Shown: piece after piece, positions 1 to 64,000 of the stretch | Layout of the letters: each line of letters opens with the position of its first letter | Position numbering within the stretch: position 1 is the first letter of the stretch | Sequence record: PP400780 | DNA: 64,000 nt | Direction: 5' to 3' (one strand) | Source of the DNA: Escherichia phage FL18 | Translations under genes and position numbers: made by a program | Notes under the pieces: model-generated | What the model was told of the DNA's origin: nothing | What the model saw: only the letters and a program-made list of their open reading frames with translations | The model's database searches: none

Positions 1-128
1 CCAAAACAAATGGAGAACAAAATGAAACTTTTGCTTATTGCTTATGTTATAGTACAATACAATTATCCAATGTTTACGTATAACATGGTAAATGGTGTAA
101 TGAATCTTATTGAAGCGAGTATGGTAAA

Positions 129-308
129 ATGACACGTGAACAAGCTAATAAATTGATGGACCTTATCCGTGACTTACGTGAAGCCGATTCAGATTTGAAT
201 GATGTAGCTTATCATGCGGTAAATGATAACGGAGACTTTTATGAAAATCAGGTTGATGCTTGTCAGAATGATTTGGTGAATTTTGTTGAAACTTTAATTG
301 GTGAATAA
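129..308 (+). CDS. hypothetical small protein (59 aa)
   Basis: ATG at 129, TAA at 306-308, immediately upstream of next gene; below ORF-track size cutoff, found by manual translation. Confidence 0.3.
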   Translation: MTREQANKLMDLIRDLREADSDLNDVAYHAVNDNGDFYENQVDACQNDLVNFVETLIGE

Positions 309-309
309 T

Positions 310-840
310 ATGAAAACTGTAATTGAAACGACTGAGTTGTTTGGTGATTTATGTATCGAAAAACGTGGTTATGCTTACGTTCTGACACAAGAAGATGATG
401 CGGTTACTATTCTTCCTATGGAACTGGACAAGATTTTGAAACTCAATCCATCAGGCCATGCATCTGTAATTAACATTGGTGAAGACCTTCAAGTTCGTTT
501 TTATCACGGACTTTATAGTGGGGTTAATATCGAAACCGAAGATGAATGTTTTTCTATTAATAATTGGAAAACATTTGTCACTAAGGTGAAAGAATTCATG
601 GAATCTGAAACAGCCAAAAAGGCCAAACTTCAATGGGCTAAATGCCGTAATGCTTTTATTACAAATCAGGACCGCCCTGACTATACAACAGTCCTAGGCG
701 TTAATCCTTCTTATGAAGATGGTGATGTCATAGTTATTCGCCAAATTGATGACCTTCGTCAACATATCATTACATTAGACAAAGATGAGGCAGTTGCTCT
801 TAAAGCTTATCTCGATTCTATTATCCCGACTTTGAAATAA
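310..840 (+). CDS. hypothetical protein
   Basis: ORF track 298..840; first ATG at 310 (MKTVIETTELF...) taken as start. Confidence 0.55.
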   Translation: MKTVIETTELFGDLCIEKRGYAYVLTQEDDAVTILPMELDKILKLNPSGHASVINIGEDLQVRFYHGLYSGVNIETEDECFSINNWKTFVTKVKEFMESETAKKAKLQWAKCRNAFITNQDRPDYTTVLGVNPSYEDGDVIVIRQIDDLRQHIITLDKDEAVALKAYLDSIIPTLK

Positions 841-849
841 GGAATTATT

Positions 850-1323
850 ATGATTATCAATGAAAACTCTTGGCACTTTAAAATTTATACCGCGTTTAAT
901 AGTACATGGAATCGTCCGAAAACGTTGTGTGCTTATTTTTGGAAAACGTTAATCCCAGTATTGGCTGCTTCAATTATTGGATTTGCGATTTTAGCAGCAG
1001 TCACAATCATTGGCCAGGAAATTTTAACTAAATTCTTTGTTTTTAGCAGTCTATGGACATTAGTTCCGGCTTCAATTGGTGTAGGCATTTTAATGGTAGC
1101 AGTCATGGCTTTTATTGCTACCGGGTTGGTAATTGGTCCGTCTTGGTTGTTAGACAAATATAACGACAGAAAATATTATAAAGAAATTGAGCTCATTGCG
1201 CAAAACCAAGAACGAATTAAAAATGGACTTGAGCCTATTGAACGTAAGAAATCATTAATAGGTGAATACCTTAAAGCTCGTAAAGAAAAAGTCTGTCCTA
1301 CTCTTGAATATAAGGCTAAATGA
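850..1323 (+). CDS. predicted membrane protein
   Basis: long hydrophobic segments (LIPVLAASIIGFAILAAVTIIG; LVPASIGVGILMVAVMAFIATGLVIGP); stop overlaps next start. Confidence 0.55.
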   Translation: MIINENSWHFKIYTAFNSTWNRPKTLCAYFWKTLIPVLAASIIGFAILAAVTIIGQEILTKFFVFSSLWTLVPASIGVGILMVAVMAFIATGLVIGPSWLLDKYNDRKYYKEIELIAQNQERIKNGLEPIERKKSLIGEYLKARKEKVCPTLEYKAK

Positions 1324-2309
1324 TGAAAACGATTGTTAAGTCTTACTTTGGTAGCCACCTTTATGGAACGTCTACTCCTGAATCTGACGTCGATTTTAAA
1401 GAAATTTATGTCCCTCATGCTCGTGATATCTTGACCGGTAACGTTAAAGAACATATGAGCAAGAACACGAATAACACATCTTCTAAGAACACAAAAGACG
1501 ATGTGGATCATGAGTTGTATAGTCTCAAATATTTCTTTAAACTAGCTGCGGATGGTGAAACCGTCGCATTAGATATGCTTCACACTCCACCAAGTCTAGT
1601 AGTTAAATCTGATTTGCCTGATGTATGGAAGTATATTCAAGATAACAGGTCTCGTTTCTATACTACTAACATGAAATCTTATTTAGGGTATGTCCGTAAG
1701 CAAGCTTCTAAATACGGTGTCAAGGGTTCTCGACTGGCTGTTCTTCGTCAAGCCCTTAAACGTTCTAATGAATGGGGACAATACTTTGATAATGGTGCAG
1801 TAATTCGTTTATCACATATGAAGAATGTTCTGCCTGTAGGTGAATTTGCTTCGTGGGTTGAAACCGAAAACGAGAAAACAGGTAAGCAAACATTCTATAA
1901 TCTGTTAGACCGTAAATTCCAAGATACGTTAACCAATAAAGAGTTCAATGCCATCCTGGTTAAACTGGAAGAGAACTATGGCGAACGTGCTCGTAAGGCA
2001 GAAGCCAACGAAGGTATTGACTGGAAAGCATTGAGTCATGCATGTCGTGGTGGACTTCAATTATTGGAAATTTACAAAACCGGCGACCTGGTTTACCCAC
2101 TTCAGGATGCTCCATTTATTCTCGATGTTAAGCTTGGTAAACATACGTTTAAAACTGTACAAGAATTCCTAGAAGATATCGTTGACCAAGTTGAACATGC
2201 GTCAGAACAAGCCGCTAAGAACGGTATGCAACAAAAAGTAGATATGAGTTTCTGGGATGACTTCCTTGAACAAGTCTACTTAGAAAACCACAATTCGTAC
2301 TATAAATGA
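1320..2309 (+). CDS. predicted nucleotidyltransferase (Pol-beta superfamily minimal NTase fold)
   Basis: N-terminal motif GSHLYGTSTPESDVDF (G-S ... D-x-D) typical of minimal nucleotidyltransferase fold; function otherwise unknown. Confidence 0.5.
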   Translation: MMKTIVKSYFGSHLYGTSTPESDVDFKEIYVPHARDILTGNVKEHMSKNTNNTSSKNTKDDVDHELYSLKYFFKLAADGETVALDMLHTPPSLVVKSDLPDVWKYIQDNRSRFYTTNMKSYLGYVRKQASKYGVKGSRLAVLRQALKRSNEWGQYFDNGAVIRLSHMKNVLPVGEFASWVETENEKTGKQTFYNLLDRKFQDTLTNKEFNAILVKLEENYGERARKAEANEGIDWKALSHACRGGLQLLEIYKTGDLVYPLQDAPFILDVKLGKHTFKTVQEFLEDIVDQVEHASEQAAKNGMQQKVDMSFWDDFLEQVYLENHNSYYK

Positions 2310-2311
2310 TA

Positions 2312-2330
2312 AGGGCCTTCGGGCCCTTTA
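2312..2330 (+). terminator. stem-loop (GGGCC-TTCG-GGCCC) after nucleotidyltransferase gene
   Basis: GC-rich inverted repeat with TTCG tetraloop directly after stop codon; weak U-tract. Confidence 0.45.
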
Positions 2331-2351
2331 GGGGGTCAAAATATTTTTAAA

Positions 2352-2392
2352 AAGTAGTGTACACGCTTTTAGGATATGTTATTATAGACCTA
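2352..2392 (+). promoter_or_regulatory. T4-type early promoter (GTGTACA ... TATTATAG) with conserved leader ATGTTATTATAGACCTATCAAAACAAGAGGAG
   Basis: -35-like GTGTACA, AT-rich -10, conserved leader shared with 5 other sites in window. Confidence 0.5.
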
Positions 2393-2415
2393 TCAAAACA
2401 AGAGGAGAAAACAAA

Positions 2416-2634
2416 ATGAAAACCAAAATGTTAGAAATGATTCGTGAAGCAGGTGATAAAGGTCTTATGGTTAACACTCGTGATGCAGACCAACGTCAAG
2501 CATTCGGTGAACTGAAAGCTAAAGGTCTAGTTAAAGCATCCTTAGGAATTGGTAATGCATTACGAGTCACCTTAACCCCAGCCGGTAAAGCAGTGTTCTT
2601 TCAACCTCTTACCAAAAAATCTCGTCGCAAATAA
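2416..2634 (+). CDS. hypothetical protein (72 aa)
   Basis: ORF with GAGGAG SD 8 nt upstream of ATG. Confidence 0.55.
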   Translation: MKTKMLEMIREAGDKGLMVNTRDADQRQAFGELKAKGLVKASLGIGNALRVTLTPAGKAVFFQPLTKKSRRK

Positions 2635-2672
2635 TTGTTTACTTTTGCTTTAAACATGTTATTATAGACCTA
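2634..2672 (+). promoter_or_regulatory. early/middle promoter (TTGTTTAC plus TGCTTTA MotA-box-like, conserved leader)
   Basis: ttgtttacttttgctttaaacatgttattatagacctatc upstream of 2683 ORF. Confidence 0.45.
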
Positions 2673-2682
2673 TCGAAACGAA

Positions 2683-3684
2683 ATGAGTAAATTGGAGAAT
2701 AAAATGTTCAACGTTCAAATCAAAAAAGGTATCTATCGTAATAACGAAATCTCTGGTTCTTATGTTGCCACAAAGACCTGGTTCCCGGCAAAGCTTAATC
2801 CTGAATGTTCCCACTTAGGTGATGGTAAAATTTTCGTTATGATTGATGGTTCTGAACGTGGAGTATGGGTCTTCAAATCAGACATCATAATGGAAGGAGT
2901 TGAGACATCGCCAGTTGCAGTTGTTGAAAGCACTGAAGATATGAAAACTCGTATCAACAAACGCTTTAAAGTAATGAACATGATGACGAATGGCATTATC
3001 GATGGCAAAATTCGTTCACTCATTATTTCAGGTGCAGCTGGTATTGGTAAGACGTATTCTCTGGATAAAGCACTTAATAATGCTAATGATAACGGTTTCA
3101 TCAAATACAAAAGCATTAATGGTAAAATCTCTGGTATTGGCCTTTACGAACAACTTTGGCCCAACCGTGATGCAGACAGCGTTCTCTTAATCGACGACGT
3201 TGACGTATTCTCAGATATGGACATCTTGAACCTTCTTAAAGCAGCATTAGATACCGGAGATAAACGCAAAGTTTGTTGGAGCACTGCGTCATCTTATCTC
3301 GACGATAAGGGTATTGATAAAGAATTTGAGTTTGAAGGTACTATCGTTTTCATTACAAACGTTGATATCGATAAAGAGTTAGAACGCGGTTCTAAACTTG
3401 CTCCACACCTTCAAGCTTTAGTATCTCGTTCAGTGTATCTCGACCTTGGAGTACACTCTAATGAAGAGATTATGGTTCGAGTTGAAGATGTAATATTATC
3501 TACTGACATGATGCAGAAACGTGGTCTGACGGATGCAGAAACGTATAAAGCATTGTCCTGGATGAAGGCTAACGTATCTCGTCTTCGCAATGTATCATTA
3601 CGTACGGCTCTTTATGTAGCAGATTTTATTTCAACTGATAAAGATGGTTGGGAAGAAATCTCGGAAGTTACTTTACTGAAATAA
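2683..3684 (+). CDS. P-loop NTPase (AAA-like ATPase)
   Basis: Walker A GAAGIGKT and Walker B-like LLIDDVD in translation. Confidence 0.55.
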   Translation: MSKLENKMFNVQIKKGIYRNNEISGSYVATKTWFPAKLNPECSHLGDGKIFVMIDGSERGVWVFKSDIIMEGVETSPVAVVESTEDMKTRINKRFKVMNMMTNGIIDGKIRSLIISGAAGIGKTYSLDKALNNANDNGFIKYKSINGKISGIGLYEQLWPNRDADSVLLIDDVDVFSDMDILNLLKAALDTGDKRKVCWSTASSYLDDKGIDKEFEFEGTIVFITNVDIDKELERGSKLAPHLQALVSRSVYLDLGVHSNEEIMVRVEDVILSTDMMQKRGLTDAETYKALSWMKANVSRLRNVSLRTALYVADFISTDKDGWEEISEVTLLK

Positions 3685-3822
3685 GCTTATAGGAAGTTCT
3701 GAGGTAACAAAAGCCATAAAGATGAATAATCATATGGCTTACCTCAAAGAAGGACACCAGGAACCTACTGAGGGCATAGAAATATTTAAAAATAATGATG
3801 TACAAATCAAAGAGGATATGTT

Positions 3823-4110
3823 ATGGATTTTATGCAAAAAATTAAAGCCGCAGTCGAACTCTATGCTCATCGTATGGTTAGTTCTACAATGCAATATAGC
3901 GAGGAGGTTCGCCAGGACTCTTCCTTGAAAGGAAAAACTAAAGCCTTAATTACCTTAGATCGTTTGCAAAAGAATGCTATAGAGATGCTCCAGTACGACA
4001 AGGGTGTATATAAGAAAGAGCAGGAAGAGAAACTTAAATCTGAAAAATTACAAAAAATCCCGAAGTCTGTTTGGTTCAGTGGAAAAAATACCGAAAAAAG
4101 TTTCTTTTAG
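3823..4110 (+). CDS. hypothetical protein (95 aa)
   Basis: ORF with GAGGA SD 6 nt upstream of ATG. Confidence 0.45.
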   Translation: MDFMQKIKAAVELYAHRMVSSTMQYSEEVRQDSSLKGKTKALITLDRLQKNAIEMLQYDKGVYKKEQEEKLKSEKLQKIPKSVWFSGKNTEKSFF

Positions 4111-4150
4111 TTGTTTACAAGGTCTATGGTTATGTTATTATAGACCTATC
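4111..4150 (+). promoter_or_regulatory. T4-type early promoter with stem-loop-embedded -10 (GGTCTA ... TAGACC)
   Basis: ttgtttacaaggtctatggttatgttattatagacctatc; inverted repeat GGTCTA/TAGACC flanks the -10. Confidence 0.5.
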
Positions 4151-4168
4151 AACTACTGGAGGTAAAAC

Positions 4169-4696
4169 ATGAACGCTAAAGATATTTTCAACCTGGTAAA
4201 TTATAACGACGGTAAATTTAAATCTGAAGCACAAAGTAAGTTCTTTAATGACATTGCTTATGGTAATGAGATTACCGTGGACGGAGGTCAGATTTTCAAA
4301 TCTCGCTGGAATTGGATTGTTATCATAGATTCAGTTGGAATTGTTGAAGTCTACAAAAACACTAACAAAAAACGTACATTATTCTGGTCTCGTGAAACTA
4401 ACGAGCAGTACAAAAAGGATAAAGCATCTCGTTTATCCAAAGTAACCCAGGAAGATATCGAGTTTATCAAGAAAGATATCGAGATGTACGAAAATTTAAT
4501 TGCTGAAGACCAGGCAGTACTCGATAAGTTTGATGAAATTAAAGCTTCTCGTGAAATCCCTGACTTCATGAAAGAAACAGTAAACGAACGATACGCTCTC
4601 ACTTCAGAACGTATTGCAAACTATACAAAACAGAAAGCAGAACGTATTAGTACTCTTCGGAAATTTGAAGAACGTTTAAAGACGGTTCACGCATAA
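4169..4696 (+). CDS. hypothetical protein (175 aa)
   Basis: ORF with GGAGG SD upstream. Confidence 0.5.
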   Translation: MNAKDIFNLVNYNDGKFKSEAQSKFFNDIAYGNEITVDGGQIFKSRWNWIVIIDSVGIVEVYKNTNKKRTLFWSRETNEQYKKDKASRLSKVTQEDIEFIKKDIEMYENLIAEDQAVLDKFDEIKASREIPDFMKETVNERYALTSERIANYTKQKAERISTLRKFEERLKTVHA

Positions 4697-4758
4697 ACGC
4701 TTTACCCAAGGACGGGTTATAATGGTTTTGAGTTCCAATTCAATCTGAGGAAATAGTT

Positions 4759-5754
4759 ATGAGCATTACATCTTATGCGGTAAAACATGAAATTAACGGT
4801 TTATGTGCTTCACAGATTAAAGTGTGGTTTAAAGACCATAATGATCGCAGAGCACTTAATTATGAACAAATTGCTATCCAAGTTCATCAATTACTGGTTA
4901 GTAAATTTGATTTTCATATGCCGTCTGAAATCTATACTAATCTACCGCGAGCGCTTATTAAAGCGTGTAAAGGTTATGGAAAATCAATGGCTGATGGAAT
5001 CTTCAGCGCGCTGAATAAACTTAACGTTCTGTCGATGATTAACTCTAACAATATCCTGCGTAATTTAGGACGTACTGATTTGTTCGGTCGTGAACAGGGT
5101 AAAATGCCTTTGAAATGGATTGTTGCTCATCTTAACGAGAACCAAACACGTTTTCTGGCTGTATCAGCACGTTTACAAATGGGCCTAGATCGTCAGATGA
5201 ACTTTAAAACTCATCCACGTTATTCAGGTTCAACAGACTTTTATAAATGTGAGCTTCAAAAGGTCGGTGGCAAAACTGTCTTAGTAGTTCGTGTAACTTT
5301 TGAAGGACGACGTCAAGGATATTTTAACCTAATTGGCTCTGGTCTTAAACATTGCGGATTTATCGACGAAGTTGATATCAAGCGAGACGGCATTGGATAT
5401 CGTATTGGATATGTTTGTACTCTTAAAGAAGAGATTTTAGGCCCGATCCCAGGACTAAAAGACGTTAGATATAAAGACGAGCTCGTTGAAGAAATAAAAG
5501 AAGTTGAATATGATATCAACCAAGAAGATGCTCTTAAAGACCTTATTGATGAACTAAACCAAGACGTTATTCCGGTTCAGAAATTTGAATCAAAACATGC
5601 TGAGCAAATCAAATACTTTGAAGCTTTGATTAACGAACTTAATGTAACTATTCAACAGACTGACGATGAAATCTCACGATTAGCAGGCTTAAACGGTAAA
5701 AATAAAACAGAACGAGCTAATCTTATTCAAGTAGTAAAACTTCTTAAGGAATGA
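4759..5754 (+). CDS. hypothetical protein with C-terminal coiled-coil-like region
   Basis: 331-aa ORF preceded by promoter-like TTTACCC...TATAAT at 4698-4723. Confidence 0.5.
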   Translation: MSITSYAVKHEINGLCASQIKVWFKDHNDRRALNYEQIAIQVHQLLVSKFDFHMPSEIYTNLPRALIKACKGYGKSMADGIFSALNKLNVLSMINSNNILRNLGRTDLFGREQGKMPLKWIVAHLNENQTRFLAVSARLQMGLDRQMNFKTHPRYSGSTDFYKCELQKVGGKTVLVVRVTFEGRRQGYFNLIGSGLKHCGFIDEVDIKRDGIGYRIGYVCTLKEEILGPIPGLKDVRYKDELVEEIKEVEYDINQEDALKDLIDELNQDVIPVQKFESKHAEQIKYFEALINELNVTIQQTDDEISRLAGLNGKNKTERANLIQVVKLLKE

Positions 5755-5811
5755 TGTACAACCAAGGATGGTTGGAGTATAATGAATCTATCTTAACGAG
5801 AGGAAAATATT

Positions 5812-6765
5812 ATGACACGTTCACATTACATTGATTATTTTGCAGGTCTTATCGCTAACGTTCATGCCCAACGTGCTTCTGGTTCATTAGGATTTGATGT
5901 TCCACACCGAGTTGTAGTAAGTGGTATTCTTCGCGATTTTGGTACATACACAGGCCAAGAAAATCATATCTGTAAAGATACTCAGAATGCGTATTCTCAT
6001 TCATTAGGGACACTGCTTCAATGGTTCAAACGTTCTCGTTTATTATCTTCGACTGTAGCTCGCGATAACATTAAAAACTTTATGAAGCCGAGCTTTATTA
6101 AATCTGCGACATCTAAAACCGATTTGGTTGAATTCACTATTGTTAATGATGTTAAAAAGACTCATTTGGCTGATTGGTTATCTACCATTCCTGAAACTAA
6201 ATTTGCTGATAAATTTGCTTGTGAATTCAATAACCAAGTGAATATGCTTTTTAAACATTCTCGTAAATTATTTACAGGTGGCGATGGTCGTACAAATAAA
6301 GTTCATGCTAAAGATTGGGTTACTGCAGTATTCAAACCAACCGGTAATGGTAACGCATCATTGTCAATTGATATCCAGGTTCCTTATTACTACTCACGTA
6401 ATCTCGGTACCATGAAAGCCGAAGAAATTAATAAGCGCAACAAAACCGTTCGTTCGCTGTCTTATAAACTTTGTACGATGTTACAGATTATGGATGTTGT
6501 TGAAATGTTCGACGAAACCGAAGATAACGGTTCAATGTTATTCAGTTCTAATATTCGAATTAAGCTGAAGAACCCTAATACATATAAACCTAAGCCTATT
6601 AAAGAACCTAAAGTAGAAAAAGTTGATAACTTAAGAGAAGAACGCGAATATCTCAAATCTCGTCTGAAAGAAGTCGAAGCCCAGATTGCAGAACAGACTA
6701 AATCGTTAAAAGCTCTGAATGCGAAAGCGGATGGTTTACGAAATGCCATTGAGGTATTGAAATGA
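5812..6765 (+). CDS. hypothetical protein with C-terminal coiled-coil-like region
   Basis: 317-aa ORF with GAGG SD; preceded by GTACAACCAAGGATGGTTGGAGTATAAT promoter cassette. Confidence 0.5.
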   Translation: MTRSHYIDYFAGLIANVHAQRASGSLGFDVPHRVVVSGILRDFGTYTGQENHICKDTQNAYSHSLGTLLQWFKRSRLLSSTVARDNIKNFMKPSFIKSATSKTDLVEFTIVNDVKKTHLADWLSTIPETKFADKFACEFNNQVNMLFKHSRKLFTGGDGRTNKVHAKDWVTAVFKPTGNGNASLSIDIQVPYYYSRNLGTMKAEEINKRNKTVRSLSYKLCTMLQIMDVVEMFDETEDNGSMLFSSNIRIKLKNPNTYKPKPIKEPKVEKVDNLREEREYLKSRLKEVEAQIAEQTKSLKALNAKADGLRNAIEVLK

Positions 6766-7076
6766 AAAAGCGTCTATTAGAAGACATTGCAGCTTCAAGT
6801 AATTCCAGTTTAATTAAAATTATTATGGCCGGTGAAGAAGACGATCTGGAAATGCGCGGAAAGATTCATGGTTGTGATGATTATAGCAGCCCTATTAATT
6901 GGAATTCTGTAATGGTCATGGTTGAACGCCGCGAACGTGCTTCTAAAAACGTTCCTAATTGCCCTGAATGTGGAACTGAACAGGTGCAATTGGTCCATTG
7001 GCAGACTAATAATCTTCGTTATAAATGTCGCCATTGTAAACACCGATTTGACCGAGAAGAAAATGACCAAGCGTAA
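6762..7076 (+). CDS. zinc-ribbon protein
   Basis: CPECG ... CRHC paired Cys motifs near C-terminus. Confidence 0.5.
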
Positions 7077-7221
7077 AGAATATATGGAGACTGCTGAAAA
7101 GGCAGTCCGTGAATTAGCAATAGCTTATTATAATGAACATGGTAAATTTCCTGATAGATACAGCGTGCTTAAATCAGCTTTAACTCGTTCATATAAAAAA
7201 TATGCTATCAGAAGTAAGTGA
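7063..7221 (+). CDS. hypothetical small protein (52 aa)
   Basis: in-frame ATG inside ORF-track entry 6922..7221; the upstream part of that entry overlaps the previous gene. Confidence 0.3.
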
Positions 7222-7307
7222 TATTATATACAAACATAAAGAACAAACGGGCCAAAGTCTTGATTACGACGAGACTTTTAAACAAGTACTAGGAATTAAG
7301 GAATAAT

Positions 7308-7571
7308 ATGTTTAAAGTATATGGTTATGATAGCAACATCCATAAATGTGTGTATTGCGATAATGCAAAACGTCTTTTGACCGTGAAGAAACAGCCATTT
7401 GAATTTATCAATATTATGCCGGAAAAAGGTGTTTTTGATGATGAGAAAATTGCTGAGCTTCTGACTAAACTAGGTCGTGATACTCAAATCGGCTTGACAA
7501 TGCCTCAGGTATTTGCTCCTGATGGAAGTCATATTGGTGGATTTGACCAACTGCGAGAATATTTTAAATGA
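7308..7571 (+). CDS. nrdC: glutaredoxin/thioredoxin (T4 NrdC-like)
   Basis: 87 aa, CVYC active-site motif, near-identical to recalled T4 NrdC sequence. Confidence 0.85.
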   Translation: MFKVYGYDSNIHKCVYCDNAKRLLTVKKQPFEFINIMPEKGVFDDEKIAELLTKLGRDTQIGLTMPQVFAPDGSHIGGFDQLREYFK

Positions 7572-7903
7572 ACGATATTGATTTTGCCAAAGCATATAAA
7601 TTTGTAGCAACTCTTCTCGGCCCTGACGCTCCTACTAAGCTTGAAGTTTTAAATTCGATTCCGACTTCATTGGTTCGAGATGCTGAAATATGGACATGGG
7701 ACGACCCAGCTGTTTGTGAAGACCTGTACATTCTGATGAATGACATGATGGTTAAAAAGCCTGAAACAATGGTTACTATTACTGTTGAAGAATATAATCG
7801 CCTACAAGCCATCGAAGAGCTTCTGTGGAATGTTGAATCTGATTTGCCATCTGGGCTAGAATCCTGGGTTGATTATGAAGAGCTCAATAAGCTCCGCGGT
7901 TAA
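7568..7903 (+). CDS. hypothetical protein (111 aa)
   Basis: ORF translationally coupled to nrdC (ATGA overlap). Confidence 0.45.
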   Translation: MNDIDFAKAYKFVATLLGPDAPTKLEVLNSIPTSLVRDAEIWTWDDPAVCEDLYILMNDMMVKKPETMVTITVEEYNRLQAIEELLWNVESDLPSGLESWVDYEELNKLRG

Positions 7904-8004
7904 ACCGTGGTATTCGGCTCGACTGTCTCCCATCGAGCCAGACGTCGAAACAGTTTACAACGACGAAGAAACATGTTATGATGAGCCTTCAATAAATGAA
8001 TTAA

Positions 8005-8202
8005 TTGATATGGAAATGGGAAGAGATTATTATGCAAGTTAAATTATTGTACCGTTTATTAAAAAATGGCAAGCATGATTGGTATTTGCTTATTAAAACC
8101 GATCAGAATTTTTTCTCCGGACACCCATTTACAGTTCGTCCTACTAAACGTCAGCTTCGCAAAGCTAAACGTTCTCATCGTAACTTTTATAACGTTTACT
8201 AA
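8005..8202 (+). CDS. hypothetical small basic protein
   Basis: C-terminal motif VRPTKRQLRKAKRSH resembles C-terminus of ORF 35942..36154 (VRPTKRQIRQEKRKF). Confidence 0.35.
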   Translation: MIWKWEEIIMQVKLLYRLLKNGKHDWYLLIKTDQNFFSGHPFTVRPTKRQLRKAKRSHRNFYNVY

Positions 8203-8204
8203 AT

Positions 8205-8241
8205 TATAAATACCCTTATCTATTTAAGGTAAGGGTTTATC
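8205..8241 (+). promoter_or_regulatory. late promoter TATAAATA plus RBS-sequestering hairpin upstream of gene 49
   Basis: TATAAATA at 8205-8212; inverted repeat ACCCTTA (8212-8218) / TAAGGGT (8230-8236) includes SD AAGGG; ATG at 8242. Confidence 0.5.
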
Positions 8242-8715
8242 ATGTTATTATCAGGCGCAAAATATAAAGAAGAAAAACAAAAATTTTATGATGCACAGAA
8301 TGGTAAGTGTCCTATTTGCCACCGTGAATTAGACCCTGATGTTCAAGGTAACCATCTTGACCACGACCACGAATTAAACGGGCCAAAAGCCGGTAGAGTT
8401 CGTGGATTACTCTGTAATCTGTGCAACGCAGCAGAAGGTCAAATGAAGCATAAGTTCAACCGTTCCGGTCTTAAAGGACGTGGTGTCGACTACCTCGAAT
8501 GGCTTGAAGCTCTTCTTGTTTATTTGAAACAAGATTATTCTGATAATAATATCCATCCTAATTTTGTTCCAGACAAAACTAAAGAGTTCTCAAGACTAGG
8601 TAAAGAGGAAATGATGGCTGAGATGCTTCAAAGAGGATTTGAATATAATGAATCTGACACCAAAACACAGTTAATAACTTCATTTAAGAAGCAGCTTAGA
8701 AAGAGTTTAAAATGA
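8242..8715 (+). CDS. 49: endonuclease VII (Holliday junction resolvase)
   Basis: 157 aa, near-identical to recalled T4 gp49 (MLL.GK.YKEEKQKFYDAQNGKC ... HLDHDHELNGPKAG). Confidence 0.9.
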   Translation: MLLSGAKYKEEKQKFYDAQNGKCPICHRELDPDVQGNHLDHDHELNGPKAGRVRGLLCNLCNAAEGQMKHKFNRSGLKGRGVDYLEWLEALLVYLKQDYSDNNIHPNFVPDKTKEFSRLGKEEMMAEMLQRGFEYNESDTKTQLITSFKKQLRKSLK

Positions 8716-9380
8716 ATGTAGTATATAAACTATCATTTATTAGTAGAATTAATGCTAAAACCCCGCCATATTATTATATTGGAAGTAAAACCAATTGCAC
8801 TTTTGACGGAACGAATATTATTGATAAAAATGGTAAATTTTATTATTCGTCTTCGTCATCTTCCGAATTTCAAAAAGCTTTGTTGAAAGAAACACCGAAA
8901 GTTGAAATATTATATTTTCAATTAGTCGGAGATGAACAAATAACTAGCATTGAAGCTGAATTTCAAAAGAATATAGAAAAAGATATATGGAATAAAGAGT
9001 ATTTTAATTTAGCATATGCTAATGGTCAATTTACAACGTACGGTGTTTCTCCTTCTAAAGAAACTAGAGAAAAGCAATCAATAACCATGATTAAAAGAAA
9101 TCGTAATAAAGGTAAAAATCATGGATTTTATGGAAAGCATCATACTAATTTAGCCAGAAAGAAAATATCAGAAGCTTCTAAAAAATACTGGAAAGAAAAT
9201 CCACATCATGGATTTTCGCACACAAAGGAAGCTAAAATTAAAATTGGAATTTCATCTTCTATCAGGCATAAAGGAAGTGGAAATCCGATGTACGGCGTAA
9301 AACCTTGGAAAACTCCTAGCGTTGTTCCATGGAATTTAGGTAAAATGAAAGAAATGGTAAAACGAGTAAAACATGCATAG
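8712..9380 (+). CDS. Seg-like homing endonuclease (GIY-YIG-like N-terminus, NUMOD-like repeats)
   Basis: VYKLSF ... YYYIGSK motif; repeated K/R-rich helix motifs; GNPMYG; paralogous to ORF 18918..19451. Confidence 0.55.
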   Translation: MNVVYKLSFISRINAKTPPYYYIGSKTNCTFDGTNIIDKNGKFYYSSSSSSEFQKALLKETPKVEILYFQLVGDEQITSIEAEFQKNIEKDIWNKEYFNLAYANGQFTTYGVSPSKETREKQSITMIKRNRNKGKNHGFYGKHHTNLARKKISEASKKYWKENPHHGFSHTKEAKIKIGISSSIRHKGSGNPMYGVKPWKTPSVVPWNLGKMKEMVKRVKHA

Positions 9381-10203
9381 GTATTATATAATTTATAAAA
9401 TAACAAATATAATTAATTCAAAGGAATATATCGGTGCGCATAGCACCGATAACATAAATGATGGTTATATGGGATCAGGAACATTGATTCGTGCCGCTTT
9501 ATTAAAATATGGTAGAAAAAATTTTAATAAAGAAATTTTACATGTTTTTGATAATGAAAAACAAATGTATGATAAAGAAGCTGAACTCGTAACCGAAGAG
9601 TATTGTCTAAAAGAAAATACATATAATATTAAACCTGGTGGAAAAGGTGGAACTGCCTATGAACAGACACTTGAACATCGCCGCAAAAATAGTTTAGCAA
9701 ATAAAGGTAAAAAGAGAACAGAAGAAACTAAAATAGCTATTTCACGTGCTTTAAAGAAATATAAACGTACGCCAGAGCATCAAGCAAATTTAAATAAAGC
9801 CGTAAGCATAGCTATGAAGCGAAAAGATGTTAGAAGTAAATTAGCTGGAGAGCGGTCTGAGAAAGATAAATTACCTATATCAAACGGTGTTAAAAAATAT
9901 TACAATTCTTTGAGTGAAGAAGAACGCGAACTTCATCGCAAGCGAATTATTGAAGGTAAAAAGAATTCTCCCATGTCATTGGAATCTAGACAAAAGCTTT
10001 CAAAAGCTTTAAAAGGACTTCAAGTTGGTTCAAAAAATCCAATGTATGGAAAAATTTCTCCAACTAGCAAAACCGTTTCAGTTGACGGTATTAAATATGA
10101 TTCAATTAAAAAGTGCTCAAATGCCATAAAAGTTTCTAGACATCTTATACTAAAACGCTGTAATTCTACTGATGAAGCTTGGAAAAATTGGATATTATTA
10201 TGA
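9373..10203 (+). CDS. GIY-YIG homing endonuclease (Seg-like)
   Basis: YYIIYKITNIINSKEYIGAHST (GIY ... YIG), downstream N/E residues, NUMOD3-like repeats (TEETKIAISRALK; SLESRQKLSKALKG; NPMYGK). Confidence 0.75.
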   Translation: MHRYYIIYKITNIINSKEYIGAHSTDNINDGYMGSGTLIRAALLKYGRKNFNKEILHVFDNEKQMYDKEAELVTEEYCLKENTYNIKPGGKGGTAYEQTLEHRRKNSLANKGKKRTEETKIAISRALKKYKRTPEHQANLNKAVSIAMKRKDVRSKLAGERSEKDKLPISNGVKKYYNSLSEEERELHRKRIIEGKKNSPMSLESRQKLSKALKGLQVGSKNPMYGKISPTSKTVSVDGIKYDSIKKCSNAIKVSRHLILKRCNSTDEAWKNWILL

Positions 10204-10670
10204 ATTATGACAGAATATACCCGTGTTGCTTTGTGAATGGCCCTGGATGCAGGGTCGTTCTTTTCGTTACAGGTTGTTTGCATAAATGCGAAGGGTGTTA
10301 TAATAAATCAACATGGAATGCTAGAAATGGTGTTCCATTCACTGGTGAAACACTAGAACAATTAATTGAATGTTTGAATAATGATTATATAGAAGGATTG
10401 ACTATAACCGGAGGTGACCCTCTTTATCCTGATAACAGAGACGTGATTCACTCTGTGGTTCAAACTATTAAAAATCTTTATCCCAATAAAAGCATTTGGT
10501 TGTGGACAGGATATAAGTTTGAAGATATTAAACAACTAGAAATGCTTAAATATGTTGATGTTATTATTGATGGGAAGTATGAGAAAAATCTTCCGACTAA
10601 AAAGCTGTGGCGAGGATCAGATAATCAGCGACTTTGGTCAAATACCGATGTGGTGTGGAAACATGATTAA
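10200..10670 (+). CDS. nrdG: anaerobic ribonucleotide reductase activating protein (radical SAM)
   Basis: 156 aa from ATG at 10200 (MNYDRIYPCCFVNGPGCRVVLFVTGCLHKCEGCYN); matches recalled T4 NrdG. Confidence 0.85.
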   Translation: MNYDRIYPCCFVNGPGCRVVLFVTGCLHKCEGCYNKSTWNARNGVPFTGETLEQLIECLNNDYIEGLTITGGDPLYPDNRDVIHSVVQTIKNLYPNKSIWLWTGYKFEDIKQLEMLKYVDVIIDGKYEKNLPTKKLWRGSDNQRLWSNTDVVWKHD

Positions 10671-10785
10671 ATTGAATTATATTATGGATACTATAAATGA
10701 TATGATTTTTCATTTTGGTCCAGAATTTTATTCGCAGTATAGTTTAGTGCTTATCAATGCTTGGTTAATCAATTAAGGGTAAAAT

Positions 10786-11001
10786 ATGTATAAATTTCGT
10801 AAAGGTTTAGCTGATTTTCTTACAACTGTAACATTCTTTCTGTTTATGGCAGTTGGAGCTATTTTCCTTATTCCTTTTATTGCTATATTTTTCGTGATTA
10901 GTTTGATTTCTCCAGAAAAAGGACTATCTTCTAGTGAGTTCAATGAGCGTCTGGATAAAATTACTAACAAGCTGAATGCGGTTCTTGATAAAAAGGATTA
11001 A
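10786..11001 (+). CDS. small membrane protein (71 aa)
   Basis: hydrophobic core LTTVTFFLFMAVGAIFLIPFIAIFFVISLI. Confidence 0.45.
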   Translation: MYKFRKGLADFLTTVTFFLFMAVGAIFLIPFIAIFFVISLISPEKGLSSSEFNERLDKITNKLNAVLDKKD

Positions 11002-11003
11002 TT

Positions 11004-11315
11004 ATGATTAGTTTTGAGCGGTATGTAGTAGAGAGTTGGAATGGTTTTGATATGTTCGGTAATGACTATTATTTCTATGAATGTAGTCTGAACCCAAGCT
11101 TCTGGGCTGGACGTGAACAAGACCTCGAAGAAATCAACGCTCGTGCCGATTTGTTAGGTGAACTGCCTACGGTTTATTTTACCTTTGATGAATCCGGCTT
11201 CGTTATCCAGGTTTATTTTCCTGAAGAAAACTCTGGTGAGGATTCTGTTAATCCTCCTTATTGGGCTTACCAAGGAATTATTTCTCGTGGAACAAAACTC
11301 GAACTTAAAGAATAA
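11004..11315 (+). CDS. hypothetical protein (103 aa)
   Basis: ORF-track entry, early-operon orientation. Confidence 0.45.
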   Translation: MISFERYVVESWNGFDMFGNDYYFYECSLNPSFWAGREQDLEEINARADLLGELPTVYFTFDESGFVIQVYFPEENSGEDSVNPPYWAYQGIISRGTKLELKE

Positions 11316-11316
11316 G

Positions 11317-11610
11317 ATTGAAGTCTATGGAATTCCAGATGAAGTAGGTCGTTGTCCTGGATGTCAATCAGTTACAAAACTTCTAAAGGAGCTCAATGCT
11401 CCTTTTACTTTCTATAAAGTTCTTACAAATAATGGTAAGATTGAGTATGATCGTCCACTGATTGTATCTCTTGCTAAACGCGCTGGATTCACATCTCTTA
11501 ACATTCGTTATCCAGTCATTTTCATTAATGATTCTAGACAAAAGAATATTAAACACTTCAAAGAAACTCTCATTTCACTTGGATATGATAGAGATATCAT
11601 AGAAGATTAA
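11317..11610 (+). CDS. glutaredoxin-like protein (NrdH-like, CPGC motif); start codon uncertain
   Basis: IEVYGIPDEVGRCPGCQS redox motif; no in-frame ATG/GTG after upstream gene stop, possible ATT start at 11317; syntenic with T4 nrdH. Confidence 0.45.
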   Translation: MEVYGIPDEVGRCPGCQSVTKLLKELNAPFTFYKVLTNNGKIEYDRPLIVSLAKRAGFTSLNIRYPVIFINDSRQKNIKHFKETLISLGYDRDIIED

Positions 11611-11613
11611 GAC

Positions 11614-11634
11614 GGGCCCTCTGGGCCTTTCTTT
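11614..11634 (+). terminator. stem-loop GGGCCC-TCT-GGGCC followed by T-rich tract
   Basis: inverted repeat immediately after stop at 11610. Confidence 0.5.
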
Positions 11635-11704
11635 CTCACATTCTGTATATTACCATTCTAAGCTATCGTTCCTTTCTTATCATTCCCTAAAATATTTTTC
11701 ACAA

Positions 11705-11742
11705 AGTTGTTTACAACGAGCTCAAACCGTGGTATTATTAAC
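11705..11742 (+). promoter_or_regulatory. T4-type early promoter (GTTTACAA ... TATTATTA)
   Basis: aaagttgtttacaacgagctcaaaccgtggtattatta. Confidence 0.5.
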
Positions 11743-11768
11743 ATATGAATTGCCTTTGAGGATTTGAT

Positions 11769-11951
11769 ATGGTTGTGGTTGATAAAGAAATTAAAAAGGG
11801 ACAGTATTATCTTATTAATGGTAATGCTGTTCGCGTTACCTACGTAAATGGTTATGATGTTTATTATCTTATACTTAAGTTACATAAACACATGATTTGT
11901 GACCGTGCTGTATTTAGTTCAGTTGCTAAGGAAATTAAACTCCATGGGTAA
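11769..11951 (+). CDS. hypothetical protein (60 aa)
   Basis: ORF-track entry following promoter. Confidence 0.4.
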   Translation: MVVVDKEIKKGQYYLINGNAVRVTYVNGYDVYYLILKLHKHMICDRAVFSSVAKEIKLHG

Positions 11952-12237
11952 AACGTATCGTCGTAAAGACTTAAAAGTGCGTGATTATGACTATTTCGGA
12001 AAGCGTAAAGCTCCTGACGGTGTAAGTCATAAAGATATGGTTGAAAACATTTTTCGCTCAGATAAATGGCGTAGAATGAAAGGTATTGATTCAGAAGTTA
12101 AAGATGAGTTAAATCGTCAATTACGCGGTGAAGTAAGAAAGTTGAAAAAATCAGTTTACATTGACGATGATTTTGATTATAATACTTCTCAACGAGTTGC
12201 TAAACGTAAATCAAACGAGTGTTATCGTTACAGCTGA
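11944..12237 (+). CDS. hypothetical basic protein (97 aa)
   Basis: in-frame ATG (MGKTYRRKDLK...) within ORF-track entry 11899..12237. Confidence 0.45.
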   Translation: MGKTYRRKDLKVRDYDYFGKRKAPDGVSHKDMVENIFRSDKWRRMKGIDSEVKDELNRQLRGEVRKLKKSVYIDDDFDYNTSQRVAKRKSNECYRYS

Positions 12238-12376
12238 GGAAAATATGAATATCAAACGCATGCTTTTTAAGCAAGGGCTATATACTTTAAATGTTACTCC
12301 AAAAGGCGATACAACTAAGTGGTCAGTAAATGACTGGATTAAATTTATTGATGAAAACGGTAATTGGGAAATTTAA

Positions 12377-12577
12377 ATGAATCCTGAATCTAAATTATCG
12401 CAGCGAATTGCTGAAGAACGCGCCAAATTTTTCCAGAACATGAAACACAATGGTATTGAGGATGAAGTTTTTCTAAATTGGTTCTGGAATAATAAGTATG
12501 CAGCATGTGAAGGAGCTTTGTCATTGTCAGTCGCAATGATGTACGAAGGCTGGAAGGGTGCCAAAAAGTTTAGCTAA
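12377..12577 (+). CDS. hypothetical protein (66 aa)
   Basis: ORF-track entry; followed by terminator. Confidence 0.45.
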   Translation: MNPESKLSQRIAEERAKFFQNMKHNGIEDEVFLNWFWNNKYAACEGALSLSVAMMYEGWKGAKKFS

Positions 12578-12595
12578 GGGCTTCGGCCCTTTTTG
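12576..12595 (+). terminator. rho-independent terminator (AAGGGC-TTCG-GCCCTT-TTTT)
   Basis: perfect 6-bp GC stem, TTCG loop, T-tract. Confidence 0.6.
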
Positions 12596-12630
12596 GATAA
12601 TAAAATTTTTAACGTAATTGAGGATAATGT

Positions 12631-12957
12631 ATGACTATTCAAATTAAAAACGCCATCAATTCTTACGCATATGATAAAGTAGTTTCTTTGCTAGAAAAAG
12701 GCGATATTGTAACTCCTCAAATTTTGGATAAATGGGAAAAAGAGCTTCATCAAATGATGAAACAGAATGATCAGAAGATTGGACGCAACACTGTACGTGA
12801 ATTGTTGGTTCAATATATCTTGTCAGAATTTGATGTTAAAGCTTTTGGTGTAGAATCTAAAGCTTATCAAAAGCATGAAATTTCCGATAAAACTATTCGT
12901 CGCATGAAAAATCAACGCAAGAAAAAAATTGCAGACCTGAAAATTACTAAGGTATAA
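12631..12957 (+). CDS. hypothetical protein (108 aa)
   Basis: ORF with GAGGA SD upstream. Confidence 0.45.
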   Translation: MTIQIKNAINSYAYDKVVSLLEKGDIVTPQILDKWEKELHQMMKQNDQKIGRNTVRELLVQYILSEFDVKAFGVESKAYQKHEISDKTIRRMKNQRKKKIADLKITKV

Positions 12958-12959
12958 TT

Positions 12960-13175
12960 ATGAACGAAGCTCTTATTAACGATTTGCGTCTTGCTGGATA
13001 TGAAGTAAATACAAATGGCATTGGTTTAACTCAAATTGAAGGAAACGGATTCATCCTTGAGTATGAATTTAGCCAATGGTGGTTATATGCCAATTACGGC
13101 GAATTGATTGAATATGTTGACCAATTTGATTCACTAGATGCAGCTCTTGAAGCGGCTAAGTTGATGAATGTATGA
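12960..13175 (+). CDS. hypothetical protein (71 aa)
   Basis: tightly packed ORF. Confidence 0.45.
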   Translation: MNEALINDLRLAGYEVNTNGIGLTQIEGNGFILEYEFSQWWLYANYGELIEYVDQFDSLDAALEAAKLMNV

Positions 13176-13441
13176 AATTTATTAATATTTCTATTACTAT
13201 TGAAAATTATGGCATTTTCTATGTTGACCAATACATGAAAATTTCATTTTTCCCAAATAAGACTGGTGTTGGATATTGGGAAAGTCATGTTTCTGAATTA
13301 AATGAAAGTGAATATGTTAGCACACATGAAAAGTTTTTAGACTTTTTATATCATGCAGATTTAACTAGTCATTATATAGATATTCATGAATTTAAAAAGA
13401 TGATGGAGAAAGTGTTCCAAGCATACTGTTTACTTAGATAA
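13172..13441 (+). CDS. hypothetical protein (89 aa)
   Basis: ATGA-overlapping ORF. Confidence 0.45.
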   Translation: MKFINISITIENYGIFYVDQYMKISFFPNKTGVGYWESHVSELNESEYVSTHEKFLDFLYHADLTSHYIDIHEFKKMMEKVFQAYCLLR

Positions 13442-13454
13442 CTGATATCCTCTA

Positions 13455-13492
13455 TGCTTTAAGATAGATCTTCAAATATTATGATATAATAG
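13455..13492 (+). promoter_or_regulatory. promoter-like region upstream of gene 55 (TATAAT at 13485-13490 flanked by ATAGATCT repeats)
   Basis: aagatagatcttcaaatattatgatataatagatctatg. Confidence 0.4.
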
Positions 13493-13519
13493 ATCTATGA
13501 ATTGAGCTAAGAGGTGAAA

Positions 13520-14077
13520 ATGTCAGAAACTAAGCCTAAATATAATTACGTAAACAATAAAGAGCTTTTACAAGCTATTATTGATTGGAAAACAGAATTA
13601 GCAAATAATAAAGACCCAAATAAAGTAGTTCGTCAGAATGATACTATCGGATTAGCCATTATGCTTATTGCAGAAGGCTTATCTAAACGTTTCAACTTTT
13701 CAGGATACACCCAGTCTTGGAAACAAGAGATGATTGCAGATGGGATTGAAGCCTCTATTAAGGGACTTCATAATTTCGACGAAACTAAGTACAATAACCC
13801 GCATGCATACATAACTCGAGCTTGTTTTAATGCTTTTGTCCAACGTATCAAAAAAGAACGTAAGGAAGTTGCAAAGAAATATAGTTACTTCGTTCATAAT
13901 GTCTACGACAGTCATGACGATGATATGGTAGCGTTGGTAGATGAAACGTTTATTCAAGACATCTACGATAAAATGACGCATTATGAAGAATCCGCTTATA
14001 AAGCTCCTGGGGCTGAAAAGAAGGAAGTTGTTAGCGATTCGCCTAGTTTGGATTTTTTATATGAGGACGACAATTGA
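13520..14077 (+). CDS. 55: late-transcription sigma factor gp55
   Basis: [33 protein letters not shown] ... near-identical to recalled T4 gp55; ATG at 13520 with GAGG SD (ORF-track start 13514 is an upstream GTG). Confidence 0.9.
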
Positions 14078-14276
14078 CATCTCTAACTACTTAGAAGAAC
14101 CTTTTGACGAAGCAATCCCTTATTTGGTAAAACTGTTGGGTCGAGAATTTAAAATTAATTTTGACATCGACCCTTTGAACCCACATGACGTGTCATTTTC
14201 GATAAATGGGACTCCAGTTGAGTACGAGTTCCGTATTGAAGAGGACGGACGTTTTTATTTTAATTTAATGAGATAA
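14061..14276 (+). CDS. hypothetical protein (in T4 alpha-gt interval)
   Basis: ORF-track entry 13983..14276 trimmed to in-frame ATG at 14061. Confidence 0.3.
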
Positions 14277-14277
14277 T

Positions 14278-14601
14278 ATGACTACCGAGATTATTGAAAA
14301 TAAAGAAGCAGAAGATGCAGTAGCTAAAATGCTACAAGAAATCCAAAAGAAAAATGAAGCTGAAGCACGTAAAAAATCCGAAAAGATTCTTAAAAAGAAT
14401 CGTTTTGAACTAAACCGTCTTTATGCTCATGCTCAAGAAGCAGCAATTCAAAACAACTTCGAAGCTTACGAATATGCTATTAAGAAATCTCGGGATATTC
14501 TACGACAACCATATAATGACAAGTTAATTAAAATCCAGTGGGTTACTACTCGTCAGGCTATTGAGGACATCATTAATGGCGCTAGTTCAAACAAAGTTTA
14601 A
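14278..14601 (+). CDS. hypothetical protein (107 aa, charged/helical)
   Basis: ORF-track entry. Confidence 0.45.
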   Translation: MTTEIIENKEAEDAVAKMLQEIQKKNEAEARKKSEKILKKNRFELNRLYAHAQEAAIQNNFEAYEYAIKKSRDILRQPYNDKLIKIQWVTTRQAIEDIINGASSNKV

Positions 14602-14782
14602 ACGTCTGAAGCTGAACGCAGGGTTCACCCTTAAATTGGGAGGTCCTCTTTGTGTTAAAATTTCTGAAAAGGAATATCACGACGGTTCTATTACAGAAAT
14701 TTGTCCGCCTATTGTAAAGGCACACCCAAAACAACTCGTGTGGGTTGATTCATTTCAAGTTAAGAAATGGTGGAAACGATGA
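14576..14782 (+). CDS. hypothetical protein (68 aa)
   Basis: in-frame ATG within ORF-track entry 14561..14782. Confidence 0.35.
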   Translation: MALVQTKFKRLKLNAGFTLKLGGPLCVKISEKEYHDGSITEICPPIVKAHPKQLVWVDSFQVKKWWKR

Positions 14783-14821
14783 GAGAAATTGATTTAGGCA
14801 TTTTCTGAGAGGTGCTTATGC

Positions 14822-14995
14822 ATGACGAACATCCCGACTTCTGAAAATTTCGATAAAATCCGTAAAGGCAAAGCAGAAAGAATGAGACGTTTTAAAGAGT
14901 CTTATGATAAAGCTAAAGCCGAAGGAACTATTACATACAAGCCCATTCGATTTAAAAGTTCAAATGAGCCTCTGTACGGTGTACTATGTGGATAG
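14822..14995 (+). CDS. hypothetical small protein (57 aa)
   Basis: manual translation MTNIPTSENFDKIRKGKAERMRRFKESYDKAKAEG...; ends at terminator. Confidence 0.3.
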   Translation: MTNIPTSENFDKIRKGKAERMRRFKESYDKAKAEGTITYKPIRFKSSNEPLYGVLCG

Positions 14996-15019
14996 GAACT
15001 CTTCGGAGTTCCTTTTTTG
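14995..15019 (+). terminator. rho-independent terminator (GGAACTC-TTCG-GAGTTCC-TTTTTT)
   Basis: 7-bp stem, TTCG loop, T6 tract. Confidence 0.65.
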
Positions 15020-15064
15020 CTTTATAAACGGATGATAGAATGAATTAACTAATGAGGAAATAAT

Positions 15065-16084
15065 ATGAAAATTTTGCACTTAGGCGACTTCCATATCGGA
15101 GTCAAACAAGACGACCCATGGGTTCAAGATATTCAACGTGATGGTATTCGACAAGCAATTGAATACTCTAAGAAACACGGGATTAAAACTTGGATTCAGT
15201 ACGGTGATTGGTTTGACGTCCGTAAAGCAATAACACATCGTACAATGGAATTCAATCGTGAAATCGTTGATATGATTTCTAAAGCAGGCATTCACGTTCA
15301 TGTCACGATAGGAAACCATGACATGGCGTTTAAGAATACAATAACACCTAACACTGTTTCTGAATTGTTAACTCAATTTGAAAACTTTACTATTTACGAG
15401 CATCCGACTACTGTAGATTTTGACGGATGTCTGATTGATATCGTTCCATGGATGTGTGAAGAAAATACAGGTGAAATCTTAGAGCACATCAAGACTTCTT
15501 CTGCCGCATATTGTGTTGGGCACTGGGAACTGAATGGCTTTTATTTCTATAAAGGGATGAAGTCTCATGGGCTTGAACCTGATTTCTTAAAGACCTATAA
15601 ACAAGTCTGGTCTGGCCACTTCCATACAATCTCTGAAGCTGCTAACGTCAAATATATTGGGACACCATGGACCCTTACTGCAGGTGATGAGAACGACCCT
15701 CGCGGATTCTGGGTATTTGACACTGATGTTGAACGTATGGAATTTATTCCTAATGAAACAACATGGCATCGACGAATCACTTATCCATTTAAAGGCAAAA
15801 TCAATTATTCTGATTATACTAATCTAGCCGTACGTGTTATAGTATCAGAAATTGATTCAGAGTTGACTAAGTTTGAATCTGAACTTGAAAAAGTAGTTCA
15901 CTCTCTTCGTATGGTTTCTAAAGTTGATAACAGTGTTGAATCTGATGACGACCAGGAAATCGAGATTAAATCACTTCAAGATATCATTAAAGAATATATT
16001 GACGCGATTCCAGATATCTCAGACGAAGACAGAGAAGCGCTGGTCAAATATTCCAACGAACTTTATATTGAGGCGACACAATGA
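15065..16084 (+). CDS. 47: recombination endonuclease subunit gp47 (Mre11/SbcD-like)
   Basis: 339 aa; phosphoesterase motifs (LHLGDFH, GNHD); synteny with gp46. Confidence 0.9.
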   Translation: MKILHLGDFHIGVKQDDPWVQDIQRDGIRQAIEYSKKHGIKTWIQYGDWFDVRKAITHRTMEFNREIVDMISKAGIHVHVTIGNHDMAFKNTITPNTVSELLTQFENFTIYEHPTTVDFDGCLIDIVPWMCEENTGEILEHIKTSSAAYCVGHWELNGFYFYKGMKSHGLEPDFLKTYKQVWSGHFHTISEAANVKYIGTPWTLTAGDENDPRGFWVFDTDVERMEFIPNETTWHRRITYPFKGKINYSDYTNLAVRVIVSEIDSELTKFESELEKVVHSLRMVSKVDNSVESDDDQEIEIKSLQDIIKEYIDAIPDISDEDREALVKYSNELYIEATQ

Positions 16085-16338
16085 CTTTAGATGAATTTAA
16101 TAATGCTGGTCTTGGGCTTGAAGTTGAAATAGACGTTAAAGATGATGATGGATTCGAGAACACTATCAAGTATTGGATTGAACCATTACGTGTTGAAGGC
16201 AATGAAGTTAAAGCAGTTCATGTCTGCACCGACTGGGCTATTGAATTTAGCTTTAATATAATGGACAACGATACTCCCGGCTCTATTCTTAAAATGGCTG
16301 AAGCGTGTATTGAGGATGCGTATAATGACGAAGACTGA
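16081..16338 (+). CDS. hypothetical protein (85 aa, acidic)
   Basis: ORF between 47 and 46. Confidence 0.5.
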   Translation: MTLDEFNNAGLGLEVEIDVKDDDGFENTIKYWIEPLRVEGNEVKAVHVCTDWAIEFSFNIMDNDTPGSILKMAEACIEDAYNDED

Positions 16339-16564
16339 TTATGAAATCCATCGTCATGAATTTAGTATTGGTGACGGTTATATTGGTATCGTTGAATGGA
16401 CTGAGAATTACGAGGAATCAACTCCTCGTTTCTTTGGAACAATGTATGTTACCTGTGAGTACGCACCAGGTGTTGTTATGTATGCAGAACTAGATGAATA
16501 TTTTGCTGATAGGGATGACATGTTAAAATATGTAGAGGACTTCATTCGAAGAGAATACATATGA
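16310..16564 (+). CDS. hypothetical protein (84 aa)
   Basis: ORF between 47 and 46. Confidence 0.5.
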   Translation: MRMRIMTKTDYEIHRHEFSIGDGYIGIVEWTENYEESTPRFFGTMYVTCEYAPGVVMYAELDEYFADRDDMLKYVEDFIRREYI

Positions 16565-18249
16565 AATCATTTAAATTAAATCGTGTTCGTTATCAAAACA
16601 TCATGTCGGTAGGTGGGAATCCTATTGATATCCAATTAGATAAAGTCCAAAAGACATTAATCACCGGTAAAAATGGCGGCGGTAAATCTACGATGTTAGA
16701 AGCCGTTACTTTCGGACTTTTCGGTAAACCATTTCGTGATGTTAAGAAAGGACAAATCATTAATAGCACGAACAAGAAAGAGCTCTTAGTTGAGCTTTGG
16801 ATGGAATTCGATGATAAAAAATACTTCATTAAACGTGGCCAAAAGCCCAATATTTTCGAAATCTCCGTTGACGGTGTTCGTCTCGATGAATCTGCCAGCA
16901 GTCGTGACTTCCAAGAAGAATTTGAACGTAGCATCGGAATGTCATACGCGTCTTTTAAACAGATCGTTGTGCTTGGGACGGCAGGGTATACCCCTTTCAT
17001 GGCTCTTAGCACCCCTGCTCGTAGAAAACTTGTCGAAGACCTTTTAGAAGTCGGCACACTCGCTGAAATGGATAAAATCAATAAGTCTCAAGTTCGCGAA
17101 CTTAATTCTCAGGGACAAGTTCTTGATGCCAAGAAAGATGGTGTTATCCAACAAATTAAGATTTATAACGAGAATATCGAACGTCAAAAGAAATTATCTG
17201 GTGATAATGTAGCGCGTCTACAGAATATGTATGACGACCTAGCCAAAGAAGCTCGTTCATTAAAAGCAGAAATCGAAGAAGCTAATGAGCGACTACTTAA
17301 TATCGTTCTTGATGAAGACCCTACTGAGGCATTCAACAAGATAGGACAAGAAGCATTCTTGATTAAATCTAAAATCGACTCATACAACAAAGTTATTAAG
17401 ATGTATCATGACGGTGGCACATGTCCTACTTGTGCATCACAATTGCACCAGGGTGACCCTATTGTCTCTAAGATTACCGATAAGCTTCATGAATGTAATC
17501 ACTCATTCGAGCAACTTACCTGTCACAGAGATAATCTGAGTGTCCTAGTTGATGAATATAGAGCTAATGTTAAGACTAAGCAGGACCTTGCATCTGATAT
17601 TCGTACCAAGAAACAAGCAATGATTGCCACTATTGATAAAGCTAAGAAAGTTAAAGCTGCAATAGAACAAGCCTCGGCGGAATTTATCGACCATGCTGAT
17701 GAGGTAGCTTTGCTTCAAAAAGAACTTGATAAAATCATTAAAACAAAATCAGATATCGTTCTTGAAAAATATCATCGTGGTATTATCACAGATATGTTAA
17801 AAGATTCTGGTATTAAAGGTGCTATCATTAAAAAATATGTGCCTCTGTTTAATAAGCAGATTAACCATTATCTTAAAATCATGGAAGCCGATTACGTGTT
17901 TTCTATTGACGAAGAATTCAATGAATCTATAAAATCACGTGGCCGTGAAGAGTTCAGTTATGCTTCATTTAGTCAAGGTGAAAAGGCACGTATCGATATC
18001 GCATTGTTGTTTACATGGCGAGATATTGCTGAAAAGGTTTCTGGTGTTAAAATCAACACTCTAATTCTTGATGAGGTTTTTGATGGTGCTGTCGATTCTG
18101 AGGCTGTTAAGGCTATAGATACCATCCTTGGTAGTTTACAAAATACTAACGTGTTCATTATCTCTCATCGAGACCATGACCCTCAACGTTATGGACAACA
18201 TCTTCAAATGAGCAAAGTTGGACGATTTACTGTGATGACTGTCTCATAA
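16561..18249 (+). CDS. 46: recombination endonuclease subunit gp46 (Rad50/SbcC-like ATPase)
   Basis: 562 aa; Walker A GKNGGGKST, zinc hook CPTC, near-identical to recalled T4 gp46. Confidence 0.95.
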   Translation: MKSFKLNRVRYQNIMSVGGNPIDIQLDKVQKTLITGKNGGGKSTMLEAVTFGLFGKPFRDVKKGQIINSTNKKELLVELWMEFDDKKYFIKRGQKPNIFEISVDGVRLDESASSRDFQEEFERSIGMSYASFKQIVVLGTAGYTPFMALSTPARRKLVEDLLEVGTLAEMDKINKSQVRELNSQGQVLDAKKDGVIQQIKIYNENIERQKKLSGDNVARLQNMYDDLAKEARSLKAEIEEANERLLNIVLDEDPTEAFNKIGQEAFLIKSKIDSYNKVIKMYHDGGTCPTCASQLHQGDPIVSKITDKLHECNHSFEQLTCHRDNLSVLVDEYRANVKTKQDLASDIRTKKQAMIATIDKAKKVKAAIEQASAEFIDHADEVALLQKELDKIIKTKSDIVLEKYHRGIITDMLKDSGIKGAIIKKYVPLFNKQINHYLKIMEADYVFSIDEEFNESIKSRGREEFSYASFSQGEKARIDIALLFTWRDIAEKVSGVKINTLILDEVFDGAVDSEAVKAIDTILGSLQNTNVFIISHRDHDPQRYGQHLQMSKVGRFTVMTVS

Positions 18250-18285
18250 ACGCTTTAACATGATGTGGTTATAATGACCACATCA
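18250..18285 (+). promoter_or_regulatory. promoter with -10 TATAAT inside inverted repeat GATGTGG / CCACATC; MotA-box-like CGCTTTA upstream
   Basis: cgctttaacatgatgtggttataatgaccacatc. Confidence 0.45.
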
Positions 18286-18291
18286 AATTAA

Positions 18292-18492
18292 ATGGAGAAC
18301 AACATGGAGTATTCAACCGGTCAACATCTTCTTGTTGTCCCTGAAATTAAAAAATATGTTTTGACCAATACGTTTTCAGGTGAAGAACATATTGTTACTG
18401 AACAAATGCTCAAATCTGCTTTTAAAGATGAGTATAATAAAATAATGTCTAATCGCAATTCCGCATGGACAGTTACCGACTTCTACGAATAA
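18292..18492 (+). CDS. hypothetical protein (66 aa)
   Basis: ORF-track entry. Confidence 0.45.
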   Translation: MENNMEYSTGQHLLVVPEIKKYVLTNTFSGEEHIVTEQMLKSAFKDEYNKIMSNRNSAWTVTDFYE

Positions 18493-18504
18493 GAGAGAAA
18501 TAAT

Positions 18505-18921
18505 ATGTTTACTACTGTTAAAGGTTTCACTGCTGCTGATCTGAAAGTTACTTCTATCCGTACTGACGCTAACCCACATAACCATAATCGTGTTCGTAAA
18601 GCATGGGTCCTGCATTGTGATGAAGCAAGTGCTAAAAAACTCCAATCTTTGCCACAAGAAACTCGTTTTATGATTTATGGTTTTATTGATAACGATGTAT
18701 CTGATATGTGGATTCATCTGATGCGTAAGCACTATAAAGATTCTATCGAAGCAGGTGCTAAAATCGTTCTTGATAAAGACGGTTCTGAGCGTCTGGAAGA
18801 TTTCTACTGTGTTGATGCCGACGAACAACTAATTGCAGCTGGCGAAATTGTTGCTTCTAAAATTCCAGAATATATTGAATCACTGCCTGAAGCTATTAAA
18901 AAGCAGATGGTTGCTGCTTGA
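18505..18921 (+). CDS. hypothetical protein (138 aa); candidate RpbA-like by synteny
   Basis: sits where T4 has rpbA between 46 and 45; no sequence confirmation. Confidence 0.4.
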   Translation: MFTTVKGFTAADLKVTSIRTDANPHNHNRVRKAWVLHCDEASAKKLQSLPQETRFMIYGFIDNDVSDMWIHLMRKHYKDSIEAGAKIVLDKDGSERLEDFYCVDADEQLIAAGEIVASKIPEYIESLPEAIKKQMVAA

Positions 18922-19451
18922 TAATTATGAATTTAATATATCTTATAACCTTTTATAATCGTGAGATTAAAAATGAATACCCGTGTTATTATATAGGTTC
19001 TAAAGTTTCGTGTCATTTTAATGGAAAGGATATTATTGAAGATTCTACCGGTAAAATATATACCGGTAGTGTTAATTCCTCGTATTCTCCTTTATATAAC
19101 AGATTAATAGACCAAGGCGAATATTCTGTAAAAATTTTAGGCGAAACCACATTAGACCCTAGAAGAATAGAAAGACTATTCCAACTCAATGTTAAAGCCG
19201 TTTCAAATGAAAAATATTTTAATAAGGCTTATGCTAACGAGAAGTCTAGAATATCAGCTAAAGGATATGCACCGTATAAAAATTTAAAAACAGGCAAAAT
19301 AGTAAAACTTTCTAAAAACGAAATAAACGAAGATTACGTCGGTGTTAGAAAAAATTGCAAATTGTCGGAGAATCATTTAAACGCAATTAGAGAATTTCAA
19401 AAAAACATATTGGACCAAAGAACGAAGAGAGAAAGTTTCTATTCGTTCTAA
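18918..19451 (+). CDS. Seg-like homing endonuclease N-terminal module (paralog of 8712..9380)
   Basis: IYLITFYNREIKNEYPCYYIGSK ... KYFNKAYANEK parallels VYKLSFISRINAKTPPYYYIGSK ... EYFNLAYANG. Confidence 0.5.
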   Translation: MIIMNLIYLITFYNREIKNEYPCYYIGSKVSCHFNGKDIIEDSTGKIYTGSVNSSYSPLYNRLIDQGEYSVKILGETTLDPRRIERLFQLNVKAVSNEKYFNKAYANEKSRISAKGYAPYKNLKTGKIVKLSKNEINEDYVGVRKNCKLSENHLNAIREFQKNILDQRTKRESFYSF

Positions 19452-19455
19452 AAAA

Positions 19456-19818
19456 ATGTTTAACGATAGAGATTTTGCTTTAAAATTTAAAGATATAATG
19501 AATTCTCCTAATGTTAAAGATAAAATAAAAATATCTAAAACATTGTATTGGTCTAAACCTGAAAATAGAGCAAAGGCCTCTATCGCAGCTTCGAAAAGAA
19601 ATGCAACCAAAGAATTTAAGGATAAATTCAGAAAATCTAAAGCTAGAGGTACATGGATATTTCATGAACAAAAATTAAAGGAATTGTGGATTGCTTTAGG
19701 AAAACCAAGTTATATTACATTTAGAAAACATGCAATTCAGCATGGTTTTAATGATGAATCATACCAAGGTGCTATCCGGTCTTGGACAAATTATTATGCT
19801 AATAGGAAACCTAAATGA
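19456..19818 (+). CDS. basic DNA-binding-like protein; possible C-terminal part of split homing endonuclease
   Basis: starts 4 nt after the stop of 18918..19451 in a different frame; K/R-rich. Confidence 0.4.
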   Translation: MFNDRDFALKFKDIMNSPNVKDKIKISKTLYWSKPENRAKASIAASKRNATKEFKDKFRKSKARGTWIFHEQKLKELWIALGKPSYITFRKHAIQHGFNDESYQGAIRSWTNYYANRKPK

Positions 19819-20501
19819 AACTTAGCCGTGAAACCGTAAATATTCTGAAAAACTTCGCTTCTATTAACTCTGGCATTCTGCTGAGTCAAGGTAAATTTAT
19901 TATGACTCGTGCAGTTAATGGCACCACTTATGCGGAAGCAAATATCTCTGATGAAATTGATTTTGACGTAGCACTTTATGATTTGAATAGCTTCTTAAGC
20001 ATTTTGAGTCTAGTGTCTGATGATGCTGAAATTTCAATGCACACTGATGGCAATATTAAAATTGCAGATACACGTTCCACAGTTTATTGGCCTGCCGCTG
20101 ACAAGAGCACCATTGTTTTTCCTAATAAGCCAATTCAATTCCCAGTGGCTTCTGTGATTACTGAAATTAAAGCTGAAGACCTTCAACAATTGCTTCGAGT
20201 TTCACGTGGACTTCAGATTGATACAATTGCTATTACAAATAAAGATGGTAAAATTGTTATCAATGGCTATAATAAAGTTGAAGATTCCGGACTAACTCGT
20301 CCTAAGTATTCTTTGACTCTTACTGATTATGACGGTTCTAATAACTTTAACTTCGTAATCAATATGGCTAATATGAAAATCCAGCCAGGTAACTATAAAG
20401 TAATGTTGTGGGGAGCTGGTGATAAAGTTGCAGCTAAGTTTGAAAGCTCTCAAGTAAGTTATGTTATTGCGATGGAAGCCGATTCTACTCACGACTTCTA
20501 A
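19815..20501 (+). CDS. 45: sliding clamp gp45
   Basis: 228 aa, near-identical to recalled T4 gp45 (MKLS..T...LKNFA.INSGI ... EADSTHDF). Confidence 0.95.
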   Translation: MKLSRETVNILKNFASINSGILLSQGKFIMTRAVNGTTYAEANISDEIDFDVALYDLNSFLSILSLVSDDAEISMHTDGNIKIADTRSTVYWPAADKSTIVFPNKPIQFPVASVITEIKAEDLQQLLRVSRGLQIDTIAITNKDGKIVINGYNKVEDSGLTRPKYSLTLTDYDGSNNFNFVINMANMKIQPGNYKVMLWGAGDKVAAKFESSQVSYVIAMEADSTHDF

Positions 20502-20534
20502 GTCAAAGCTTTACGTTTATTGTGATACGATTAT

Positions 20535-20582
20535 GGAGGAGAAATCCTCCAGTTTAATGATAATGAGGAAAATTACATGATT
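20535..20582 (+). promoter_or_regulatory. intercistronic hairpin (GGAGGA-GAAA-TCCTCC) and putative RegA operator at gene 44 start
   Basis: hairpin 20535-20550; sequence AAAATTACATGATTACT around the gene 44 ATG resembles the T4 gene 44 RegA target. Confidence 0.35.
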
Positions 20583-21539
20583 ACTATCAATTCCAAAGAA
20601 CACATTCTAGAACAGAAATATCGTCCTTCTTCCATTGACGAATGTATTCTGCCTGCGTATGACCATGAAACATTCAAGTCTTTAGTATCTAAAGGAAAAC
20701 TTCCTCATATTATTTTGCACTCTCCATCTCCTGGTACCGGTAAAACAACCGTAGCAAAAGCATTATGTAATGATATCAATGCCGAAATGATGTTCGTCAA
20801 CGGTTCTGATTGTAAGATTGATTTTGTGCGTGGTCCATTAACTGCATTCGCTCGTTCAGTCTCAATGGAAGGCAAGCCTAAAGTTATTGTTATTGATGAA
20901 TTTGACCGTAGTGGCCTCGCCGAATCACAACGGCACCTTCGTACATTCATGGAAGAATTCTCTAGTAACTGTTCTATTATTATTACTGCCAACAACATCG
21001 ATGGAATTATTGAACCATTACGTAGTCGTTGTCGAGTTATCGAATTCGGACGTCCAACCGAAGAAGATAAAATCTCAATGATGAAGAAAATGATTCATCG
21101 TATGGTTGAAATCTGTAAGAACGAAAATATCGAAATCGCTGATATGAAAGTTGTTGCAGCTCTGGTTAAAAAGAACTTCCCAGACTTTCGTCGTACAATT
21201 GGTCAATTAGACCAGTACTCGTCTAAAGGTGTTCTTGATGCGGGTATTTTGTCTATCGTAACTAATGACCGTGGCACAGTCTCTGATGTTATCGAAGCAA
21301 TGAAGAACAAAGATATCAAACAGCTTCGTGCATTAGCTCCAAAATATGCCGCTGATTATTCATGGTTCATCGATAAATTAGTTTCAGAATGTTATGACCA
21401 AGTTGCGCCTGGTAAAAGTATTATTTCGCTTTACGAAATTGCAGGTGAAAATAATAAGTTTCATGGACTAGCTAGTAATATTGAATTACATGTTATGTAT
21501 ATGCTTCTTCAACTGACTTGTGAATTGACTTGGAAATAA
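20577..21539 (+). CDS. 44: clamp loader large subunit gp44 (AAA+)
   Basis: 320 aa; Walker [11 protein letters not shown]; near-identical to recalled T4 gp44. Confidence 0.95.
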
Positions 21540-21540
21540 T

Positions 21541-22104
21541 ATGAACTTATTTGATGATGACGTCCAGCTTAACGAGCACCAAATTGCATGGAAGTCTAAC
21601 GACGCTGATGCGATTCAAAAATGTGCTGACATGTTTAAAGAAAAACCTGAGAATGAATTCTTTAAAATCATTAATGCTATTAATGAAAAGAAATCTATGT
21701 CAATTGCTCAGGTCGACTACTCAAAATTTATGGTTGAGAACTCATTATCCCAGTTCCCAGAATGTATGCCAGCCGTTTACATGATGAACTTAGTCGGTTC
21801 TGAATTAAGTGATGAAGCGCACTTCAACTATATGATGGCGGCAATTCCACGTGGCCGACGATTCTCTAAATGGGCTAAACTAGTCGAAGACACTTCAGAG
21901 TTACTAGTTATCAAACTGTTGATGAAACATTACACAATCAACATGAATGATGCTACCGAGTATAAGCGGCTCCTTGAAAAAAATAACAAGTTGCCAATAG
22001 TCCTTAAAGAACTGAAGGCCATGGTCACTGATGAGTTTCTCAAAGAAGTTACAAAAAATGTGAAAGAACAAAAACAATTTAAAAAATTAGCATTGGAATG
22101 GTAA
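21541..22104 (+). CDS. 62: clamp loader small subunit gp62
   Basis: 187 aa, position between 44 and regA. Confidence 0.85.
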
Positions 22105-22106
22105 AA

Positions 22107-22475
22107 ATGATCGAAATTAAATTGAAGAACCCCGAAGATTTTCTGAAAGTCAAAGAGACTCTGACCCGTATGGGCATCGCTAATAACAAGGATAAAGTTC
22201 TTTATCAGTCCTGTCATATCCTCCAAAAGCAAGGTAAATATTACATCGTCCACTTTAAAGAAATGCTGCGTATGGACGGACGTCAGGTTGATATTGATGG
22301 TGAAGACTATCAGCGACGTGATTCGATTGCTCAGTTGCTTGAAGACTGGGGCTTGATTGTTATTGAAGACTCTGCTCGTGAAGATCTGTTTGGCCTGACT
22401 AATAACTTCCGTGTTATCTCTTTTAAACAGAAAGATGACTGGACTTTGAAAGCAAAATATACAATTGGTAATTAA
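22107..22475 (+). CDS. regA: translational repressor RegA
   Basis: 122 aa from ATG at 22107 (MIEIKLKNPEDFLKVKETLTRMGIANNKDKVLYQSCHILQK...), matches recalled T4 RegA. Confidence 0.9.
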   Translation: MIEIKLKNPEDFLKVKETLTRMGIANNKDKVLYQSCHILQKQGKYYIVHFKEMLRMDGRQVDIDGEDYQRRDSIAQLLEDWGLIVIEDSAREDLFGLTNNFRVISFKQKDDWTLKAKYTIGN

Positions 22476-22480
22476 AGCAA

Positions 22481-22499
22481 TGGGACTTCGGTCCCATTT
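22481..22499 (+). terminator. stem-loop TGGGAC-TTCG-GTCCCA followed by TTTGG
   Basis: inverted repeat after regA stop. Confidence 0.5.
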
Positions 22500-22528
22500 G
22501 GAGTATAATAAGTTCATCAACAAACAAA

Positions 22529-22556
22529 AGACAATAACTCGTCTAAAGGAAATTAA
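22529..22556 (+). promoter_or_regulatory. putative gp43 translational operator hairpin plus SD
   Basis: AGAC-AATAACTC-GTCT hairpin (8-nt loop) followed by AAGGA SD and ATG at 22557; resembles the T4/RB69 gene 43 autoregulatory operator. Confidence 0.45.
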
Positions 22557-25268
22557 ATGAAAGAATTTTACTTAACGGTTGAACAGATTGGTGATTCAAT
22601 TTTTGAACGTTACATCGATTCTAATGGCCGTGAACGTACTCGTGAAGTAGAATATAAACCATCACTGTTTGCTCATTGTCCAGAAAGTCAGGCTACGAAA
22701 TATTTCGATATCTACGGTAAGCCGTGTACTCGTAAGTTGTTCGCTAATATGCGTGATGCCTCCCAATGGATTAAACGCATGGAAGATATCGGACTTGAAG
22801 CACTTGGCATGGACGATTTCAAATTGGCGTATTTGTCTGACACTTATAACTATGAAATCAAATACGACCATACAAAAATTCGTGTGGCTAACTTCGACAT
22901 CGAAGTAACATCTCCGGATGGGTTCCCTGAGCCATCACAAGCAAAACATCCGATTGATGCTATCACCCATTATGACTCAATTGACGACAGGTTCTACGTA
23001 TTTGATCTATTGAATTCTCCATATGGTAATGTAGAAGAATGGTCTATTGAAATCGCTGCTAAGCTTCAAGAACAAGGCGGTGATGAAGTTCCATCTGAAA
23101 TTATCGATAAAATCATTTATATGCCGTTCGATAACGAAAAAGAATTGTTGATGGAATATCTCAACTTCTGGCAACAGAAAACTCCTGTCATTTTGACTGG
23201 ATGGAACGTTGAGTCATTCGATATTCCATATGTGTATAACCGAATCAAGAATATTTTTGGCGAATCTACTGCGAAACGTTTATCACCGCATCGTAAAACT
23301 CGTGTTAAAGTTATCGAAAACATGTATGGTTCTCGTGAAATCATTACATTGTTCGGTATCTCTGTTCTTGATTACATTGACCTTTACAAAAAATTCTCTT
23401 TTACCAATCAACCGTCGTATTCTCTGGATTACATTTCAGAATTTGAATTGAACGTTGGTAAACTGAAATATGATGGCCCTATTTCTAAGCTTCGTGAAAG
23501 CAATCACCAACGATATATAAGCTATAACATCATCGACGTGTATCGTGTATTGCAAATTGATGCTAAGCGTCAGTTCATCAACTTGAGTTTGGACATGGGT
23601 TATTATGCTAAGATACAGATTCAATCTGTGTTTAGCCCAATTAAAACATGGGATGCTATTATTTTTAATAGCCTTAAAGAGCAGAACAAGGTGATTCCAC
23701 AAGGTCGTTCTCACCCGGTTCAACCTTATCCCGGCGCTTTTGTTAAGGAACCTATTCCAAATCGATACAAATATGTAATGAGTTTCGACCTTACATCTCT
23801 GTATCCAAGTATTATTCGCCAAGTGAATATTAGCCCGGAAACAATAGCAGGAACGTTTAAAGTAGCTCCATTGCATGATTATATTAACGCAATCGCTGAA
23901 CGTCCTTCAGATGTGTACAGTTGCTCTCCTAACGGCATGATGTATTATAAAGACCGTGATGGTGTAGTTCCAACTGAAATCACTAAGGTCTTTAATCAAC
24001 GTAAAGAACATAAAGGTTACATGCTTGCAGCTCAACGTAATGGTGAAATAATTAAAGAGGCATTGCATAATCCTAATCTTTCTGTTGACGAACCATTAGA
24101 TGTTGATTATCGTTTCGACTTCAGCGATGAGATTAAAGAAAAGATTAAAAAGTTGTCTGCTAAATCTCTTAATGAAATGTTGTTTAGAGCTCAACGTACT
24201 GAAGTTGCAGGTATGACTGCACAAATTAACCGTAAATTGCTTATCAACTCGCTTTATGGTGCACTTGGAAACGTTTGGTTCCGTTATTACGATTTGCGTA
24301 ATGCAACTGCAATCACAACATTCGGGCAAATGGCTTTACAGTGGATTGAACGTAAAGTTAATGAATATCTGAATGAAGTTTGTGGTACAGAAGGTGAAGC
24401 TTTCGTTCTATATGGTGATACAGACTCCATTTATGTATCTGCAGATAAAATTATTGATAAGGTTGGTGAATCTAAATTCCGTGATACCAACCATTGGGTA
24501 GACTTCTTAGATAAGTTTGCACGTGAACGTATGGAACCTGCTATTGATAGAGGTTTCCGTGAAATGTGCGAATACATGAACAATAAACAACACTTAATGT
24601 TCATGGACCGAGAAGCTATCGCTGGGCCTCCGCTTGGTTCTAAAGGTATTGGCGGATTTTGGACTGGTAAGAAACGTTATGCATTAAACGTGTGGGATAT
24701 GGAAGGTACTCGTTACGCTGAGCCTAAACTCAAAATCATGGGTCTAGAAACTCAGAAATCTTCGACCCCTAAAGCAGTACAGAAAGCTCTTAAAGAATGT
24801 ATTCGTCGTATGCTTCAAGAAGGTGAAGAATCATTACAAGAATATTTTAAAGAGTTTGAAAAAGAATTCCGTCAATTGAATTATATTAGCATCGCGTCGG
24901 TATCTTCTGCGAATAACATTGCTAAATATGACGTAGGTGGATTCCCTGGTCCTAAATGCCCGTTCCATATTCGTGGAATTCTGACATATAACCGAGCTAT
25001 CAAAGGTAATATCGATGCACCACAAGTTGTAGAAGGTGAAAAAGTATATGTTCTGCCTTTACGTGAAGGAAACCCATTCGGTGATAAATGTATCGCATGG
25101 CCTTCTGGTACTGAAATCACAGATTTAATTAAAGACGATGTACTTCATTGGATGGACTACACTGTTCTCCTTGAGAAGACATTTATTAAACCACTTGAAG
25201 GATTCACATCAGCAGCGAAACTCGATTATGAGAAGAAAGCATCTCTGTTCGATATGTTCGATTTTTGA
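22557..25268 (+). CDS. 43: DNA polymerase gp43 (family B, RB69-type)
   Basis: 903 aa; exonuclease motif FDIEV, polymerase motifs DLTSLYPSII and YGDTDS; N-terminus matches recalled RB69 gp43. Confidence 0.97.
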   Translation: MKEFYLTVEQIGDSIFERYIDSNGRERTREVEYKPSLFAHCPESQATKYFDIYGKPCTRKLFANMRDASQWIKRMEDIGLEALGMDDFKLAYLSDTYNYEIKYDHTKIRVANFDIEVTSPDGFPEPSQAKHPIDAITHYDSIDDRFYVFDLLNSPYGNVEEWSIEIAAKLQEQGGDEVPSEIIDKIIYMPFDNEKELLMEYLNFWQQKTPVILTGWNVESFDIPYVYNRIKNIFGESTAKRLSPHRKTRVKVIENMYGSREIITLFGISVLDYIDLYKKFSFTNQPSYSLDYISEFELNVGKLKYDGPISKLRESNHQRYISYNIIDVYRVLQIDAKRQFINLSLDMGYYAKIQIQSVFSPIKTWDAIIFNSLKEQNKVIPQGRSHPVQPYPGAFVKEPIPNRYKYVMSFDLTSLYPSIIRQVNISPETIAGTFKVAPLHDYINAIAERPSDVYSCSPNGMMYYKDRDGVVPTEITKVFNQRKEHKGYMLAAQRNGEIIKEALHNPNLSVDEPLDVDYRFDFSDEIKEKIKKLSAKSLNEMLFRAQRTEVAGMTAQINRKLLINSLYGALGNVWFRYYDLRNATAITTFGQMALQWIERKVNEYLNEVCGTEGEAFVLYGDTDSIYVSADKIIDKVGESKFRDTNHWVDFLDKFARERMEPAIDRGFREMCEYMNNKQHLMFMDREAIAGPPLGSKGIGGFWTGKKRYALNVWDMEGTRYAEPKLKIMGLETQKSSTPKAVQKALKECIRRMLQEGEESLQEYFKEFEKEFRQLNYISIASVSSANNIAKYDVGGFPGPKCPFHIRGILTYNRAIKGNIDAPQVVEGEKVYVLPLREGNPFGDKCIAWPSGTEITDLIKDDVLHWMDYTVLLEKTFIKPLEGFTSAAKLDYEKKASLFDMFDF

Positions 25269-25308
25269 TATAATGTCATGGACGGTAAACTAATTAAATG
25301 AGAGAAAT

Positions 25309-25944
25309 ATGAAAACTACTCCTATTACTATCGCTATTGACGCAATCATAAAACAAGCTTCTTCTTTGGCCGCTATGGCCAAAGTAATTAGTCAAAACCC
25401 TGCTCGTTATAATGCTATTCTAGAAACTCTTCGACGCCCTGGACTTAGTAATTATGAAAGCCGGGTAATTATTACAGGTGTTGGTAAGAATGCTAATATC
25501 GCAACTAAAGCTTCCGAGACATTTGCTTCACTAGGTATTCCTAGCATGTATTTGAACACTGGGCATTATTCTCACGGTGATGCAGGATTCATTGCGCCTA
25601 ATGATGTGTTGATTCATATTAGTCGTTCTGGTAAGACTGAAGAAATGATAGGTGTTGCTAAACATCTTCGTATGATTCGTCCTCAGGTTAAACAGATTCT
25701 GTTACATTGTAACCCAGACATTCCACAAGAATACGAAGCTCTTTTTGATTATACGTTCTGTACTGGCATCGCGGTAGAGGTTGATGAGAATTCTCTGGCT
25801 CCGACTATGTCCACTACATTGTTGTTAGCGCTTATCGATACGTTTGCTATCAACCTTTCGTCTGAACGTGGATTTACCTCTAATGATTTCCTTAAGTTCC
25901 ATCCAGGCGGTGCACTAGGTGCCATGTTACGAGGCGAACAATGA
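25309..25944 (+). CDS. SIS-domain sugar-phosphate isomerase (arabinose-5-phosphate isomerase KdsD/GutQ-like, no CBS domains)
   Basis: ITGVGKNANIATK ... HGDAGFIAPNDVLIHISRSGKTEE ... APTMSTTLLLALID ... FHPGGALG align with recalled KdsD SIS-domain motifs. Confidence 0.7.
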   Translation: MKTTPITIAIDAIIKQASSLAAMAKVISQNPARYNAILETLRRPGLSNYESRVIITGVGKNANIATKASETFASLGIPSMYLNTGHYSHGDAGFIAPNDVLIHISRSGKTEEMIGVAKHLRMIRPQVKQILLHCNPDIPQEYEALFDYTFCTGIAVEVDENSLAPTMSTTLLLALIDTFAINLSSERGFTSNDFLKFHPGGALGAMLRGEQ

Positions 25945-26084
25945 AAGCAATAACAATAGGACTTTTACTATTGATGCTTGTCATGACTATCTACTGGAGC
26001 TTAACGGCTCCGGTAATGATTCCAACACTTGTAATTGGATGGATTATGATTGGACTACAAGCAAAGTATGAATGCTTTAACTAG
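25941..26084 (+). CDS. small membrane protein (47 aa)
   Basis: manual translation MKAITIGLLLLMLVMTIYWSLTAPVMIPTLVIGWIMIGLQAKYECFN; ATGA overlap with SIS gene stop; below ORF-track cutoff. Confidence 0.4.
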   Translation: MKAITIGLLLLMLVMTIYWSLTAPVMIPTLVIGWIMIGLQAKYECFN

Positions 26085-26097
26085 AATAGTGTACAAT
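26070..26097 (+). promoter_or_regulatory. putative MotA-dependent middle promoter (MotA box AATGCTTTA, -10 TACAAT 12 nt downstream)
   Basis: aatgctttaactagaatagtgtacaat upstream of nucleotidyltransferase-kinase gene. Confidence 0.4.
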
Positions 26098-26125
26098 ACT
26101 CCTACTTACCAATGAGGACTTTAAC

Positions 26126-27811
26126 ATGAAAAAAGCTGTTATTCTTGGTGCTGGACTGGCAACTCGTTTGTATCCAATAACGCATCATATTCCTAAGGTG
26201 CTTGTTAACTATAAACAAGATACTATTCTGAGCAATTTGTATACAATTTATTCTGACCTTGGCGCAGATGAAATTATTGTAGTAGTTCATTCAAAATTTG
26301 CTGAAACTGTTCGAGCTTATTGTGAACAAGAAGGGTTCAATGTGACTATTCGTACAGTTGATGAAGCGTATGGTTCTGCTTATGCTCTTGCTAAATTACA
26401 CAAAGATTTAGACGGCCATAATGTAATTGTTAACTGGTGTGATATTATTCCTGATTTTGGTTCATGGTCTTGGAATGTTAACGCAATCTATGTTAAGGGT
26501 GACGAATGTCGATATAATTTCGACGGTGAAAATATCACTAACGTAGGTTCAACAGGTGGTAATGTTGTAGGAATTTATCAGTTCAAAGACTGGGAATTCT
26601 ATATGGGTTCTACTGATGAGGAAATTCATGAATACTGCAAAGGACGTGATTTCGTAGAATTCCTTTACGGCAGCGCATTCAATAAATCAGAGCTTATGAA
26701 TCTAATTGATTTAGGTGATATGCCTAAACTTGAAAAAGCTCATGAAGTTCGTGAACTTAATCGTAGTTTTAATGCAGTTGAAATTGGTGAAGAAACTGTA
26801 ACTAAATTCGCATTAACCGAACAGGGTCGAGCTCTTCAGAAAGATGAGATTTCGTGGTATCTTAAAGTGAAATCAGATTCAGTTCCTCAGTTAGTTTCTG
26901 TTAATGAAAATAACTTTGAAATGGAACGCATTAAAGGTAAGCCTGCATTTGAATATATTAAATCCAAATCAAGTCTTGCTCGTCCACAAATTGTTGATGC
27001 AATTTTAGATGCACTGAAATTCAGCACAGACACTTATTTTGTAAGTCCTGAAACTGTTCGTCGTGATTTCACTAAAGAATTCTATACGAAAGTTATTGAT
27101 CGTTGTGAAAGCATTCAACCATTGATTGATTCATTTGGTAAAATCACACATGTGAACTACACTAAGATTGGACGTCTGAAGCCAATGCTGAAACAAGCTT
27201 TAGAACACCTCATTCGTTATCATAACCGTTCTCAGGGACAGTACTCTGTTATTCACGGTGACCCGAACTTCAGTAATACTATGATTACTGATAATGGCGA
27301 AGTCAAGTTTATCGACCCTCGTGGATATTTTGGTGAAACCAAGATTTACGGGCCAAAATTGTACGATGAAGCTAAAGTGCTTTATGCTGTTTCAGGTTAT
27401 GATGAATTCAATGCTAATCCGACCTGGGGGCAGTTTACTATTGATGAAACAACTTGTAATGTGACTATTAACATCAATCCATTAGTTTACAAATATAGAA
27501 AGATGAGTTCGTTTAACGAGTATCATCATTTGGCAGTGGCAATTATCTGGATTGCATTAGGCGGTTATTTCAAGAATAATCCACTTAAAGCGGTAGCCGC
27601 ATATTATAAAGGTATGGAACTTCTGACTAAGCAATTACGTAACATGGGCCGTGTACTTCAGGACGGCTCTATTAGTTATGACGTAGCAGAACCTGTAACG
27701 GCTACTCTGATTACAAAAAATCCTGGTAAATGGGTACTAACTGATAAAGAAACTGGTGTTTCCTATCGTCCAATCGGTGGCGATATCACTCATCAATGGG
27801 AACGAATCTAA
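26126..27811 (+). CDS. bifunctional sugar-1-phosphate nucleotidyltransferase / kinase-like fusion protein
   Basis: N-terminus MKKAVILGAGLATRLYPITHHIPKVLV (sugar nucleotidyltransferase G-rich loop); C-terminal region has protein-kinase-like HGDPNFSNTMI (catalytic loop) and FIDPRGYFG (DFG-like) as in APH/choline-kinase-type small-molecule kinases. Confidence 0.65.
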   Translation: MKKAVILGAGLATRLYPITHHIPKVLVNYKQDTILSNLYTIYSDLGADEIIVVVHSKFAETVRAYCEQEGFNVTIRTVDEAYGSAYALAKLHKDLDGHNVIVNWCDIIPDFGSWSWNVNAIYVKGDECRYNFDGENITNVGSTGGNVVGIYQFKDWEFYMGSTDEEIHEYCKGRDFVEFLYGSAFNKSELMNLIDLGDMPKLEKAHEVRELNRSFNAVEIGEETVTKFALTEQGRALQKDEISWYLKVKSDSVPQLVSVNENNFEMERIKGKPAFEYIKSKSSLARPQIVDAILDALKFSTDTYFVSPETVRRDFTKEFYTKVIDRCESIQPLIDSFGKITHVNYTKIGRLKPMLKQALEHLIRYHNRSQGQYSVIHGDPNFSNTMITDNGEVKFIDPRGYFGETKIYGPKLYDEAKVLYAVSGYDEFNANPTWGQFTIDETTCNVTININPLVYKYRKMSSFNEYHHLAVAIIWIALGGYFKNNPLKAVAAYYKGMELLTKQLRNMGRVLQDGSISYDVAEPVTATLITKNPGKWVLTDKETGVSYRPIGGDITHQWERI

Positions 27812-28197
27812 TGCACCGTGTAGAAAACATGCTTAATCTTTGTTTTGATGTCGATGATTGTATAACAGAGTGGAATAACAATCGTGATTACGTGAACTTC
27901 AAACCTGACGTCGAAATGGTGTCTGCCATTAATGCCCTGTATGATGCAGGGCATACCATAACGCTTTACACTGCTCGCGGTATGAAGTCAGTAGGTCCTG
28001 GACGTATAGCAATTGACATTCTCCCAAGTCTGATTCAGAACTTGGAAAACATTGGTTTGAAGTACCATAATTTGCTAACACATAAACCAGTATATGATTG
28101 GATTATCGACGACAAAGCTATGCGTCCTGACGAATTCAAAGCTCTTATGAATAAAGGCGAATTCGAAACATTTAAATCGTATAAACCGAATCTATAA
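27811..28197 (+). CDS. HAD-superfamily phosphatase-like protein (start uncertain: 27796, 27811 or 27829)
   Basis: N-terminal LCFDVDDCIT (motif I-like DxD), TITLYTARG (motif II-like), WIIDDK (motif IV-like). Confidence 0.5.
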   Translation: MHRVENMLNLCFDVDDCITEWNNNRDYVNFKPDVEMVSAINALYDAGHTITLYTARGMKSVGPGRIAIDILPSLIQNLENIGLKYHNLLTHKPVYDWIIDDKAMRPDEFKALMNKGEFETFKSYKPNL

Positions 28198-28253
28198 TAA
28201 TTTAAGTAAGACCTGCAAAAACCATCGCGTCAATTAACGTGAGATGCAAAAAA

Positions 28254-29414
28254 ATGAATACTTTTAAAATTGGAACGAATTTTGATTTAGCTCTTCTTGA
28301 TAAAATCGTAGAGCTCAATAAAACTTATCCTAATAGCTTGATAAACGAAGTATACGGCTCTACAAGAGAAATGGCTTTTGTAGCAGCCAGACCTGATTTT
28401 AGGCTTCCTGACGTTGACAAAAAGATGTTAGAAGATTACGTTAAACGTTGTAACGAATTAGGTATTTGCTTTAACTATACACTCAACACGATAAATCCTG
28501 GTTCAAAAAGAGAACTAGTTGAGTGGAAGAAGAAAGCTATTCAGGATTATGTTCAGTATCTTTGGTCAATAGGTGTATGGCGTATTACTATCGCTAACCC
28601 TGTTGTTATGGAAATTGTTCGTGAAGTCAATAAAGACATTGAGATTGAAGTTTCAACAATTCTACATGTCGATGCTGTAACTCAAATCAAATACTTGCAT
28701 GACCAGTATAATATCAAAAAGGTCTGCTGTGGAATTCATAAGAACCGTTCAGTTTCTTTCCTGAAGCGTGCAGCAGAGTTTTGCAATAAGAACAATATAA
28801 TATTTGAAGTTCTTGTAAATGAGTTCTGTTCTAATGCTGGTAAAGGGTATACAACACATTGTAGCTATCGTGACTCTTGCTATATTTTCCATAGTACTGA
28901 TGTTACAGCTGATGATGCTAAATCCTTAAACGGATATCCTATGCAGCACTGTATTAAAGCTCGTGATACAGACCCATTTAACTGGTTGAGAACTCGTTTT
29001 GTTCGTCCTCAAGATTTGAAACTTTATAATGATATTGGTATCACTCAATTCAAAGTTTCAGGACGTACAGGTAGCACAGACTACATTTTGAAAGTTCTTG
29101 AAGCATACGCTTCTGAAAAGTTTGAAGGTAATTTGTTAGAACTGTGGAAGCCTTTAGAGACTATTTTCACTCTTGAAAACGAAACTGAGTTTTCACATAC
29201 AGTAAATATTGAAACCTCTTTGTTAGATGGCTTTTTAGAAAAAAGGTGGTTCAGACATCCAGATTTCGATTGTGCTAATGAAATCTGCGGGACGACGTGT
29301 ACATATTGTGAAAGATATTATAAACGTCAATTATCTAAAAACGGGTTAGCAGAAAACTCTATATCTATTATTGATATAACTAACTCTGATGACGCTTTGA
29401 GGTACCCGGAATGA
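28254..29414 (+). CDS. Cys-rich protein of unknown function (candidate metallo/Fe-S enzyme)
   Basis: 386 aa from ATG at 28254; Cys clusters CCGIH, FCSNAGKGYTTHCSYRDSC and C-terminal CANEICGTTCTYC (contains CX3CX2C). Confidence 0.5.
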   Translation: MNTFKIGTNFDLALLDKIVELNKTYPNSLINEVYGSTREMAFVAARPDFRLPDVDKKMLEDYVKRCNELGICFNYTLNTINPGSKRELVEWKKKAIQDYVQYLWSIGVWRITIANPVVMEIVREVNKDIEIEVSTILHVDAVTQIKYLHDQYNIKKVCCGIHKNRSVSFLKRAAEFCNKNNIIFEVLVNEFCSNAGKGYTTHCSYRDSCYIFHSTDVTADDAKSLNGYPMQHCIKARDTDPFNWLRTRFVRPQDLKLYNDIGITQFKVSGRTGSTDYILKVLEAYASEKFEGNLLELWKPLETIFTLENETEFSHTVNIETSLLDGFLEKRWFRHPDFDCANEICGTTCTYCERYYKRQLSKNGLAENSISIIDITNSDDALRYPE

Positions 29415-29650
29415 TTTCTAGAAAAACTTTTAATCACCAACTTAATGAAGAGATTTTGACTACGAAACTGAACACTAACGAACAAATTCTTAAAAAGGCC
29501 CTTATGGGCCTGTTTGAAACCAAAGCGGCTAAAGTGATTAAAGGACCTGTTCAATTAGAATATTACGCTGATACATTTCTTCATAGTGTTCTTGGAAGTA
29601 TCGATGCTGAAGCTTTACGTTATATCAACATTGCCAAGAAATTCAAATAA
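29411..29650 (+). CDS. hypothetical protein (79 aa)
   Basis: ATGA-overlapping ORF at end of sugar cassette. Confidence 0.45.
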   Translation: MISRKTFNHQLNEEILTTKLNTNEQILKKALMGLFETKAAKVIKGPVQLEYYADTFLHSVLGSIDAEALRYINIAKKFK

Positions 29651-29692
29651 GCTTTACGAATTGAGTATATAATAAATTGTATTGAGGTAAAC

Positions 29693-30409
29693 ATGGGGAA
29701 ACATAACACAATGAAATATATCAAAGCCGCAGATTTTCAAACCGCATTTAAAGCAGTCAATCGTGAAATTTTAGAAAACCCGGAATTCGTAACTGATTCT
29801 CGTATTGGACGTTGTAATGAAATTGGGTCTATGACAGTAGTTGTTGACACTCCATCATCATTCAAAATGACTGACCCACGTATTAACCGCATCTCTTATG
29901 AATATGCCGAAGACTTCTGGAAGTTTATGATTTCTGGTGGTACCAACGCAGAAGAAGCGTTTAAGGCATATCCTAATGTCGCTAAATTTATTTCTAAACC
30001 AAAATCAGATGTTTTGCCGGCGAACTTCAATACTTTCTATGGTCCTCGCATTGCGGCCCAATTACCAGCTCTTCTAAAAGAACTTAAAGAGAAGCCTAAC
30101 TCTCGAAGAGTTGTGTTCCAAATTCTAGAAAGTTCTGATCAGGCTTTGCTTGATTCGGATGAAACGCTTGAATATCCATGTACTGACTCAGTGACTTATT
30201 ATATTCGTGATGGTAAGCTTTATACCCACTGTCATATGCGTTCTCAGAACTGTGCTGTTGTTATGCAGTTGGATTTTTATCTCCAAGGAAAATTACTTCA
30301 TTATATCGCTAACGAATGCGGTGTAGAAGTTGGTGATTATACTCATACCATGGTAAGTGCCCATGTGTTTGAACGTGATTTTGATTATGTTAAAGGATTC
30401 CTTGACTAA
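29693..30409 (+). CDS. 42: deoxynucleotide hydroxymethylase, thymidylate-synthase family (T4 gp42 dCMP hydroxymethylase-like)
   Basis: YPCTDSVTYYIRDGKLYTHCHMRSQNCAVVMQLDFY matches the TS/dCH catalytic core (PC nucleophile, MRS motif); synteny downstream of 43. Confidence 0.75.
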   Translation: MGKHNTMKYIKAADFQTAFKAVNREILENPEFVTDSRIGRCNEIGSMTVVVDTPSSFKMTDPRINRISYEYAEDFWKFMISGGTNAEEAFKAYPNVAKFISKPKSDVLPANFNTFYGPRIAAQLPALLKELKEKPNSRRVVFQILESSDQALLDSDETLEYPCTDSVTYYIRDGKLYTHCHMRSQNCAVVMQLDFYLQGKLLHYIANECGVEVGDYTHTMVSAHVFERDFDYVKGFLD

Positions 30410-31308
30410 TGGCTATTTTCCGCGTACCAATCTTGAGTATGCGGTCTTATGAAACTGGACAGTATGCTATCCTTAAGGATGGCAACTTCCAACTTCATTT
30501 GCACCGTGCTAATCCGGGTGATGTGATTACATATCCACGTAATGCATCTGATATTAAAGAATGCGAACGTCTTTTCCCAGAATTTAAGTTTGTTCCATTA
30601 TGGTATAAAGATAACGCTTATAACACTCGTAAATATTTCTGGTCTGAAAATGAATTTGTGGTTGATTCATTAATTGCTTATTATGATTGCGATTTTCTAA
30701 TCACAGATATAACTGGATATGACGGCGCTTTTGATGTAGAATTCAATTTCAATATCACTGCAGACCCTAATAAACCACGTTTTTATATTGACGAATTCTT
30801 AAAAACCGACATGTTGTCGGTTAATCGTTCAATCCAAACAACTGTGTTGAATGAACGTCAAAAAGAAGTGCTGGTTAACGCAGGTGCAGATGGTAATAAG
30901 ATTATCGTAACGCAGAAAGTTATACGTCCTTCCATCATGCAGCGTCTTGTAGGTGATTTGGCTCCTATTTATCTAGATGGTATTTTTCATCCATTTCGAA
31001 TTAGTGACCCGTGCTATCGTTTTGAACAAGTGGTTGAATGTGCAATTCAATTAGGTCAACCGCTTTATATAACCGATCCAAATAATAGCTTTGACAGAAA
31101 TAAGTATCCTGAAGAAGCGTTGATTCGAATTTTTAAACCAACTAAAACTGAGTACTATCAAATTCTTAAAGGACGTCCGAAGATTCAATATTTCGAAAAT
31201 CCTGAAGAGGTATTTCATCCAGGTCTTGGTGAGTTCATCTACTTTAATGCTTTAATTTCTTCACCGTATAATATACCTAAATATGAAGATGTCGTAATCG
31301 AGGAATAA
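30409..31308 (+). CDS. hypothetical protein occupying the T4 beta-glucosyltransferase locus (candidate DNA sugar transferase)
   Basis: 299 aa ORF between gene 42 and uvsX; no similarity to recalled T4 beta-GT. Confidence 0.45.
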   Translation: MAIFRVPILSMRSYETGQYAILKDGNFQLHLHRANPGDVITYPRNASDIKECERLFPEFKFVPLWYKDNAYNTRKYFWSENEFVVDSLIAYYDCDFLITDITGYDGAFDVEFNFNITADPNKPRFYIDEFLKTDMLSVNRSIQTTVLNERQKEVLVNAGADGNKIIVTQKVIRPSIMQRLVGDLAPIYLDGIFHPFRISDPCYRFEQVVECAIQLGQPLYITDPNNSFDRNKYPEEALIRIFKPTKTEYYQILKGRPKIQYFENPEEVFHPGLGEFIYFNALISSPYNIPKYEDVVIEE

Positions 31309-31309
31309 A

Positions 31310-31858
31310 ATGGCTAAAATTATTTTAGTAGATGGCCCGGATAATGCTGGTAAAACAACTTTCATTAATGACATAATGGAAATTAGTGAAAGATATGTAA
31401 AAATTGATTTCCCTAAACGAACAGTTGATGGACGTTTCGATGTTAAGTCTCGAAATGAAGTTGGCTGTTTTGAAACGATGTTGAATTATTTAGACCCTAC
31501 TAAGATTTATCTGTTAGACCGTGGATATATTAGTAACTGGGTTTACGGACGTATTCGACAAGATGCGGACTCGGTTCTTGACGTTTATGAACAGGATTAT
31601 ATTCGTCTTTGCCAAAACCATGATGTGTTCACAATTATTTTAACACGTAACGAAATGACTGAAAGTTTTGAAGACGACCTTATTACTTTGTCTTCATTCG
31701 GTTTTAATACAGTCATTTCACATTTTGAAGAGTTTGCAATTCATAACAAAATCCAAACGTATCAATTACTTAATCATGATGGTGCTAACAAAGTTATAGG
31801 ATTTAATGCAAGCGAACGTAATGGTTTGATTACAGAAATCATCAAATGGGCTCGTTAA
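31310..31858 (+). CDS. P-loop nucleoside/nucleotide kinase-like protein
   Basis: Walker A GPDNAGKTT near N-terminus; LLDRGYISNWVYG resembles the DR(Y) motif of TMK/dNK-type kinases. Confidence 0.5.
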   Translation: MAKIILVDGPDNAGKTTFINDIMEISERYVKIDFPKRTVDGRFDVKSRNEVGCFETMLNYLDPTKIYLLDRGYISNWVYGRIRQDADSVLDVYEQDYIRLCQNHDVFTIILTRNEMTESFEDDLITLSSFGFNTVISHFEEFAIHNKIQTYQLLNHDGANKVIGFNASERNGLITEIIKWAR

Positions 31859-31957
31859 GAGCCATTTAAAGTTTTAAATGCTGTATAACCCTTAGTATAT
31901 AATCATCTTATCTTTTAAACATGAGTAAAATATAATGATGCCTATGGAAAAAATACA

Positions 31958-33130
31958 ATGTCTGATTTAAAATCTCGTCTGATTAAAGCTTCTACTTCTA
32001 AAATGACTGCAGACTTGACTAAGTCTAAGCTGTTTAATAATCGTGATGAAGTCCCTACTCGTATTCCGATGTTGAATATTGCACTAGGTGGTGCTCTGAA
32101 TGCAGGATTGCAATCAGGCTTGACTATTTTTGCTGCACCTTCTAAACACTTTAAAACGTTGTTTGGACTGACCATGGTTGCAGCATATATGAAGAAATAT
32201 AAAGATGCAATCTGTTTGTTTTATGACTCAGAATTCGGTGCTTCAGAATCTTATTTTCGTTCAATGGGTGTTGATTTAGACCGTGTAGTTCATACACCAA
32301 TTCAGTCAGTCGAACAACTTAAAGTTGATATGACTAATCAGCTTGACGCTATTGAACGCGGTGATAAAGTTATTATCTTTATCGATTCAATCGGTAATAC
32401 TGCATCTAAGAAAGAAACCGAAGATGCATTGAACGAGAAAGTTGTAGGTGATATGTCTCGTGCTAAGGCACTTAAATCTCTTTTCCGTATTGTGACTCCT
32501 TATCTGACTATTAAAGATATTCCATGTGTTGCAATCAACCATACCGCAATGGAAATTGGTGGATTGTACCCTAAAGAGATTATGGGCGGCGGTACAGGTA
32601 TTCTTTACTCGGCTAACACTGTATTCTTTATCTCTAAACGTCAGGTTAAGGATGGCACTGAATTGACCGGTTATGACTTCACGTTGAAAGCAGAAAAATC
32701 TCGTACAGTTAAAGAGAAATCTACTTTCCCAATCACAGTTAATTTTGATGGTGGTATCGACCCATTCAGTGGCTTGTTAGAAATGGCAACTGAAATCGGT
32801 TTTGTAGTTAAGCCTAAAGCTGGTTGGTATGCTCGTGAATTCCTTGACGAAGAAACAGGTGAAATGATTCGTGAAGAGAAATCATGGCGTGCTAAAGCTA
32901 CTGATTGTGTAGAATTCTGGGGTCCTTTGTTTAAACACAAACCTTTCCGAGATGCAATTGAAACTAAATATAAACTAGGTGCTATCTCTTCTATTAAAGA
33001 AGTTGATGACGCTGTTAATGACCTTATTAATTGCAAAGCAACAACTAAAGTTCCGGTTAAAACTTCTGATGCTCCGTCTGCAGCAGATATAGAAAACGAC
33101 CTTGACGAAATGGAAGATTTCGATGAATAA
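31958..33130 (+). CDS. uvsX: recombinase UvsX (RecA/Rad51 family)
   Basis: 390 aa; MSDLKSRLIKASTSK ... near-identical to recalled T4 UvsX. Confidence 0.95.
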   Translation: MSDLKSRLIKASTSKMTADLTKSKLFNNRDEVPTRIPMLNIALGGALNAGLQSGLTIFAAPSKHFKTLFGLTMVAAYMKKYKDAICLFYDSEFGASESYFRSMGVDLDRVVHTPIQSVEQLKVDMTNQLDAIERGDKVIIFIDSIGNTASKKETEDALNEKVVGDMSRAKALKSLFRIVTPYLTIKDIPCVAINHTAMEIGGLYPKEIMGGGTGILYSANTVFFISKRQVKDGTELTGYDFTLKAEKSRTVKEKSTFPITVNFDGGIDPFSGLLEMATEIGFVVKPKAGWYAREFLDEETGEMIREEKSWRAKATDCVEFWGPLFKHKPFRDAIETKYKLGAISSIKEVDDAVNDLINCKATTKVPVKTSDAPSAADIENDLDEMEDFDE

Positions 33131-33464
33131 TCTCGATGATTTAAATCTAGAAATCATTGATGAATCCCCTTCTTCGGAAGGGGAGGACATTCGCAAAGAA
33201 CGAGTGTTTAATGAATCTCTTAAAATTATCCGTTCAGCAATGGAAAATGTCATTCAAGAGATTCTGATTACACTTGAAGACGGTTCCCATCATATAGTCT
33301 ATATTACAAAACTAGACTGGGTTGATGGTAAAATCGTAATGGACTTTGCAGTTCTTGACCAGGACAGAAAAGCAGAACTTGCACCACATGTTGAAAAATG
33401 TGTTACAATGCAAGTACAACAAGCTTTTAATGAACGAACCAAGAAAAAATTTAAATTCTTTTAA
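33123..33464 (+). CDS. hypothetical protein (113 aa) at the T4 gene 40 position
   Basis: in-frame ATG within ORF-track entry 33102..33464; synteny only. Confidence 0.45.
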   Translation: MNNLDDLNLEIIDESPSSEGEDIRKERVFNESLKIIRSAMENVIQEILITLEDGSHHIVYITKLDWVDGKIVMDFAVLDQDRKAELAPHVEKCVTMQVQQAFNERTKKKFKFF

Positions 33465-33473
33465 GGAGTTATC

Positions 33474-34916
33474 GTGGTAGAAATTATTTTGTCTCATCTC
33501 GTATATGACCAGGCTTATTTTTCTAAGGTCTGGCCTTATATGGATTCTGAGTATTTTGAGCGTGGACCAGCAAAAAATGTCTTTAAAATTATAAAGAGCC
33601 ACGTTAACGAATATAATGCAATGCCATCTATCAATGCGTTAAAGGTGGCTTTAGATAACAGTTCTTTAACTGAAGCCGAATATAAAGGAACTTCAGACCT
33701 AATTGAAAAATTGGCTGATACTCCTGAAGACCATGAATGGTTGGTTAAAGAAACTGAGAAATATGTCCAGCAAAAAGCGATGTATAATGCTACATCCAAA
33801 ATCATTGAGATTCAGTCTAATGCTGAACTACCTCCAGAACAACGTAACAAGAAAATGCCTGACGTAGGAGCTATTCCTGATATTATGCGTCAAGCACTTT
33901 CAATTTCGTTCGATAGTTATGTTGGACATGACTGGATGGAAGACTACGAAGCACGCTGGCTTTCTTATCTAAATAAAGCGCGTAAGGTCCCGTTCAAATT
34001 AAACATTTTGAATAAAATCACTAAAGGTGGTGCTGAAACAGGTACACTAAACGTTTTAATGGCCGGTGTTAACGTTGGTAAATCTTTAGGCCTTTGTTCA
34101 CTTGCTGCAGATTATCTTCAAACAGGTCATAATGTTCTTTATATTTCCATGGAAATGGCTGAAGAAGTTTGTGCTAAGCGTATAGATGCAAACATGCTTG
34201 ACGTATCACTCGATGATATCGATGATGGTAACGTATCTTATGCTGAATATAAAGCCAAGATGGAAAAATGGCGTTCAAAAACAACATTAGGACGTTTAGT
34301 AGTTAAACAGTATCCTACTGGCGGAGCTAATGCTAATACATTCCGTGCATTGCTTAATGAGTTAAAACTTAAGAAGAACTTTGTGCCATCTGTAATCATG
34401 GTTGATTACTTAGGTATTTGTGGGTCTTGTCGTATCAGAGTTTACACTGAAAATAGCTACACATTAGTTAAAGCTATCGCAGAAGAACTTCGTGCATTAG
34501 CAGTAGAATCTGAAACAGTTCTATGGACTGCAGCTCAAGTAGGACGTGCAGCATGGGATGCTTCAGACATGAACATGAGTGATATCGCAGAATCAGCAGG
34601 TTTACCAGCAACGGCAGATTTCATGTTGGCTGTAATTGAAACCGAAGAACTTGCACAAGCCGAACAACAACTTATCAAACAAATCAAATCACGATATGGT
34701 GATAAGAATAAGTGGAATAAATTCCTGATGGGTGTACGTAAAGGCAATCAGAAATGGGTTGAGATTGAGCAAGAAGGCATGAACACACCTAACACAGTAA
34801 ATGAAAACGCAGGTGCTCAGATGCGTCAGGCAGAGGTGAATCGTACGGAACGCGTAGGTAAAGCCAAAGCAACACGTGCTGACCTAGATAGCTTAGCCAA
34901 TGAGTTAAAATTTTAA
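33474..34916 (+). CDS. 41: replicative DNA helicase gp41 (DnaB-like)
   Basis: 480 aa, GTG start with AAGGAG SD; Walker A GVNVGKS; synteny. Confidence 0.9.
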   Translation: MVEIILSHLVYDQAYFSKVWPYMDSEYFERGPAKNVFKIIKSHVNEYNAMPSINALKVALDNSSLTEAEYKGTSDLIEKLADTPEDHEWLVKETEKYVQQKAMYNATSKIIEIQSNAELPPEQRNKKMPDVGAIPDIMRQALSISFDSYVGHDWMEDYEARWLSYLNKARKVPFKLNILNKITKGGAETGTLNVLMAGVNVGKSLGLCSLAADYLQTGHNVLYISMEMAEEVCAKRIDANMLDVSLDDIDDGNVSYAEYKAKMEKWRSKTTLGRLVVKQYPTGGANANTFRALLNELKLKKNFVPSVIMVDYLGICGSCRIRVYTENSYTLVKAIAEELRALAVESETVLWTAAQVGRAAWDASDMNMSDIAESAGLPATADFMLAVIETEELAQAEQQLIKQIKSRYGDKNKWNKFLMGVRKGNQKWVEIEQEGMNTPNTVNENAGAQMRQAEVNRTERVGKAKATRADLDSLANELKF

Positions 34917-34920
34917 TAAA

Positions 34921-34943
34921 AAGGAGACTTCGGTCTCCTTTCG
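34921..34943 (+). terminator. stem-loop GGAGAC-TTCG-GTCTCC followed by T-rich tract
   Basis: inverted repeat after gene 41 stop. Confidence 0.55.
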
Positions 34944-35004
34944 GGGTTTACATCTTCCTCTAGGCATGATATGATGTACTTACACAAACCAAGAGGAAAA
35001 CATT

Positions 35005-35379
35005 ATGAATATGTCTCAAGCAATTTTTACTGCAATCACCGAAAACACAACTGTTGAAGTAGTTTCTCCGCTGGCAACCTACGTTATTCTTGCTCCTAAA
35101 ACTATTGTATCTCGTATGGAAAACATGGGCAAACGTATCGTACAAATTGTTGGAGCTGGAAATCAAAAACTTGATTATCTACGAACCATCAAAGCTTATG
35201 AACATTTCCAACTCGAAAAAGGTTCTCCTATCCAGGTAGAACTCGTAAATGGTGATATCGTTCGAGCAATGTTCCATCATTTCTATGCATTGAATGACCC
35301 ATCTAAAGCGGTTCGTTTAATTGCATATGACGCAAACCAAAACGAAATCAACGCAGATGTATCTAAATTACGTTTTTAA
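35005..35379 (+). CDS. hypothetical protein (124 aa)
   Basis: ORF with GAGGA SD. Confidence 0.5.
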   Translation: MNMSQAIFTAITENTTVEVVSPLATYVILAPKTIVSRMENMGKRIVQIVGAGNQKLDYLRTIKAYEHFQLEKGSPIQVELVNGDIVRAMFHHFYALNDPSKAVRLIAYDANQNEINADVSKLRF

Positions 35380-35380
35380 G

Positions 35381-35426
35381 TTTACTTCTCCGGTAGTTGT
35401 GTTATTATAGATCTATCAACTACTGG
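35381..35426 (+). promoter_or_regulatory. T4-type early promoter with -10 between long inverted repeat (CCGGTAGTTG / CAACTACTGG)
   Basis: gtttacttctccggtagttgtgttattatagatctatcaactactgg. Confidence 0.5.
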
Positions 35427-35434
35427 AGAACAAA

Positions 35435-35752
35435 ATGAAAACCATCGATTGTAAAGCAGAATTTAAGATTTTTTATCATGGTTCAAGTAGTTCAGCTAAC
35501 ATCGAAAACATGCTTTGTCCTCCTGAAGAAACAGGAGTTCTGTCTGAAACTGGACGTAAGAAAAACTTGGATCGTGTATTCTTTACTGAAGATATCGGTT
35601 TAGCAAAGATTTATGCAGGACGAGCAGCACGCTCTTATGGAGGTGAACCACGTCTCTATCGAGTAATTTCTCCGGTAGATGTAGTTCAAATGAATGATAC
35701 TAAAGGTGCTACAGTTTATCACGCTGAATGGGCATTTTGCGAGGAAATATGA
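35435..35752 (+). CDS. hypothetical protein (105 aa)
   Basis: ORF-track entry. Confidence 0.5.
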   Translation: MKTIDCKAEFKIFYHGSSSSANIENMLCPPEETGVLSETGRKKNLDRVFFTEDIGLAKIYAGRAARSYGGEPRLYRVISPVDVVQMNDTKGATVYHAEWAFCEEI

Positions 35753-35940
35753 GCAAATTAACTAAAGTTACTTTTATCGGTTGGTTTAAAAGCGGTGAGA
35801 TGTTCACTAAAGATATCATGTTATCAGGTGATCGCGAAGAAATCGAGTGGGTTACGGTACAACTTGCTGAAGTGAACAATGCATTAGTTAAAGCATTTAT
35901 TAATGACGAGAAAGTTTTTGAAGCTGATTTCAGAGGATAA
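35749..35940 (+). CDS. hypothetical protein (63 aa)
   Basis: in-frame ATG within ORF-track entry 35728..35940. Confidence 0.4.
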   Translation: MSKLTKVTFIGWFKSGEMFTKDIMLSGDREEIEWVTVQLAEVNNALVKAFINDEKVFEADFRG

Positions 35941-35941
35941 T

Positions 35942-36154
35942 ATGTATTCAACTGTGTTTAAACCATCAGCATACGAATTTGCATCAACTACACAATGGAA
36001 AGCTCTTATTCTGGAAGGATGGGAACTAATGATGGACTGTGAAGCATCTGAAAAGTTTCCACACGGCAAAGTGGACTTCGTTAAATTTGCTGTGCGTCCG
36101 ACTAAACGACAGATTCGTCAAGAAAAACGCAAATTTCGAAAAAGTTTAAAATAG
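35942..36154 (+). CDS. hypothetical small basic protein (70 aa)
   Basis: in-frame ATG within ORF-track entry 35903..36154; C-terminal VRPTKRQIRQEKRKF motif shared with 8005..8202. Confidence 0.4.
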   Translation: MYSTVFKPSAYEFASTTQWKALILEGWELMMDCEASEKFPHGKVDFVKFAVRPTKRQIRQEKRKFRKSLK

Positions 36155-36190
36155 CTGTTTACAAGCACCACATACTGTGTTACTATATTT
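36154..36190 (+). promoter_or_regulatory. T4-type early promoter (GTTTACAA ... TACTAT)
   Basis: ctgtttacaagcaccacatactgtgttactatatttctatc. Confidence 0.45.
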
Positions 36191-36214
36191 CTATCAACTA
36201 CAGAGGAAATTGAA

Positions 36215-36583
36215 ATGAAAAAATTAATCGCTTTAGCAATGGTGTTCGGATTAACTGGATGTGGTGCTCATGGCTTTATCCCTAATAACGTTGGCCAACT
36301 GATTTACAATCCGAATGTTAAACAGTACAACCAACCTAAAGTTGAAGTGGAAGACCCGGTTACTGTAGGTAATCGAATGATTCAAGCTGATGCCCATGCT
36401 CAACGTTATCGTGATTCTGATACCGTAGCGTTGTCAAAAGAACAACGCGTTAAAGAACATTGCTTACAGGCTACTGAAATCGCATTCATTCGCTATGTTG
36501 AAACAACTGGTAAAGAGCCTACCCAGAAACAAATCGCGAATAACTACGTCCAGTGTATTGAACGTTTAAACAAATTTAATTAA
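36215..36583 (+). CDS. predicted lipoprotein (signal peptide with lipobox LTGC)
   Basis: MKKLIALAMVFGLTGCGAHG N-terminus. Confidence 0.55.
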   Translation: MKKLIALAMVFGLTGCGAHGFIPNNVGQLIYNPNVKQYNQPKVEVEDPVTVGNRMIQADAHAQRYRDSDTVALSKEQRVKEHCLQATEIAFIRYVETTGKEPTQKQIANNYVQCIERLNKFN

Positions 36584-36644
36584 TTGGTTTACGCAAAAGT
36601 TAAAACAAGATACTATAAACATAACAAATCAAGAGGAAATTAAC

Positions 36645-36893
36645 ATGGAATTATTCGTAGCTAGTTCAGTAGCAGTTTTAATCGCAGGTATTGGTTCAAT
36701 CATCATTTACATGTTGCCTTGGGTAATCGCACTTATTCGTGGCACAAAAAGCACAACAGCAATCTTCTTTGTATCTTTACTCTTTAACTGGACGATGATT
36801 GGTTGGATTGGAACTTTAATTTGGTCTATCGTTGCCGAAAAGAAATCTGCTCAGCAGCCTCAACAAGTAATTATTATTCGCGAAAAAGAATAA
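36645..36893 (+). CDS. imm: small membrane protein, superinfection-immunity (Imm)-like
   Basis: 82 aa, two TM segments, NWTMIGWIGTLIWSIV motif resembling the T4 Imm family; assignment from memory. Confidence 0.45.
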   Translation: MELFVASSVAVLIAGIGSIIIYMLPWVIALIRGTKSTTAIFFVSLLFNWTMIGWIGTLIWSIVAEKKSAQQPQQVIIIREKE

Positions 36894-36894
36894 A

Positions 36895-36936
36895 CTTGTT
36901 TACATTATAGATGGACTATGGTATAGTAGTCCTATC
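36895..36936 (+). promoter_or_regulatory. T4-type early promoter with -10 in stem-loop (GGACTA TGGTATAG TAGTCC)
   Basis: cttgtttacattatagatggactatggtatagtagtcctatc. Confidence 0.5.
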
Positions 36937-36956
36937 AAATCAACTAAGGAGTTAAA

Positions 36957-37250
36957 ATGAAAAAGTTATCATTGGCAGCAATCTTACTTGCAGTATCATG
37001 TGCACCGGCTCCAGTTACGGCAGGTTATGATAAAGACCTCTGTGAGTGGTCAATGACTGCAAATCAAGAAGATGTTGAACAACAAATCTTCTCTGATATC
37101 ATGAACATCACTAAACGAGACCGTCCTAATATGGTTAATAAAGTTGTTGAACAACTTAAGTCTGGCGGTATCATGCAGTACAACTATGTTTTGTATTGTG
37201 ACCCTAATTTCGATAACAAAGATATCGTAACCGAAATCACAGGTGAATAA
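36957..37250 (+). CDS. sp: periplasmic protein Spackle-like (superinfection exclusion)
   Basis: 97 aa, signal peptide, GYDKDLCEWSMTA ... GGIMQYNYVLYCD matches recalled T4 Sp (gene 61.3). Confidence 0.6.
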   Translation: MKKLSLAAILLAVSCAPAPVTAGYDKDLCEWSMTANQEDVEQQIFSDIMNITKRDRPNMVNKVVEQLKSGGIMQYNYVLYCDPNFDNKDIVTEITGE

Positions 37251-37251
37251 T

Positions 37252-37902
37252 ATGATTTATTACATGCACAAAAACGCACCATTTAAATATGGTAAATTTC
37301 CTAATGCACAATGTTATAATATAACGCCGAATGAAAATAATAACGGATACCATATTGGTGTAATTTTTGTAATTGTTAAAGATAACGAAATCGTTGCCTG
37401 GGCAGATTTTAAAGGTACAACATATGATGTTAATCCTGTGCCTTTCACATATTACAATATAATGGATTTGGCATATGATTATAATTGGTTTACTCATGAC
37501 ACGTTGGCTCATATTGAAGGTGTAGGATTTGACATCTCTTATTCTAGCTATTCATTATGTCCTATGAGCCGAGCTCACGGTAAAGATGTATCATATCTTT
37601 CAATTCGGAAACGTGTAAACTTCAAACGTAGTACAGAGTATGTTGGTGGACTCTTTGTTAAAGATAATAAAATAACCCGTATTAGTTATCCTTTAAGTGT
37701 AGGTCAAAAAGATGTTGATGTTGATTTAGACTTAACTGAAAGTAACATTAATCGTATTGCTTCTGTATATTTTGATATCGATGAAAAAATTGTAGTGTGT
37801 GGATACGAATTACCACCTGAAGAAAAGGCTGAAACAATTGAAGTCGAATTAGAAATTTCTGTTGATGACCAAATATTTAACGCATTTATGAATCGAGGTT
37901 AA
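37252..37902 (+). CDS. hypothetical protein (216 aa)
   Basis: in-frame ATG within ORF-track entry 37243..37902. Confidence 0.5.
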   Translation: MIYYMHKNAPFKYGKFPNAQCYNITPNENNNGYHIGVIFVIVKDNEIVAWADFKGTTYDVNPVPFTYYNIMDLAYDYNWFTHDTLAHIEGVGFDISYSSYSLCPMSRAHGKDVSYLSIRKRVNFKRSTEYVGGLFVKDNKITRISYPLSVGQKDVDVDLDLTESNINRIASVYFDIDEKIVVCGYELPPEEKAETIEVELEISVDDQIFNAFMNRG

Positions 37903-37903
37903 A

Positions 37904-38101
37904 ATGACTACTGCAATTTGCACTGGTTCTAAAATTAGTGTTTTTACAAGTTTTGAAGATTATGAAGTTGTTTCAAAACACCAATGCCATATTAGCGTAA
38001 AAGCTAATGATGGTGTAATTTGGAATATTCCACACTATGAAGACACTACATATGAAGTCACAGATGCGAACGGTGATAAAGCGATCTTTGTGATTGATTA
38101 A
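37904..38101 (+). CDS. hypothetical protein (65 aa)
   Basis: ORF-track entry. Confidence 0.45.
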   Translation: MTTAICTGSKISVFTSFEDYEVVSKHQCHISVKANDGVIWNIPHYEDTTYEVTDANGDKAIFVID

Positions 38102-38120
38102 ATATACTCAGGAGGTACCT

Positions 38121-38588
38121 ATGGGTATTATTAACACTGCAATAGATTCTGTTTATGCATATAAGTTTATTCGACTAATGCAAAAACCTTTTACTGAATG
38201 GAAAGCATACGAAGCCAAAATCATCGATGAACGTGGAAGTGTTCTTAAACGTCCTTCTACTCCAGAAGAGAAAGCGGCTTATACACCTTTTCATGCTTCA
38301 GTTCGTTCAATGAAGCGAATGATGAGCACTGTTCCAGGTCTTAATGGAATGGCCTCAATGATGTCTGCCTGGAGTGCTGTAGCTTCACGCTATAACATTA
38401 CAGAAGAACAACAGAAAGAAATATTTAAAGAACTCCCTTTATTTGAGGATATGGTTGCTGGTGATTCAGGTGGCAGCCCTCAAGCTATTGCATCAGGAAC
38501 AACTACAGGTGCAGTCGTAAATAAAGGCCCCGAACAAATTCCTTCCAAGAAAAGAAAGCGAATTAAAGTAAATATTAATAAGTTGTGA
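38121..38588 (+). CDS. hypothetical protein (155 aa)
   Basis: ATG at 38121 preceded by AGGAGG SD; within ORF-track entry 38094..38588. Confidence 0.5.
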   Translation: MGIINTAIDSVYAYKFIRLMQKPFTEWKAYEAKIIDERGSVLKRPSTPEEKAAYTPFHASVRSMKRMMSTVPGLNGMASMMSAWSAVASRYNITEEQQKEIFKELPLFEDMVAGDSGGSPQAIASGTTTGAVVNKGPEQIPSKKRKRIKVNINKL

Positions 38589-38627
38589 TAAGATGGCCTT
38601 ATTAATTTAAGGCCTCTGGAGAATACT

Positions 38628-39650
38628 ATGGCTGAATGGATAGATAATGAATTTGCTTATCGTGCGTTTTCTCACCTACCTCGTTTTAGACAAATCAATA
38701 ATTCAAGCACATTTAAATTAACATTTCGATGTCCAGTTTGTGGCGACTCCCAGACAGATGCAATGAAAGCTCGCGGATGGTATTACGGTGGTACTCCTGG
38801 TAATGTACATTGCTATAACTGTCAATACCACAATACAATTTCCGGATACTTAAAAGAGTACGATGAAGAGCTTTATCGCGAATATCTAATGGAAGTTCGT
38901 AAAGAAAAAGCTAGAATGGAACCAAAGATTGAAAAGGTTCCTGAAGCTAAGCCGGAGCCAGAGAAAAAGACTATAAATTCTTTGCCGTCTTGTTCTCGTC
39001 TGGACAAGTTGCCTGAAGAGCATCCTATTGTGAAATATGTTAAGTCTCGGTGTATTCCTAAAGAATCATGGAACAGATTATGGTTCACATTAGAATGGCC
39101 CAAATTGGTCAACAAGATTCAACCTGGTACGTATAAGAAAGAGATTCCCGAACCACGTTTAGTGATTCCTATTTTTAATAAAGACGGGAAGGCCGAGTCA
39201 TTCCAAGGACGTGCACTTCGTAAAGATGCTCCTCAGAAATATATCACTATTAAAGCATTTGAGTCTGCAACAAAAATTTATGGTGTTGAACGTGTTAAGG
39301 AAGGAGACGTCTGGGTAATGGAAGGCCCTATTGATAGTTTATTCATACCCAATGCAATCGCTATTACAGGCGGCTCAATAGATTTAGATGTGGTACCATT
39401 TAAAGAACGTCGGGTATGGGTAATGGATAATGAACCTAGGCATCCGGATACTATAGCTCGCATGAAGCGATTAGTTGATGCAGGCGAACGTGTCATGTTC
39501 TGGGACCGAGCTCCATGGAGTTCAAAGGATGTGAATGATATGGTAATGAAAGAAAATGCAACACCACAAGAAATTTTAGAATATATGAAACAGAATATTT
39601 CAAGTGGGTTGCATGCTAAAATGAGATTATCTCGTTATTCGAAGATTTAA
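38628..39650 (+). CDS. 61: DNA primase gp61
   Basis: 340 aa; zinc-binding CPVCGDS ... CYNC and Toprim region; near-identical to recalled T4 gp61. Confidence 0.95.
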   Translation: MAEWIDNEFAYRAFSHLPRFRQINNSSTFKLTFRCPVCGDSQTDAMKARGWYYGGTPGNVHCYNCQYHNTISGYLKEYDEELYREYLMEVRKEKARMEPKIEKVPEAKPEPEKKTINSLPSCSRLDKLPEEHPIVKYVKSRCIPKESWNRLWFTLEWPKLVNKIQPGTYKKEIPEPRLVIPIFNKDGKAESFQGRALRKDAPQKYITIKAFESATKIYGVERVKEGDVWVMEGPIDSLFIPNAIAITGGSIDLDVVPFKERRVWVMDNEPRHPDTIARMKRLVDAGERVMFWDRAPWSSKDVNDMVMKENATPQEILEYMKQNISSGLHAKMRLSRYSKI

Positions 39651-39844
39651 ACCAGACCTATAATAGCAAAGGCCAAATCAACTACAGTATCCAATGGAAC
39701 AGAAGGAACTATAATACCATGGGCAACTAACAATGGTGCAATCCCGAAGTTCCATGAAATAATGCCACCTACAACTATTGCAGCGATAGCAGTTTTCTTT
39801 TTATTGCCTTTAATAGCGTTGATTAACGATGGAAGTTTAAACAT
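39647..39844 (-). CDS. small membrane protein (65 aa), encoded on the minus strand
   Basis: reverse complement of 39844..39836 is ATGTTTAAA (MFK); AAGGAG SD upstream on minus strand; ORF track lists it as + but the + strand at 39647 reads TTA. Confidence 0.5.
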   Translation of the reverse strand: MFKLPSLINAIKGNKKKTAIAAIVVGGIISWNFGIAPLLVAHGIIVPSVPLDTVVDLAFAIIGLV

Positions 39845-39933
39845 AATATCTCCTTAGTTACCTTATTATTTATTACGCTTTATAAAATTAATGTTAGAAT
39901 TAACTCTCTTATACTGAATTGAAAGGAAAAATA

Positions 39934-40455
39934 ATGGCACACTTTAACGAATGTTCACAACTTATTTCTGGTGTTGATAAAGCAGAAGAAGCTTATTTTA
40001 ATGCTCTGATTCACGAAGATAAAGACCCACTGCAGGTAATGCTTGATATGCAGAAATCTTTACAGGTTCTTCTGGCAAATGACAAGCCTGAACATAACAA
40101 ACATCCTGATGAATTGGCTACTGCTGGTGATGTTGTTGATTGGCTGCGTAATCAGAAAGATTATATTGATGATGAATTTCGTGAACTGCTGACTTCACTT
40201 GGCGGTATGAGCAATGGTGAAAAAGCTGCCAGCAGTGTATGGAAGCCGTGGAAGGCACAACACGCTGAATATCGAAATCGTCGTATCGATGAACTGTCTC
40301 CTGAAGACCAGCTTGAAATTAAATTTGAAATGATTGATATTCTGCATTTCGTTCTAAATATGTTCCAAGGTCTAGGACTTTCTGCTGAAGAAATCTTCAA
40401 ACTGTATTATCTGAAAAACCAACACAACTTTGAACGTCAGGATAATGGTTACTAA
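39934..40455 (+). CDS. 56: dCTP pyrophosphatase gp56 (MazG-like dCTPase/dUTPase)
   Basis: MAHFNECSQLISGVDKAEE ... matches recalled T4 gp56; ATG at 39934 preferred over upstream TTG. Confidence 0.8.
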   Translation: MAHFNECSQLISGVDKAEEAYFNALIHEDKDPLQVMLDMQKSLQVLLANDKPEHNKHPDELATAGDVVDWLRNQKDYIDDEFRELLTSLGGMSNGEKAASSVWKPWKAQHAEYRNRRIDELSPEDQLEIKFEMIDILHFVLNMFQGLGLSAEEIFKLYYLKNQHNFERQDNGY

Positions 40456-40461
40456 TTAAGT

Positions 40462-40469
40462 TATAAATA
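40462..40469 (+). promoter_or_regulatory. late promoter TATAAATA upstream of soc
   Basis: exact TATAAATA; AAGGAG SD at 40489-40494; ATG at 40501. Confidence 0.55.
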
Positions 40470-40500
40470 CACCTGTAATTAAACAACAAAGGAGTTAATT

Positions 40501-40737
40501 ATGGGTGGTTATGTAAACATCAAAACCTTTACGCATCCTGCTGGTGAAGGTAAAGAAGTTAAAGGTATGGAAGTTTCTGTACCGTTTGAGATTTATTCAA
40601 ACGAACATCGGATTGCAGATTCTCATTACCAAATCTTTCCATCAGAAAAGGCAGCTTATTCTACTGTAGTTTCTGATGCAGCTGACTGGAAAACTAAGAA
40701 CGCTGCAATGTTTACCCCTACACCAGTAAGCGGTTAA
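40501..40737 (+). CDS. soc: small outer capsid protein Soc
   Basis: 78 aa; GYVNIKTF ... HYQIFPSEKAAYSTV matches recalled T4 Soc. Confidence 0.8.
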   Translation: MGGYVNIKTFTHPAGEGKEVKGMEVSVPFEIYSNEHRIADSHYQIFPSEKAAYSTVVSDAADWKTKNAAMFTPTPVSG

Positions 40738-40746
40738 ATAATTTAA

Positions 40747-40775
40747 GGAATCCTTCGGGATTCCTTTTTTTTTTT
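40747..40775 (+). terminator. rho-independent terminator (GGAATCC-TTCG-GGATTCC-T11)
   Basis: 7-bp stem, TTCG loop, 11-nt T tract. Confidence 0.7.
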
Positions 40776-40782
40776 GTTTCTA

Positions 40783-40815
40783 CAGTTTACAACCACTAAA
40801 AACTGTGTTAAGATA
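40783..40815 (+). promoter_or_regulatory. T4-type early promoter (GTTTACAACC ...)
   Basis: tacagtttacaaccactaaaaactgtgttaagat. Confidence 0.4.
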
Positions 40816-40842
40816 TTTTTACTTACTCAAGAGGAGAACAAT

Positions 40843-41070
40843 ATGTTAAATCGTTGGATTAAACCTAATAACACATTAGGTGCTTTGATTGCTCAAGAAG
40901 TTTCGTTGAAATACGGTCTTGGATATTACGATGATGTGGTCGTACACTCATTCATGATGGATGGTGAAGACGTCAAATTTAATGCCGAAATCCGTTGGGA
41001 TGATGGTGGTGTTCGTTTTGTTCGAGGAACAATTAATGCTTACGATACTGAAGAAGTTGTTTGCTGTTAA
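40843..41070 (+). CDS. hypothetical protein (75 aa)
   Basis: ATG at 40843 after GAGGAG SD; within ORF-track entry 40774..41070. Confidence 0.5.
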   Translation: MLNRWIKPNNTLGALIAQEVSLKYGLGYYDDVVVHSFMMDGEDVKFNAEIRWDDGGVRFVRGTINAYDTEEVVCC

Positions 41071-41083
41071 ACCAGGCGAAGGT

Positions 41084-41272
41084 ATGATGCCTATTCCTGA
41101 TACACACGAAAAAAGTTGTGAATATATCGGTGACGGAATGATGGAAGAAGTTGTTCGTCCTAAGTCTGCTTCAAGCTCTTCAAGTTATAATCATTCATAC
41201 GTATCGTCTTGGCCTGGTGATTCTGGGTCAAGTTATTCTGATTGTGGTTCAAGCTCAGGGAGCTGCGAATGA
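41084..41272 (+). CDS. hypothetical Ser-rich small protein (62 aa)
   Basis: in-frame ATG within ORF-track entry 40961..41272. Confidence 0.4.
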   Translation: MMPIPDTHEKSCEYIGDGMMEEVVRPKSASSSSSYNHSYVSSWPGDSGSSYSDCGSSSGSCE

Positions 41273-41448
41273 ACAAGATAGTTAAATGGTTTAAAAGCTG
41301 GGACGATGGTGTCGGTCCAGAAGATTGGCTGGATGTTCTTGAAGAGAATATGGTTAAAGAATTCCAGAAACACGAAGAGAAGATCATCGAAGATGAAGGC
41401 GAACGTATTGTAAAACTTTATATGGGTGAACCATCGAGGAAATTATAA
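41269..41448 (+). CDS. hypothetical protein (59 aa)
   Basis: in-frame ATG within ORF-track entry 41242..41448; ATGA overlap. Confidence 0.4.
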   Translation: MNKIVKWFKSWDDGVGPEDWLDVLEENMVKEFQKHEEKIIEDEGERIVKLYMGEPSRKL

Positions 41449-41912
41449 TGGATGCTATGTTATTTAAAATGTATTTGCTTGAAGCCAAGTCGTTTAAACA
41501 TATACCAGTAGAAGATAAGACTCCACTAGAAATAGCTATTCTCATTAACAAAAGTCTAAATAATCCGCAATATATCGTAGAAGAATTCTGCAAATTGCAG
41601 ATTCCTAAAGGTTACAAAATTCGTGTAGATCGAGTTGGAGCTATTACTCATTCTAAAAATTCTCCGTTTAGTCTTGAAGAAGGCATAAAGGACTTAGGTT
41701 ATGAATCTACGGAAAATGCCGTTTATGTGAATCCTGAAAAGCGTTTAGACTTGTTTGAAAAGCGAGACCATAAGTATTTTGCCAAAAAATACTTTATTAC
41801 ATCATTAGCAGATTTAATCCATTTGCAACGAGCTATTTGGAAATTTTTTAAGACAAAAGGTGTAGCACTAGAAACATTCTCTGAACCTGCTAGTTTTTAT
41901 TTAGGTGAATAA
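41448..41912 (+). CDS. hypothetical protein (154 aa)
   Basis: ORF-track entry. Confidence 0.5.
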   Translation: MDAMLFKMYLLEAKSFKHIPVEDKTPLEIAILINKSLNNPQYIVEEFCKLQIPKGYKIRVDRVGAITHSKNSPFSLEEGIKDLGYESTENAVYVNPEKRLDLFEKRDHKYFAKKYFITSLADLIHLQRAIWKFFKTKGVALETFSEPASFYLGE

Positions 41913-41913
41913 T

Positions 41914-42102
41914 ATGGACTTGATGAGTATGTTTGATGAGCCTGAAGTTGAGTCTCCTAAAGTGCATCGTAGTGAACTTGTTGATGAACTAGATAGTATT
42001 ATACAACGTCATGGCTTTAGTTTACCTGTTGAAGCCCTGAAAGACCTTGCCTCTTATTATGACGACCCTCCACCATGGAGTCCTTGGAGTCCTTGGAAAT
42101 GA
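41914..42102 (+). CDS. hypothetical protein (62 aa) with C-terminal PWSPWSPW repeat
   Basis: in-frame ATG within ORF-track entry 41905..42102; DNA tandem repeat GGAGTCCTT x2. Confidence 0.4.
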   Translation: MDLMSMFDEPEVESPKVHRSELVDELDSIIQRHGFSLPVEALKDLASYYDDPPPWSPWSPWK

Positions 42103-42263
42103 AAGAGAAATTGAAAGAGAAATTCTTACTAGAAATCAAGGAAAAAGACTTTGAGACATGGTATCGAATGGTGAAAGGGTTGACATTGCTTTTTAAAACA
42201 TCCTTATTCATGTTAGAACAACCTGGCCCTGATGGACCTTTAGTAGGAAAGCTTAAAAAGTAG
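42099..42263 (+). CDS. hypothetical protein (54 aa)
   Basis: in-frame ATG within ORF-track entry 42075..42263. Confidence 0.35.
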   Translation: MKEKLKEKFLLEIKEKDFETWYRMVKGLTLLFKTSLFMLEQPGPDGPLVGKLKK

Positions 42264-42318
42264 TTTACATTCCCTCCTCTCGTGTTATGATAGGCTTATC
42301 TTTAAATGGAGGACTATC

Positions 42319-42900
42319 ATGACATGTCAATCTGAACTTCAAGAACGCGAATACCTAACAAATCTGATTGATAGCAAATTCACCCGCCAAGAACAAAACA
42401 TTCTCTGGGCTTGCACCGATTCTAAGGAAGACCCGGATTTCCACTATGAATTAGACCATCTTGTTCGTAAGCATATGACTTCTACAGTACCAATAGAACT
42501 CTACCGTGGTGTAACTCCTGAAGAAGTAGAACGTCTTTCCCTTCTTTCTGTTGGATGTCATTGGTCTCCTGGACGAGTAACATCGTTCACAACTGATTTC
42601 AGTACAGCTCGTCAATTCTCTGGGAGTTGGGAATATCAGACGTACACTATTCTTAGTCTCAGGAATGCTCCATTCATTTTTGATTACTACCAAAACATGA
42701 TTAACATTGTACTTGCCGGAAAGAACCCTAAGCATGTTATGGAAGAAAAGCGTGTTGACGTCCTAGATATGATTGAATCTGAACAAGAGTATATGGTCTC
42801 AGGTATCTCTAGATTTGAGATTGTGGAAATTGAAGACTTAGAATATGACCCTTTATCTCGATTATACAAAATCATTCATTTGAAAATGTTGAATTTTTAG
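42319..42900 (+). CDS. Mod-like ADP-ribosyltransferase (R-S-E type)
   Basis: YRG ... TSFTTDFSTA ... ESEQEYM (Arg, S-x-S, E-x-E elements); synteny with T4 modA/modB between soc and dda. Confidence 0.55.
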   Translation: MTCQSELQEREYLTNLIDSKFTRQEQNILWACTDSKEDPDFHYELDHLVRKHMTSTVPIELYRGVTPEEVERLSLLSVGCHWSPGRVTSFTTDFSTARQFSGSWEYQTYTILSLRNAPFIFDYYQNMINIVLAGKNPKHVMEEKRVDVLDMIESEQEYMVSGISRFEIVEIEDLEYDPLSRLYKIIHLKMLNF

Positions 42901-42932
42901 TGTACAAACTCTACCGACGATGATACTATACT
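42899..42932 (+). promoter_or_regulatory. T4-type early promoter (GTGTACAAA ... TACTATAC)
   Basis: gtgtacaaactctaccgacgatgatactatac. Confidence 0.4.
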
Positions 42933-42957
42933 TTTATCAACCAGAGGAGAAACCTAA

Positions 42958-43566
42958 ATGTTTATGCCATATAACGAGTGTGAAATTGAAGAAATGGTTC
43001 GTCGTGCTCAAAACCCCGAATATCAAGATGTATTGCAGTACGAAATTGATAGTCAATTCAGCGACATTGAACAAAGTGTACTGTGGCAGTGTATGGAAAA
43101 CAAGCCAGACAGCATCCAACAAGATTTAAGTGCAATTGTTCGTAGAAATTGGTCGTCTTCTGTTCCTGAGACAATGTATCGTGGAATCTCTAAGAAAACT
43201 ATGGCCACACTCGATGATAAAGGCATTGGTAGTATTATTAAATTTGACAGAGTAATGAGCTTCAGCCCAGTGTTCGGTGTAGCACGTAACTTTGCTTCGT
43301 ATAATTTTTACGGAACATTTAATATGTTCTGCATCAAAGATGCACCATTTGCTTTCAACTTCCGTGAACATATGCTTAACATGATTCTGGCTGCGCCATC
43401 TTGTGAGTTCAATGGAGCTTTCCCTGAAGCGACAAGACGGTCTAATGCTAGACTTATATCTGACGAATGTGAATTTATGCTCCCTATAGGGACTACACTG
43501 CGTGTAGATTCTATTATTCAAGATGGACGTTATACAATCTGGAATCTGTCTATTGTCAGTTACTGA
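42958..43566 (+). CDS. Mod-like ADP-ribosyltransferase (R-S-E type), paralog of previous
   Basis: YRG ... SFSPVFGVA ... DECEFML; shared WQC/WAC motif near N-terminus with 42319 ORF. Confidence 0.55.
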   Translation: MFMPYNECEIEEMVRRAQNPEYQDVLQYEIDSQFSDIEQSVLWQCMENKPDSIQQDLSAIVRRNWSSSVPETMYRGISKKTMATLDDKGIGSIIKFDRVMSFSPVFGVARNFASYNFYGTFNMFCIKDAPFAFNFREHMLNMILAAPSCEFNGAFPEATRRSNARLISDECEFMLPIGTTLRVDSIIQDGRYTIWNLSIVSY

Positions 43567-43639
43567 CTGAATTGGAATAACCGGATGGAACTCAGAACCA
43601 TTATAACACATAAAAAATTAAAGCATTTTATGAAAAAAG

Positions 43640-43672
43640 AGTGTACACTACCTGAGGGCATGATATTATAAA
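43640..43672 (+). promoter_or_regulatory. T4-type early promoter (GTGTACAC ... TATTATA)
   Basis: gtgtacactacctgagggcatgatattataaag. Confidence 0.4.
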
Positions 43673-43719
43673 GCTTATCAGCTAAATGACCTAACGTCCG
43701 TAAGACAGAGGAAAATATT

Positions 43720-44466
43720 ATGTTATCAAATAATAAAATTAACAAAATCAATCGTCGTCTTGACCACACCAGAGCTTCTGCGAAGAGACGCTCTAAGGAT
43801 TTTAACTTAGACTTTAATTACCTTAAAAACATTCTTGATCAAAAGGTCTGCGCTTACTCAGGTGAATCTTTTAATAACTCTGTTGAAGGTGAGAAATTAT
43901 CCTTAGAACGTTTTAATAATGATATAGGCTACATTAAAGGTAATGTTATTCCGGTTAAGAAAAAATATAACACGGCTCGTTCTGATTTAACATTAGAAGA
44001 ACTTATTGAGAAACGTGATGCCATTGCAAGACGTATCGCTAATCCTTCTGTCCGTAAAGTAGAGAAACTTAATCTCGACGAGAAGAAATGGGCCCAAATT
44101 AAAAAGGTTTATGATACTATTTTAAAAATCCGGGCAAAACGTGAAAATCGTGTTAAGCATATGGCGAACATGATGAAAAATCAACCTTTATCTAACGAAT
44201 CTAAACTTAGAATTGTTGCTTTGAAAGCACGCATTAATGGCTCACATCAAGCAGAAGGCCATGAACTTACTAAACTCAACGTTCTTCTTAAAGGCTCTGA
44301 CTGGAAAACTAAAACTAAATTAACTGACGCTGAATCGCTTTTCGATACATATGATAAAGTTATCCAAGGTCTGCAACGTTTTGAAAAGATTAGTTTCATT
44401 GGTAAATTAAAATTGAAACGTGGCTTACCACTTAGCGCATCATTATTCCAACTGATTAAAGGTTAA
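43720..44466 (+). CDS. hypothetical basic protein (248 aa); Srd-like by position
   Basis: sits where T4 has srd upstream of dda; no sequence confirmation. Confidence 0.35.
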   Translation: MLSNNKINKINRRLDHTRASAKRRSKDFNLDFNYLKNILDQKVCAYSGESFNNSVEGEKLSLERFNNDIGYIKGNVIPVKKKYNTARSDLTLEELIEKRDAIARRIANPSVRKVEKLNLDEKKWAQIKKVYDTILKIRAKRENRVKHMANMMKNQPLSNESKLRIVALKARINGSHQAEGHELTKLNVLLKGSDWKTKTKLTDAESLFDTYDKVIQGLQRFEKISFIGKLKLKRGLPLSASLFQLIKG

Positions 44467-44468
44467 TT

Positions 44469-44780
44469 ATGGTTTATGTATATGCAATAGTTTATCGAGA
44501 TATGGAAGGATTTACTGTCCCGGTTCCACTTGATGAGCATCGTCCTGCAGTATTTTTTAGAAAGGATATTGCAGATAAAGTTTTCGATACTTTGAAAACA
44601 CAGTATAAAACAGATTTAAAAATGGGAGTTCTAAGAATGGTCGAAACTCCGCGTAAGTTCTGGTTTAATAAGCTTGAAATGAAACACGTTAAACTAGATG
44701 CGGAGACGCAAAGATTGTATCAACGAATCCTGGACACAGGCCGTATTGTTAGTATTCCAATTGCAGGGACTTTACGATGA
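44469..44780 (+). CDS. hypothetical protein (103 aa)
   Basis: ORF-track entry, overlaps dda start. Confidence 0.5.
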   Translation: MVYVYAIVYRDMEGFTVPVPLDEHRPAVFFRKDIADKVFDTLKTQYKTDLKMGVLRMVETPRKFWFNKLEMKHVKLDAETQRLYQRILDTGRIVSIPIAGTLR

Positions 44781-46090
44781 CATTTGATGATTTGACTGAA
44801 GGCCAGAAAAACGCCTTCAACGTTGTTATGAACGCTATTAAAGAAAAGAAACATCACGTAACTATTAATGGGCCTGCTGGTACAGGTAAAACAACCCTTA
44901 CTAGATTCATCGTTGAAGCCCTTATTTCTTCTGGAGAATCAGGTATTATTTTAGCGGCCCCTACACATGCTGCTAAAAAGGTTCTAAGCAAACTTGCTGG
45001 TCAAGAAGCATCGACTATTCATAGCATTCTTAAAATCAACCCAACTACATACGAAGAAAATGTATTGTTTGAACAGAAAAAGGTTCCCGACTTAGCCTTG
45101 TGTCGTGTACTGTTATTTGATGAAGCGTCAATGTGCGACCGTTCTCTGTTTAAAATAATGTTAGCTAGTATCCCTAAATGGTGCACAGTAATTGGAATCG
45201 GCGACCGATGCCAGATTCGTCCGGTAGACCCAGGCGAATCAACTGCGTATCTAAGTCCTTTCTTCACTCACAAAGACTTCGTGCAATGCAACCTTACAGA
45301 AGTTAAACGTAGCAATGCACCAATTATTGATGTTGCGACTGACATTCGTAATGGCAAATGGATTTACGATAAAGTAGTTGACGGGCATGGTGTTCATGGA
45401 TATACAGACCTTAAATCGTATATGACGAACTATTTTAACGTCGTTAAAACTCCTGAAGACCTTTTTGAAAATCGAATGATGGCATTCACAAATAAGTCGG
45501 TGGACAAGTTAAATTCAATTATTCGCCGAAAACTTCTTGAAACAGAAAAACCATTTATTAAAGACGAAGTCATTGTTCTACAAGAGCCATTTACTAAGAC
45601 ATATAAGCTAGATGGTAAAAATATGACCGAAATGCTTTTCAATAACGGGCAATTCGTTCGTATTCGAGATGCTGTAGAAACGTCTACATTCGTTAAAGCA
45701 CGTGGTGTTTCAGGCGAATATATGATACGATACTGGAATCTTACAGTAGAAACATATGGGGATGATGAAGAATACATCCGCGAAGATATAAAGGTTATTT
45801 CTTCTGAAGAAGAGCTTTATAAATTCAATTTGTTTTTGGCTAAGACCGCAGAAACATACAAATTTTGGAATAAAGGTGGTAAAGCTCCGTGGAGCGAATT
45901 CTGGGATGCTAAACGTATGTTCACTAAGGTGAAGGCACTACCGGTATCAACCTTCCATAAGGCCCAGGGTATGTCTGTTGACACGGCCTTTGTTTATACA
46001 CCGTGTATCCATTATGCTGATTCAGAATTAGCTAAACAGTTATTGTATGTCGGCACAACTCGTGGTCGTTTTGACGTCCATTTTATTTGA
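44777..46090 (+). CDS. dda: DNA helicase Dda (SF1B)
   Basis: 437 aa; Walker A GPAGTGKT, Walker B LFDEASM; synteny. Confidence 0.9.
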   Translation: MTFDDLTEGQKNAFNVVMNAIKEKKHHVTINGPAGTGKTTLTRFIVEALISSGESGIILAAPTHAAKKVLSKLAGQEASTIHSILKINPTTYEENVLFEQKKVPDLALCRVLLFDEASMCDRSLFKIMLASIPKWCTVIGIGDRCQIRPVDPGESTAYLSPFFTHKDFVQCNLTEVKRSNAPIIDVATDIRNGKWIYDKVVDGHGVHGYTDLKSYMTNYFNVVKTPEDLFENRMMAFTNKSVDKLNSIIRRKLLETEKPFIKDEVIVLQEPFTKTYKLDGKNMTEMLFNNGQFVRIRDAVETSTFVKARGVSGEYMIRYWNLTVETYGDDEEYIREDIKVISSEEELYKFNLFLAKTAETYKFWNKGGKAPWSEFWDAKRMFTKVKALPVSTFHKAQGMSVDTAFVYTPCIHYADSELAKQLLYVGTTRGRFDVHFI

Positions 46091-46099
46091 GAGAAAATT

Positions 46100-46777
46100 A
46101 TGAGCACTGATGTTATTATAGATTTTGAAACATTCGGCAATACATCAAAAGCGGCTGTTATTGACCTTGCGGTTATTGCATATAATTCAGACCCTGAAGT
46201 TGTTGAATCATTTGAAGAACTTGTTCAACGAGGTAAGCGAATTAAATTTAATTTAGCTTCTCAAAAAGGGAAGCGAGTTTTCGCTAAATCCACTATGAAA
46301 TGGTGGAAAGAACAATCAGCAGAAGCACGTAAAAACCTGGCCCCGTCTGAAGACGATGTCACTACGCTTGAAGGCATTAAAATCTTTTTAGACTATTGCC
46401 GAGCTAATAAAGTTGACCAATGGAAATCACAGATGTGGTGCCGTGGTATGAGCTTTGACTTCCCGATCTTGGTCGATTTGATTCGTGACCTCTATCGTGA
46501 TGAAGGTGTTCTTGAACCAGATATTGATACTGATAAATTAGAACCTGTTAAATTCTGGGCTCAACGTGATATTCGTACGGCAATCGAAGCTTACTCGTTG
46601 ACACGAGGAGTAAGTATGTGTCCATTACCGATGGGTACGCTAAAAGGATTCGTTGCCCATGATAGTATTCATGATTGTGCTAAAGATATTTTGATGTTAA
46701 AATATGCTCAGCGTTATGCGCTTGGCCTTGAAGATGTCCCTGAGAATCCTGACCCGTTAAGTGTAAAACAGCGATAA
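46100..46777 (+). CDS. dexA: exonuclease A (DexA-like 3'-5' exonuclease)
   Basis: 225 aa; N-terminal IIDFETFG (DEDD-type motif) ; synteny after dda. Confidence 0.7.
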   Translation: MSTDVIIDFETFGNTSKAAVIDLAVIAYNSDPEVVESFEELVQRGKRIKFNLASQKGKRVFAKSTMKWWKEQSAEARKNLAPSEDDVTTLEGIKIFLDYCRANKVDQWKSQMWCRGMSFDFPILVDLIRDLYRDEGVLEPDIDTDKLEPVKFWAQRDIRTAIEAYSLTRGVSMCPLPMGTLKGFVAHDSIHDCAKDILMLKYAQRYALGLEDVPENPDPLSVKQR

Positions 46778-46781
46778 AATC

Positions 46782-46813
46782 AGTTTACAACCAAGGACGG
46801 TTGGAGTATAATC
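46782..46813 (+). promoter_or_regulatory. T4-type early promoter cassette GTTTACAACCAAGGACGGTTGGAGTATAAT
   Basis: near-identical copies at 5755-5783 and 47339-47371. Confidence 0.55.
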
Positions 46814-46843
46814 TTTCTATCTTAACCAAACAGGAAAAACATT

Positions 46844-47338
46844 ATGAATATCAATACTACGGCTACTTACATCCTGAAAGACGAAAAACAAATTAACTGG
46901 TATGGTGCTTCAGTGCGAGCTTATGAAAAGTTTTGTGAAATTTTAGGTGCCACTCAAGGTAATAGTTTCACTATTGTTAACTTCATCAAACAAGCTGAAG
47001 GCCCTTGGTTATTCTTAGAAATTAAAAATTCATATGGTACAATTTCTACTACCGCCCTTCCAAGCACCGACTTTGAACTGTTGATTGAAGAAGTAGAACC
47101 CGTTAAAGATATCTGTATTGATATGGATATCGCTTGTATGTACGGTACTCTGATTAAGCCTATTGAGCCTACTGATTTGTTGTGTAAAGCTGTTTCAATT
47201 CGACGTCCGTTCGCAGGTCCAGTAAATGGATGGGTGACTGATCAGTGGATTGAAGACGGTGTTGAACTTCTGAACGTTGTTCATGCAGGTGATTTTAGTG
47301 TAGTTCCACGTAGTGCTGTGGTTAATATCCTTAATTAA
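46844..47338 (+). CDS. hypothetical protein, member 1 of tandem paralog family
   Basis: C-terminus DQWIEDGVELLNVVHAGDFSVVP shared with two downstream ORFs. Confidence 0.55.
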   Translation: MNINTTATYILKDEKQINWYGASVRAYEKFCEILGATQGNSFTIVNFIKQAEGPWLFLEIKNSYGTISTTALPSTDFELLIEEVEPVKDICIDMDIACMYGTLIKPIEPTDLLCKAVSIRRPFAGPVNGWVTDQWIEDGVELLNVVHAGDFSVVPRSAVVNILN

Positions 47339-47372
47339 TGTTGTACATCCAAGGATGGATGGAGTATAATGA
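47338..47372 (+). promoter_or_regulatory. T4-type early promoter cassette GTTGTACATCCAAGGATGGATGGAGTATAAT
   Basis: copy of the 46782 cassette. Confidence 0.5.
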
Positions 47373-47400
47373 ATTCAACTTAAACAAAGAGAGAAAAATT

Positions 47401-47865
47401 ATGATTACTATTGGTGAAATTAAGCGTGTATCAACTGCATCCCGTTCTAAAGCCGCAGGTCGTCTGGTTGAAGTTGTCGGACTTCGCACAAATGGCATGG
47501 GACGTATTAAAGAAGTTAAAGTTCGAATCATTCCTAGTTTTGGACGTCAGGATACTCAGTACGCTTACGTAAGTCCTAAATTCTTGGAAACTCGTGTAAG
47601 TGCCCACTTTGCTTCAAGCGATATCGTTGAGCCTACTACACAGTTCAAATGGGCCCTTTGCAAAGGTGTTGAATTCCAGACTGATAAAGAATTTGACTTC
47701 ATCGATGAATACGGTTATCCAAGCAAAACTGATACTATGTGTGGCTTTATTAGTGACCAATGGGTTGAAGATGGTGAAAAGTTATACAATATCGTATTCT
47801 TAGGTGACTTCCGAGTTGTTAAAGAATCTGAAATCACTCGCTATGTGTCTCCTCGTAAAGCTTAA
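47401..47865 (+). CDS. hypothetical protein, member 2 of tandem paralog family
   Basis: ATG at 47401; C-terminus DQWVEDGEKLYNIVFLGDFRVV. Confidence 0.55.
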   Translation: MITIGEIKRVSTASRSKAAGRLVEVVGLRTNGMGRIKEVKVRIIPSFGRQDTQYAYVSPKFLETRVSAHFASSDIVEPTTQFKWALCKGVEFQTDKEFDFIDEYGYPSKTDTMCGFISDQWVEDGEKLYNIVFLGDFRVVKESEITRYVSPRKA

Positions 47866-47874
47866 GGAATTATT

Positions 47875-48294
47875 ATGAATATTGTAAATCTCTCTACAGG
47901 TGATTACGTATATGTATCTGTTGCTTCTCGCTCTAAAGTTGCCGGGAAGTTGGTTGAAGTTCTTTCTGTGAGTGATCCGGTTTTTGGACGTAACGAAGTT
48001 AAAGTTCGTGATGCTGATGGTAACATTGGTTACGTTAAAAGCCAATTCATTGAACCAGAAGAAAAAGCGTTCAAATGGGGACTATGCAGATCAGTTTCTG
48101 TTGAAAAAGACCATGAATTCACTATTGCTGCGGCAACTGATGGAACACCGTGGAAAACTAAGCAAATCGCCGGATTTATTAGCGACCGTTGGGTAGAAGA
48201 TGGTGTTAAGCTTTATAACATCGTTTTCGCTGGTCAGTTCATGGTAGTTCCTGAATTCCAAATTAAAAAATATAGCCCAGCTGCTTTCGCATAA
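47875..48294 (+). CDS. hypothetical protein, member 3 of tandem paralog family
   Basis: C-terminus DRWVEDGVKLYNIVFAGQFMVVP; N-terminal VSVASRSKVAGKLVEV similar to member 2. Confidence 0.55.
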   Translation: MNIVNLSTGDYVYVSVASRSKVAGKLVEVLSVSDPVFGRNEVKVRDADGNIGYVKSQFIEPEEKAFKWGLCRSVSVEKDHEFTIAAATDGTPWKTKQIAGFISDRWVEDGVKLYNIVFAGQFMVVPEFQIKKYSPAAFA

Positions 48295-48296
48295 AA

Positions 48297-48348
48297 TTGT
48301 TTACTTCTCCTCTGGTTTTGATATTATAACCATATCAACCAGAGGAGA
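48297..48348 (+). promoter_or_regulatory. T4-type early promoter with -10 flanked by perfect 11-bp inverted repeat (CTCCTCTGGTT / AACCAGAGGAG)
   Basis: ttgtttacttctcctctggttttgatattataaccatatcaaccagaggag; 3' arm contains the SD. Confidence 0.55.
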
Positions 48349-48353
48349 ATAAT

Positions 48354-48878
48354 ATGTTAGTTTACCGCGTAGAACGTAGTTTTTGTACTCAACGTGAATC
48401 ATTACCAGGAATTGCTATCGAAGACGGTAAAGCCGTCAGAATTTGGGAAACCTCTTGGAATAAAGAACCTCGCTCGCCATACGGTTGGTCGGGTGCCGAC
48501 AACTCTGAAGAAACATGGGAGTTCCTTGATAAACATGGAATAATCTCAGGTAACTTCTACCATCACGGCGACAACTATAATGTCCCTAATCGTCCTACAG
48601 TAAATGAAGACAAACTCCTTGAACAAAATATCTTAAGATACTATAGAATTGAGCACGCATTTGAATTGAGTGAAGATTGGGCTCAAGGGTTCTATTTTGG
48701 ATTTGAAAGTGTTGACGCGGTTTATGCATGGTTTGATGACCAGGTGGATGTTGAACTCTTGAAAGCTAAAGGATACTACATCGCGGTCTATGAAGCACCT
48801 GATTTCATCCTCGGAAGTTGTCAATTAATGTTTAGACGTTCATTGGCAGAACAAGTTGATTTTATTTTGCTAAAATGA
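48354..48878 (+). CDS. hypothetical protein (174 aa)
   Basis: ORF-track entry. Confidence 0.5.
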   Translation: MLVYRVERSFCTQRESLPGIAIEDGKAVRIWETSWNKEPRSPYGWSGADNSEETWEFLDKHGIISGNFYHHGDNYNVPNRPTVNEDKLLEQNILRYYRIEHAFELSEDWAQGFYFGFESVDAVYAWFDDQVDVELLKAKGYYIAVYEAPDFILGSCQLMFRRSLAEQVDFILLK

Positions 48879-48879
48879 T

Positions 48880-48929
48880 GTACAACAACTATGGTCTATG
48901 ATACTATAGACCTATCAAAACAAGAGGAG
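48880..48929 (+). promoter_or_regulatory. T4-type early promoter with stem-loop (GGTCTA / TAGACC) and conserved leader
   Basis: tgatgtacaacaactatggtctatgatactatagacctatcaaaacaagaggag. Confidence 0.5.
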
Positions 48930-48935
48930 AATATT

Positions 48936-49163
48936 ATGAAACGTCAAATCATTAAAAACGTAACTACTGATTCAAACATCGATGAGTTTGAAGATGTTCT
49001 GTTTAATCCTGATTTAGTTGTTGTACAGAAAAACTGGACCGAATTTTTATGCTACACCGAAGTGGTTTACGTTTACGAAAAACTCGGCGATGAAATGCCT
49101 ATCTATGGTATCTTCCGTGAAATCACTGAAAATGGTACAACTTATTGGAAGGAAACTTACTAA
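48936..49163 (+). CDS. hypothetical protein (75 aa)
   Basis: ATG at 48936 after GAGGAG SD; ORF-track start 48891 lies in the promoter. Confidence 0.5.
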
Positions 49164-49573
49164 TGGCTAATAAATTCCGCGTTAACTCATGGTACCAATT
49201 TATAGATAAACGTGCCCAAGAAGAGTTTATTAAAGACCACACTGATAATGGGATTTATTCACGACGTCTTGGCATGGAACCATTTAAAGTATTAGATGTT
49301 GACCATCTTGGACGTCCTACTAAAATTGTGACATCTACTGGCACGGTTGGATATGCATCAGGCGGTGATATCCTTGATGAAAACTTTATCTGGCTTTCCA
49401 CGAATGAAGCAGAGTTCTTTGACGAAGTTGAAAATCCGTATCAAGCGTCCGAAGAGCAAGATTCTGGTGAACTTGATGAATTGTCTGAATTTCCGGCGAT
49501 GACGATTACTATCGAAAATAACGACCAGGCATGGTCTTTGTATCAAATGTTGAAAGCACATTTTAAGGAATAA
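49163..49573 (+). CDS. hypothetical acidic protein (136 aa)
   Basis: ATG at 49163 (TAATG overlap) within ORF-track entry 49145..49573. Confidence 0.5.
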
Positions 49574-49575
49574 TA

Positions 49576-49755
49576 ATGCCGTTATACGACTATAAATGCC
49601 AATCTGAAGATTGTGGACATGAATATGAAAAAATTAAAAGGATTTCTGAACGAGAAAACGATGTTTGCCCTGAATGTCATCGTCTGTCTACTCGTCGGGT
49701 TTCTGCTCCTAAACATGTGAACGGTGGTTTTTACGACTTACTTAAGAAGGGTTAA
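49576..49755 (+). CDS. zinc-ribbon protein (FmdB-like, 59 aa)
   Basis: manual translation MPLYDYKCQSEDCGHEYEKIKRISERENDVCPECHR...; two CxxC pairs; below ORF-track cutoff. Confidence 0.5.
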   Translation: MPLYDYKCQSEDCGHEYEKIKRISERENDVCPECHRLSTRRVSAPKHVNGGFYDLLKKG

Positions 49756-49757
49756 TT

Positions 49758-50183
49758 ATGGCTTTTAAAGGTTTTGAAGTTGGTAAGAAATATCGTATTA
49801 TCAAAGGACAGGAAGATAATTTCTTGAGAATTCTTAATACGACTGGTAAACGTCTTAATACTAATCTGCATACTACTTTATTGTCCAAAGATTTTATTGT
49901 GGAAGAGATGATTGGTTACGGTGTTTCGGTTATTGCTGTAGAAGCCGTAGGCGATTATGGCCGAACTATTCATAGTATGCAAGGTGATATTCTGCTTTAT
50001 GGTGCAGAATTTAAATTCTTTGAAGAAGTTCCGGAACCAGATACAGCTGTCGATTTCAAAAAAGGCTCTATAGAATTTGTTGATGGTTCGGTGATCGTAT
50101 CAGGCGATGTGGTCATTACAGTTAAAAGTGAACAAGGGCGTTTGGCTGCAATCGATACACTTCAGAAAATTAAATTTAAATAA
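49758..50183 (+). CDS. hypothetical protein (141 aa)
   Basis: ORF-track entry; followed by terminator. Confidence 0.5.
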   Translation: MAFKGFEVGKKYRIIKGQEDNFLRILNTTGKRLNTNLHTTLLSKDFIVEEMIGYGVSVIAVEAVGDYGRTIHSMQGDILLYGAEFKFFEEVPEPDTAVDFKKGSIEFVDGSVIVSGDVVITVKSEQGRLAAIDTLQKIKFK

Positions 50184-50200
50184 GGGCTTCGGCCCTTTTT
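50182..50200 (+). terminator. rho-independent terminator (AAGGGC-TTCG-GCCCTT-TTT), same motif as at 12576
   Basis: identical stem-loop sequence to the 12576 terminator. Confidence 0.6.
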
Positions 50201-50246
50201 GCTTTAGATTTCGGATGATAGAATACCTTCATAACGAGGAGACAAC

Positions 50247-52064
50247 ATGATTAAAAATGAAATTAAGGTATTGACAGATGTAGAACATATTAAGAAACGT
50301 AGTGGTATGTATATTGGTTCTTCGGCTAAAGAAGCACATGAGCGTTTTTTGTTTGGTAAATATCAACAAGTTGAATATGTTCCTGGTCTGGTTAAATTAA
50401 TCGATGAGATTATTGACAACTCGGTTGATGAAGCTATTCGTACATCATTTAAGTTTGCAAATAAAATTGATGTGCAAATTAAAAATAATCAAGTTTCGGT
50501 GGAAGATAACGGACGTGGTATTCCTCAAGGTTTAGTTACTGACCAAACAGGTGAACAAATTCCTGGTCCTGTAGCGGCCTGGACTATTCCAAAGGCTGGT
50601 GGTAACTTTGGTGATGATTCTGAACGCAAGACTGGTGGTATGAACGGCGTCGGGAGTAGTTTAACTAATATCTTCTCTACGTTGTTTACAGGCATCACGT
50701 CAGATGGCGAAAACGAAATCACTGTTAACTGTTCAAACGGAATGGAAAACAAATCATGGTCTTCTAAGAAATCTAAAGGTAAAGGCACTAAAGTAATCTT
50801 CACTCCTGATTTCTCTTCATTTGAAGAACATAATTTATCTCAAATTTATTTAGATATTACTTTAGACCGACTTCAAACATTGGCAGTCGTTTATCCTGAT
50901 ATCAAGTTCACATTTAATGGTAAAAAGGTTGATGGTAATTTTAAACGATTTGCTAAACAATTTGGTGAAGATAACATCATTCAAGAAAATGATAAAGTCT
51001 CTATAGCATTCACAACATCACCAGATGGCTTCCGTCATTTAACTTATGTGAATAACATCCATACTAAAAATGGTGGCCATCATGTTGAATGCGTAATGGA
51101 TGATATCTGCGAACATCTTTTGCCGGGTATTAAAAAGAAATATAAGGGTATTGAAGTCACTAAAGCTCGTGTTAAAGAATGCCTCACAATGTTGATGTTT
51201 ATTAGAGACATGAGCAACATGCGTTTTGATTCTCAGACTAAAGAACGTTTAACGTCAACGTATGGTGATATTCGTAATCATATCCAATTAGATGCTAAGA
51301 AAATTGCTCAGGCACTTCTTAAAAACGAAGCCTTGATTATGCCTATTGTTGAAGCAGCATTAGCTCGTAAATTGGCAGCAGAAAAGGCTGCAGAAACTAA
51401 AGCAGCTAAAAAGGCAACTAAAGCTAAGGTTCATAAGCATATTAAAGCTAACCAATGTGGTAAAGATGCAGATACGACATTGTTTTTAACAGAAGGTGAT
51501 TCGGCAATTGGTTATCTCATTGATGTTCGTGACCGTGAACTACACGGCGGATTCCCATTACGTGGTAAGGTGATGAATAGCTGGGGTATGTCATATGCTG
51601 ATATGATGAAGAACAAAGAGCTCTTTGATATCTGTGCTATCACAGGTCTTATTCTTGGTGAAAAGGCAGAGAATACGAACTATCGTAATATTGCAATTAT
51701 GACCGATGCCGATCACGACGGTCTTGGAAGTATTTATCCTGCTTTGCTTGCTTTCTTTAGTAATTGGCCCGAATTGTTTGAACAAGGACGTATTCGCTTT
51801 GTTAAAACACCTGTAATTATTGCACAAATTGGCAAAACTCAAAAATGGTTTTATACTGTAGCTGAGTATGAAGAAGTTAAAGATACACTGCCTAAGCATA
51901 GTATTCGATACATCAAGGGATTAGGCTCCCTTGAAAAGTCAGAGTATCGTGAAATGATTCAGAACCCTGTGTACGACGTAGTTAAACTTCCTGAAAATTG
52001 GAAAGAACTCTTTGAAATGTTGTTGGGTGATGATTCAGAACTTCGTAAAGAATGGATGTCCTAA
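50247..52064 (+). CDS. 39: DNA topoisomerase II large subunit (fused gene 39 + gene 60 equivalent; GyrB-like ATPase + Toprim)
   Basis: 605 aa single ORF; GHKL motifs (EIIDNSVDE, EDNGRGIP) and C-terminal MTDADHDGLGSIYPALLAFFSNWPELFEQGRIRF matching recalled T4 gp60; no interruption. Confidence 0.9.
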   Translation: MIKNEIKVLTDVEHIKKRSGMYIGSSAKEAHERFLFGKYQQVEYVPGLVKLIDEIIDNSVDEAIRTSFKFANKIDVQIKNNQVSVEDNGRGIPQGLVTDQTGEQIPGPVAAWTIPKAGGNFGDDSERKTGGMNGVGSSLTNIFSTLFTGITSDGENEITVNCSNGMENKSWSSKKSKGKGTKVIFTPDFSSFEEHNLSQIYLDITLDRLQTLAVVYPDIKFTFNGKKVDGNFKRFAKQFGEDNIIQENDKVSIAFTTSPDGFRHLTYVNNIHTKNGGHHVECVMDDICEHLLPGIKKKYKGIEVTKARVKECLTMLMFIRDMSNMRFDSQTKERLTSTYGDIRNHIQLDAKKIAQALLKNEALIMPIVEAALARKLAAEKAAETKAAKKATKAKVHKHIKANQCGKDADTTLFLTEGDSAIGYLIDVRDRELHGGFPLRGKVMNSWGMSYADMMKNKELFDICAITGLILGEKAENTNYRNIAIMTDADHDGLGSIYPALLAFFSNWPELFEQGRIRFVKTPVIIAQIGKTQKWFYTVAEYEEVKDTLPKHSIRYIKGLGSLEKSEYREMIQNPVYDVVKLPENWKELFEMLLGDDSELRKEWMS

Positions 52065-52090
52065 GCTCCTTCGGGAGCTTCATTTTAATT
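52063..52090 (+). terminator. stem-loop AAGCTCC-TTCG-GGAGCTT followed by T-rich tract
   Basis: inverted repeat overlapping gene 39 stop. Confidence 0.5.
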
Positions 52091-52106
52091 TTAATAAGGC
52101 TTAATT

Positions 52107-53207
52107 ATGAAAGTTATGTTTATCCCATCTCGCGCAGTCCCATTTAACCCAGAACGTGTACAAGGTGGTCTTGAAGCAGTACATTTAAATGTGTTGAAAT
52201 ATCTTGTGTCCATCGGTGCTGATATTGATTATATCGGCTTTGATAATGACACGTTTGGTGACTGGAAGGTTAATCATCATCCTGTTGGTCATCTGACTAA
52301 ATTCAGTCTAGGTATGAGTTATACTATGGCTCGTAAGATTGTTGAACTAGCCGGCATTAATGAGTACGATTTCGTTGTTACAATGGAACCGACCAAACTA
52401 ACCGTTCAGGCAATTAAAGACGCAGGTCTCTCTAAAGTTCATAAGAATTTTATGGCAACACCATTTGAACCAGTATCTCGTGGCATTGTTCAAATTTGGG
52501 ACCAGACTATTCAAATTCATAAGAACGGTGGTAAGAGTTATGCTCCTACTAAAGCCTTCCGTGAATTTGAACGCAAATATTGTTATATGACTTCAGGTCT
52601 GACTGACAAAATTGATTATGATTATTGGCGAGCAAATCCGTTGTTTGAAGCCGAAGATTATCCGGTTATTTGTTTGAATGATAAACCTGAAGTTCTTCCG
52701 GCGACGGATCTGATTATTAGTGCACAACGTTATGACACTAAAATGCGTCGTACTGATGTTGCTCTTGAAGCGATTAAAGCACTAGGCGAAAATGGTGCAG
52801 GATACTGTCCAAGCAAATGGGCGCCACCGGCTAAATATCCTGTTATTATTGATGCTCCACACAGTGAAATTATGGAACGTCTTAAAACAGCTAAAGCACT
52901 TATTAATACGTGTCCTGACACAGGTACGGTAGAGAATAGTTCTATTGAAGCCATCTCTAAAGGTGTCCCTGTAATCCAGTTAGTTTTTAAGGATTATCCT
53001 CATGCGACATTTGAATACGACCCAGATACTGTGCGTGTAGAAATTGATTCCTCTACTCCTAAGAAAGAAGTAGTTGCGCTTTACACAAAAGCTGTATTAG
53101 AATTCACTGACACATACGAAGCTCGAGTTAAACGTGCTGAAGCTGTATGGAAGAAGTATAACCGAGATGCAGTTGTTGCGATGTGGGATAAAATCTTCAC
53201 AGCGTAA
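52107..53207 (+). CDS. putative glycosyltransferase (GT-B fold, GT4-like)
   Basis: N-terminus MKVMFIPSRAVPFNPERVQGGLEAVHLNVLKYL and C-terminal ENSSIEAISKGVPVIQ resemble GT4 N-terminal and EX7E-region motifs; judged by eye. Confidence 0.45.
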   Translation: MKVMFIPSRAVPFNPERVQGGLEAVHLNVLKYLVSIGADIDYIGFDNDTFGDWKVNHHPVGHLTKFSLGMSYTMARKIVELAGINEYDFVVTMEPTKLTVQAIKDAGLSKVHKNFMATPFEPVSRGIVQIWDQTIQIHKNGGKSYAPTKAFREFERKYCYMTSGLTDKIDYDYWRANPLFEAEDYPVICLNDKPEVLPATDLIISAQRYDTKMRRTDVALEAIKALGENGAGYCPSKWAPPAKYPVIIDAPHSEIMERLKTAKALINTCPDTGTVENSSIEAISKGVPVIQLVFKDYPHATFEYDPDTVRVEIDSSTPKKEVVALYTKAVLEFTDTYEARVKRAEAVWKKYNRDAVVAMWDKIFTA

Positions 53208-53299
53208 ATCCTGAATAGCCTGAGGCACTATTACACATAAGATGATAGATTATATGGTCTTTAGTAATAGTGCCCTAGGAATCTACTGAAGAGAATATT

Positions 53300-53500
53300 A
53301 TGAGAACATATAACGTGGACTTGGAACTTTTTGATAAAGCAGTGCTCCGGGAATTCCGGCTTATCCAAAGATTTTTTGATATCGAGTCAGCAGAGTCCTT
53401 TAAAGAACGCTTTAAAGAAATTCGATATAAAATACAAACCGATACAGCTACTAAAGAAGAACTTCTCGAAGTGGCAGAAATTTTTAAACGTAACTTGTGA
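53300..53500 (+). CDS. hypothetical protein (66 aa)
   Basis: ORF-track entry. Confidence 0.45.
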   Translation: MRTYNVDLELFDKAVLREFRLIQRFFDIESAESFKERFKEIRYKIQTDTATKEELLEVAEIFKRNL

Positions 53501-53512
53501 TGAGAGAAAAAT

Positions 53513-54325
53513 ATGATTATTGAAACGGCTAAAGAAACGATTATTGGTTCTGGTGGTAAAAGCACAGCATTTACTATTCAAGGCAATAGCAAAGTTTATA
53601 AGATTTTGTCTAATGACCTTTATACAAACAAAGAATTGGCTTGTGTACGTGAATTAATCACAAACTGTATCGATGGACAAATTCTTAATGGTTGCACTGA
53701 TAAGTTTATTGTTCAGGCTCCAGGTCGTTTAGACCCACGTTTTGTAGTTCGAGACTTTGGTCCTGGTATGAGTGATTTCACCATTCGAGGTAATGACGAA
53801 GAGCCAGGAATCTATAACTCATATTTTGCTTCAACTAAAACATCGAGTAACGATTTCATTGGTGGATTCGGACTCGGCTCTAAAGCTCCACTAGCATATA
53901 CCGATACGTTTAACATTACTTCTTATCATAATGGTGAAGTTCGTGGTTATGTAATTTATCAAGATGACAGTGGTCCACAGATTAAGCCAACCTTCGTAGA
54001 TAAGATGGGTCCTGATGACCGGACCGGCGTTGAAGTAGTTGTGCCTGTTAACCCAGAAGATTTTGAAAAGTTCGCATCCGAAATTGCATATGTTATGCGT
54101 CCTCTAGGTGATATTGCAGAAGTTCGCGGTGTTAAAGATATCAAATACTTTCCTGAATTCGATGATGTTTATTTAGCCAAGGAAGCTCCATGGGGTGAAC
54201 GTGGTAATATCATGGCTGTTTATGGTGGTATTGTATATCCAATCGGAAGTGTTATTAAAGAACAAACCTGGATGATGACGCGATGCACACTACGGCTGGT
54301 TAGAATGCAACGAAGTTGTTATTGA
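53513..54325 (+). CDS. rIIA: rIIA-like protein, N-terminal GHKL ATPase domain (apparently truncated/frameshifted)
   Basis: GHKL N-box ELITNCID, G1 box DFGPGM, G2 box GGFGLGSK; only 270 aa before stop versus about 725 aa in T4 rIIA. Confidence 0.6.
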
Positions 54326-54467
54326 AATCCCACCGGTAGATGCAGAATATCTTGAAGAAGGAGACCGCATTTATTTTGGCGAACTACACATCAGAGGTAT
54401 CTATGGTAAAGACGAACTTGGGGCTGTTGAGGCTGAAGAGTCTTCCGACATTTATCCTGTCGAATGA
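54279..54467 (+). other. open frame-0 segment plausibly continuing rIIA after a +1 frame change
   Basis: translation [40 protein letters not shown]... resembles recalled T4 rIIA region ...NWLSIRNEVNYIKFP... Confidence 0.35.
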
Positions 54468-54960
54468 GTTTTTGACTAGCGAAATGAAGGTTAAGATCGC
54501 TGATACTGCTCGGTACTCGTTGAAACAAGATCCAGACCAAAACAAAGAAGATGTAGTTCGACGTTGTAAGGTTGCGGTCTTTGCAGAGTATGTAGTAGCA
54601 AATTGGCTAGACGGATATGTTAATAAAGGTATTGAAGACGTAGAAGACCCGTACACGTATGCATGGGACGTGTTAGCCCATCCCAAGTATTGTGGAATTC
54701 GTGTAGAAGTCAAGACACACCAGATAGATTCTAAATGGATTTCGGTTACCACAGGATACAGTGGTGATTATCCGGGTGGTAATGGAATCAATATAGGGCC
54801 CTTCCTTAATCATCGAGTCGCAGATTGCATTATTATATTAGATGTCAAAGAAACCTCACCTGACGTCTTCTCTTATTCTATAAAGTTCGTGGGAGACCAT
54901 GAAGACCTAAAGAAAATCGTCCGTAAGAGCAACTACAACGGGTGGTATCTTCATCTTTAA
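54340..54960 (+). CDS. hypothetical protein in a third frame (possible rIIA C-terminal remnant or separate gene; weak PD-(D/E)xK-like signature)
   Basis: AWDVLAHPKYCGIRVEVKT contains D ... E-x-K pattern; first ATG downstream of the frame-0 stop is at 54481. Confidence 0.4.
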   Translation: MQNILKKETAFILANYTSEVSMVKTNLGLLRLKSLPTFILSNEFLTSEMKVKIADTARYSLKQDPDQNKEDVVRRCKVAVFAEYVVANWLDGYVNKGIEDVEDPYTYAWDVLAHPKYCGIRVEVKTHQIDSKWISVTTGYSGDYPGGNGINIGPFLNHRVADCIIILDVKETSPDVFSYSIKFVGDHEDLKKIVRKSNYNGWYLHL

Positions 54961-54970
54961 TTTCATAAAA

Positions 54971-55010
54971 ATGTTTACAACTAAGTAGGACTATGATATA
55001 GTAGTCCTAT
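54971..55010 (+). promoter_or_regulatory. T4-type early promoter with -10 in stem-loop (AGGACTA TGATATAG TAGTCCT)
   Basis: atgtttacaactaagtaggactatgatatagtagtcctatc. Confidence 0.5.
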
Positions 55011-55028
55011 CTAAAAGAGGATAACATC

Positions 55029-55292
55029 ATGAAATTTAAATTTTTCTACGCAAAACATAAAGTGACCGGTGAGTTTGTTTCAATGTACAACACTGTAGAT
55101 GACGAAGGGATGATTTATACTCATTTAAGTCTATCTCATTGGGACTCAGACGTGCCTTATATGTCATCTGAAGCCGAAATAACTCGTTTAGTTAATGGAC
55201 ATATGAACGACCATTTTGGTGTTATTCTTTCTAAAGACCTTAAAGAGGTTATCAACAAAGGATATATGGAACTCGCGGAAGTTGAGATATGA
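55029..55292 (+). CDS. hypothetical protein (87 aa)
   Basis: ORF-track entry with GAGGA SD. Confidence 0.5.
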   Translation: MKFKFFYAKHKVTGEFVSMYNTVDDEGMIYTHLSLSHWDSDVPYMSSEAEITRLVNGHMNDHFGVILSKDLKEVINKGYMELAEVEI

Positions 55293-55482
55293 GCTCTAAA
55301 ATGTGGATAGGAATATGGTTGCTTAGTATCCCAATGATTTGTATAATATTTTCAATTGTGTTGAGGTACTTATGAAAAATGCACTTCTTATTGTACTAAG
55401 AACAATTTGTGATGCGTGGTTTTACATTGCATGTTCGTTCACTGGAACATGGTTGGCTTTAACATATTTTAATGTAATTTAA

Positions 55483-55525
55483 TTGTTTACATCAAGGTAG
55501 GATTATGGTATAGTAGTCCTATCAA
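55483..55525 (+). promoter_or_regulatory. T4-type early promoter with -10 in stem-loop (same cassette family as 36895 and 54971)
   Basis: ttgtttacatcaaggtaggattatggtatagtagtcctatc. Confidence 0.5.
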
Positions 55526-55542
55526 ATCAAGAGGAAAACAAA

Positions 55543-55743
55543 ATGGCTAAGCTTTTTAAAGATGTTGAAATTGGTGAAAAATTTGTCCTGAATAATGGTC
55601 AGCAGCTTATTCGTGTAGCTTCTATAGCCGGACAAACTCATAACTGTATCGCCCCAACGTGTTGGGCCCGATTCTTTATTGAGGATGACACCGAATGTTT
55701 AACTGTTGAAGAGCTTTTTGAACGTTCTGATATGGCCGAATAA
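55543..55743 (+). CDS. hypothetical protein (66 aa)
   Basis: ORF-track entry. Confidence 0.5.
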   Translation: MAKLFKDVEIGEKFVLNNGQQLIRVASIAGQTHNCIAPTCWARFFIEDDTECLTVEELFERSDMAE

Positions 55744-55745
55744 AA

Positions 55746-55781
55746 TTGTACAAACTCTTGAGAGCAGAGTATAATGCTCTC
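55746..55781 (+). promoter_or_regulatory. T4-type early promoter with -10 TATAAT between inverted repeat GAGAGC / GCTCTC
   Basis: ttgtacaaactcttgagagcagagtataatgctctc. Confidence 0.5.
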
Positions 55782-55819
55782 ATGGATTACAAAAACATTA
55801 ATCAATTGAGGAAATTAGC

Positions 55820-56266
55820 ATGACCAAATATTTAACTCGTAAAGACCTTCTGGCAGTTGGCGGTGAAGTTGTTGCAGTAGTTCGTAATGGCGAATACGGT
55901 TCTGAAGTTTCTAAAGAGTTTCGTTCTCGTGAAGGTTTTTACTTCTTCGTTAAAGGTTCATCTGATTGGCGACAAGTAGCAGCACGATTCTTTGTAGGAC
56001 GTCAACGTTCTAAACAAGGGTTGGATGCAATTCTTTCTCATATTCGTCAAGGCCGTTCGCAACTAGCCCGTACCATGGGCACTAACAATATTGAATATGA
56101 TGTAATCTTTGTTTCAGCTAAGAACATGAAACCTCTGACTACTGGTTATGGTAAAGGTCAATTGGCTCTGGCGTTCACTCGCAATCATTCATCAGAATAT
56201 CAAACACTCACTGAAATGAACCGTCTTCTGGCAGATAATTTCAAATTCATTCTGCAGAGTTACTAA
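55820..56266 (+). CDS. ndd: nucleoid disruption protein Ndd-like
   Basis: 148 aa; GFYFFVKG ... [30 protein letters not shown] ... [38 protein letters not shown] resembles recalled T4 Ndd; synteny upstream of 52. Confidence 0.5.
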
Positions 56267-56273
56267 TTTATAT

Positions 56274-56305
56274 AGGCCTATTAAGTTGGGCCTTTAATTT
56301 ATTTT
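56274..56305 (+). terminator. stem-loop AGGCC ... GGCCT followed by T-rich tract
   Basis: inverted repeat after ndd-like stop. Confidence 0.4.
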
Positions 56306-56318
56306 TGAGGTAATTAAA

Positions 56319-56465
56319 ATGATAGCATGGATTATTGCATTGCTGTGTTGGTCGTTTTTATTCGTTAACACTTTAGTTACAGGCGAAACAACAGTATTTC
56401 AACAGGCGGTATCACAAGGTACCTTAGCGGTCTTAGCTCTTCTTAACGTATTAAAAGGCGAGTAA
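56319..56465 (+). CDS. small membrane protein (48 aa)
   Basis: manual translation MIAWIIALLCWSFLFVNTLVTGETTVFQQAVSQGTLAVLALLNVLKGE. Confidence 0.35.
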   Translation: MIAWIIALLCWSFLFVNTLVTGETTVFQQAVSQGTLAVLALLNVLKGE

Positions 56466-56605
56466 TGATTAAGAAAATCTTAGCAGGAGCCTTCGGGCTC
56501 TTGTTGTTGCTTACGGTTCTGTACTACGGTGTGATGTTTGGGCTAATCCAAGTAGTGCTTTTCATTTCAGATGTTATAATGGTTATTCGTTCATTAATAT
56601 GGTGA
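56465..56605 (+). CDS. small membrane protein (46 aa)
   Basis: manual translation MIKKILAGAFGLLLLLTVLYYGVMFGLIQVVLFISDVIMVIRSLIW; ATGA-type overlap. Confidence 0.35.
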   Translation: MIKKILAGAFGLLLLLTVLYYGVMFGLIQVVLFISDVIMVIRSLIW

Positions 56606-56609
56606 AAAT

Positions 56610-57935
56610 ATGCAATTGAATTCTCGTAATCTAAAAAGTATTATTGATAACGAAGCCTTAGCATATGCGATGTACACCGTTGAAAACCGTGCAATCCCAA
56701 ACATGATTGATGGATTTAAGCCGGTTCAACGTTTTGTGGTTCATCGTGCGTTAGATTTGGCTCGTGGTAATAAAGAAAAATTTCATAAACTTGCGTCAAT
56801 TGCAGGCGGTGTTGCAGATTTAGGTTATCACCATGGTGAATCTTCTGCACAAGATGCAGGTGCATTGATGGCTAACACATGGAACAACAACTATCCACTG
56901 TTAGATGGCCAAGGCAACTTTGGTTCTCGAACAGTCCAAAAAGCTGCAGCATCTCGTTATATTTTTGCTCGTGTAAGTAAAAATTTCTATAACGTATATA
57001 AAGATACTGAATATGCTCCAGCTCATGAAGATAAAGAACACATTCCACCAAAATTCTATCTTCCTATTATTCCGACAGTTCTTTTGAATGGTGTCTCTGG
57101 TATTGCAACCGGTTACGCAACAAATATTCTGCCTCATAGTTTTAAATCAGTCAAAAAGGCTGTATTACAAGCTCTTCAAGGTAAAAATGTCACTAAGCCA
57201 AAAGTTGAATTCCCGGAATTCCGTGGTGAAGTACATGAAGTTGATGGGCGTTATGAGATTCACGGAACATATAAGTTCACATCTCGCACTCAAATGCAGA
57301 TAACTGAAATCCCATATAAATTCGACCGTGAAACGTATGTGAGTAAGGTTCTTGACCCGTTGGAAGACAAAGGTCTAATCTCATGGGAAGATGATTGTGG
57401 TGAACACGGCTTTGGGTTTAAGGTGAAGTTCCGTAAAGAGTACTCGCTTCCTGATGATGAAGAGCTACGTCATGAAAAAATCATGAAAGATTTTAGTCTC
57501 ATCGAACGTCGTTCACAAAACATCACAGTGATTAATGAAAAGGGTAAATTAGCTGTCTACGATAACGTAGTGGACTTAATCAAAGATTTTGTTGAAGTCC
57601 GTAAGACTTACGTTCAGAAACGTATTGACAACAAAATCCTTGAATCTGAAAAAGCATTTAAACTGGCTTTTGCTAAGGCACACTTCATCAAAAAAGTTAT
57701 CAACGGTGAAATTGTGATTCAGGGCAAGACTCGTAAAGCTTTGACTGAAGAGCTAGCACAAATCGAAATGTATAAAGAACATGTCGATAAACTGGTAGGT
57801 CTTAACATCTTCCATATCACTTCTGACGAAGCACGTAAACTAGCAGAAGAAGCTAAAGCTAAGAAAGAAGAAAATGAGTATTGGAAGTCTACTGATGTTG
57901 TGACAGAGTATACTAAAGACTTGGAGGCACTTTGA
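56610..57935 (+). CDS. 52: DNA topoisomerase II medium subunit gp52 (GyrA-like)
   Basis: 441 aa; AMYTVENRAIPNMIDGFKPVQR and active-site region matching type IIA topoisomerase A subunit; recalled T4 gp52. Confidence 0.9.
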   Translation: MQLNSRNLKSIIDNEALAYAMYTVENRAIPNMIDGFKPVQRFVVHRALDLARGNKEKFHKLASIAGGVADLGYHHGESSAQDAGALMANTWNNNYPLLDGQGNFGSRTVQKAAASRYIFARVSKNFYNVYKDTEYAPAHEDKEHIPPKFYLPIIPTVLLNGVSGIATGYATNILPHSFKSVKKAVLQALQGKNVTKPKVEFPEFRGEVHEVDGRYEIHGTYKFTSRTQMQITEIPYKFDRETYVSKVLDPLEDKGLISWEDDCGEHGFGFKVKFRKEYSLPDDEELRHEKIMKDFSLIERRSQNITVINEKGKLAVYDNVVDLIKDFVEVRKTYVQKRIDNKILESEKAFKLAFAKAHFIKKVINGEIVIQGKTRKALTEELAQIEMYKEHVDKLVGLNIFHITSDEARKLAEEAKAKKEENEYWKSTDVVTEYTKDLEAL

Positions 57936-58011
57936 GTGCCCTAGCCTTAGGATTTCTCAGTGCAATAGCTGCACTAGTGATTTGGCTATATTGGTTGGAC
58001 AAACATGATTA

Positions 58012-58030
58012 GGGAGCTTCGGCTCCCTTT
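58012..58030 (+). terminator. rho-independent terminator (GGGAGC-TTCG-GCTCCC-TTT)
   Basis: 6-bp GC stem, TTCG loop, T-rich tail. Confidence 0.55.
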
Positions 58031-58050
58031 GTGCATTTTCCTCACAAAAC

Positions 58051-58096
58051 AGTTTACACGTGCTTCAAACATGATATTATAGACCTATCAAAACAA
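58051..58096 (+). promoter_or_regulatory. early/middle promoter upstream of motA (GTTTACA, TGCTTCA MotA-box-like, conserved leader)
   Basis: agtttacacgtgcttcaaacatgatattatagacctatcaaaacaa. Confidence 0.5.
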
Positions 58097-58119
58097 AACA
58101 ACCAAATTGGAGAAATAAA

Positions 58120-58752
58120 ATGTCTAAAGTTACTTACATCATCAAAGCTTCTGAAAACGTTCTGAATGAAAAAACTGCTGCAATAATGGTTTATATCATT
58201 AAGAACAACTTCACAACTGCTGCCAATGTCCGTGAAGCTCTGGAAGCAGAATACAATGCATCAGTTGTTAACTCTAACATTGGTGTATTGATTAAGAAAG
58301 GTTTAGTCGAAAAATCTGGTGATGGACTTGTAGCAACAGGCGAAGCAATGGATATTATCCAAAAAGCTGCAGACCTATTTGCTCAAGAAAATGCTCCAGA
58401 ACTTCTTCAGAAACGTAACACCAGAAAAGCACGTGGAGTTACTCCTGAAATGCATGAACTAGCAAACTTTGTTTTTGAAAATATTAAAGATAAAGTTGAA
58501 GTTAAAGAAATTGGTGAAAACCGTAGTAACTTGGAAGTTCGATTTGCAAAACGAGTTCTAGGTATTCGTCAGATCGAAATTCGTCGAGATGGCGCTCTTA
58601 GAATCTTTGCATACAACATGTCAGAAACTGAATCAAAGCTGTTTACTTCTCTTGAAAATGATGTTAAGATTAAGATCGGTGGTAAATATACCTACATTGA
58701 CTTCCCTAATGTGTCCAAAGAAATCATTACCCTTGTAACTAACGTACTGTGA
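58120..58752 (+). CDS. motA: middle-transcription activator MotA
   Basis: 210 aa; MSKVTYIIKAS ... VVNSNIGVLIKKGLVEKSGDGL matches recalled T4 MotA. Confidence 0.85.
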   Translation: MSKVTYIIKASENVLNEKTAAIMVYIIKNNFTTAANVREALEAEYNASVVNSNIGVLIKKGLVEKSGDGLVATGEAMDIIQKAADLFAQENAPELLQKRNTRKARGVTPEMHELANFVFENIKDKVEVKEIGENRSNLEVRFAKRVLGIRQIEIRRDGALRIFAYNMSETESKLFTSLENDVKIKIGGKYTYIDFPNVSKEIITLVTNVL

Positions 58753-58762
58753 GGAATACATA

Positions 58763-59092
58763 ATGAATAAGCTGAATATTATTAACGAACTTCGTAAATG
58801 TGCAGAACCTACTCAGGAAGGATGGGATATTTGGTACCACGGGGCTTATTTAGGGACAATTGTAAAGATTAAAGCAGGCCAATATACGGTTATTCGTGAA
58901 AATAATGACGCGCCATTTGGCCTTCGTAAAAACTACATGGCAGCGATCAGTTCATTTGTTGATGCAGCTTACGAAATCTATAAAGAAGATTATAAAGAAT
59001 ATCAGCAGTCACAACCGGTTATTCGTTCGATTGGTGTAAATAAACAAGCACAAAAATCTATTTGGCAACGTATTAAGGAATGGTTTAAATGA
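58763..59092 (+). CDS. hypothetical protein (109 aa)
   Basis: ORF-track entry. Confidence 0.5.
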
Positions 59093-59550
59093 AAACTTTT
59101 AAAGAACGTTTAGCTCTGTTAGATAAAGCTTTGTCGCGTGAGACTCCGGAAAGTCTGGCTGCTAAATTAGCTTCTTACGGTGGTGAATATACAGAACAAA
59201 ATGTTTTAGACGAAGTTCCTGAAATCTGTTGGCAGACTGTGTATTGGGATGAAAACCAAAAGTATCAACGACGAATTGTCTGTGCAGCCAACCGTTTTAA
59301 ATTAAAAGATGGACGAACTCTTGTTATTCCAGGTGCTCGTCATTATTCTAAAGATATGGCAGAAGTTTTAGATGTAGTTAAACCTCAATTAGTTACTCAG
59401 CAAGTTTGTGATGATGACCAAGGGTTTATTGATCAATATAGTAATTATTGGACACGTGAAGAAGCAATGATTATTGCAACTTACGCTGGACAAGTACGTA
59501 TTGAACGTGGTGGTAATGAAAAAGAACTTTACTCTGAGGACCTTTACTAA
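59089..59550 (+). CDS. hypothetical protein (153 aa)
   Basis: ORF-track entry. Confidence 0.5.
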
Positions 59551-59846
59551 TGAATATTAAAAAGTTTCAAATTGATGGAATTACGAATCAAATTAAGGCA
59601 TTGGAATATGCTAACAAAATGATGTCAACTAATTGGGGAATTTATACCAATGAGCCGGGATTTAAGTTCTGCGATATGGAATTCGCCAAAAAGCTTGTAG
59701 GAAAAGATTATGTATGTCCATTTAGTTCTCCAGTAAATGGAATGCTAAAACCTGCTTTACGCGATCTTTATATTGCGATGAACGAAGAAATGATAAAAGA
59801 GTTAAAACGTCAACTGAAGGTGATTCAATTTGGCCAGGGAAATTAA
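59550..59846 (+). CDS. hypothetical protein (98 aa)
   Basis: ORF-track entry. Confidence 0.5.
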   Translation: MNIKKFQIDGITNQIKALEYANKMMSTNWGIYTNEPGFKFCDMEFAKKLVGKDYVCPFSSPVNGMLKPALRDLYIAMNEEMIKELKRQLKVIQFGQGN

Positions 59847-60048
59847 TTCAAAATCTGATTATTTTAATTCTCTCAATGATAAAGATAAAAATCTAATAAG
59901 GCATTTTATTGTTGAGATGGGATATACGGATACACACGATTTAAGAGAACATATATTTGAATGTGGTGTAGCTAAAAAGTTTTCATTCACATGCAAATGT
60001 TTGAGAGAGGTAATTCAGCACTATGAACAATTTAGTCGCAAAACATAA
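59830..60048 (+). CDS. hypothetical protein (72 aa)
   Basis: ORF-track entry. Confidence 0.4.
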   Translation: MAREINSKSDYFNSLNDKDKNLIRHFIVEMGYTDTHDLREHIFECGVAKKFSFTCKCLREVIQHYEQFSRKT

Positions 60049-60131
60049 TTTTAATAAAGCTTCTGTTCATAAAGATAAGAAGAAAGCGTTTAAAGAATCT
60101 AATCGCAAACAGAAACATAAGGGGAAGGTCT

Positions 60132-60410
60132 ATGATTATTGATTCTCAGTCCGTGGTTCAATACACAATCAAAATTGATATTCTAGAAAAGCTATATAAG
60201 TTTCTACCAAATTTATACCACTCAATTGTCAGTGAATTAGTTGAAGAACTGCATCTTGAGAATAATGATTTCTTGATTGGAACTTATAAAGACCTCTCAA
60301 AAGCAGGATATTTTTACGTAATTCCAGCTCCAGGAAAAAGTATCGATGATGTATTAAAAACTATAATGATTTATGTCCATGATTACGAAATTGAAGATTA
60401 TTTCGAATGA
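60132..60410 (+). CDS. hypothetical protein (92 aa)
   Basis: ORF-track entry. Confidence 0.45.
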   Translation: MIIDSQSVVQYTIKIDILEKLYKFLPNLYHSIVSELVEELHLENNDFLIGTYKDLSKAGYFYVIPAPGKSIDDVLKTIMIYVHDYEIEDYFE

Positions 60411-60559
60411 GTCATAATCTTGAAAAGGTAATCGAGCATAATGTAGCTCAGGAACGTGAGTCGTTCAAAGAATTCGTAGAAAAAATTTTTGAAGAAAATA
60501 ACACAGACCAGTTTACAAATCAAGCGTCTGATGATATTATAACAAAGTCAACTAATTGA
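60407..60559 (+). CDS. hypothetical small protein (50 aa)
   Basis: manual translation; overlaps the asiA promoter, so may not be expressed independently. Confidence 0.25.
   Translation: MSHNLEKVIEHNVAQERESFKEFVEKIFEENNTDQFTNQASDDIITKSTN
60509..60545 (+). promoter_or_regulatory. T4-type early promoter upstream of asiA (GTTTACAAAT ... TATTATAA)
   Basis: cagtttacaaatcaagcgtctgatgatattataac. Confidence 0.5.
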
Positions 60560-60571
60560 GTGGTATAGTTA

Positions 60572-60844
60572 ATGAATAAAAATATTGATACAGTTCGTGA
60601 AATTATTACTGTTGCGTCTATTTTGATTAAATTTTCCAGAGAAGATATTGTTGAAAATCGTGCTAATTTTATTGCATTTCTGAATGAGATTGGAGTAACG
60701 CATGAAGGTAGAAAATTAAATCAGAATTCATTCCGTAAAATTGTTTCTGAATTAACTCAAGAAGATAAGAAAACCCTCATCGACGAATTCAACGAGGGTT
60801 TTGAGGGTGTATATCGATATCTAGAGATGTATACGAACAAATAA
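60572..60844 (+). CDS. asiA: anti-sigma70 factor AsiA
   Basis: 90 aa; MNKNIDTVREIITVASILIKFSREDIVENRANFIAFLNEIGV ... matches recalled T4 AsiA. Confidence 0.9.
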   Translation: MNKNIDTVREIITVASILIKFSREDIVENRANFIAFLNEIGVTHEGRKLNQNSFRKIVSELTQEDKKTLIDEFNEGFEGVYRYLEMYTNK

Positions 60845-61501
60845 TTATTTAGCCCTTCCTAATATTCTGGCCGCCTGAGCACATATTGATTCAAGGCGGT
60901 CATTACTTATATGATCATTTCTATACCAGTACATGGTTATCGTTCCAGCATAGATATTATCCAAATTAAAATATGGACAACTGTACATGTAGTTTATTTC
61001 GGGAGTAGGCTTTTTAGTTGGTAAAAAAGCAAATTTTGAGTTGGAATAATAATGACGTCCATTTAAATGAACTGTATATTCATCCATAGTTTTATCAACA
61101 GGATATCCTCCAAGTGATTTTTCACTTATTGTTGAAGGTAATTTTCCTTCGTATGCTATAATATCAACAAAATAGTTTAAGTTTTTAGGGCGGAAAGAAT
61201 ACACCGCACTAAAGTCTGCCTCAGATGATATATGAACTATCTGGAGTTGTTCCAGGGCGACAGATTCAAAGCGTGCAGTTCTTTCCTTTTCAATAATTTC
61301 ACGGTATGTTTCATACTTTGATTGCTTATAGTACTCAAAGAAACTATCTCCCCTATACCAAACAATCGCCATTATAAACAAAAGAATTACGACAGCTACC
61401 CGGGAAGCAAGAACTTTCCCGGTAGCGTTATCTTTGAACAAGCGATCTAGAACACCAAATAGAATATCAGAGGGCGAAAATGATATTCTAGGTGCTGCCA
61501 T
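60845..61501 (-). CDS. t: holin T
   Basis: 218 aa; MAAPRISFSPSDILFGVLDRLFKDNATGKVLASR ... single TM then large periplasmic domain; matches recalled T4 gp t; AAGGAGGG SD. Confidence 0.9.
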   Translation of the reverse strand: MAAPRISFSPSDILFGVLDRLFKDNATGKVLASRVAVVILLFIMAIVWYRGDSFFEYYKQSKYETYREIIEKERTARFESVALEQLQIVHISSEADFSAVYSFRPKNLNYFVDIIAYEGKLPSTISEKSLGGYPVDKTMDEYTVHLNGRHYYSNSKFAFLPTKKPTPEINYMYSCPYFNLDNIYAGTITMYWYRNDHISNDRLESICAQAARILGRAK

Positions 61502-61532
61502 AGACCCTCCTTTTAAGGATATTTATTCAAAA

Positions 61533-62306
61533 TTATACTCTTGAACCGTATATTGTACCAACCTTAGTCCATGTTGGGGCATTTCCGGTAACAGCTTTAC
61601 CTGCTGCGCCGCCGTTATATTCTGTACCGTTACCTTGAGTATTACATCTTCCTCCAGCAGCACCAACGTTACCGCCCGCACCGCCTGTATATGCACTAAG
61701 AGACCCCTCACCAACAGATCCTTTACCAGGAGCGGAAATAGTACCAGCAGTTGCACCGGAACTCATATGAGAGGAAGACCCACCAGCACCGAATGGGCAC
61801 CCACCGCCACCGCCAAATATTAGTTTACCCCTGTTACCGCCGCCACCGCCGCCGCCGCCGCCTGCAATAGCTCCGCCATTATTAATTCTTAGTCTCCCAC
61901 CAATATCGTTTTGAATACAATGACCCCCAGCTGAGCCAGGACTATTGCTACCACCATTACCTCCACGACCATACATTGTTACGCCATGTATATTTAACTG
62001 AACATATTCATTTGGTGTATCTCCGTACATGAAGAATAAAGGAACATCTTTAGAATATGATACTAAATCTCCAGTGATATTAAACACTATAGGTGCACTA
62101 CCTGCCTCAAAACATCTATCTCGGAACCATTGACCATTGAAGTTATGGTCTGCTCCAAGTGTGTGAATTACTTCAACAGATCGACCTATCATATTACTCA
62201 TCCAAAACGGAATTCCCATTCTCAATCTCTGTGCGGCACCACCCATCCAAGGATCTCCAGTCTGTACCCTCGCAGACCATCCTACCCACGGTCCTTCAAC
62301 TGCCAT
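61533..62306 (-). CDS. 38: long tail fibre adhesin gp38 (T2-type, glycine-rich motifs)
   Basis: multiple poly-Gly stretches (GGGGGGGGG, GGGGG) separated by short variable segments; ATG at 62306 with GGAG SD preferred over ORF-track GTG at 62312. Confidence 0.7.
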
Positions 62307-62314
62307 ATACACCT

Positions 62315-62336
62315 CCGAGGGGCTGAAGCCCCTCTT
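62315..62336 (-). other. intercistronic hairpin between gene 37 and gene 38 (GAGGGGC-TTCA-GCCCCTC on the minus strand)
   Basis: perfect 7-bp GC-rich inverted repeat between the 37 stop and the 38 SD. Confidence 0.4.
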
Positions 62337-62337
62337 A

Positions 62338-64000
62338 TTATTTTAACAATGATTTAACTAATTTTTTAAGCTCTTCAATCTCTGACTTAAGTTCTGCAAT
62401 TTCTGCAGTATGTTCATTGATTGCAGCTGTATTTAAACCAATTACACCGTTATAGTTCAAACGAAGTAAAGCTTCGCCATCAGGGTCACCTTCAACTAAT
62501 TCAGGCAAAATAGCTTGAACTTCTTGAGCTATCAAACCGGCGTTTGGTTCCCATTTCTGATTACCATCTTCGTCAGTTCCACGTTTCTGCATATATGTGT
62601 AACCATTAATTTTGGAAAGCTTCTCAGAAGCATTTTCAAATTTAATTAAATCCTTTTTAACACGAATATCAGAACGAACATAAACATCGCGGACATATGT
62701 AGAATAGGCATCGCTCTGTTGGACTAAATGACCATGAGAAACGATAGCTCTTCCGGTTTCTGTCCAAAAAGCACCAGTTGTATCCCAAAGCCCAGGATGA
62801 GATTGATAGCCTGCTCCCCAGTTTGCAATATGTATACCATTGGCAACCATATTGATTCGGCCGTCACCACCATGAACTAATCCTGTATCATTATCACCAA
62901 TAACAAGACATGGTCCAGTCCACACTGGGTCGCCACCGCCAGCCGATAATCTTGCTCCGGTTTTAACCATGTTAGGAACATACATAACTCCATTGTGGTG
63001 AAATTCATAGATGGCTTGTGGGCCGGAACCATTTTCCTGATTACCTACACGAATAATACCTTGTGCCCATATATTAGGGGCACGGCGCATACCAAAATCT
63101 ACGCCGGAAAAATATCCTTCATTCGTAATACCAGATCTTCCTTTAATAATAGGATAATAACAGTCATTACTGACACTACCAAAATCCACAAATACAGGAG
63201 CTTCTAAGCCCCATTGGTCACCCCATGCACCGGATTGATGGGCCGACCATTGTGCAGCCTTTATATAAAGGCGGTCCCTATTAAAATAAAAAGTATCCGA
63301 CCCTTGAGGAGCTAAACTAATTTCCCCGCTATTATGAATATTAACACCCGAATTAGTTTGGAAACTATAAAACGATAGGGCGTTATGAGCGCCGCCATTG
63401 CCCACATACCAGTTATTAACGCCTGCTTTTTGTCCTTTCACATAACCAGATTCAGTTGCCGCACTGTTAATAACAATAGCATCCGAGTTTGTATTCAGAG
63501 TTAAACGGCCGGTCATCGTGTCGCCTTCTTTAGAAACACGGGTAGCAATAGCGTCACGGATATTTGTAGTGTCTCCTGCTGAAGTAAACGATTTCCAAAT
63601 ATCCGAGAAAATATTACCATTTCTAGCAATAGTAGCTTCACCGCCGCCGACCTGAACGTTATCTGGGAAGTTAACAGTACCGTCTTGATTAAAACGAGAC
63701 GTATGGCCTTGTGATCCATCTTCTTTGATATGGTGTAAAACAAATGTACCCGAATTAATTTCAGTACCTAAAGACCAAACGCATTTACCGTTTAAAAACT
63801 TCTGTTTAACAATAGGATAATATTTGCTTACAGCATCATCGATTTCCTGGAAAATAGGAGCCGCTTGAGCATATTGAATGTCATAACCGCCAGCTCCCGC
63901 ACCGTGACCAGTAAATTTAATATAGCCGTTTGCTGCGAACGTATTGTAACTTGATTGTAAATCTGGAATAGTAACTTTACCAGTATCTAAAGCCATACTA
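62338..64000 (-). CDS. 37: long tail fibre distal subunit gp37, C-terminal part (5' end lies beyond the window)
   Basis: C-terminal intramolecular-chaperone-like domain ([31 protein letters not shown] ... [14 protein letters not shown]); open to window edge. Confidence 0.75.

Follow-up and report, generated by a model that had tools for sequence, protein, structure and literature searches.

A phage-restricted GT-B glycosyltransferase encoded between the topoisomerase and rIIA genes of a Mosigvirus is a candidate for adding the second arabinose to viral DNA

Analysis of a 64,000-nucleotide stretch of phage DNA (hereafter the window) suggests that a 366-amino-acid (aa) protein encoded between a topoisomerase gene and rIIA is, with a probability that we put at roughly three in four, a UDP-arabinofuranose (UDP-Araf)-dependent GT-B enzyme that extends alpha-Araf-5-hydroxycytosine (5hoC) in DNA to a beta-(1->3)-linked disaccharide. 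The original prediction had nominated this protein as a second candidate DNA sugar transferase that possibly adds a second sugar. That proposal is supported here: it coincides with the published model for the RB69 protein gp3, and it fits both the distribution of the family and the operon context of its homologs in Acinetobacter phages. Published work already describes the gene and its fold, provides a crystal structure, and contains the second-sugar hypothesis, the gene having been flagged since 2018. The accessible literature yielded neither a direct assay of the Mosigvirus enzyme nor a knockout of its gene.

Judged by its DNA matches, every close one of which belongs to Mosigvirus, the window is a Mosigvirus genome (RB69-like Straboviridae). 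Over the 25 kb around the gene, it is 94-96% identical to the best public records and thus represents a new isolate within a well-known genus. In comparison with phage 348Ecol098PP, ~2.5 kb of the rII region is absent from the window, namely the C-terminal two-thirds of rIIA, the whole of rIIB, and the start of a small open reading frame (ORF) before denB. The junction of this deletion (54280-54288, with a 9-nt overlap) is spanned contiguously in only one of the 159 matching records, that of phage AV116, whose annotation shows the same 270-aa rIIA remnant as in the window. A 206-aa ORF at 54340..54960 was considered as a novel nuclease and was rejected, as it represents denB with an open upstream extension.

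The 366-aa ORF was found with exactly the bounds and strand that the original prediction had given it, and its placement between gene 39 and an rIIA-like gene was likewise borne out, its neighbors being the topoisomerase large subunit on one side and rIIA.1/rIIA on the other (Table 1). The order topoisomerase large subunit, glycosyltransferase, rIIA.1, rIIA is common to annotated related phages (348Ecol098PP and HY126). A stable hairpin separates gene 39 from the glycosyltransferase gene and directly follows the topoisomerase stop codon. Several observations demonstrate that the ORF is a real gene and not a chance ORF. It is matched at full length (positions 1-366; E 3.6e-222) by PHROG 8302, a family annotated as 'unknown function'; it has orthologs in 155 Mosigvirus records at a nucleotide identity of at least 90%; comparison with three orthologs yields dN/dS ratios of 0.03-0.10, indicative of purifying selection; and it has homologs in Acinetobacter phages. 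In its base composition, the ORF does not stand out from the surrounding region.

Table 1. Coordinates of the glycosyltransferase gene, its predicted domains, and associated features in the window.
Feature	Position	Strand	Description and basis
5-hydroxycytosine/UDP-arabinofuranose gene cluster	25309..31858	+	ORFs and Pfam matches; putative roles from RB69 orthologs (PMC13326640)
GT1, the other putative DNA arabinosyltransferase	30409..31308	+	299 aa; RB69 gp46:47 ortholog
Topoisomerase II large-subunit gene (gene 39)	50247..52064		605 aa; upstream of the glycosyltransferase gene
Hairpin, putatively terminator-like or RNA-stabilizing	52063..52080	+	7-bp stem, TTCG loop, G+C-rich; pattern scan and sequence
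Shine-Dalgarno-like AAGG	52096..52099	+	7 nt 5' of the ATG; direct sequence reading
Glycosyltransferase gene	52107..53207	+	366 aa, ATG start; ortholog of RB69 ORF003c/gp3 and the phage HY126 glycosyltransferase (PDB 9IQZ/9IR0)
N-terminal Rossmann-like domain (approximate)	52107..52676	+	Residues ~1-190; model secondary structure, invariant columns, Glyco_transf_4-type N-domain alignment
C-terminal Rossmann-like, predicted nucleotide-sugar-binding domain (approximate)	52677..53114	+	Residues ~191-336; model, invariant columns, hhalign
Segment ENSSIEAISKGVPVIQ, degenerate EX7E region (D/N271-x9-E281)	52932..52979	+	Residues 276-291; hhalign, invariant columns
rIIA.1-like ORF	53300..53500		66 aa; downstream of the glycosyltransferase gene
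rIIA	from 53513		3' of the rIIA.1-like ORF

That the 366-aa protein adopts a GT-B fold is beyond reasonable doubt, judging from a structural model and its match to crystal structures of the HY126 enzyme. AlphaFold run on the single sequence returned an unusable model (pLDDT 37), and a 16-member family alignment was used instead. The resulting AlphaFold2 (AF2) model (pLDDT 90.9, pTM 0.87) comprises two Rossmann-like beta/alpha/beta domains with a cleft between them, as is characteristic of GT-B enzymes. A sequence profile search of the PDB identified a near-identical solved structure (9IQZ/9IR0; E 2.3e-168), released on 2025-07-16 under the titles 'phage HY126 glycosyltransferase' and the same 'with UDP', and Foldseek comparison of the AF2 model with these two entries gave TM-scores of 0.95-0.97. 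The original prediction had named structure prediction as a check to be made, and a GT-B fold is what that check returned. The crystallized HY126 protein is 98% identical to the window protein (97%, or 10 amino-acid differences, for the HY126 GenBank translation), and its gene likewise lies between the topoisomerase gene and rIIA.1 in the HY126 genome. While 9IQZ is the apo form, 9IR0 is the UDP complex, and UDP binding by the window protein is thereby supported indirectly, through its close relative. The next structural neighbors were GT4/GT5 enzymes and the T4 DNA alpha-glucosyltransferase, and among the viral models that do not belong to the family, two of the nearest are of glycosyltransferases from Rhizobium phage RL2RES and Sinorhizobium phage phiM9.

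The N-terminal domain bears out the GT4-like N-terminus of the original prediction, with a strand at residues 2-6, an invariant G20-G21 loop (nt 52164-52169), and a helix at residues 21-35. D88, E94, and R125 in this domain are also invariant among the 14 full-length family members. By analogy with GT-B enzymes in general, the N-terminal half of the protein is presumed to bind the acceptor. Invariant positions of the C-terminal domain in the same 14 members are R208 (nt 52728-52730), R214 (52746-52748), E276 (52932-52934), E281 (52947-52949), and H299. The R208-x5-R214 spacing resembles that of the R-x5-K phosphate-binding pair of GT4 enzymes, as in PimA and WaaG.

Standard domain libraries do not recover the relationship of this protein to GT4 enzymes. 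A Pfam scan returned no matches even at E<=10, and hence no GT4 domain, an NCBIfam scan likewise returned none, and the sequence falls short of the curated thresholds for CAZy GT4 and for Pfam Glycos_transf_1 and Glyco_transf_4. A weak match to PF20706 (GT4-conflict) was detected in three of the 16 family members, with a best E-value of 0.0028 that misses the default cut-off of 0.001. Word-indexed homolog searches yielded only ~15 clusters, and when 1.84 billion representative proteins were searched exhaustively by HMMER, with the family profile as query, the family was confirmed to be tiny (24 matches at E<=1e-3, eight of these at E<=1e-30). The weaker full-length matches (E 1e-13 to 1e-4) were bona fide GT4 proteins that carry both Glyco_transf_4 and Glycos_transf_1. 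Alignment of the family profile to a profile of these GT4-positive matches with hhalign gave a probability of 99.8% (E 3.7e-30 over 357 columns), while alignments to single Escherichia coli sequences were weak (probabilities of 27% for WaaG and 19% for WaaB). The profile comparisons point to a clear remote homology to GT4 and suggest that the family is a small side branch of the GT4 lineage that is restricted to phages. The original prediction was correct in naming as a glycosyltransferase a protein that standard domain libraries overlook.

It had also likened, by eye, the C-terminal segment ENSSIEAISKGVPVIQ to the EX7E region of retaining GT-B enzymes, a resemblance that holds in part. The second glutamate of the motif aligns with E281 in the GT4-profile comparison, with which the weaker alignment to E. 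coli WaaG agrees, and the EA..G.PV consensus that follows E281 is retained. The first glutamate is where the likeness fails: its position is occupied by D271 in Mosigvirus and by N in the Acinetobacter phage homologs, and a two-residue insertion, which the invariant E276 adjoins, lengthens the spacing. The C-terminal domain consequently carries a degenerate form of the motif and not an intact pair of glutamates eight positions apart. Invariant positions within the segment are E276, S279, E281, A282, I283, G286, P288, V289, and Q291.

Arabinose was identified in the DNA of RB69 in 2018, when ORF003c was proposed as an arabinosyltransferase by way of custom HMMs and HHpred and its Gly-20, Arg-207, and Glu-281 were singled out (Thomas et al., PMC6024577). 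The cytosines of RB69 are replaced by mono- and di-arabinosylated 5hoC, and not by hydroxymethylcytosine (hmC), and the disaccharide was identified by NMR as beta-D-Araf-(1->3)-alpha-D-Araf on O5 of the base (Lee et al., 2026, PMC13326640). The DNA of NicPhage, like that of RB69, contains mono- and di-arabinosylated 5hoC (PMC13390438). The original prediction, which took hmC to be the modified base, was therefore mistaken on this point, as the base is 5hoC and the sugar is D-arabinofuranose from UDP-Araf (PMC13326640). On grounds of structural prediction, gp46:47 has been listed as arabinosyltransferase 1, with a proposed role in adding the first, alpha-linked arabinose to 5hoC, and RB69p003 as 'beta-arabinosyltransferase 2' (PMC13326640). 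Two studies explicitly propose that the second arabinosyltransferase is gp3, or 'the transferase between rIIA and topoisomerase' (PMC13326640; PMC13390438).

The window protein is 98.9% identical at the aa level to RB69 ORF003c/gp3 (RB69p003, NP_861693.1), is of the same length (366 aa), and is encoded at the same locus; the two differ by a handful of substitutions. Full-length orthology and conserved synteny place it within the gp3-type family. Downstream of the gene, the window phage further differs from RB69 in its rII deletion, which is unrelated to the enzyme. The window also encodes a putative 5hodCMP synthase, genes for UDP-Araf synthesis, and the putative first transferase within a single gene cluster, so that the arabinosyl-5hoC cluster is complete (Table 1). 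Encoded in the cluster are a SIS-domain arabinose-5-P isomerase-like protein, a bifunctional NTP-transferase/kinase, a HAD-like ORF, a U32-family protein, a thymidylate-synthase homolog, GT1, and a kinase-like ORF, with Pfam matches to SIS, NTP_transferase, Peptidase_U32, and Thymidylat_synt. The possibility that the 366-aa protein is a paralog of GT1 was rejected, as the two have no detectable sequence similarity.

The U32-family gene of the cluster (28239..29414) is highly conserved, its Escherichia and Shewanella phage copies sharing 82% aa identity. None of the 221 matches listed for it comes from an Acinetobacter phage, though 57 Acinetobacter phages carry GT1; the cluster of Acinetobacter phage Maestro is without it. 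The gene that follows it in Serratia phage LC53 encodes a genuine type II chorismate mutase. Because RlhA, TrhP (prephenate-dependent), and UbiU/V, which are O2-independent hydroxylases, belong to the U32 proteins, it is possible that the U32-family gene provides an oxygen-independent route to 5hoC.

Homologs of the 366-aa protein were identified in 211 phage records, comprising 155 from Mosigvirus, 55 from Acinetobacter phages (each with two copies), and one from Tegunavirus. GT1 was identified in 350 phage records that include phages of Escherichia (Mosigvirus, Dhakavirus), Klebsiella, Serratia, Yersinia, Proteus, Edwardsiella, Pseudomonas, and Acinetobacter. None of the 211 family records came from phages of Serratia, Klebsiella, Yersinia, or Shewanella, although the collection includes Thanatos-2 and LC53. 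The genera named among the family matches (Escherichia, Shigella, and Acinetobacter) are all also named among the GT1 matches. In Maestro, two paralogs that share 43 and 41% of their residues with the window protein over its full length lie inside the arabinosylation operon, in the order ThyA homolog, GT1, kinase, paralog 1, paralog 2. The two Acinetobacter paralogs are more closely related to each other (56% identity) than to the Mosigvirus protein (41-43%). The Mosigvirus protein is therefore not assignable to one particular Acinetobacter paralog, and a one-to-one orthology with a 'second-sugar enzyme' is not claimable from sequence.

The biochemistry of these homologs bears on the role of the Mosigvirus enzyme. 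In phage DLP3, gp76 and gp77, the equivalents of gp077 and gp078 of Maestro, jointly extend the sugars of RB69 DNA by a third Araf in vitro, with UDP-Araf as the donor; each is inactive singly, and the pair is required (PMC13326640). The Acinetobacter homologs were inactive on 5hoC DNA and act on DNA that is already arabinosylated (PMC13326640). Gp76 and gp77 are members of the same family as the window protein, although they are two tandem paralogs inside the operon that are both needed for the third sugar, whereas Mosigvirus has one copy and a disaccharide at most. Among the few phages that have been chemically characterized, the number of glycosyltransferases tracks the number of sugars. 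Shewanella phage Thanatos has a single arabinosyltransferase, syntenic with GT1, and is reported to be mono-arabinosylated, while DLP3, with two paralogs and thus three transferases, is tri-arabinosylated (PMC13326640). Two transferases are present in RB69, in NicPhage, and in Bas46 and Bas47, and all of these phages carry di-arabinosylated DNA, with Bas46 and Bas47 being cited as doubly arabinosylated. The narrow distribution of the family, its operon context, and the correspondence between transferases and sugars would be predicted by an accessory chain-extending transferase and not by a primary base-modifying one.

The original 2018 proposal for ORF003c, in which the enzyme would be the primary DNA arabinosyltransferase that adds the first arabinose to the modified cytosine, is rendered improbable by these data. 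The family is missing from most of the phages that carry the cluster (211 records versus 350 for GT1), Thanatos DNA is reported to be mono-arabinosylated with only the GT1-syntenic enzyme (PMC13326640), and the Acinetobacter homologs use arabinosylated DNA as substrate and have no activity on 5hoC DNA (PMC13326640). Still less probable, in our estimation, is that the 366-aa enzyme modifies the same base as GT1 at other sites or in other sequence contexts without extending the chain. Such a division of labor has a precedent in the alpha- and beta-glucosyltransferases of T4, which divide hmC sites between them (PMC13216743). However, the two arabinoses are joined to each other through a beta-(1->3) bond, as shown by NMR, and some enzyme must make this disaccharide (PMC13326640), and just two glycosyltransferase candidates have been identified in Mosigvirus (PMC13326640; PMC13390438); the argument from the distribution of GT1 and the family applies equally here. 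We likewise give very little credence to a non-DNA target, such as a host envelope glycan or lipopolysaccharide (LPS) intermediate, a small molecule, or a phage protein, since this would accord with the sugar, lipid, thiol, and LPS substrates of the nearest non-phage structural neighbors (sucrose-phosphate synthase, BshA, PimA, WaaB, and WaaG), and with the ~20 kb that separate the Mosigvirus gene from the arabinosylation cluster, but not with the position of the Acinetobacter paralogs within the arabinosylation operon, the modification of DNA by the DLP3 pair in vitro (PMC13326640), or the near restriction of the family to phages with the 5hoC-arabinose pathway.

Transfer of the second arabinose thus remains the preferred reading, and a sequence of events can be proposed for it. 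The 366-aa protein would be a soluble, UDP-sugar-dependent GT-B glycosyltransferase, the Mosigvirus ortholog of RB69 gp3/ORF003c. Phage DNA would be synthesized with 5hoC, and GT1 would place the first alpha-D-arabinofuranose on O5 of the base. The 366-aa enzyme would then hold UDP-Araf in its C-terminal domain by way of the G20-G21 loop, R208/R214, and E281, and would attach another arabinofuranose at O3 of the one already in place to yield beta-D-Araf-(1->3)-alpha-D-Araf-5-hydroxy-dC. The bulkier disaccharide would protect the DNA against host nucleases and other DNA-targeting defenses. In this scheme we infer the second transfer itself, the acceptor specificity, the roles of individual residues, and the independence of the enzyme from a partner protein; that the single-copy Mosigvirus enzyme acts alone is an assumption because its DLP3 homologs are needed as a pair.

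The stereochemistry of the product counts against assignment of the second sugar to this enzyme, in that its closest structural relatives are retaining, yet the linkage to be made is beta whereas that of the first sugar is alpha. An alpha first sugar and a beta second sugar, presumably drawn from one UDP-Araf pool, imply that one of the two GT-B enzymes inverts and that the other retains. It is conceivable, if doubtful, that the GT4-derived 366-aa enzyme is the inverting one. Bearing on this suggestion, the first glutamate of the EX7E motif has been lost, while a new invariant glutamate (E276) and the invariant N-domain acids D88 and E94 are present. The GT4 lineage is, to our knowledge, otherwise retaining. 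If the 366-aa enzyme does invert, this would represent a mechanistic switch within a GT4 scaffold, coupled to the recognition of a DNA-borne pentofuranose instead of a base.

Comparison to better-known enzymes places these features in context. The 366-aa protein is only 10-15% identical to GT4-type retaining GT-B enzymes (PimA, 2GEJ; BshA, 3MBO/6N1X; sucrose-phosphate synthase, 6KIH; and WaaG), from which it would differ in that its acceptor is presumably a sugar on DNA, its donor a pentofuranose, and its proposed product beta-linked. Its identity to the T4 DNA alpha-glucosyltransferase (1Y6F/1XV5) is 9%. The second-sugar (gentiobiosyl-forming) glucosyltransferase of T2/T6 may be considered its functional analog. 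The T4 and T2/T6 enzymes use UDP-glucose with hmC or glucosyl-hmC, whereas the Mosigvirus pathway uses UDP-Araf with 5hoC (PMC13326640).

Owing to its arabinosylated 5hoC, Mosigvirus DNA resists many restriction enzymes as well as other defenses that target DNA, according to sources that include PMC13216743. [quoted passage not shown] The number of sugars appears to alter which defenses still work, and the identity of the second-sugar gene matters wherever these common coliphages are to be engineered, sequenced, or used in therapy.

The large subunit of topoisomerase II is encoded by gene 39 as a single ORF, with neither the 50-nt bypass arrangement nor the separate gene 60 that are found in T4. 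The 'gene 60' slot in which the original prediction had placed the glycosyltransferase gene, by analogy with T4, is therefore part of the topoisomerase ORF itself. The spacer between the topoisomerase and glycosyltransferase genes comprises only 42 nt with a hairpin, whereas a homing endonuclease gene is inserted at this position in phage AV116 (L003 868-1665). Terminator-like G+C hairpins were enriched in the early-gene region of the window (49500-55500), where 12 were identified compared to 3.3 +/- 1.8 expected from shuffled sequences. These included TTCG-loop hairpins after gene 39 and after the ORF that ends at 50183.

The glycosyltransferase of phage HY126 differs between its two sources. 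Residues 286-291 are GVLGIQ in the GenBank translation (L005 5247-6344) but GVPVIQ in the crystallised protein (PDB 9IQZ), in the window protein, and in all family members, among which P288 and V289 are invariant. The GVLGIQ in the genome record is probably a sequencing error or a variant.

Comparison with phage 348Ecol098PP (L001 8183-10718) revealed a deletion of ~2.5 kb in the rII region of the window phage. A truncated rIIA remains, while rIIB is entirely absent and a small ORF upstream of denB lacks its first ~100 nt. The junction is marked by a 9-nt overlap (microhomology). This junction was contiguous in only one of 159 matching phage records, that of AV116, which is 94.6% identical to the window in this region and whose annotation includes the same truncated rIIA. 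A 206-aa ORF from the mechanical ORF listing was considered as a new gene and rejected; it is denB (endonuclease IV), whose annotated start (MKVKIAD...) is equivalent to about position 54484, preceded by an open, in-frame extension created next to the deletion.

Coordinates of features in the window
Feature	Position	Description
U32-family gene	28239-29414	Peptidase_U32 family (RB69 ORF050c), within the arabinosyl-5hoC cluster
79-aa ORF	29411-29650	syntenic with the LC53 chorismate mutase gene
Topoisomerase II large subunit	50247-52064	single 605-aa ORF
rIIA remnant	53513-54325	270-aa ORF, truncated rIIA
rII deletion junction	54280-54288	9-nt overlap
206-aa ORF	54340-54960	denB with upstream extension

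The U32-family gene is very conserved, with 82% amino acid identity to the copy in Shewanella phage Thanatos-2. It was identified in 221 records that, where hosts were listed, belonged to phages of Enterobacterales or Shewanella. No Acinetobacter phages were listed among these, yet GT1, the other putative DNA arabinosyltransferase, was detected in 57. This host-physiology pattern is not strict, since ~40 Escherichia records code for GT1 without the U32-family gene (176 versus 136 records by organism name). In Serratia phage LC53 (L006 4992-6502), the U32-family gene precedes one that encodes a true chorismate mutase (Pfam CM_2, E 1.7e-11). Its syntenic counterpart in the window, the 79-aa ORF, has no similarity to chorismate mutases. 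Relatives of U32 proteins include the O2-independent hydroxylases RlhA, TrhP, which uses prephenate, and UbiU/V. The U32-family gene may thus provide an anaerobic route to 5-hydroxycytosine.

Follow-up and report, generated by a model that had tools for sequence, protein, structure and literature searches.

The rIIA and rIIB genes occur in all relatives of T4 except the marine cyanophages, and what they do is still poorly understood (PMC2993671). The rII system has a role in lysis inhibition and protects against RexAB-type exclusion, to which rII mutants succumb and wild-type T-even phages do not (PMC8594841). Laboratory rII deletions of T4, among them Benzer's r1589 and 1272 and the region-D deletions NB5060, rIIH23 and rIIPT8, are viable without rIIA and/or rIIB sequence, and have short-direct-repeat breakpoints in the neighbourhood of genes 39 to 52. 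Deletions in T4 arise precisely at "minihomologies" of 3-13 nt in a UvsX-dependent manner, with longer and GC-rich repeats favoured, and they recur in independent lineages (PMC8262927).

The locus described here lies in a 64,000-nucleotide stretch (hereafter the window) of Escherichia phage FL18 (sequence record PP400780), a Mosigvirus from piglet faeces that was isolated on E. coli MG1655 (PMC12032242), and the region is RB69-like T-even phage DNA of this genus. Its flanking gene order is that of the intact rII loci of F2 (RIIA/RIIB, YP_010068875 / YP_010068876) and RB69 (NP_861691 / NP_861963), with RIIA reduced from 737 to 270 aa and the 311-aa RIIB absent. Like the T4 laboratory deletions, it concerns a phage that is viable without rII sequence, with a short direct repeat at its breakpoint and the same gene 39-52 surroundings. 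Unlike them, it comes from environmental Mosigvirus isolates (RB69-like, with arabinosyl-hmC DNA) and was not selected in the laboratory; it also ends inside ORF272c and spares denB, whereas NB5060, rIIH23 and rIIPT8 remove denB.

Structure of the deletion and its junction

All genes of the interval lie on the forward strand. The gp39 topoisomerase is encoded by a single 605-aa ORF (50247-52064) and is followed by an RB69ORF003c homologue (52107-53207) and by rIIA.1 (53300-53500), an intact 66-aa upstream neighbour untouched by the deletion (Pfam T4_RIIA1, E 2e-30, positions 1-65/67); ndd (55820-56266) and gp52 (56610-57935) stand at the other end. In intact F2 the order is rIIA.1, rIIA (737 aa), rIIB (311 aa), a 95-aa RB69ORF272c (Pfam DUF7418), denB and then more genes. 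The gene 39-gene 52 interval, which a first-pass annotation made from the sequence had correctly described as short (about 4.5 kb), measures 4,545 bp in the window versus 7,076 bp in F2. The same annotation had proposed that a single rIIA gene runs broken across three reading frames between 53513 and 54960, and had named alignment to the rIIA of related phages as a check. That alignment went against the proposal: the window lacks 2,524 bp, rIIA codon 258 is fused to another gene, and the downstream frames belong to genes other than rIIA.

By blastn, window positions 52001-54288 correspond to positions 5802-8089 of the F2 locus, and window positions 54280-57000 to positions 10614-13332. The two collinear blocks share 9 bp, GCGATGCAC, present in the window as a single kept copy at 54280-54288 (identified from the F2 alignment and from both parental sites), and the intervening 2,524 bp are missing. 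Intact phages carry this sequence twice, once in rIIA (...GATGATGAC GCGATGCAC TACAGC...; codons 256-258) and again about 2.5 kb downstream in ORF272c (...CATCCTG GCGATGCAC ACTA...; codons 31-33). The repeat is perfect (9/9) on both sides in G2469, RB69, F2, JS09 and SF; the window and phage AV116 have one copy each. A minihomology deletion is recognised by a short direct repeat that borders the missing DNA on both sides in the intact parent and survives as a single copy, as seen here, and we are highly confident that this is a naturally arisen rII deletion allele that lost 2,524 bp between its two GCGATGCAC copies.

The missing segment comprises rIIA codons 259-737, the whole of rIIB, the terminator after rIIB and ORF272c codons 1-33. 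In F2, the gap between rIIB and ORF272c holds a strong intrinsic terminator (GGGGACTTCGGTCCCC followed by T6), which is also annotated in PhAPEC2 and G2469; this terminator is not present in the window. Queries with RIIA residues 259-737 and with F2 RIIB returned no tblastn match within the 64-kb window, so rIIA has no adjacent rIIB, and the absence of rIIB before gene 52 reported in the first-pass annotation holds. Because 2,524 is not divisible by three, RIIA enters the wrong frame of ORF272c for 12 codons and ends at a stop at 54325.

We propose that the starting point was an ancestor whose locus had the usual Mosigvirus order (rIIA.1, rIIA, rIIB, terminator, ORF272c, denB), and that recombination or slippage involving the two GCGATGCAC copies would have removed the 2,524 bp, joining rIIA codon 258 to codon 34 of ORF272c, a different gene. 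The outcome resembles the T4 minihomology deletions of Wu et al. (2021, mBio, PMC8262927), in which one copy of a short GC-rich repeat is likewise kept and the intervening DNA lost; in that work Cas9 or Cas12a cuts provoked the deletions and UvsX was needed, whereas the mechanism suggested here is read from the anatomy of the junction.

Products encoded across the junction

The truncated rIIA (53513-54325) encodes 270 aa, in agreement with the first-pass annotation, and its product is XAO15106.1 of FL18. Codons 1-258 are native (53513-54286) and are followed by 12 out-of-frame ORF272c codons and a stop at 54323-54325; residues 1-258 are 99.6% identical to F2 RIIA. The match to PHROG 612 (RIIA, the T4-type membrane-integrity protector and lysis inhibitor) covers profile positions 1-257/725 only (E 1.7e-116). 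The GHKL motifs that had been noticed in this ORF are borne out, as N51, D54, D81-x-G83-x-G85, G117/G120/G122 and K124 are invariant across a 53-member RIIA alignment, and the N-box, G1 and G2 motifs of a GHKL (Bergerat-fold) module are all present. An AlphaFold model of residues 1-258 (pLDDT 82.7, pTM 0.81) matched the N-domains of Hsp90, TRAP1 and GRP94 and topoisomerase VI-B (Foldseek E about 1e-10, probability 1.00). A sequence search of solved structures with the stub gave weak GRP94 matches at the N-box alone, and Pfam and NCBIfam returned no match for it; its identity rests on PHROGs, on alignment to annotated relatives and on the fold search. Full-length RIIA has about 700-740 aa, with a nearly invariant G...SRE motif and a C-terminal region. 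In the 53-member alignment the G...SRE motif lies directly after residue 258, and thus outside the stub, which also lacks the C-terminal region.

The tandem TGA codons that had been noted in frame 0 at the end of the native segment (54273-54278) are indeed present, and are simply the normal rIIA codons tgg-ATG-ATG-ACg read out of frame; intact phages have them as well. Directly behind them, frame 0 is open from 54279 to 54467, as had been reported, but this stretch does not continue rIIA. It encodes RB69ORF272c residues 34-95 plus the stop, matching Pfam DUF7418 (positions 37-99/101, E 1.6e-20), PHROG 2237 (positions 36-105/106) and, by tblastn, F2 ORF272c. This remnant of 62 codons has no start codon, its first 33 codons having been deleted, so that a complete 95-aa ORF with its own start no longer exists; the ORF list contains no frame-0 ORF of at least 40 aa at this place.

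The third frame is open from 54340 to 54960 (206 aa), again as reported, and it too is separate from rIIA. It contains an intact 185-aa denB (endonuclease IV) at 54403-54960, although the first-pass annotation had found no denB-sized ORF before gene 52. The gene retains its full length and its own ribosome-binding site, with an AGAGG Shine-Dalgarno sequence at 54393-54397 upstream of the ATG at 54403. DenB matches PHROG 1360 (DenB-like endonuclease IV) over positions 1-188/203 (E 5.4e-89), and annotations of PhAPEC2, NHEP11 and AV116 give the same 185-aa DenB/endonuclease. Its length is T4-like, and position 176 is a serine, as is Ser176 of T4 DenB, an equivalence that assumes collinearity with the T4 protein; Ser176 is described as critical in the T4 enzyme (PMC2175332). 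Pfam and NCBIfam gave no match for DenB, and its identity rests on PHROGs and on alignment to annotated relatives. The denB start lies 78 nt past the stop codon of the stub with no terminator between them, so denB is now probably transcribed by read-through from the rIIA promoters.

Carriers of the junction and competing explanations

A megablast search with positions 53200-55100 matched 159 phage records, nearly all of them Mosigvirus of E. coli or Shigella. The whole query was covered by AV116 only; in each of the other records the match breaks off after base 1,089 of the query and picks up again at another place in that record. This deletion is found in one of about 155-160 database Mosigvirus records. 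AV116 comes from pig waste in Denmark and aligns across the junction without gaps over 4,948 bp at 95.8% identity. The two genomes are otherwise distinct, with 96.4% identity over 53 kb, a longest identical tract of 605 bp, a gp39 that is 81% identical to that of the window and an extra homing endonuclease in AV116. No exact match to the junction was found in IMG/VR viral contigs or JGI metagenome contigs, and an IMG/VR search for related loci yielded three, all with intact rII. rII goes unmentioned in the papers on AV116 (PMC10844046) and FL18 (PMC12032242).

The protein cluster to which the stub belongs gave access to other rII deletions. In a 157-kb Logan contig (SRR8797781), 1,929 bp are missing in frame, with the junction homology GTTGCA, leaving RIIA residues 1-294 fused to the C-terminal portion of RIIB, an arrangement like that of T4 r1589. 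A 6-kb contig (ERR15003903) has a 2,338-bp deletion that leads from rIIA codon 167 into rIIB, with imperfect 7/9 homology. Among sequenced Mosigvirus-like genomes there are therefore three or more distinct rII deletion alleles, one of which is present in two divergent genomes. A further sequence, in which rIIA runs to codon 166 and then passes into a GlnE-like bacterial gene, was set aside as a probable chimeric metagenome assembly.

Whether the allele arose once or twice is a finely balanced question. An independent origin of the FL18 and AV116 deletions at a minihomology hot spot has, in our judgement, an even chance of being correct. On the left of the junction the flanks of the two carriers diverge within 12 bp, on the right within 21-33 bp, and each flanking haplotype is found in intact phages; the left 200 bp of the window are those of G2469 (100%) and the right 200 bp those of mar005p1 (99.5%), both of which are intact. 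The identical tract spanning the junction is just 40 bp, which is unremarkable given that 78% of identical bases genome-wide lie in tracts of at least 40 bp, and no allele is exclusive to the two carriers. Recurrence has precedent in the independently recurring T4 minihomology deletions (PMC8262927), and the repeat is a favourable one: among the 104 direct-repeat pairs of at least 9 nt in F2 that could delete part of rII, GCGATGCAC belongs to the only three with a GC content of 60% or more. The same census weighs on the other side, since with 104 such pairs on offer, and more than 1,000 of at least 7 nt, an exact coincidence requires a strong hot spot; the deletion is seen in a single database record besides FL18 and in neither metagenome collection.

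The reading that we rank next, and consider a serious possibility, is a single deletion event later moved between backgrounds by T-even homologous recombination, so that the copies of the allele in circulation among pig-associated Mosigvirus would be identical by descent. The junction is identical base for base, both carriers are of pig origin (faeces or waste), and the region is mosaic at the 200-bp scale among all relatives, which lets flanks be exchanged. Recent local spread should nevertheless leave a long identical tract, and the carriers have neither an extended common haplotype around the junction nor exclusively shared alleles.

Compatible with the deletion, though distinctly improbable in our estimate, is the idea that the GHKL module of 258 residues is produced and has retained or acquired a function, with selection maintaining the allele. 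The promoter-proximal part of the gene, its start codon and all ATP-binding motifs are intact, and the module is confidently predicted to fold. The loss of the G...SRE motif and the entire C-terminal region, as well as of the genetic partner RIIB, speaks against it, as does the size of RIIA elsewhere: among the best 150 RIIA representatives almost all have 600-830 aa, and the few short ones may be fragments. The stubs of the window and AV116 differ by 21 synonymous and only two non-synonymous codons, with no private substitutions in either, and this could be taken to indicate function. We rejected the count as a sign of it: every stub variant allele is also found in intact phages, and few non-synonymous differences are to be expected if stub variation comes by recombination with intact rIIA alleles.

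The first-pass annotation had left the choice between a genuine pseudogene, an assembly indel and recoding; the first of these comes closest to the deletion allele that we favour. An assembly or sequencing artefact, in which rII is intact in the phage and 2.5 kb were dropped by the assembler, is very unlikely because AV116, sequenced independently, has the identical junction. AV116 is otherwise a different genome, and neither of the two sequences was derived from the other by reference-guided assembly. Assemblers do not collapse 9-bp repeats. The 165,790-bp FL18 genome is also smaller than most intact relatives (typically 167-170 kb), and the two contigs above are independent assemblies with different rII deletions and the same kind of junction. 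In favour of an artefact, the phage collections behind the two junction-bearing genomes appear to be related; the AV116 and FL18 collections share phage AV119, which suggests the same laboratory, and a common laboratory influence on both pig-associated carriers may exist. Programmed recoding, by which a frameshift near 54273-54325 would yield a longer functional RIIA, has the three overlapping open frames and the TGATGA at the junction to recommend it and can be dismissed, since the window encodes neither RIIA residues 259-737 nor RIIB, the downstream frames code for DUF7418 and DenB instead of continuing the same protein, TGATGA is ordinary rIIA coding sequence, and the deletion accounts fully for the arrangement.

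Predicted phenotype and significance

Under the deletion reading, we infer that the phage is rII-null, because the stub lacks the G...SRE motif, the C-terminal 479 residues and its partner RIIB. By analogy with rII deletion mutants of T4, it should be Rex-sensitive and fail on hosts with lambda RexAB-type exclusion, and should show altered lysis inhibition on B-type hosts. Growth on lambda-free K-12 should be normal, in keeping with MG1655 as the isolation host of FL18. Natural rII-null isolates are uncommon, yet they stem from an event of an expected kind, since rII is non-essential and such deletions form by a well-known mechanism; no new mechanism is involved.

The view that selection maintains the rIIA(259)-to-ORF272c(33) deletion as a natural polymorphism in pig-gut Mosigvirus populations, or that it recurs there readily, is speculative, and we hold it to be unlikely. 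If it were true, phages in nature could do without the near-universal rII genes under some conditions, perhaps where they seldom meet Rex-like exclusion, and an advantage could come from the loss of rII, from the loss of the terminator upstream of denB or from the retained GHKL stub. Pairs of rII-null and near-isogenic intact phages, such as FL18 and its G2469-like counterparts, would then amount to a natural experiment on rII function.

For annotation, the locus corrects a trap, in that the 270-aa stub is labelled "rIIA lysis inhibitor" and denB is easily missed. For phages considered for biocontrol, it points to a predicted host-range liability through Rex-type exclusion. Environmental RB69-like phages can be without rIIA and rIIB, the classic genes of phage genetics, and the alleles described here offer natural material for the study of rII function and of deletion hot spots.

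Further rII alleles in assembled contigs

Two assembled contigs carry other rII deletions. In a 157-kb Logan contig (SRR8797781; L021 6001-7224), rIIA codons 1-294 are joined in frame to the C-terminal part of rIIB, encoding a 407-aa rIIA(1-294)::rIIB fusion that arises from a 1,929-bp deletion with a GTTGCA repeat at the junction. This fusion is the naturally occurring equivalent of the r1589 fusion that Benzer described in T4. The third rII deletion allele (L023 3636-4447; Logan ERR15003903) removes 2,338 bp across imperfect junction homology (7/9), leaving an rIIA that ends at codon 166 with 6 extra residues as a tail; after it comes a C-terminal fragment of RIIB, 75 aa long. Codon 166 is also where rIIA is fused to a GlnE-like bacterial gene in a further contig (L022 6001-7625; ENA ERZ1745275 NODE_1373), with a breakpoint only a few bases from the left breakpoint of L023 (position 7814 versus 7811 in phage F2); this join is probably an artefact of chimeric metagenome assembly.

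Genes and signals flanking the locus

A strong intrinsic terminator lies immediately 3′ of rIIB in the intact phage F2 (L002 10478-10493), with equivalents in the intact Mosigvirus genomes PhAPEC2 and G2469; this rIIB-distal terminator is absent from the window. The conserved denB ORF spans 185 aa and overlaps the end of ORF272c, whereas many records annotate a 158-aa denB starting at an internal ATG, and denB annotation is therefore inconsistent across GenBank records.

On the other side of the locus, gp39 is a single 605-aa ORF (window 50247-52064, + strand; paired with L001 1245-3865) and, like its RB69 counterpart, has no gene-60 split. Its identity to gp39 of AV116, the pig-waste phage sharing the window's rII junction, is only ~81%, against 96-98% for the adjoining DNA, and AV116 carries a homing endonuclease immediately downstream of gp39, an insertion that the window lacks. 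Next comes a 366-aa homologue of RB69ORF003c (window 52107-53207, + strand; full-length match to PHROG 8302), a gene linked to hmC DNA arabinosylation in RB69 (PMC6024577). Compared with AV116, its central 500 bp (window 52303-52802) are hypervariable, with 68 mismatches and most of the gene's 18 non-synonymous codons, while the far better conserved flanks differ by 5-7 mismatches per 250 bp.

A conserved motif beyond the RIIA ATPase module

In the 53-member RIIA family alignment, a G...SRE...T motif is nearly invariant directly past the GHKL module, in the columns just after window residue 258, the last native RIIA residue; its Mosigvirus form is GELDVAPSREALS. We know of no previous description of this motif. 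It is retained across RIIA proteins sharing just 33-64% identity, and it may be functionally important.

Follow-up and report, generated by a model that had tools for sequence, protein, structure and literature searches.

Which protein at the distal end of the long tail fibre of Escherichia phage FL18 recognizes the host, and what part do the runs of glycine codons within its gene play in the evolution of that recognition? The stretch of DNA analysed here (64,000 nucleotides from PP400780, hereafter the window) ends in two minus-strand genes, 37 and 38, which the initial annotation had read as a fibre subunit and a glycine-rich adhesin. We consider it very likely, with no observation at odds with this view, that FL18 carries its distal long-tail-fibre and host-range module here, in which a self-cleaving gp37 is capped by an OmpA-dependent gp38 and specificity modules are exchanged at Gly-codon tracts. 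Publications already cover the module with its fold and receptor, and the phage itself. The locus serves as a worked example in which the receptor, OmpA, can be assigned from sequence alone and a module swap is visible at a poly-Gly tract, and it is relevant to the rational engineering of host range in T-even phages. To what is published it adds two small points, namely that the public annotation of FL18 gp38 is truncated and that position 170 carries a natural variant, which tests a published contact prediction. Coordinates of the features are given in Table 1.

Table 1. Features of the gene 37-gene 38 region, listed in minus-strand order (positions in the window)
Feature	Position	Strand	Comment
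Gene 37, distal long tail fibre subunit, C-terminal 553 codons + stop	62338-64000	-	Cut by window end
Predicted mature gp37 tip, fragment residues 363-441, ends DVYVR	62674-62910	-	6f45_A match; PMC7917993
Intramolecular chaperone/Peptidase_S74, 111 aa, from Ser442 (SDIRVKK)	62341-62673	-	
7-bp GC-rich hairpin	62317-62334	.	Between gp37 stop codon and gp38 Shine-Dalgarno; conserved among relatives
Gene 38, T2-type adhesin gp38	61533-62306	-	257 aa + stop
gp38 N-terminal attachment domain Gp38_N, residues 1-40	62187-62306	-	PF21721, 1.3e-19
gp38 specificity region, approximately residues 113-236	61599-61970	-	Gly-rich motifs alternating with hypervariable segments
Bas45-like OmpA specificity module	61533-61862	-	11/330 nt differ from PaulHMueller gp38
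Nine-Gly run G149-157 (GRM3)	61836-61862	-	Codons GGC x5, GGT, GGC, GGC, GGT
HVS2, NRGKLIF	61815-61835	-	21 unique bases separating both Gly-codon tracts
Five-Gly run G165-169 (GRM4)	61800-61814	-	Codons GGC GGT GGC GGT GGG
Cys170, codon TGC	61797-61799	-	Arg in most family members
T holin	60845-61501	-	PF11031, 4.5e-118

Both genes lie where the initial annotation had placed them, and on the minus strand the order is gp37, gp38, and the T holin, as it is in relatives. Only the C-terminal half of gp37 is present, and the Met at 63996 is internal, its counterpart in the 1103-aa gp37 of Ac3 being residue 551. For gp38 we take the ATG at 62306 as the start, which has GGAGG 6 nt upstream; the longest open reading frame reaches a GTG at 62312. 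From residue 21 to residue 257, a span of 237 aa, the sequence matches the annotated FL18 adhesin (Lutz et al. 2025) with 100% identity. That annotation begins at Met21 and is thus 20 codons shorter than the reading frame described here, and the additional codons contribute Trp7 and Trp20 of the attachment domain.

The properties of gp38 are those of a T2-type tip adhesin rather than of a T4-type assembly chaperone, as had been proposed from its poly-Gly runs. It matches the Pfam family GP38 (PF05268) across the full profile positions 1 to 218 (2.7e-70, 237.1 bits, cut-off 25), and its N terminus matches Gp38_N with 70.3 bits (cut-off 25). Among solved structures, its sequence matches gp38 of PP01 (9V85, 9.4e-78) and gp38 of S16 (6F45_D, 2.1e-50), and the same two entries are the only significant PDB matches (9v85, E = 2.8e-25; 6f45_D, E = 4.9e-21) of an AlphaFold2 model built from 59 homologues (pLDDT 88.5). 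The best structural match is PP01 gp38, which superimposes with a TM score of 0.88 by target length and an rmsd of 2.0 Å and is 65% identical, but which differs in its hypervariable loops A to E and in its receptor, OmpC of E. coli O157. Glycine makes up 25% of gp38 overall and 35% of residues 113 to 257. The several poly-Gly runs separating short variable segments that were initially reported proved to be 13 runs of at least two glycines, the longest being G149-157 with nine and G165-169 with five. Alignments of 8 close relatives and of 59 homologues show that the Gly runs are constant and that the segments between them vary. This is the architecture of the gp38 proteins of T2, T6, K3, Ox2, M1, and Ac3, which have five glycine-rich motifs with four hypervariable segments between them. 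As the fold match suggests, the Gly runs would form polyglycine-II helices packed into a rigid sandwich that displays the hypervariable loops for receptor contact, with the correspondence between these loops and those of PP01 taken from alignment and from PMC12892980.

At the opposite end of the protein, the attachment domain carries three tryptophans, Trp7, Trp20, and Trp35, which are invariant in the 8-sequence alignment; Trp7 and Trp20 are invariant across the 59 homologues as well. In S16, three Trp prongs of gp38 plug into the gp37 tip (PMC6851490). The S16 gp37-gp38 complex (PDB 6F45, Dunne et al. 2018) resembles the FL18 proteins in its trimeric gp37 beta-helix, its S74 chaperone, and an aligned cleavage motif, and S16 gp38 does so as a monomer in which three Trp prongs are combined with a beta-helix and a polyglycine-II sandwich. 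S16 gp38 is, however, only approximately 43% identical, has other loops, targets Salmonella OmpC, and has a central run of 8 glycines versus 9 in FL18. By analogy with S16, one gp38 would dock on the exposed gp37 tip through its three-Trp N-terminal domain.

The docking site itself would be exposed by processing of gp37. Residues 442 to 501 of the gp37 fragment match Peptidase_S74 (PF13884; E = 1e-12, 48.6 bits, cut-off 22), and a heptad coiled-coil tail follows the match, so the chaperone-like C terminus noted at first reading is real; a match to Pfam gp37_trimer fell below its cut-off (20.9 vs 21.7 bits) and was set aside. Fragment residues 363 to 552 align to S16 gp37 (6F45_A, 1.4e-44), and the part of this alignment that corresponds to the mature tip is homologous to the gp38-docking beta-helix of S16 gp37. 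At the boundary between tip and chaperone, S442-D-I-R-V-K447 aligns to S-D-R-R-I-K of S16 (pattern S-D-x-R-x-K). We take the Ser and Lys to be the catalytic residues of this domain, following MEROPS family S74. The autocleavage site of S16 gp37 has been mapped to DLNVS↓SDRRIKK (PMC7917993), and since this site aligns to DVYVR-SDIRVKK in FL18, release of the 111-aa chaperone is predicted, with the cut falling between Arg441 and Ser442. In T2 and T6, the C terminus of gp37 is likewise cleaved, after which gp38 caps the fibre (Trojet et al., PMC3157838). Proteolytic removal of the chaperone, suggested initially from its position, thus finds support in homology, through the S74 match, the S16 alignment, and the statement for T2 and T6. 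By analogy with S16, T2, and T6, gp37 would fold as a trimeric beta-helix with the aid of its own S74 chaperone, which would then cut itself off at VYVR↓SDIRVKK.

The receptor of FL18 has been determined genetically. FL18 is a Mosigvirus that came from piglet faeces and was isolated on MG1655; it loses infectivity upon deletion of ompA, is classed as "type 2" with a narrow host range, and uses OmpA variants 1, 3, and 4, a pattern common to FL12 and FL20 (Lutz et al. 2025, npj Viruses, PMC12032242). The BASEL phage Bas45 (PaulHMueller, a Tequatrovirus) is also OmpA-dependent, as complementation confirms (PMC8594841), whereas the receptor of FL23 is Tsx. We compared the variable segments of gp38 with those of adhesins whose receptors are known, an alignment that the initial annotation had proposed, and they match the OmpA phages FL20, FL12, and Bas45. 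The hypervariable segments cluster with the type 2 set (FL12, FL18, and FL20), and the C-terminal domain shares 86% identity with FL20 and FL12 and approximately 58% with the next cluster, phiE142/RB5, by tblastn. That search placed FL20 and FL12 first and missed Bas45, probably due to low-complexity masking, but Bas45 was found when the last 93 nt were used as the query. Residues 146 to 257 are the same in Bas45 gp38 except for R170C, and the DNA identity of the hypervariable part to the Tsx phage FL23 is only 57 to 63%. Across phages, receptor use follows the gp38 hypervariable type; in step with their hypervariable sets, T6 uses Tsx, T2 uses FadL/OmpF, and K3, Ox2, and M1 use OmpA. The published ompA deletion result for FL18 itself, together with the OmpA dependence of Bas45, supports the view that gp38 recognizes the receptor, as had been thought probable, with OmpA being a genetic requirement in both phages. 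The hypervariable loops would contact E. coli OmpA at its outer loops, for which the genetic dependence comes from the literature and the contacts are predicted.

The resemblance to Bas45 ends abruptly within the gene. DNA identity to Bas45 is 40 to 76% per 45-nt bin upstream of 61862, and from there to past the stop codon it is 89 to 100% (approximately 97% overall). In a triplet test with the window, FL23, and Bas45, the best breakpoint fell between 61863 and 61862, where the nine-Gly tract begins; its 5' side has 190 of the 193 FL23-like sites, and its 3' side has 100 of the 102 Bas45-like sites (Fisher p ~1e-72 from a best-cut search, uncorrected). FL23 and the window are near-identical through the end of the Gly tract and diverge directly after it. 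The gp37 chaperone and the N-terminal third of gp38 are 93 to 100% identical at the DNA level to Ac3, FL23, Pu-Krd-SF5, and UoN_LDJ77 versus approximately 50% to FL20 and FL12, and Ac3 and FL23, which share the attachment-domain type, are the closest relatives of the 5' part of gene 38. Bas45, by comparison, shares with FL18 the 97% DNA identity from Gly tract to stop and the OmpA receptor, but its residues 1 to 140 are of another sequence type (40 to 60% DNA identity), suited to a different gp37 tip. The central beta-helix part of gp38 is conserved in all relatives that were compared, and the hypervariable part groups with the OmpA-type phages.

Exchange of specificity determinants by recombination in or close to the conserved glycine-rich motifs has been proposed (Tetart et al. 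1998; Trojet et al. 2011, PMC3157838), and the junction in FL18 fits this model. What the junction marks is the meeting of two ancestries rather than a mechanism or a direction, and we suggest that the poly-Gly tract may be where a Mosigvirus and a Tequatrovirus backbone exchanged a specificity module. The Gly-codon tracts would then act as short patches of homology for module exchange, a process that we infer from the junction. Because this comparative evidence matches the motif exchange proposed by Tetart and Trojet, the early remark that the repeat might be prone to recombination is supported by the sharp junction where the 27-nt Gly tract begins. The flanks of the gp37-gp38 region are 95 to 98% identical to Mosigvirus genomes, and its closest match in an annotated phage collection in which FL18 is absent has 87.8% DNA and 91% protein identity. 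Taken by itself, the best DNA match of 87.8% suggested a new adhesin, a reading ruled out by the exact match to the FL18 protein.

As DNA, these tracts are more repetitive than their coding function calls for. GGC accounts for 9 of the 14 codons in the two Gly runs versus 7 of the 50 other Gly codons in gp38 (Fisher p = 4e-4). The initial annotation had described a single long repeat at 61801-61870, which overstates what is present; repeats do exist there, but as two tracts of 27 nt and 15 nt with 21 non-repeat bases between them. Tandem Repeats Finder likewise reports two short arrays, at 61801-61815 (CCACCG x2.5) and 61837-61862 (CCG x8.7), which correspond to the codons for G165-169 and G149-157 respectively, and the longest perfect unit in the tracts is (GGC)5.

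Repetition of this kind raises the possibility that the tracts form a contingency locus, in which slippage adds or removes GGC units and so varies the adhesin and, with it, the host range. The perfect (GGC)5 and the enrichment of GGC in the Gly runs are what such a locus would offer, and length variants do occur in metagenomes, where the run of P0069 is 4 Gly long and a run-to-run deletion has removed HVS2 from P0019, P0026, and P0028. The long run nevertheless has exactly 9 Gly in all 8 of the close relatives despite synonymous GGC/GGT changes, and among 120 cluster representatives it has 9 or 8 Gly according to the type of HVS2 that follows. In addition, deleting a glycine-rich motif abolishes adsorption of T6 (PMC3157838), and the long run of S16 is the central polyglycine-II helix, with its hydrogen bonds to neighbouring helices fully satisfied (PMC6851490). 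Because of this length constancy, the tracking of HVS2, the loss of T6 adsorption, and the role of the helix in S16, we reject the contingency-locus reading, which we regard as highly improbable. The accompanying suggestion that the repeat is prone to slippage likewise finds no support among the eight aligned relatives, in which run length is invariant, and length variation is confined to the few metagenomic variants.

Two further readings would assign recognition differently. Under a T4-type arrangement, gp38 would be an assembly chaperone absent from virions and the gp37 C terminus would bind the receptor; the gene does lie where T4 has its gene 38, flanked by gene 37 and holin t, but position is all that it shares with this scheme, as gp38 matches adhesin families and adhesin crystal structures only, gp37 ends in a removable S74 chaperone without a receptor-binding needle, and the receptor used goes with the hypervariable type of gp38 across phages. 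We consider this arrangement almost certainly wrong. The other reading keeps gp38 as the adhesin but has it recognize a receptor beyond or instead of OmpA, such as Tsx, LPS, or another porin, through Cys170 and its mosaic ancestry. Residue 170 is unusual in FL18, being Arg in 107, Cys in 3, and Trp in 2 of the 112 scorable family representatives, and of the 11 nucleotide differences from Bas45, the one that alters the protein is TGC (Cys170) versus CGC (Arg). The corresponding R172 in FL20 numbering was predicted in silico to make the main contact of type 2 adhesins with loop 1 of OmpA (Lutz et al.), so the residue replaced in FL18 is a predicted OmpA contact; FL18 is also alone among type 2 phages in infecting ECOR33 weakly (PMC12032242), and two receptors are used by other T-even phages. 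FL18 nonetheless requires ompA, with the same OmpA variant pattern of 1, 3, and 4 as FL12 and FL20, and Bas45, which has Arg at that position, is likewise OmpA-dependent. A receptor beyond or instead of OmpA thus seems very unlikely to us, and OmpA recognition by gp38 remains the preferred reading.

Within that OmpA-dependent reading, Cys170, which adjoins GRM4 and despite which FL18 keeps the type 2 OmpA phenotype, could still have consequences of its own. R170C might tune host range, as in the weak infection of ECOR33 that is unique to FL18, or else show that the predicted contact is dispensable, and the GGC-biased tract may stay repeat-like as a crossover site at which specificity modules are swapped between genera. 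We offer these ideas as speculation and think them unlikely as they stand.

Some minor features of the surrounding DNA complete the description. The T4 late-promoter motif TATAAATA was not found near genes 37 and 38 and occurs 2 times in the whole window versus 7.8 expected, and a sigma-70 promoter scan returned matches no more numerous than in shuffled sequence. The hairpin between the two genes looks like a terminator on the plus strand. Finally, the holin and a 153-aa open reading frame of the window are sequences recorded for FL18 alone, matching exactly its proteins XAO15125.1 and XAO15118.1.

The adhesin gene gp38 as read in the window begins 20 codons upstream of the start in the public FL18 annotation, and is preceded by a GGAGG ribosome-binding site. 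The annotated protein has 237 aa, and its first residue is Met21 of the window ORF. Residues 1 to 20 are identical in FL18 and its relatives Ac3 and FL23, and because two attachment-domain tryptophans, Trp7 and Trp20, lie among these missing residues, the deposited FL18 adhesin CDS is probably truncated at its N terminus.

Position 170 of gp38, which follows the second long Gly run, is Arg in 107 of the 112 family representatives, Cys in 3 and Trp in 2; FL18 carries Cys. This residue corresponds to R172 in the numbering of FL20, an OmpA type 2 phage, and in silico prediction by Lutz et al. (PMC12032242) singles out R172 as the residue through which type 2 adhesins mainly contact loop 1 of OmpA. 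A253 is another of their predicted contacts, and its place is taken by Thr251 in FL18. FL18 nevertheless retains the type 2 OmpA phenotype despite Cys170 (PMC12032242).

Features located in the FL18 tail fiber region (window coordinates)
Feature	Coordinates	Strand	Remark
Cys170 codon (TGC) of gp38	61797-61799	-	
Extra N-terminal gp38 codons	62247-62306	-	Upstream of annotated start
Seven-bp GC hairpin	62317-62334		Between gp37 stop codon and gp38 Shine-Dalgarno sequence
21-nt tandem repeat	62366-62405		1.9 copies, 84% match; inside gp37 chaperone tail

The two long Gly runs (61800-61862) strongly favor GGC, which accounts for 9 of their 14 Gly codons, 7 of 50 in the rest of gp38 and 19 of 68 in the gp37 fragment. 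This preference could reflect homogenization, or selective pressure to keep the DNA sequence itself conserved where crossovers occur. A few database gp38 homologues differ in these runs: P0019, P0026, and P0028 have deletions from one Gly run to another that remove HVS2, the segment lying between the two long runs, and P0069 has a 4-Gly run replacing 9, with unchanged flanks. These four may be assembly artifacts or defective variants, and in either case their forms are the expected products of illegitimate exchange between Gly tracts.

One stretch of the gp37 shaft (63200-63550, minus strand) is only 63 to 88% identical to the best relatives, and the closest relative switches along its length, which together suggest further mosaicism in the distal fiber beyond the gp38 module. 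Closer to the gp37 C terminus, the tandem repeat encodes two coiled-coil heptads, EIAELKS and EIEELKK. The 1998 gp37 translation of Ac3 (AF060870.1) diverges from that of the window at residues about 605 to 700, and since this stretch reads like an alternative frame of the window, frameshift errors in that record are suggested.

T4 intercistronic regions are known for stable CUUCGG hairpins, and the hairpin between gp37 and gp38 is similar, with a C(UUCA)G loop in FL18 whereas most relatives have C(UUCG)G. It is conserved even where its flanks are only ~50% identical, and includes one compensatory pair. On the plus strand it is trailed by a T-run and resembles an antisense-transcript terminator.
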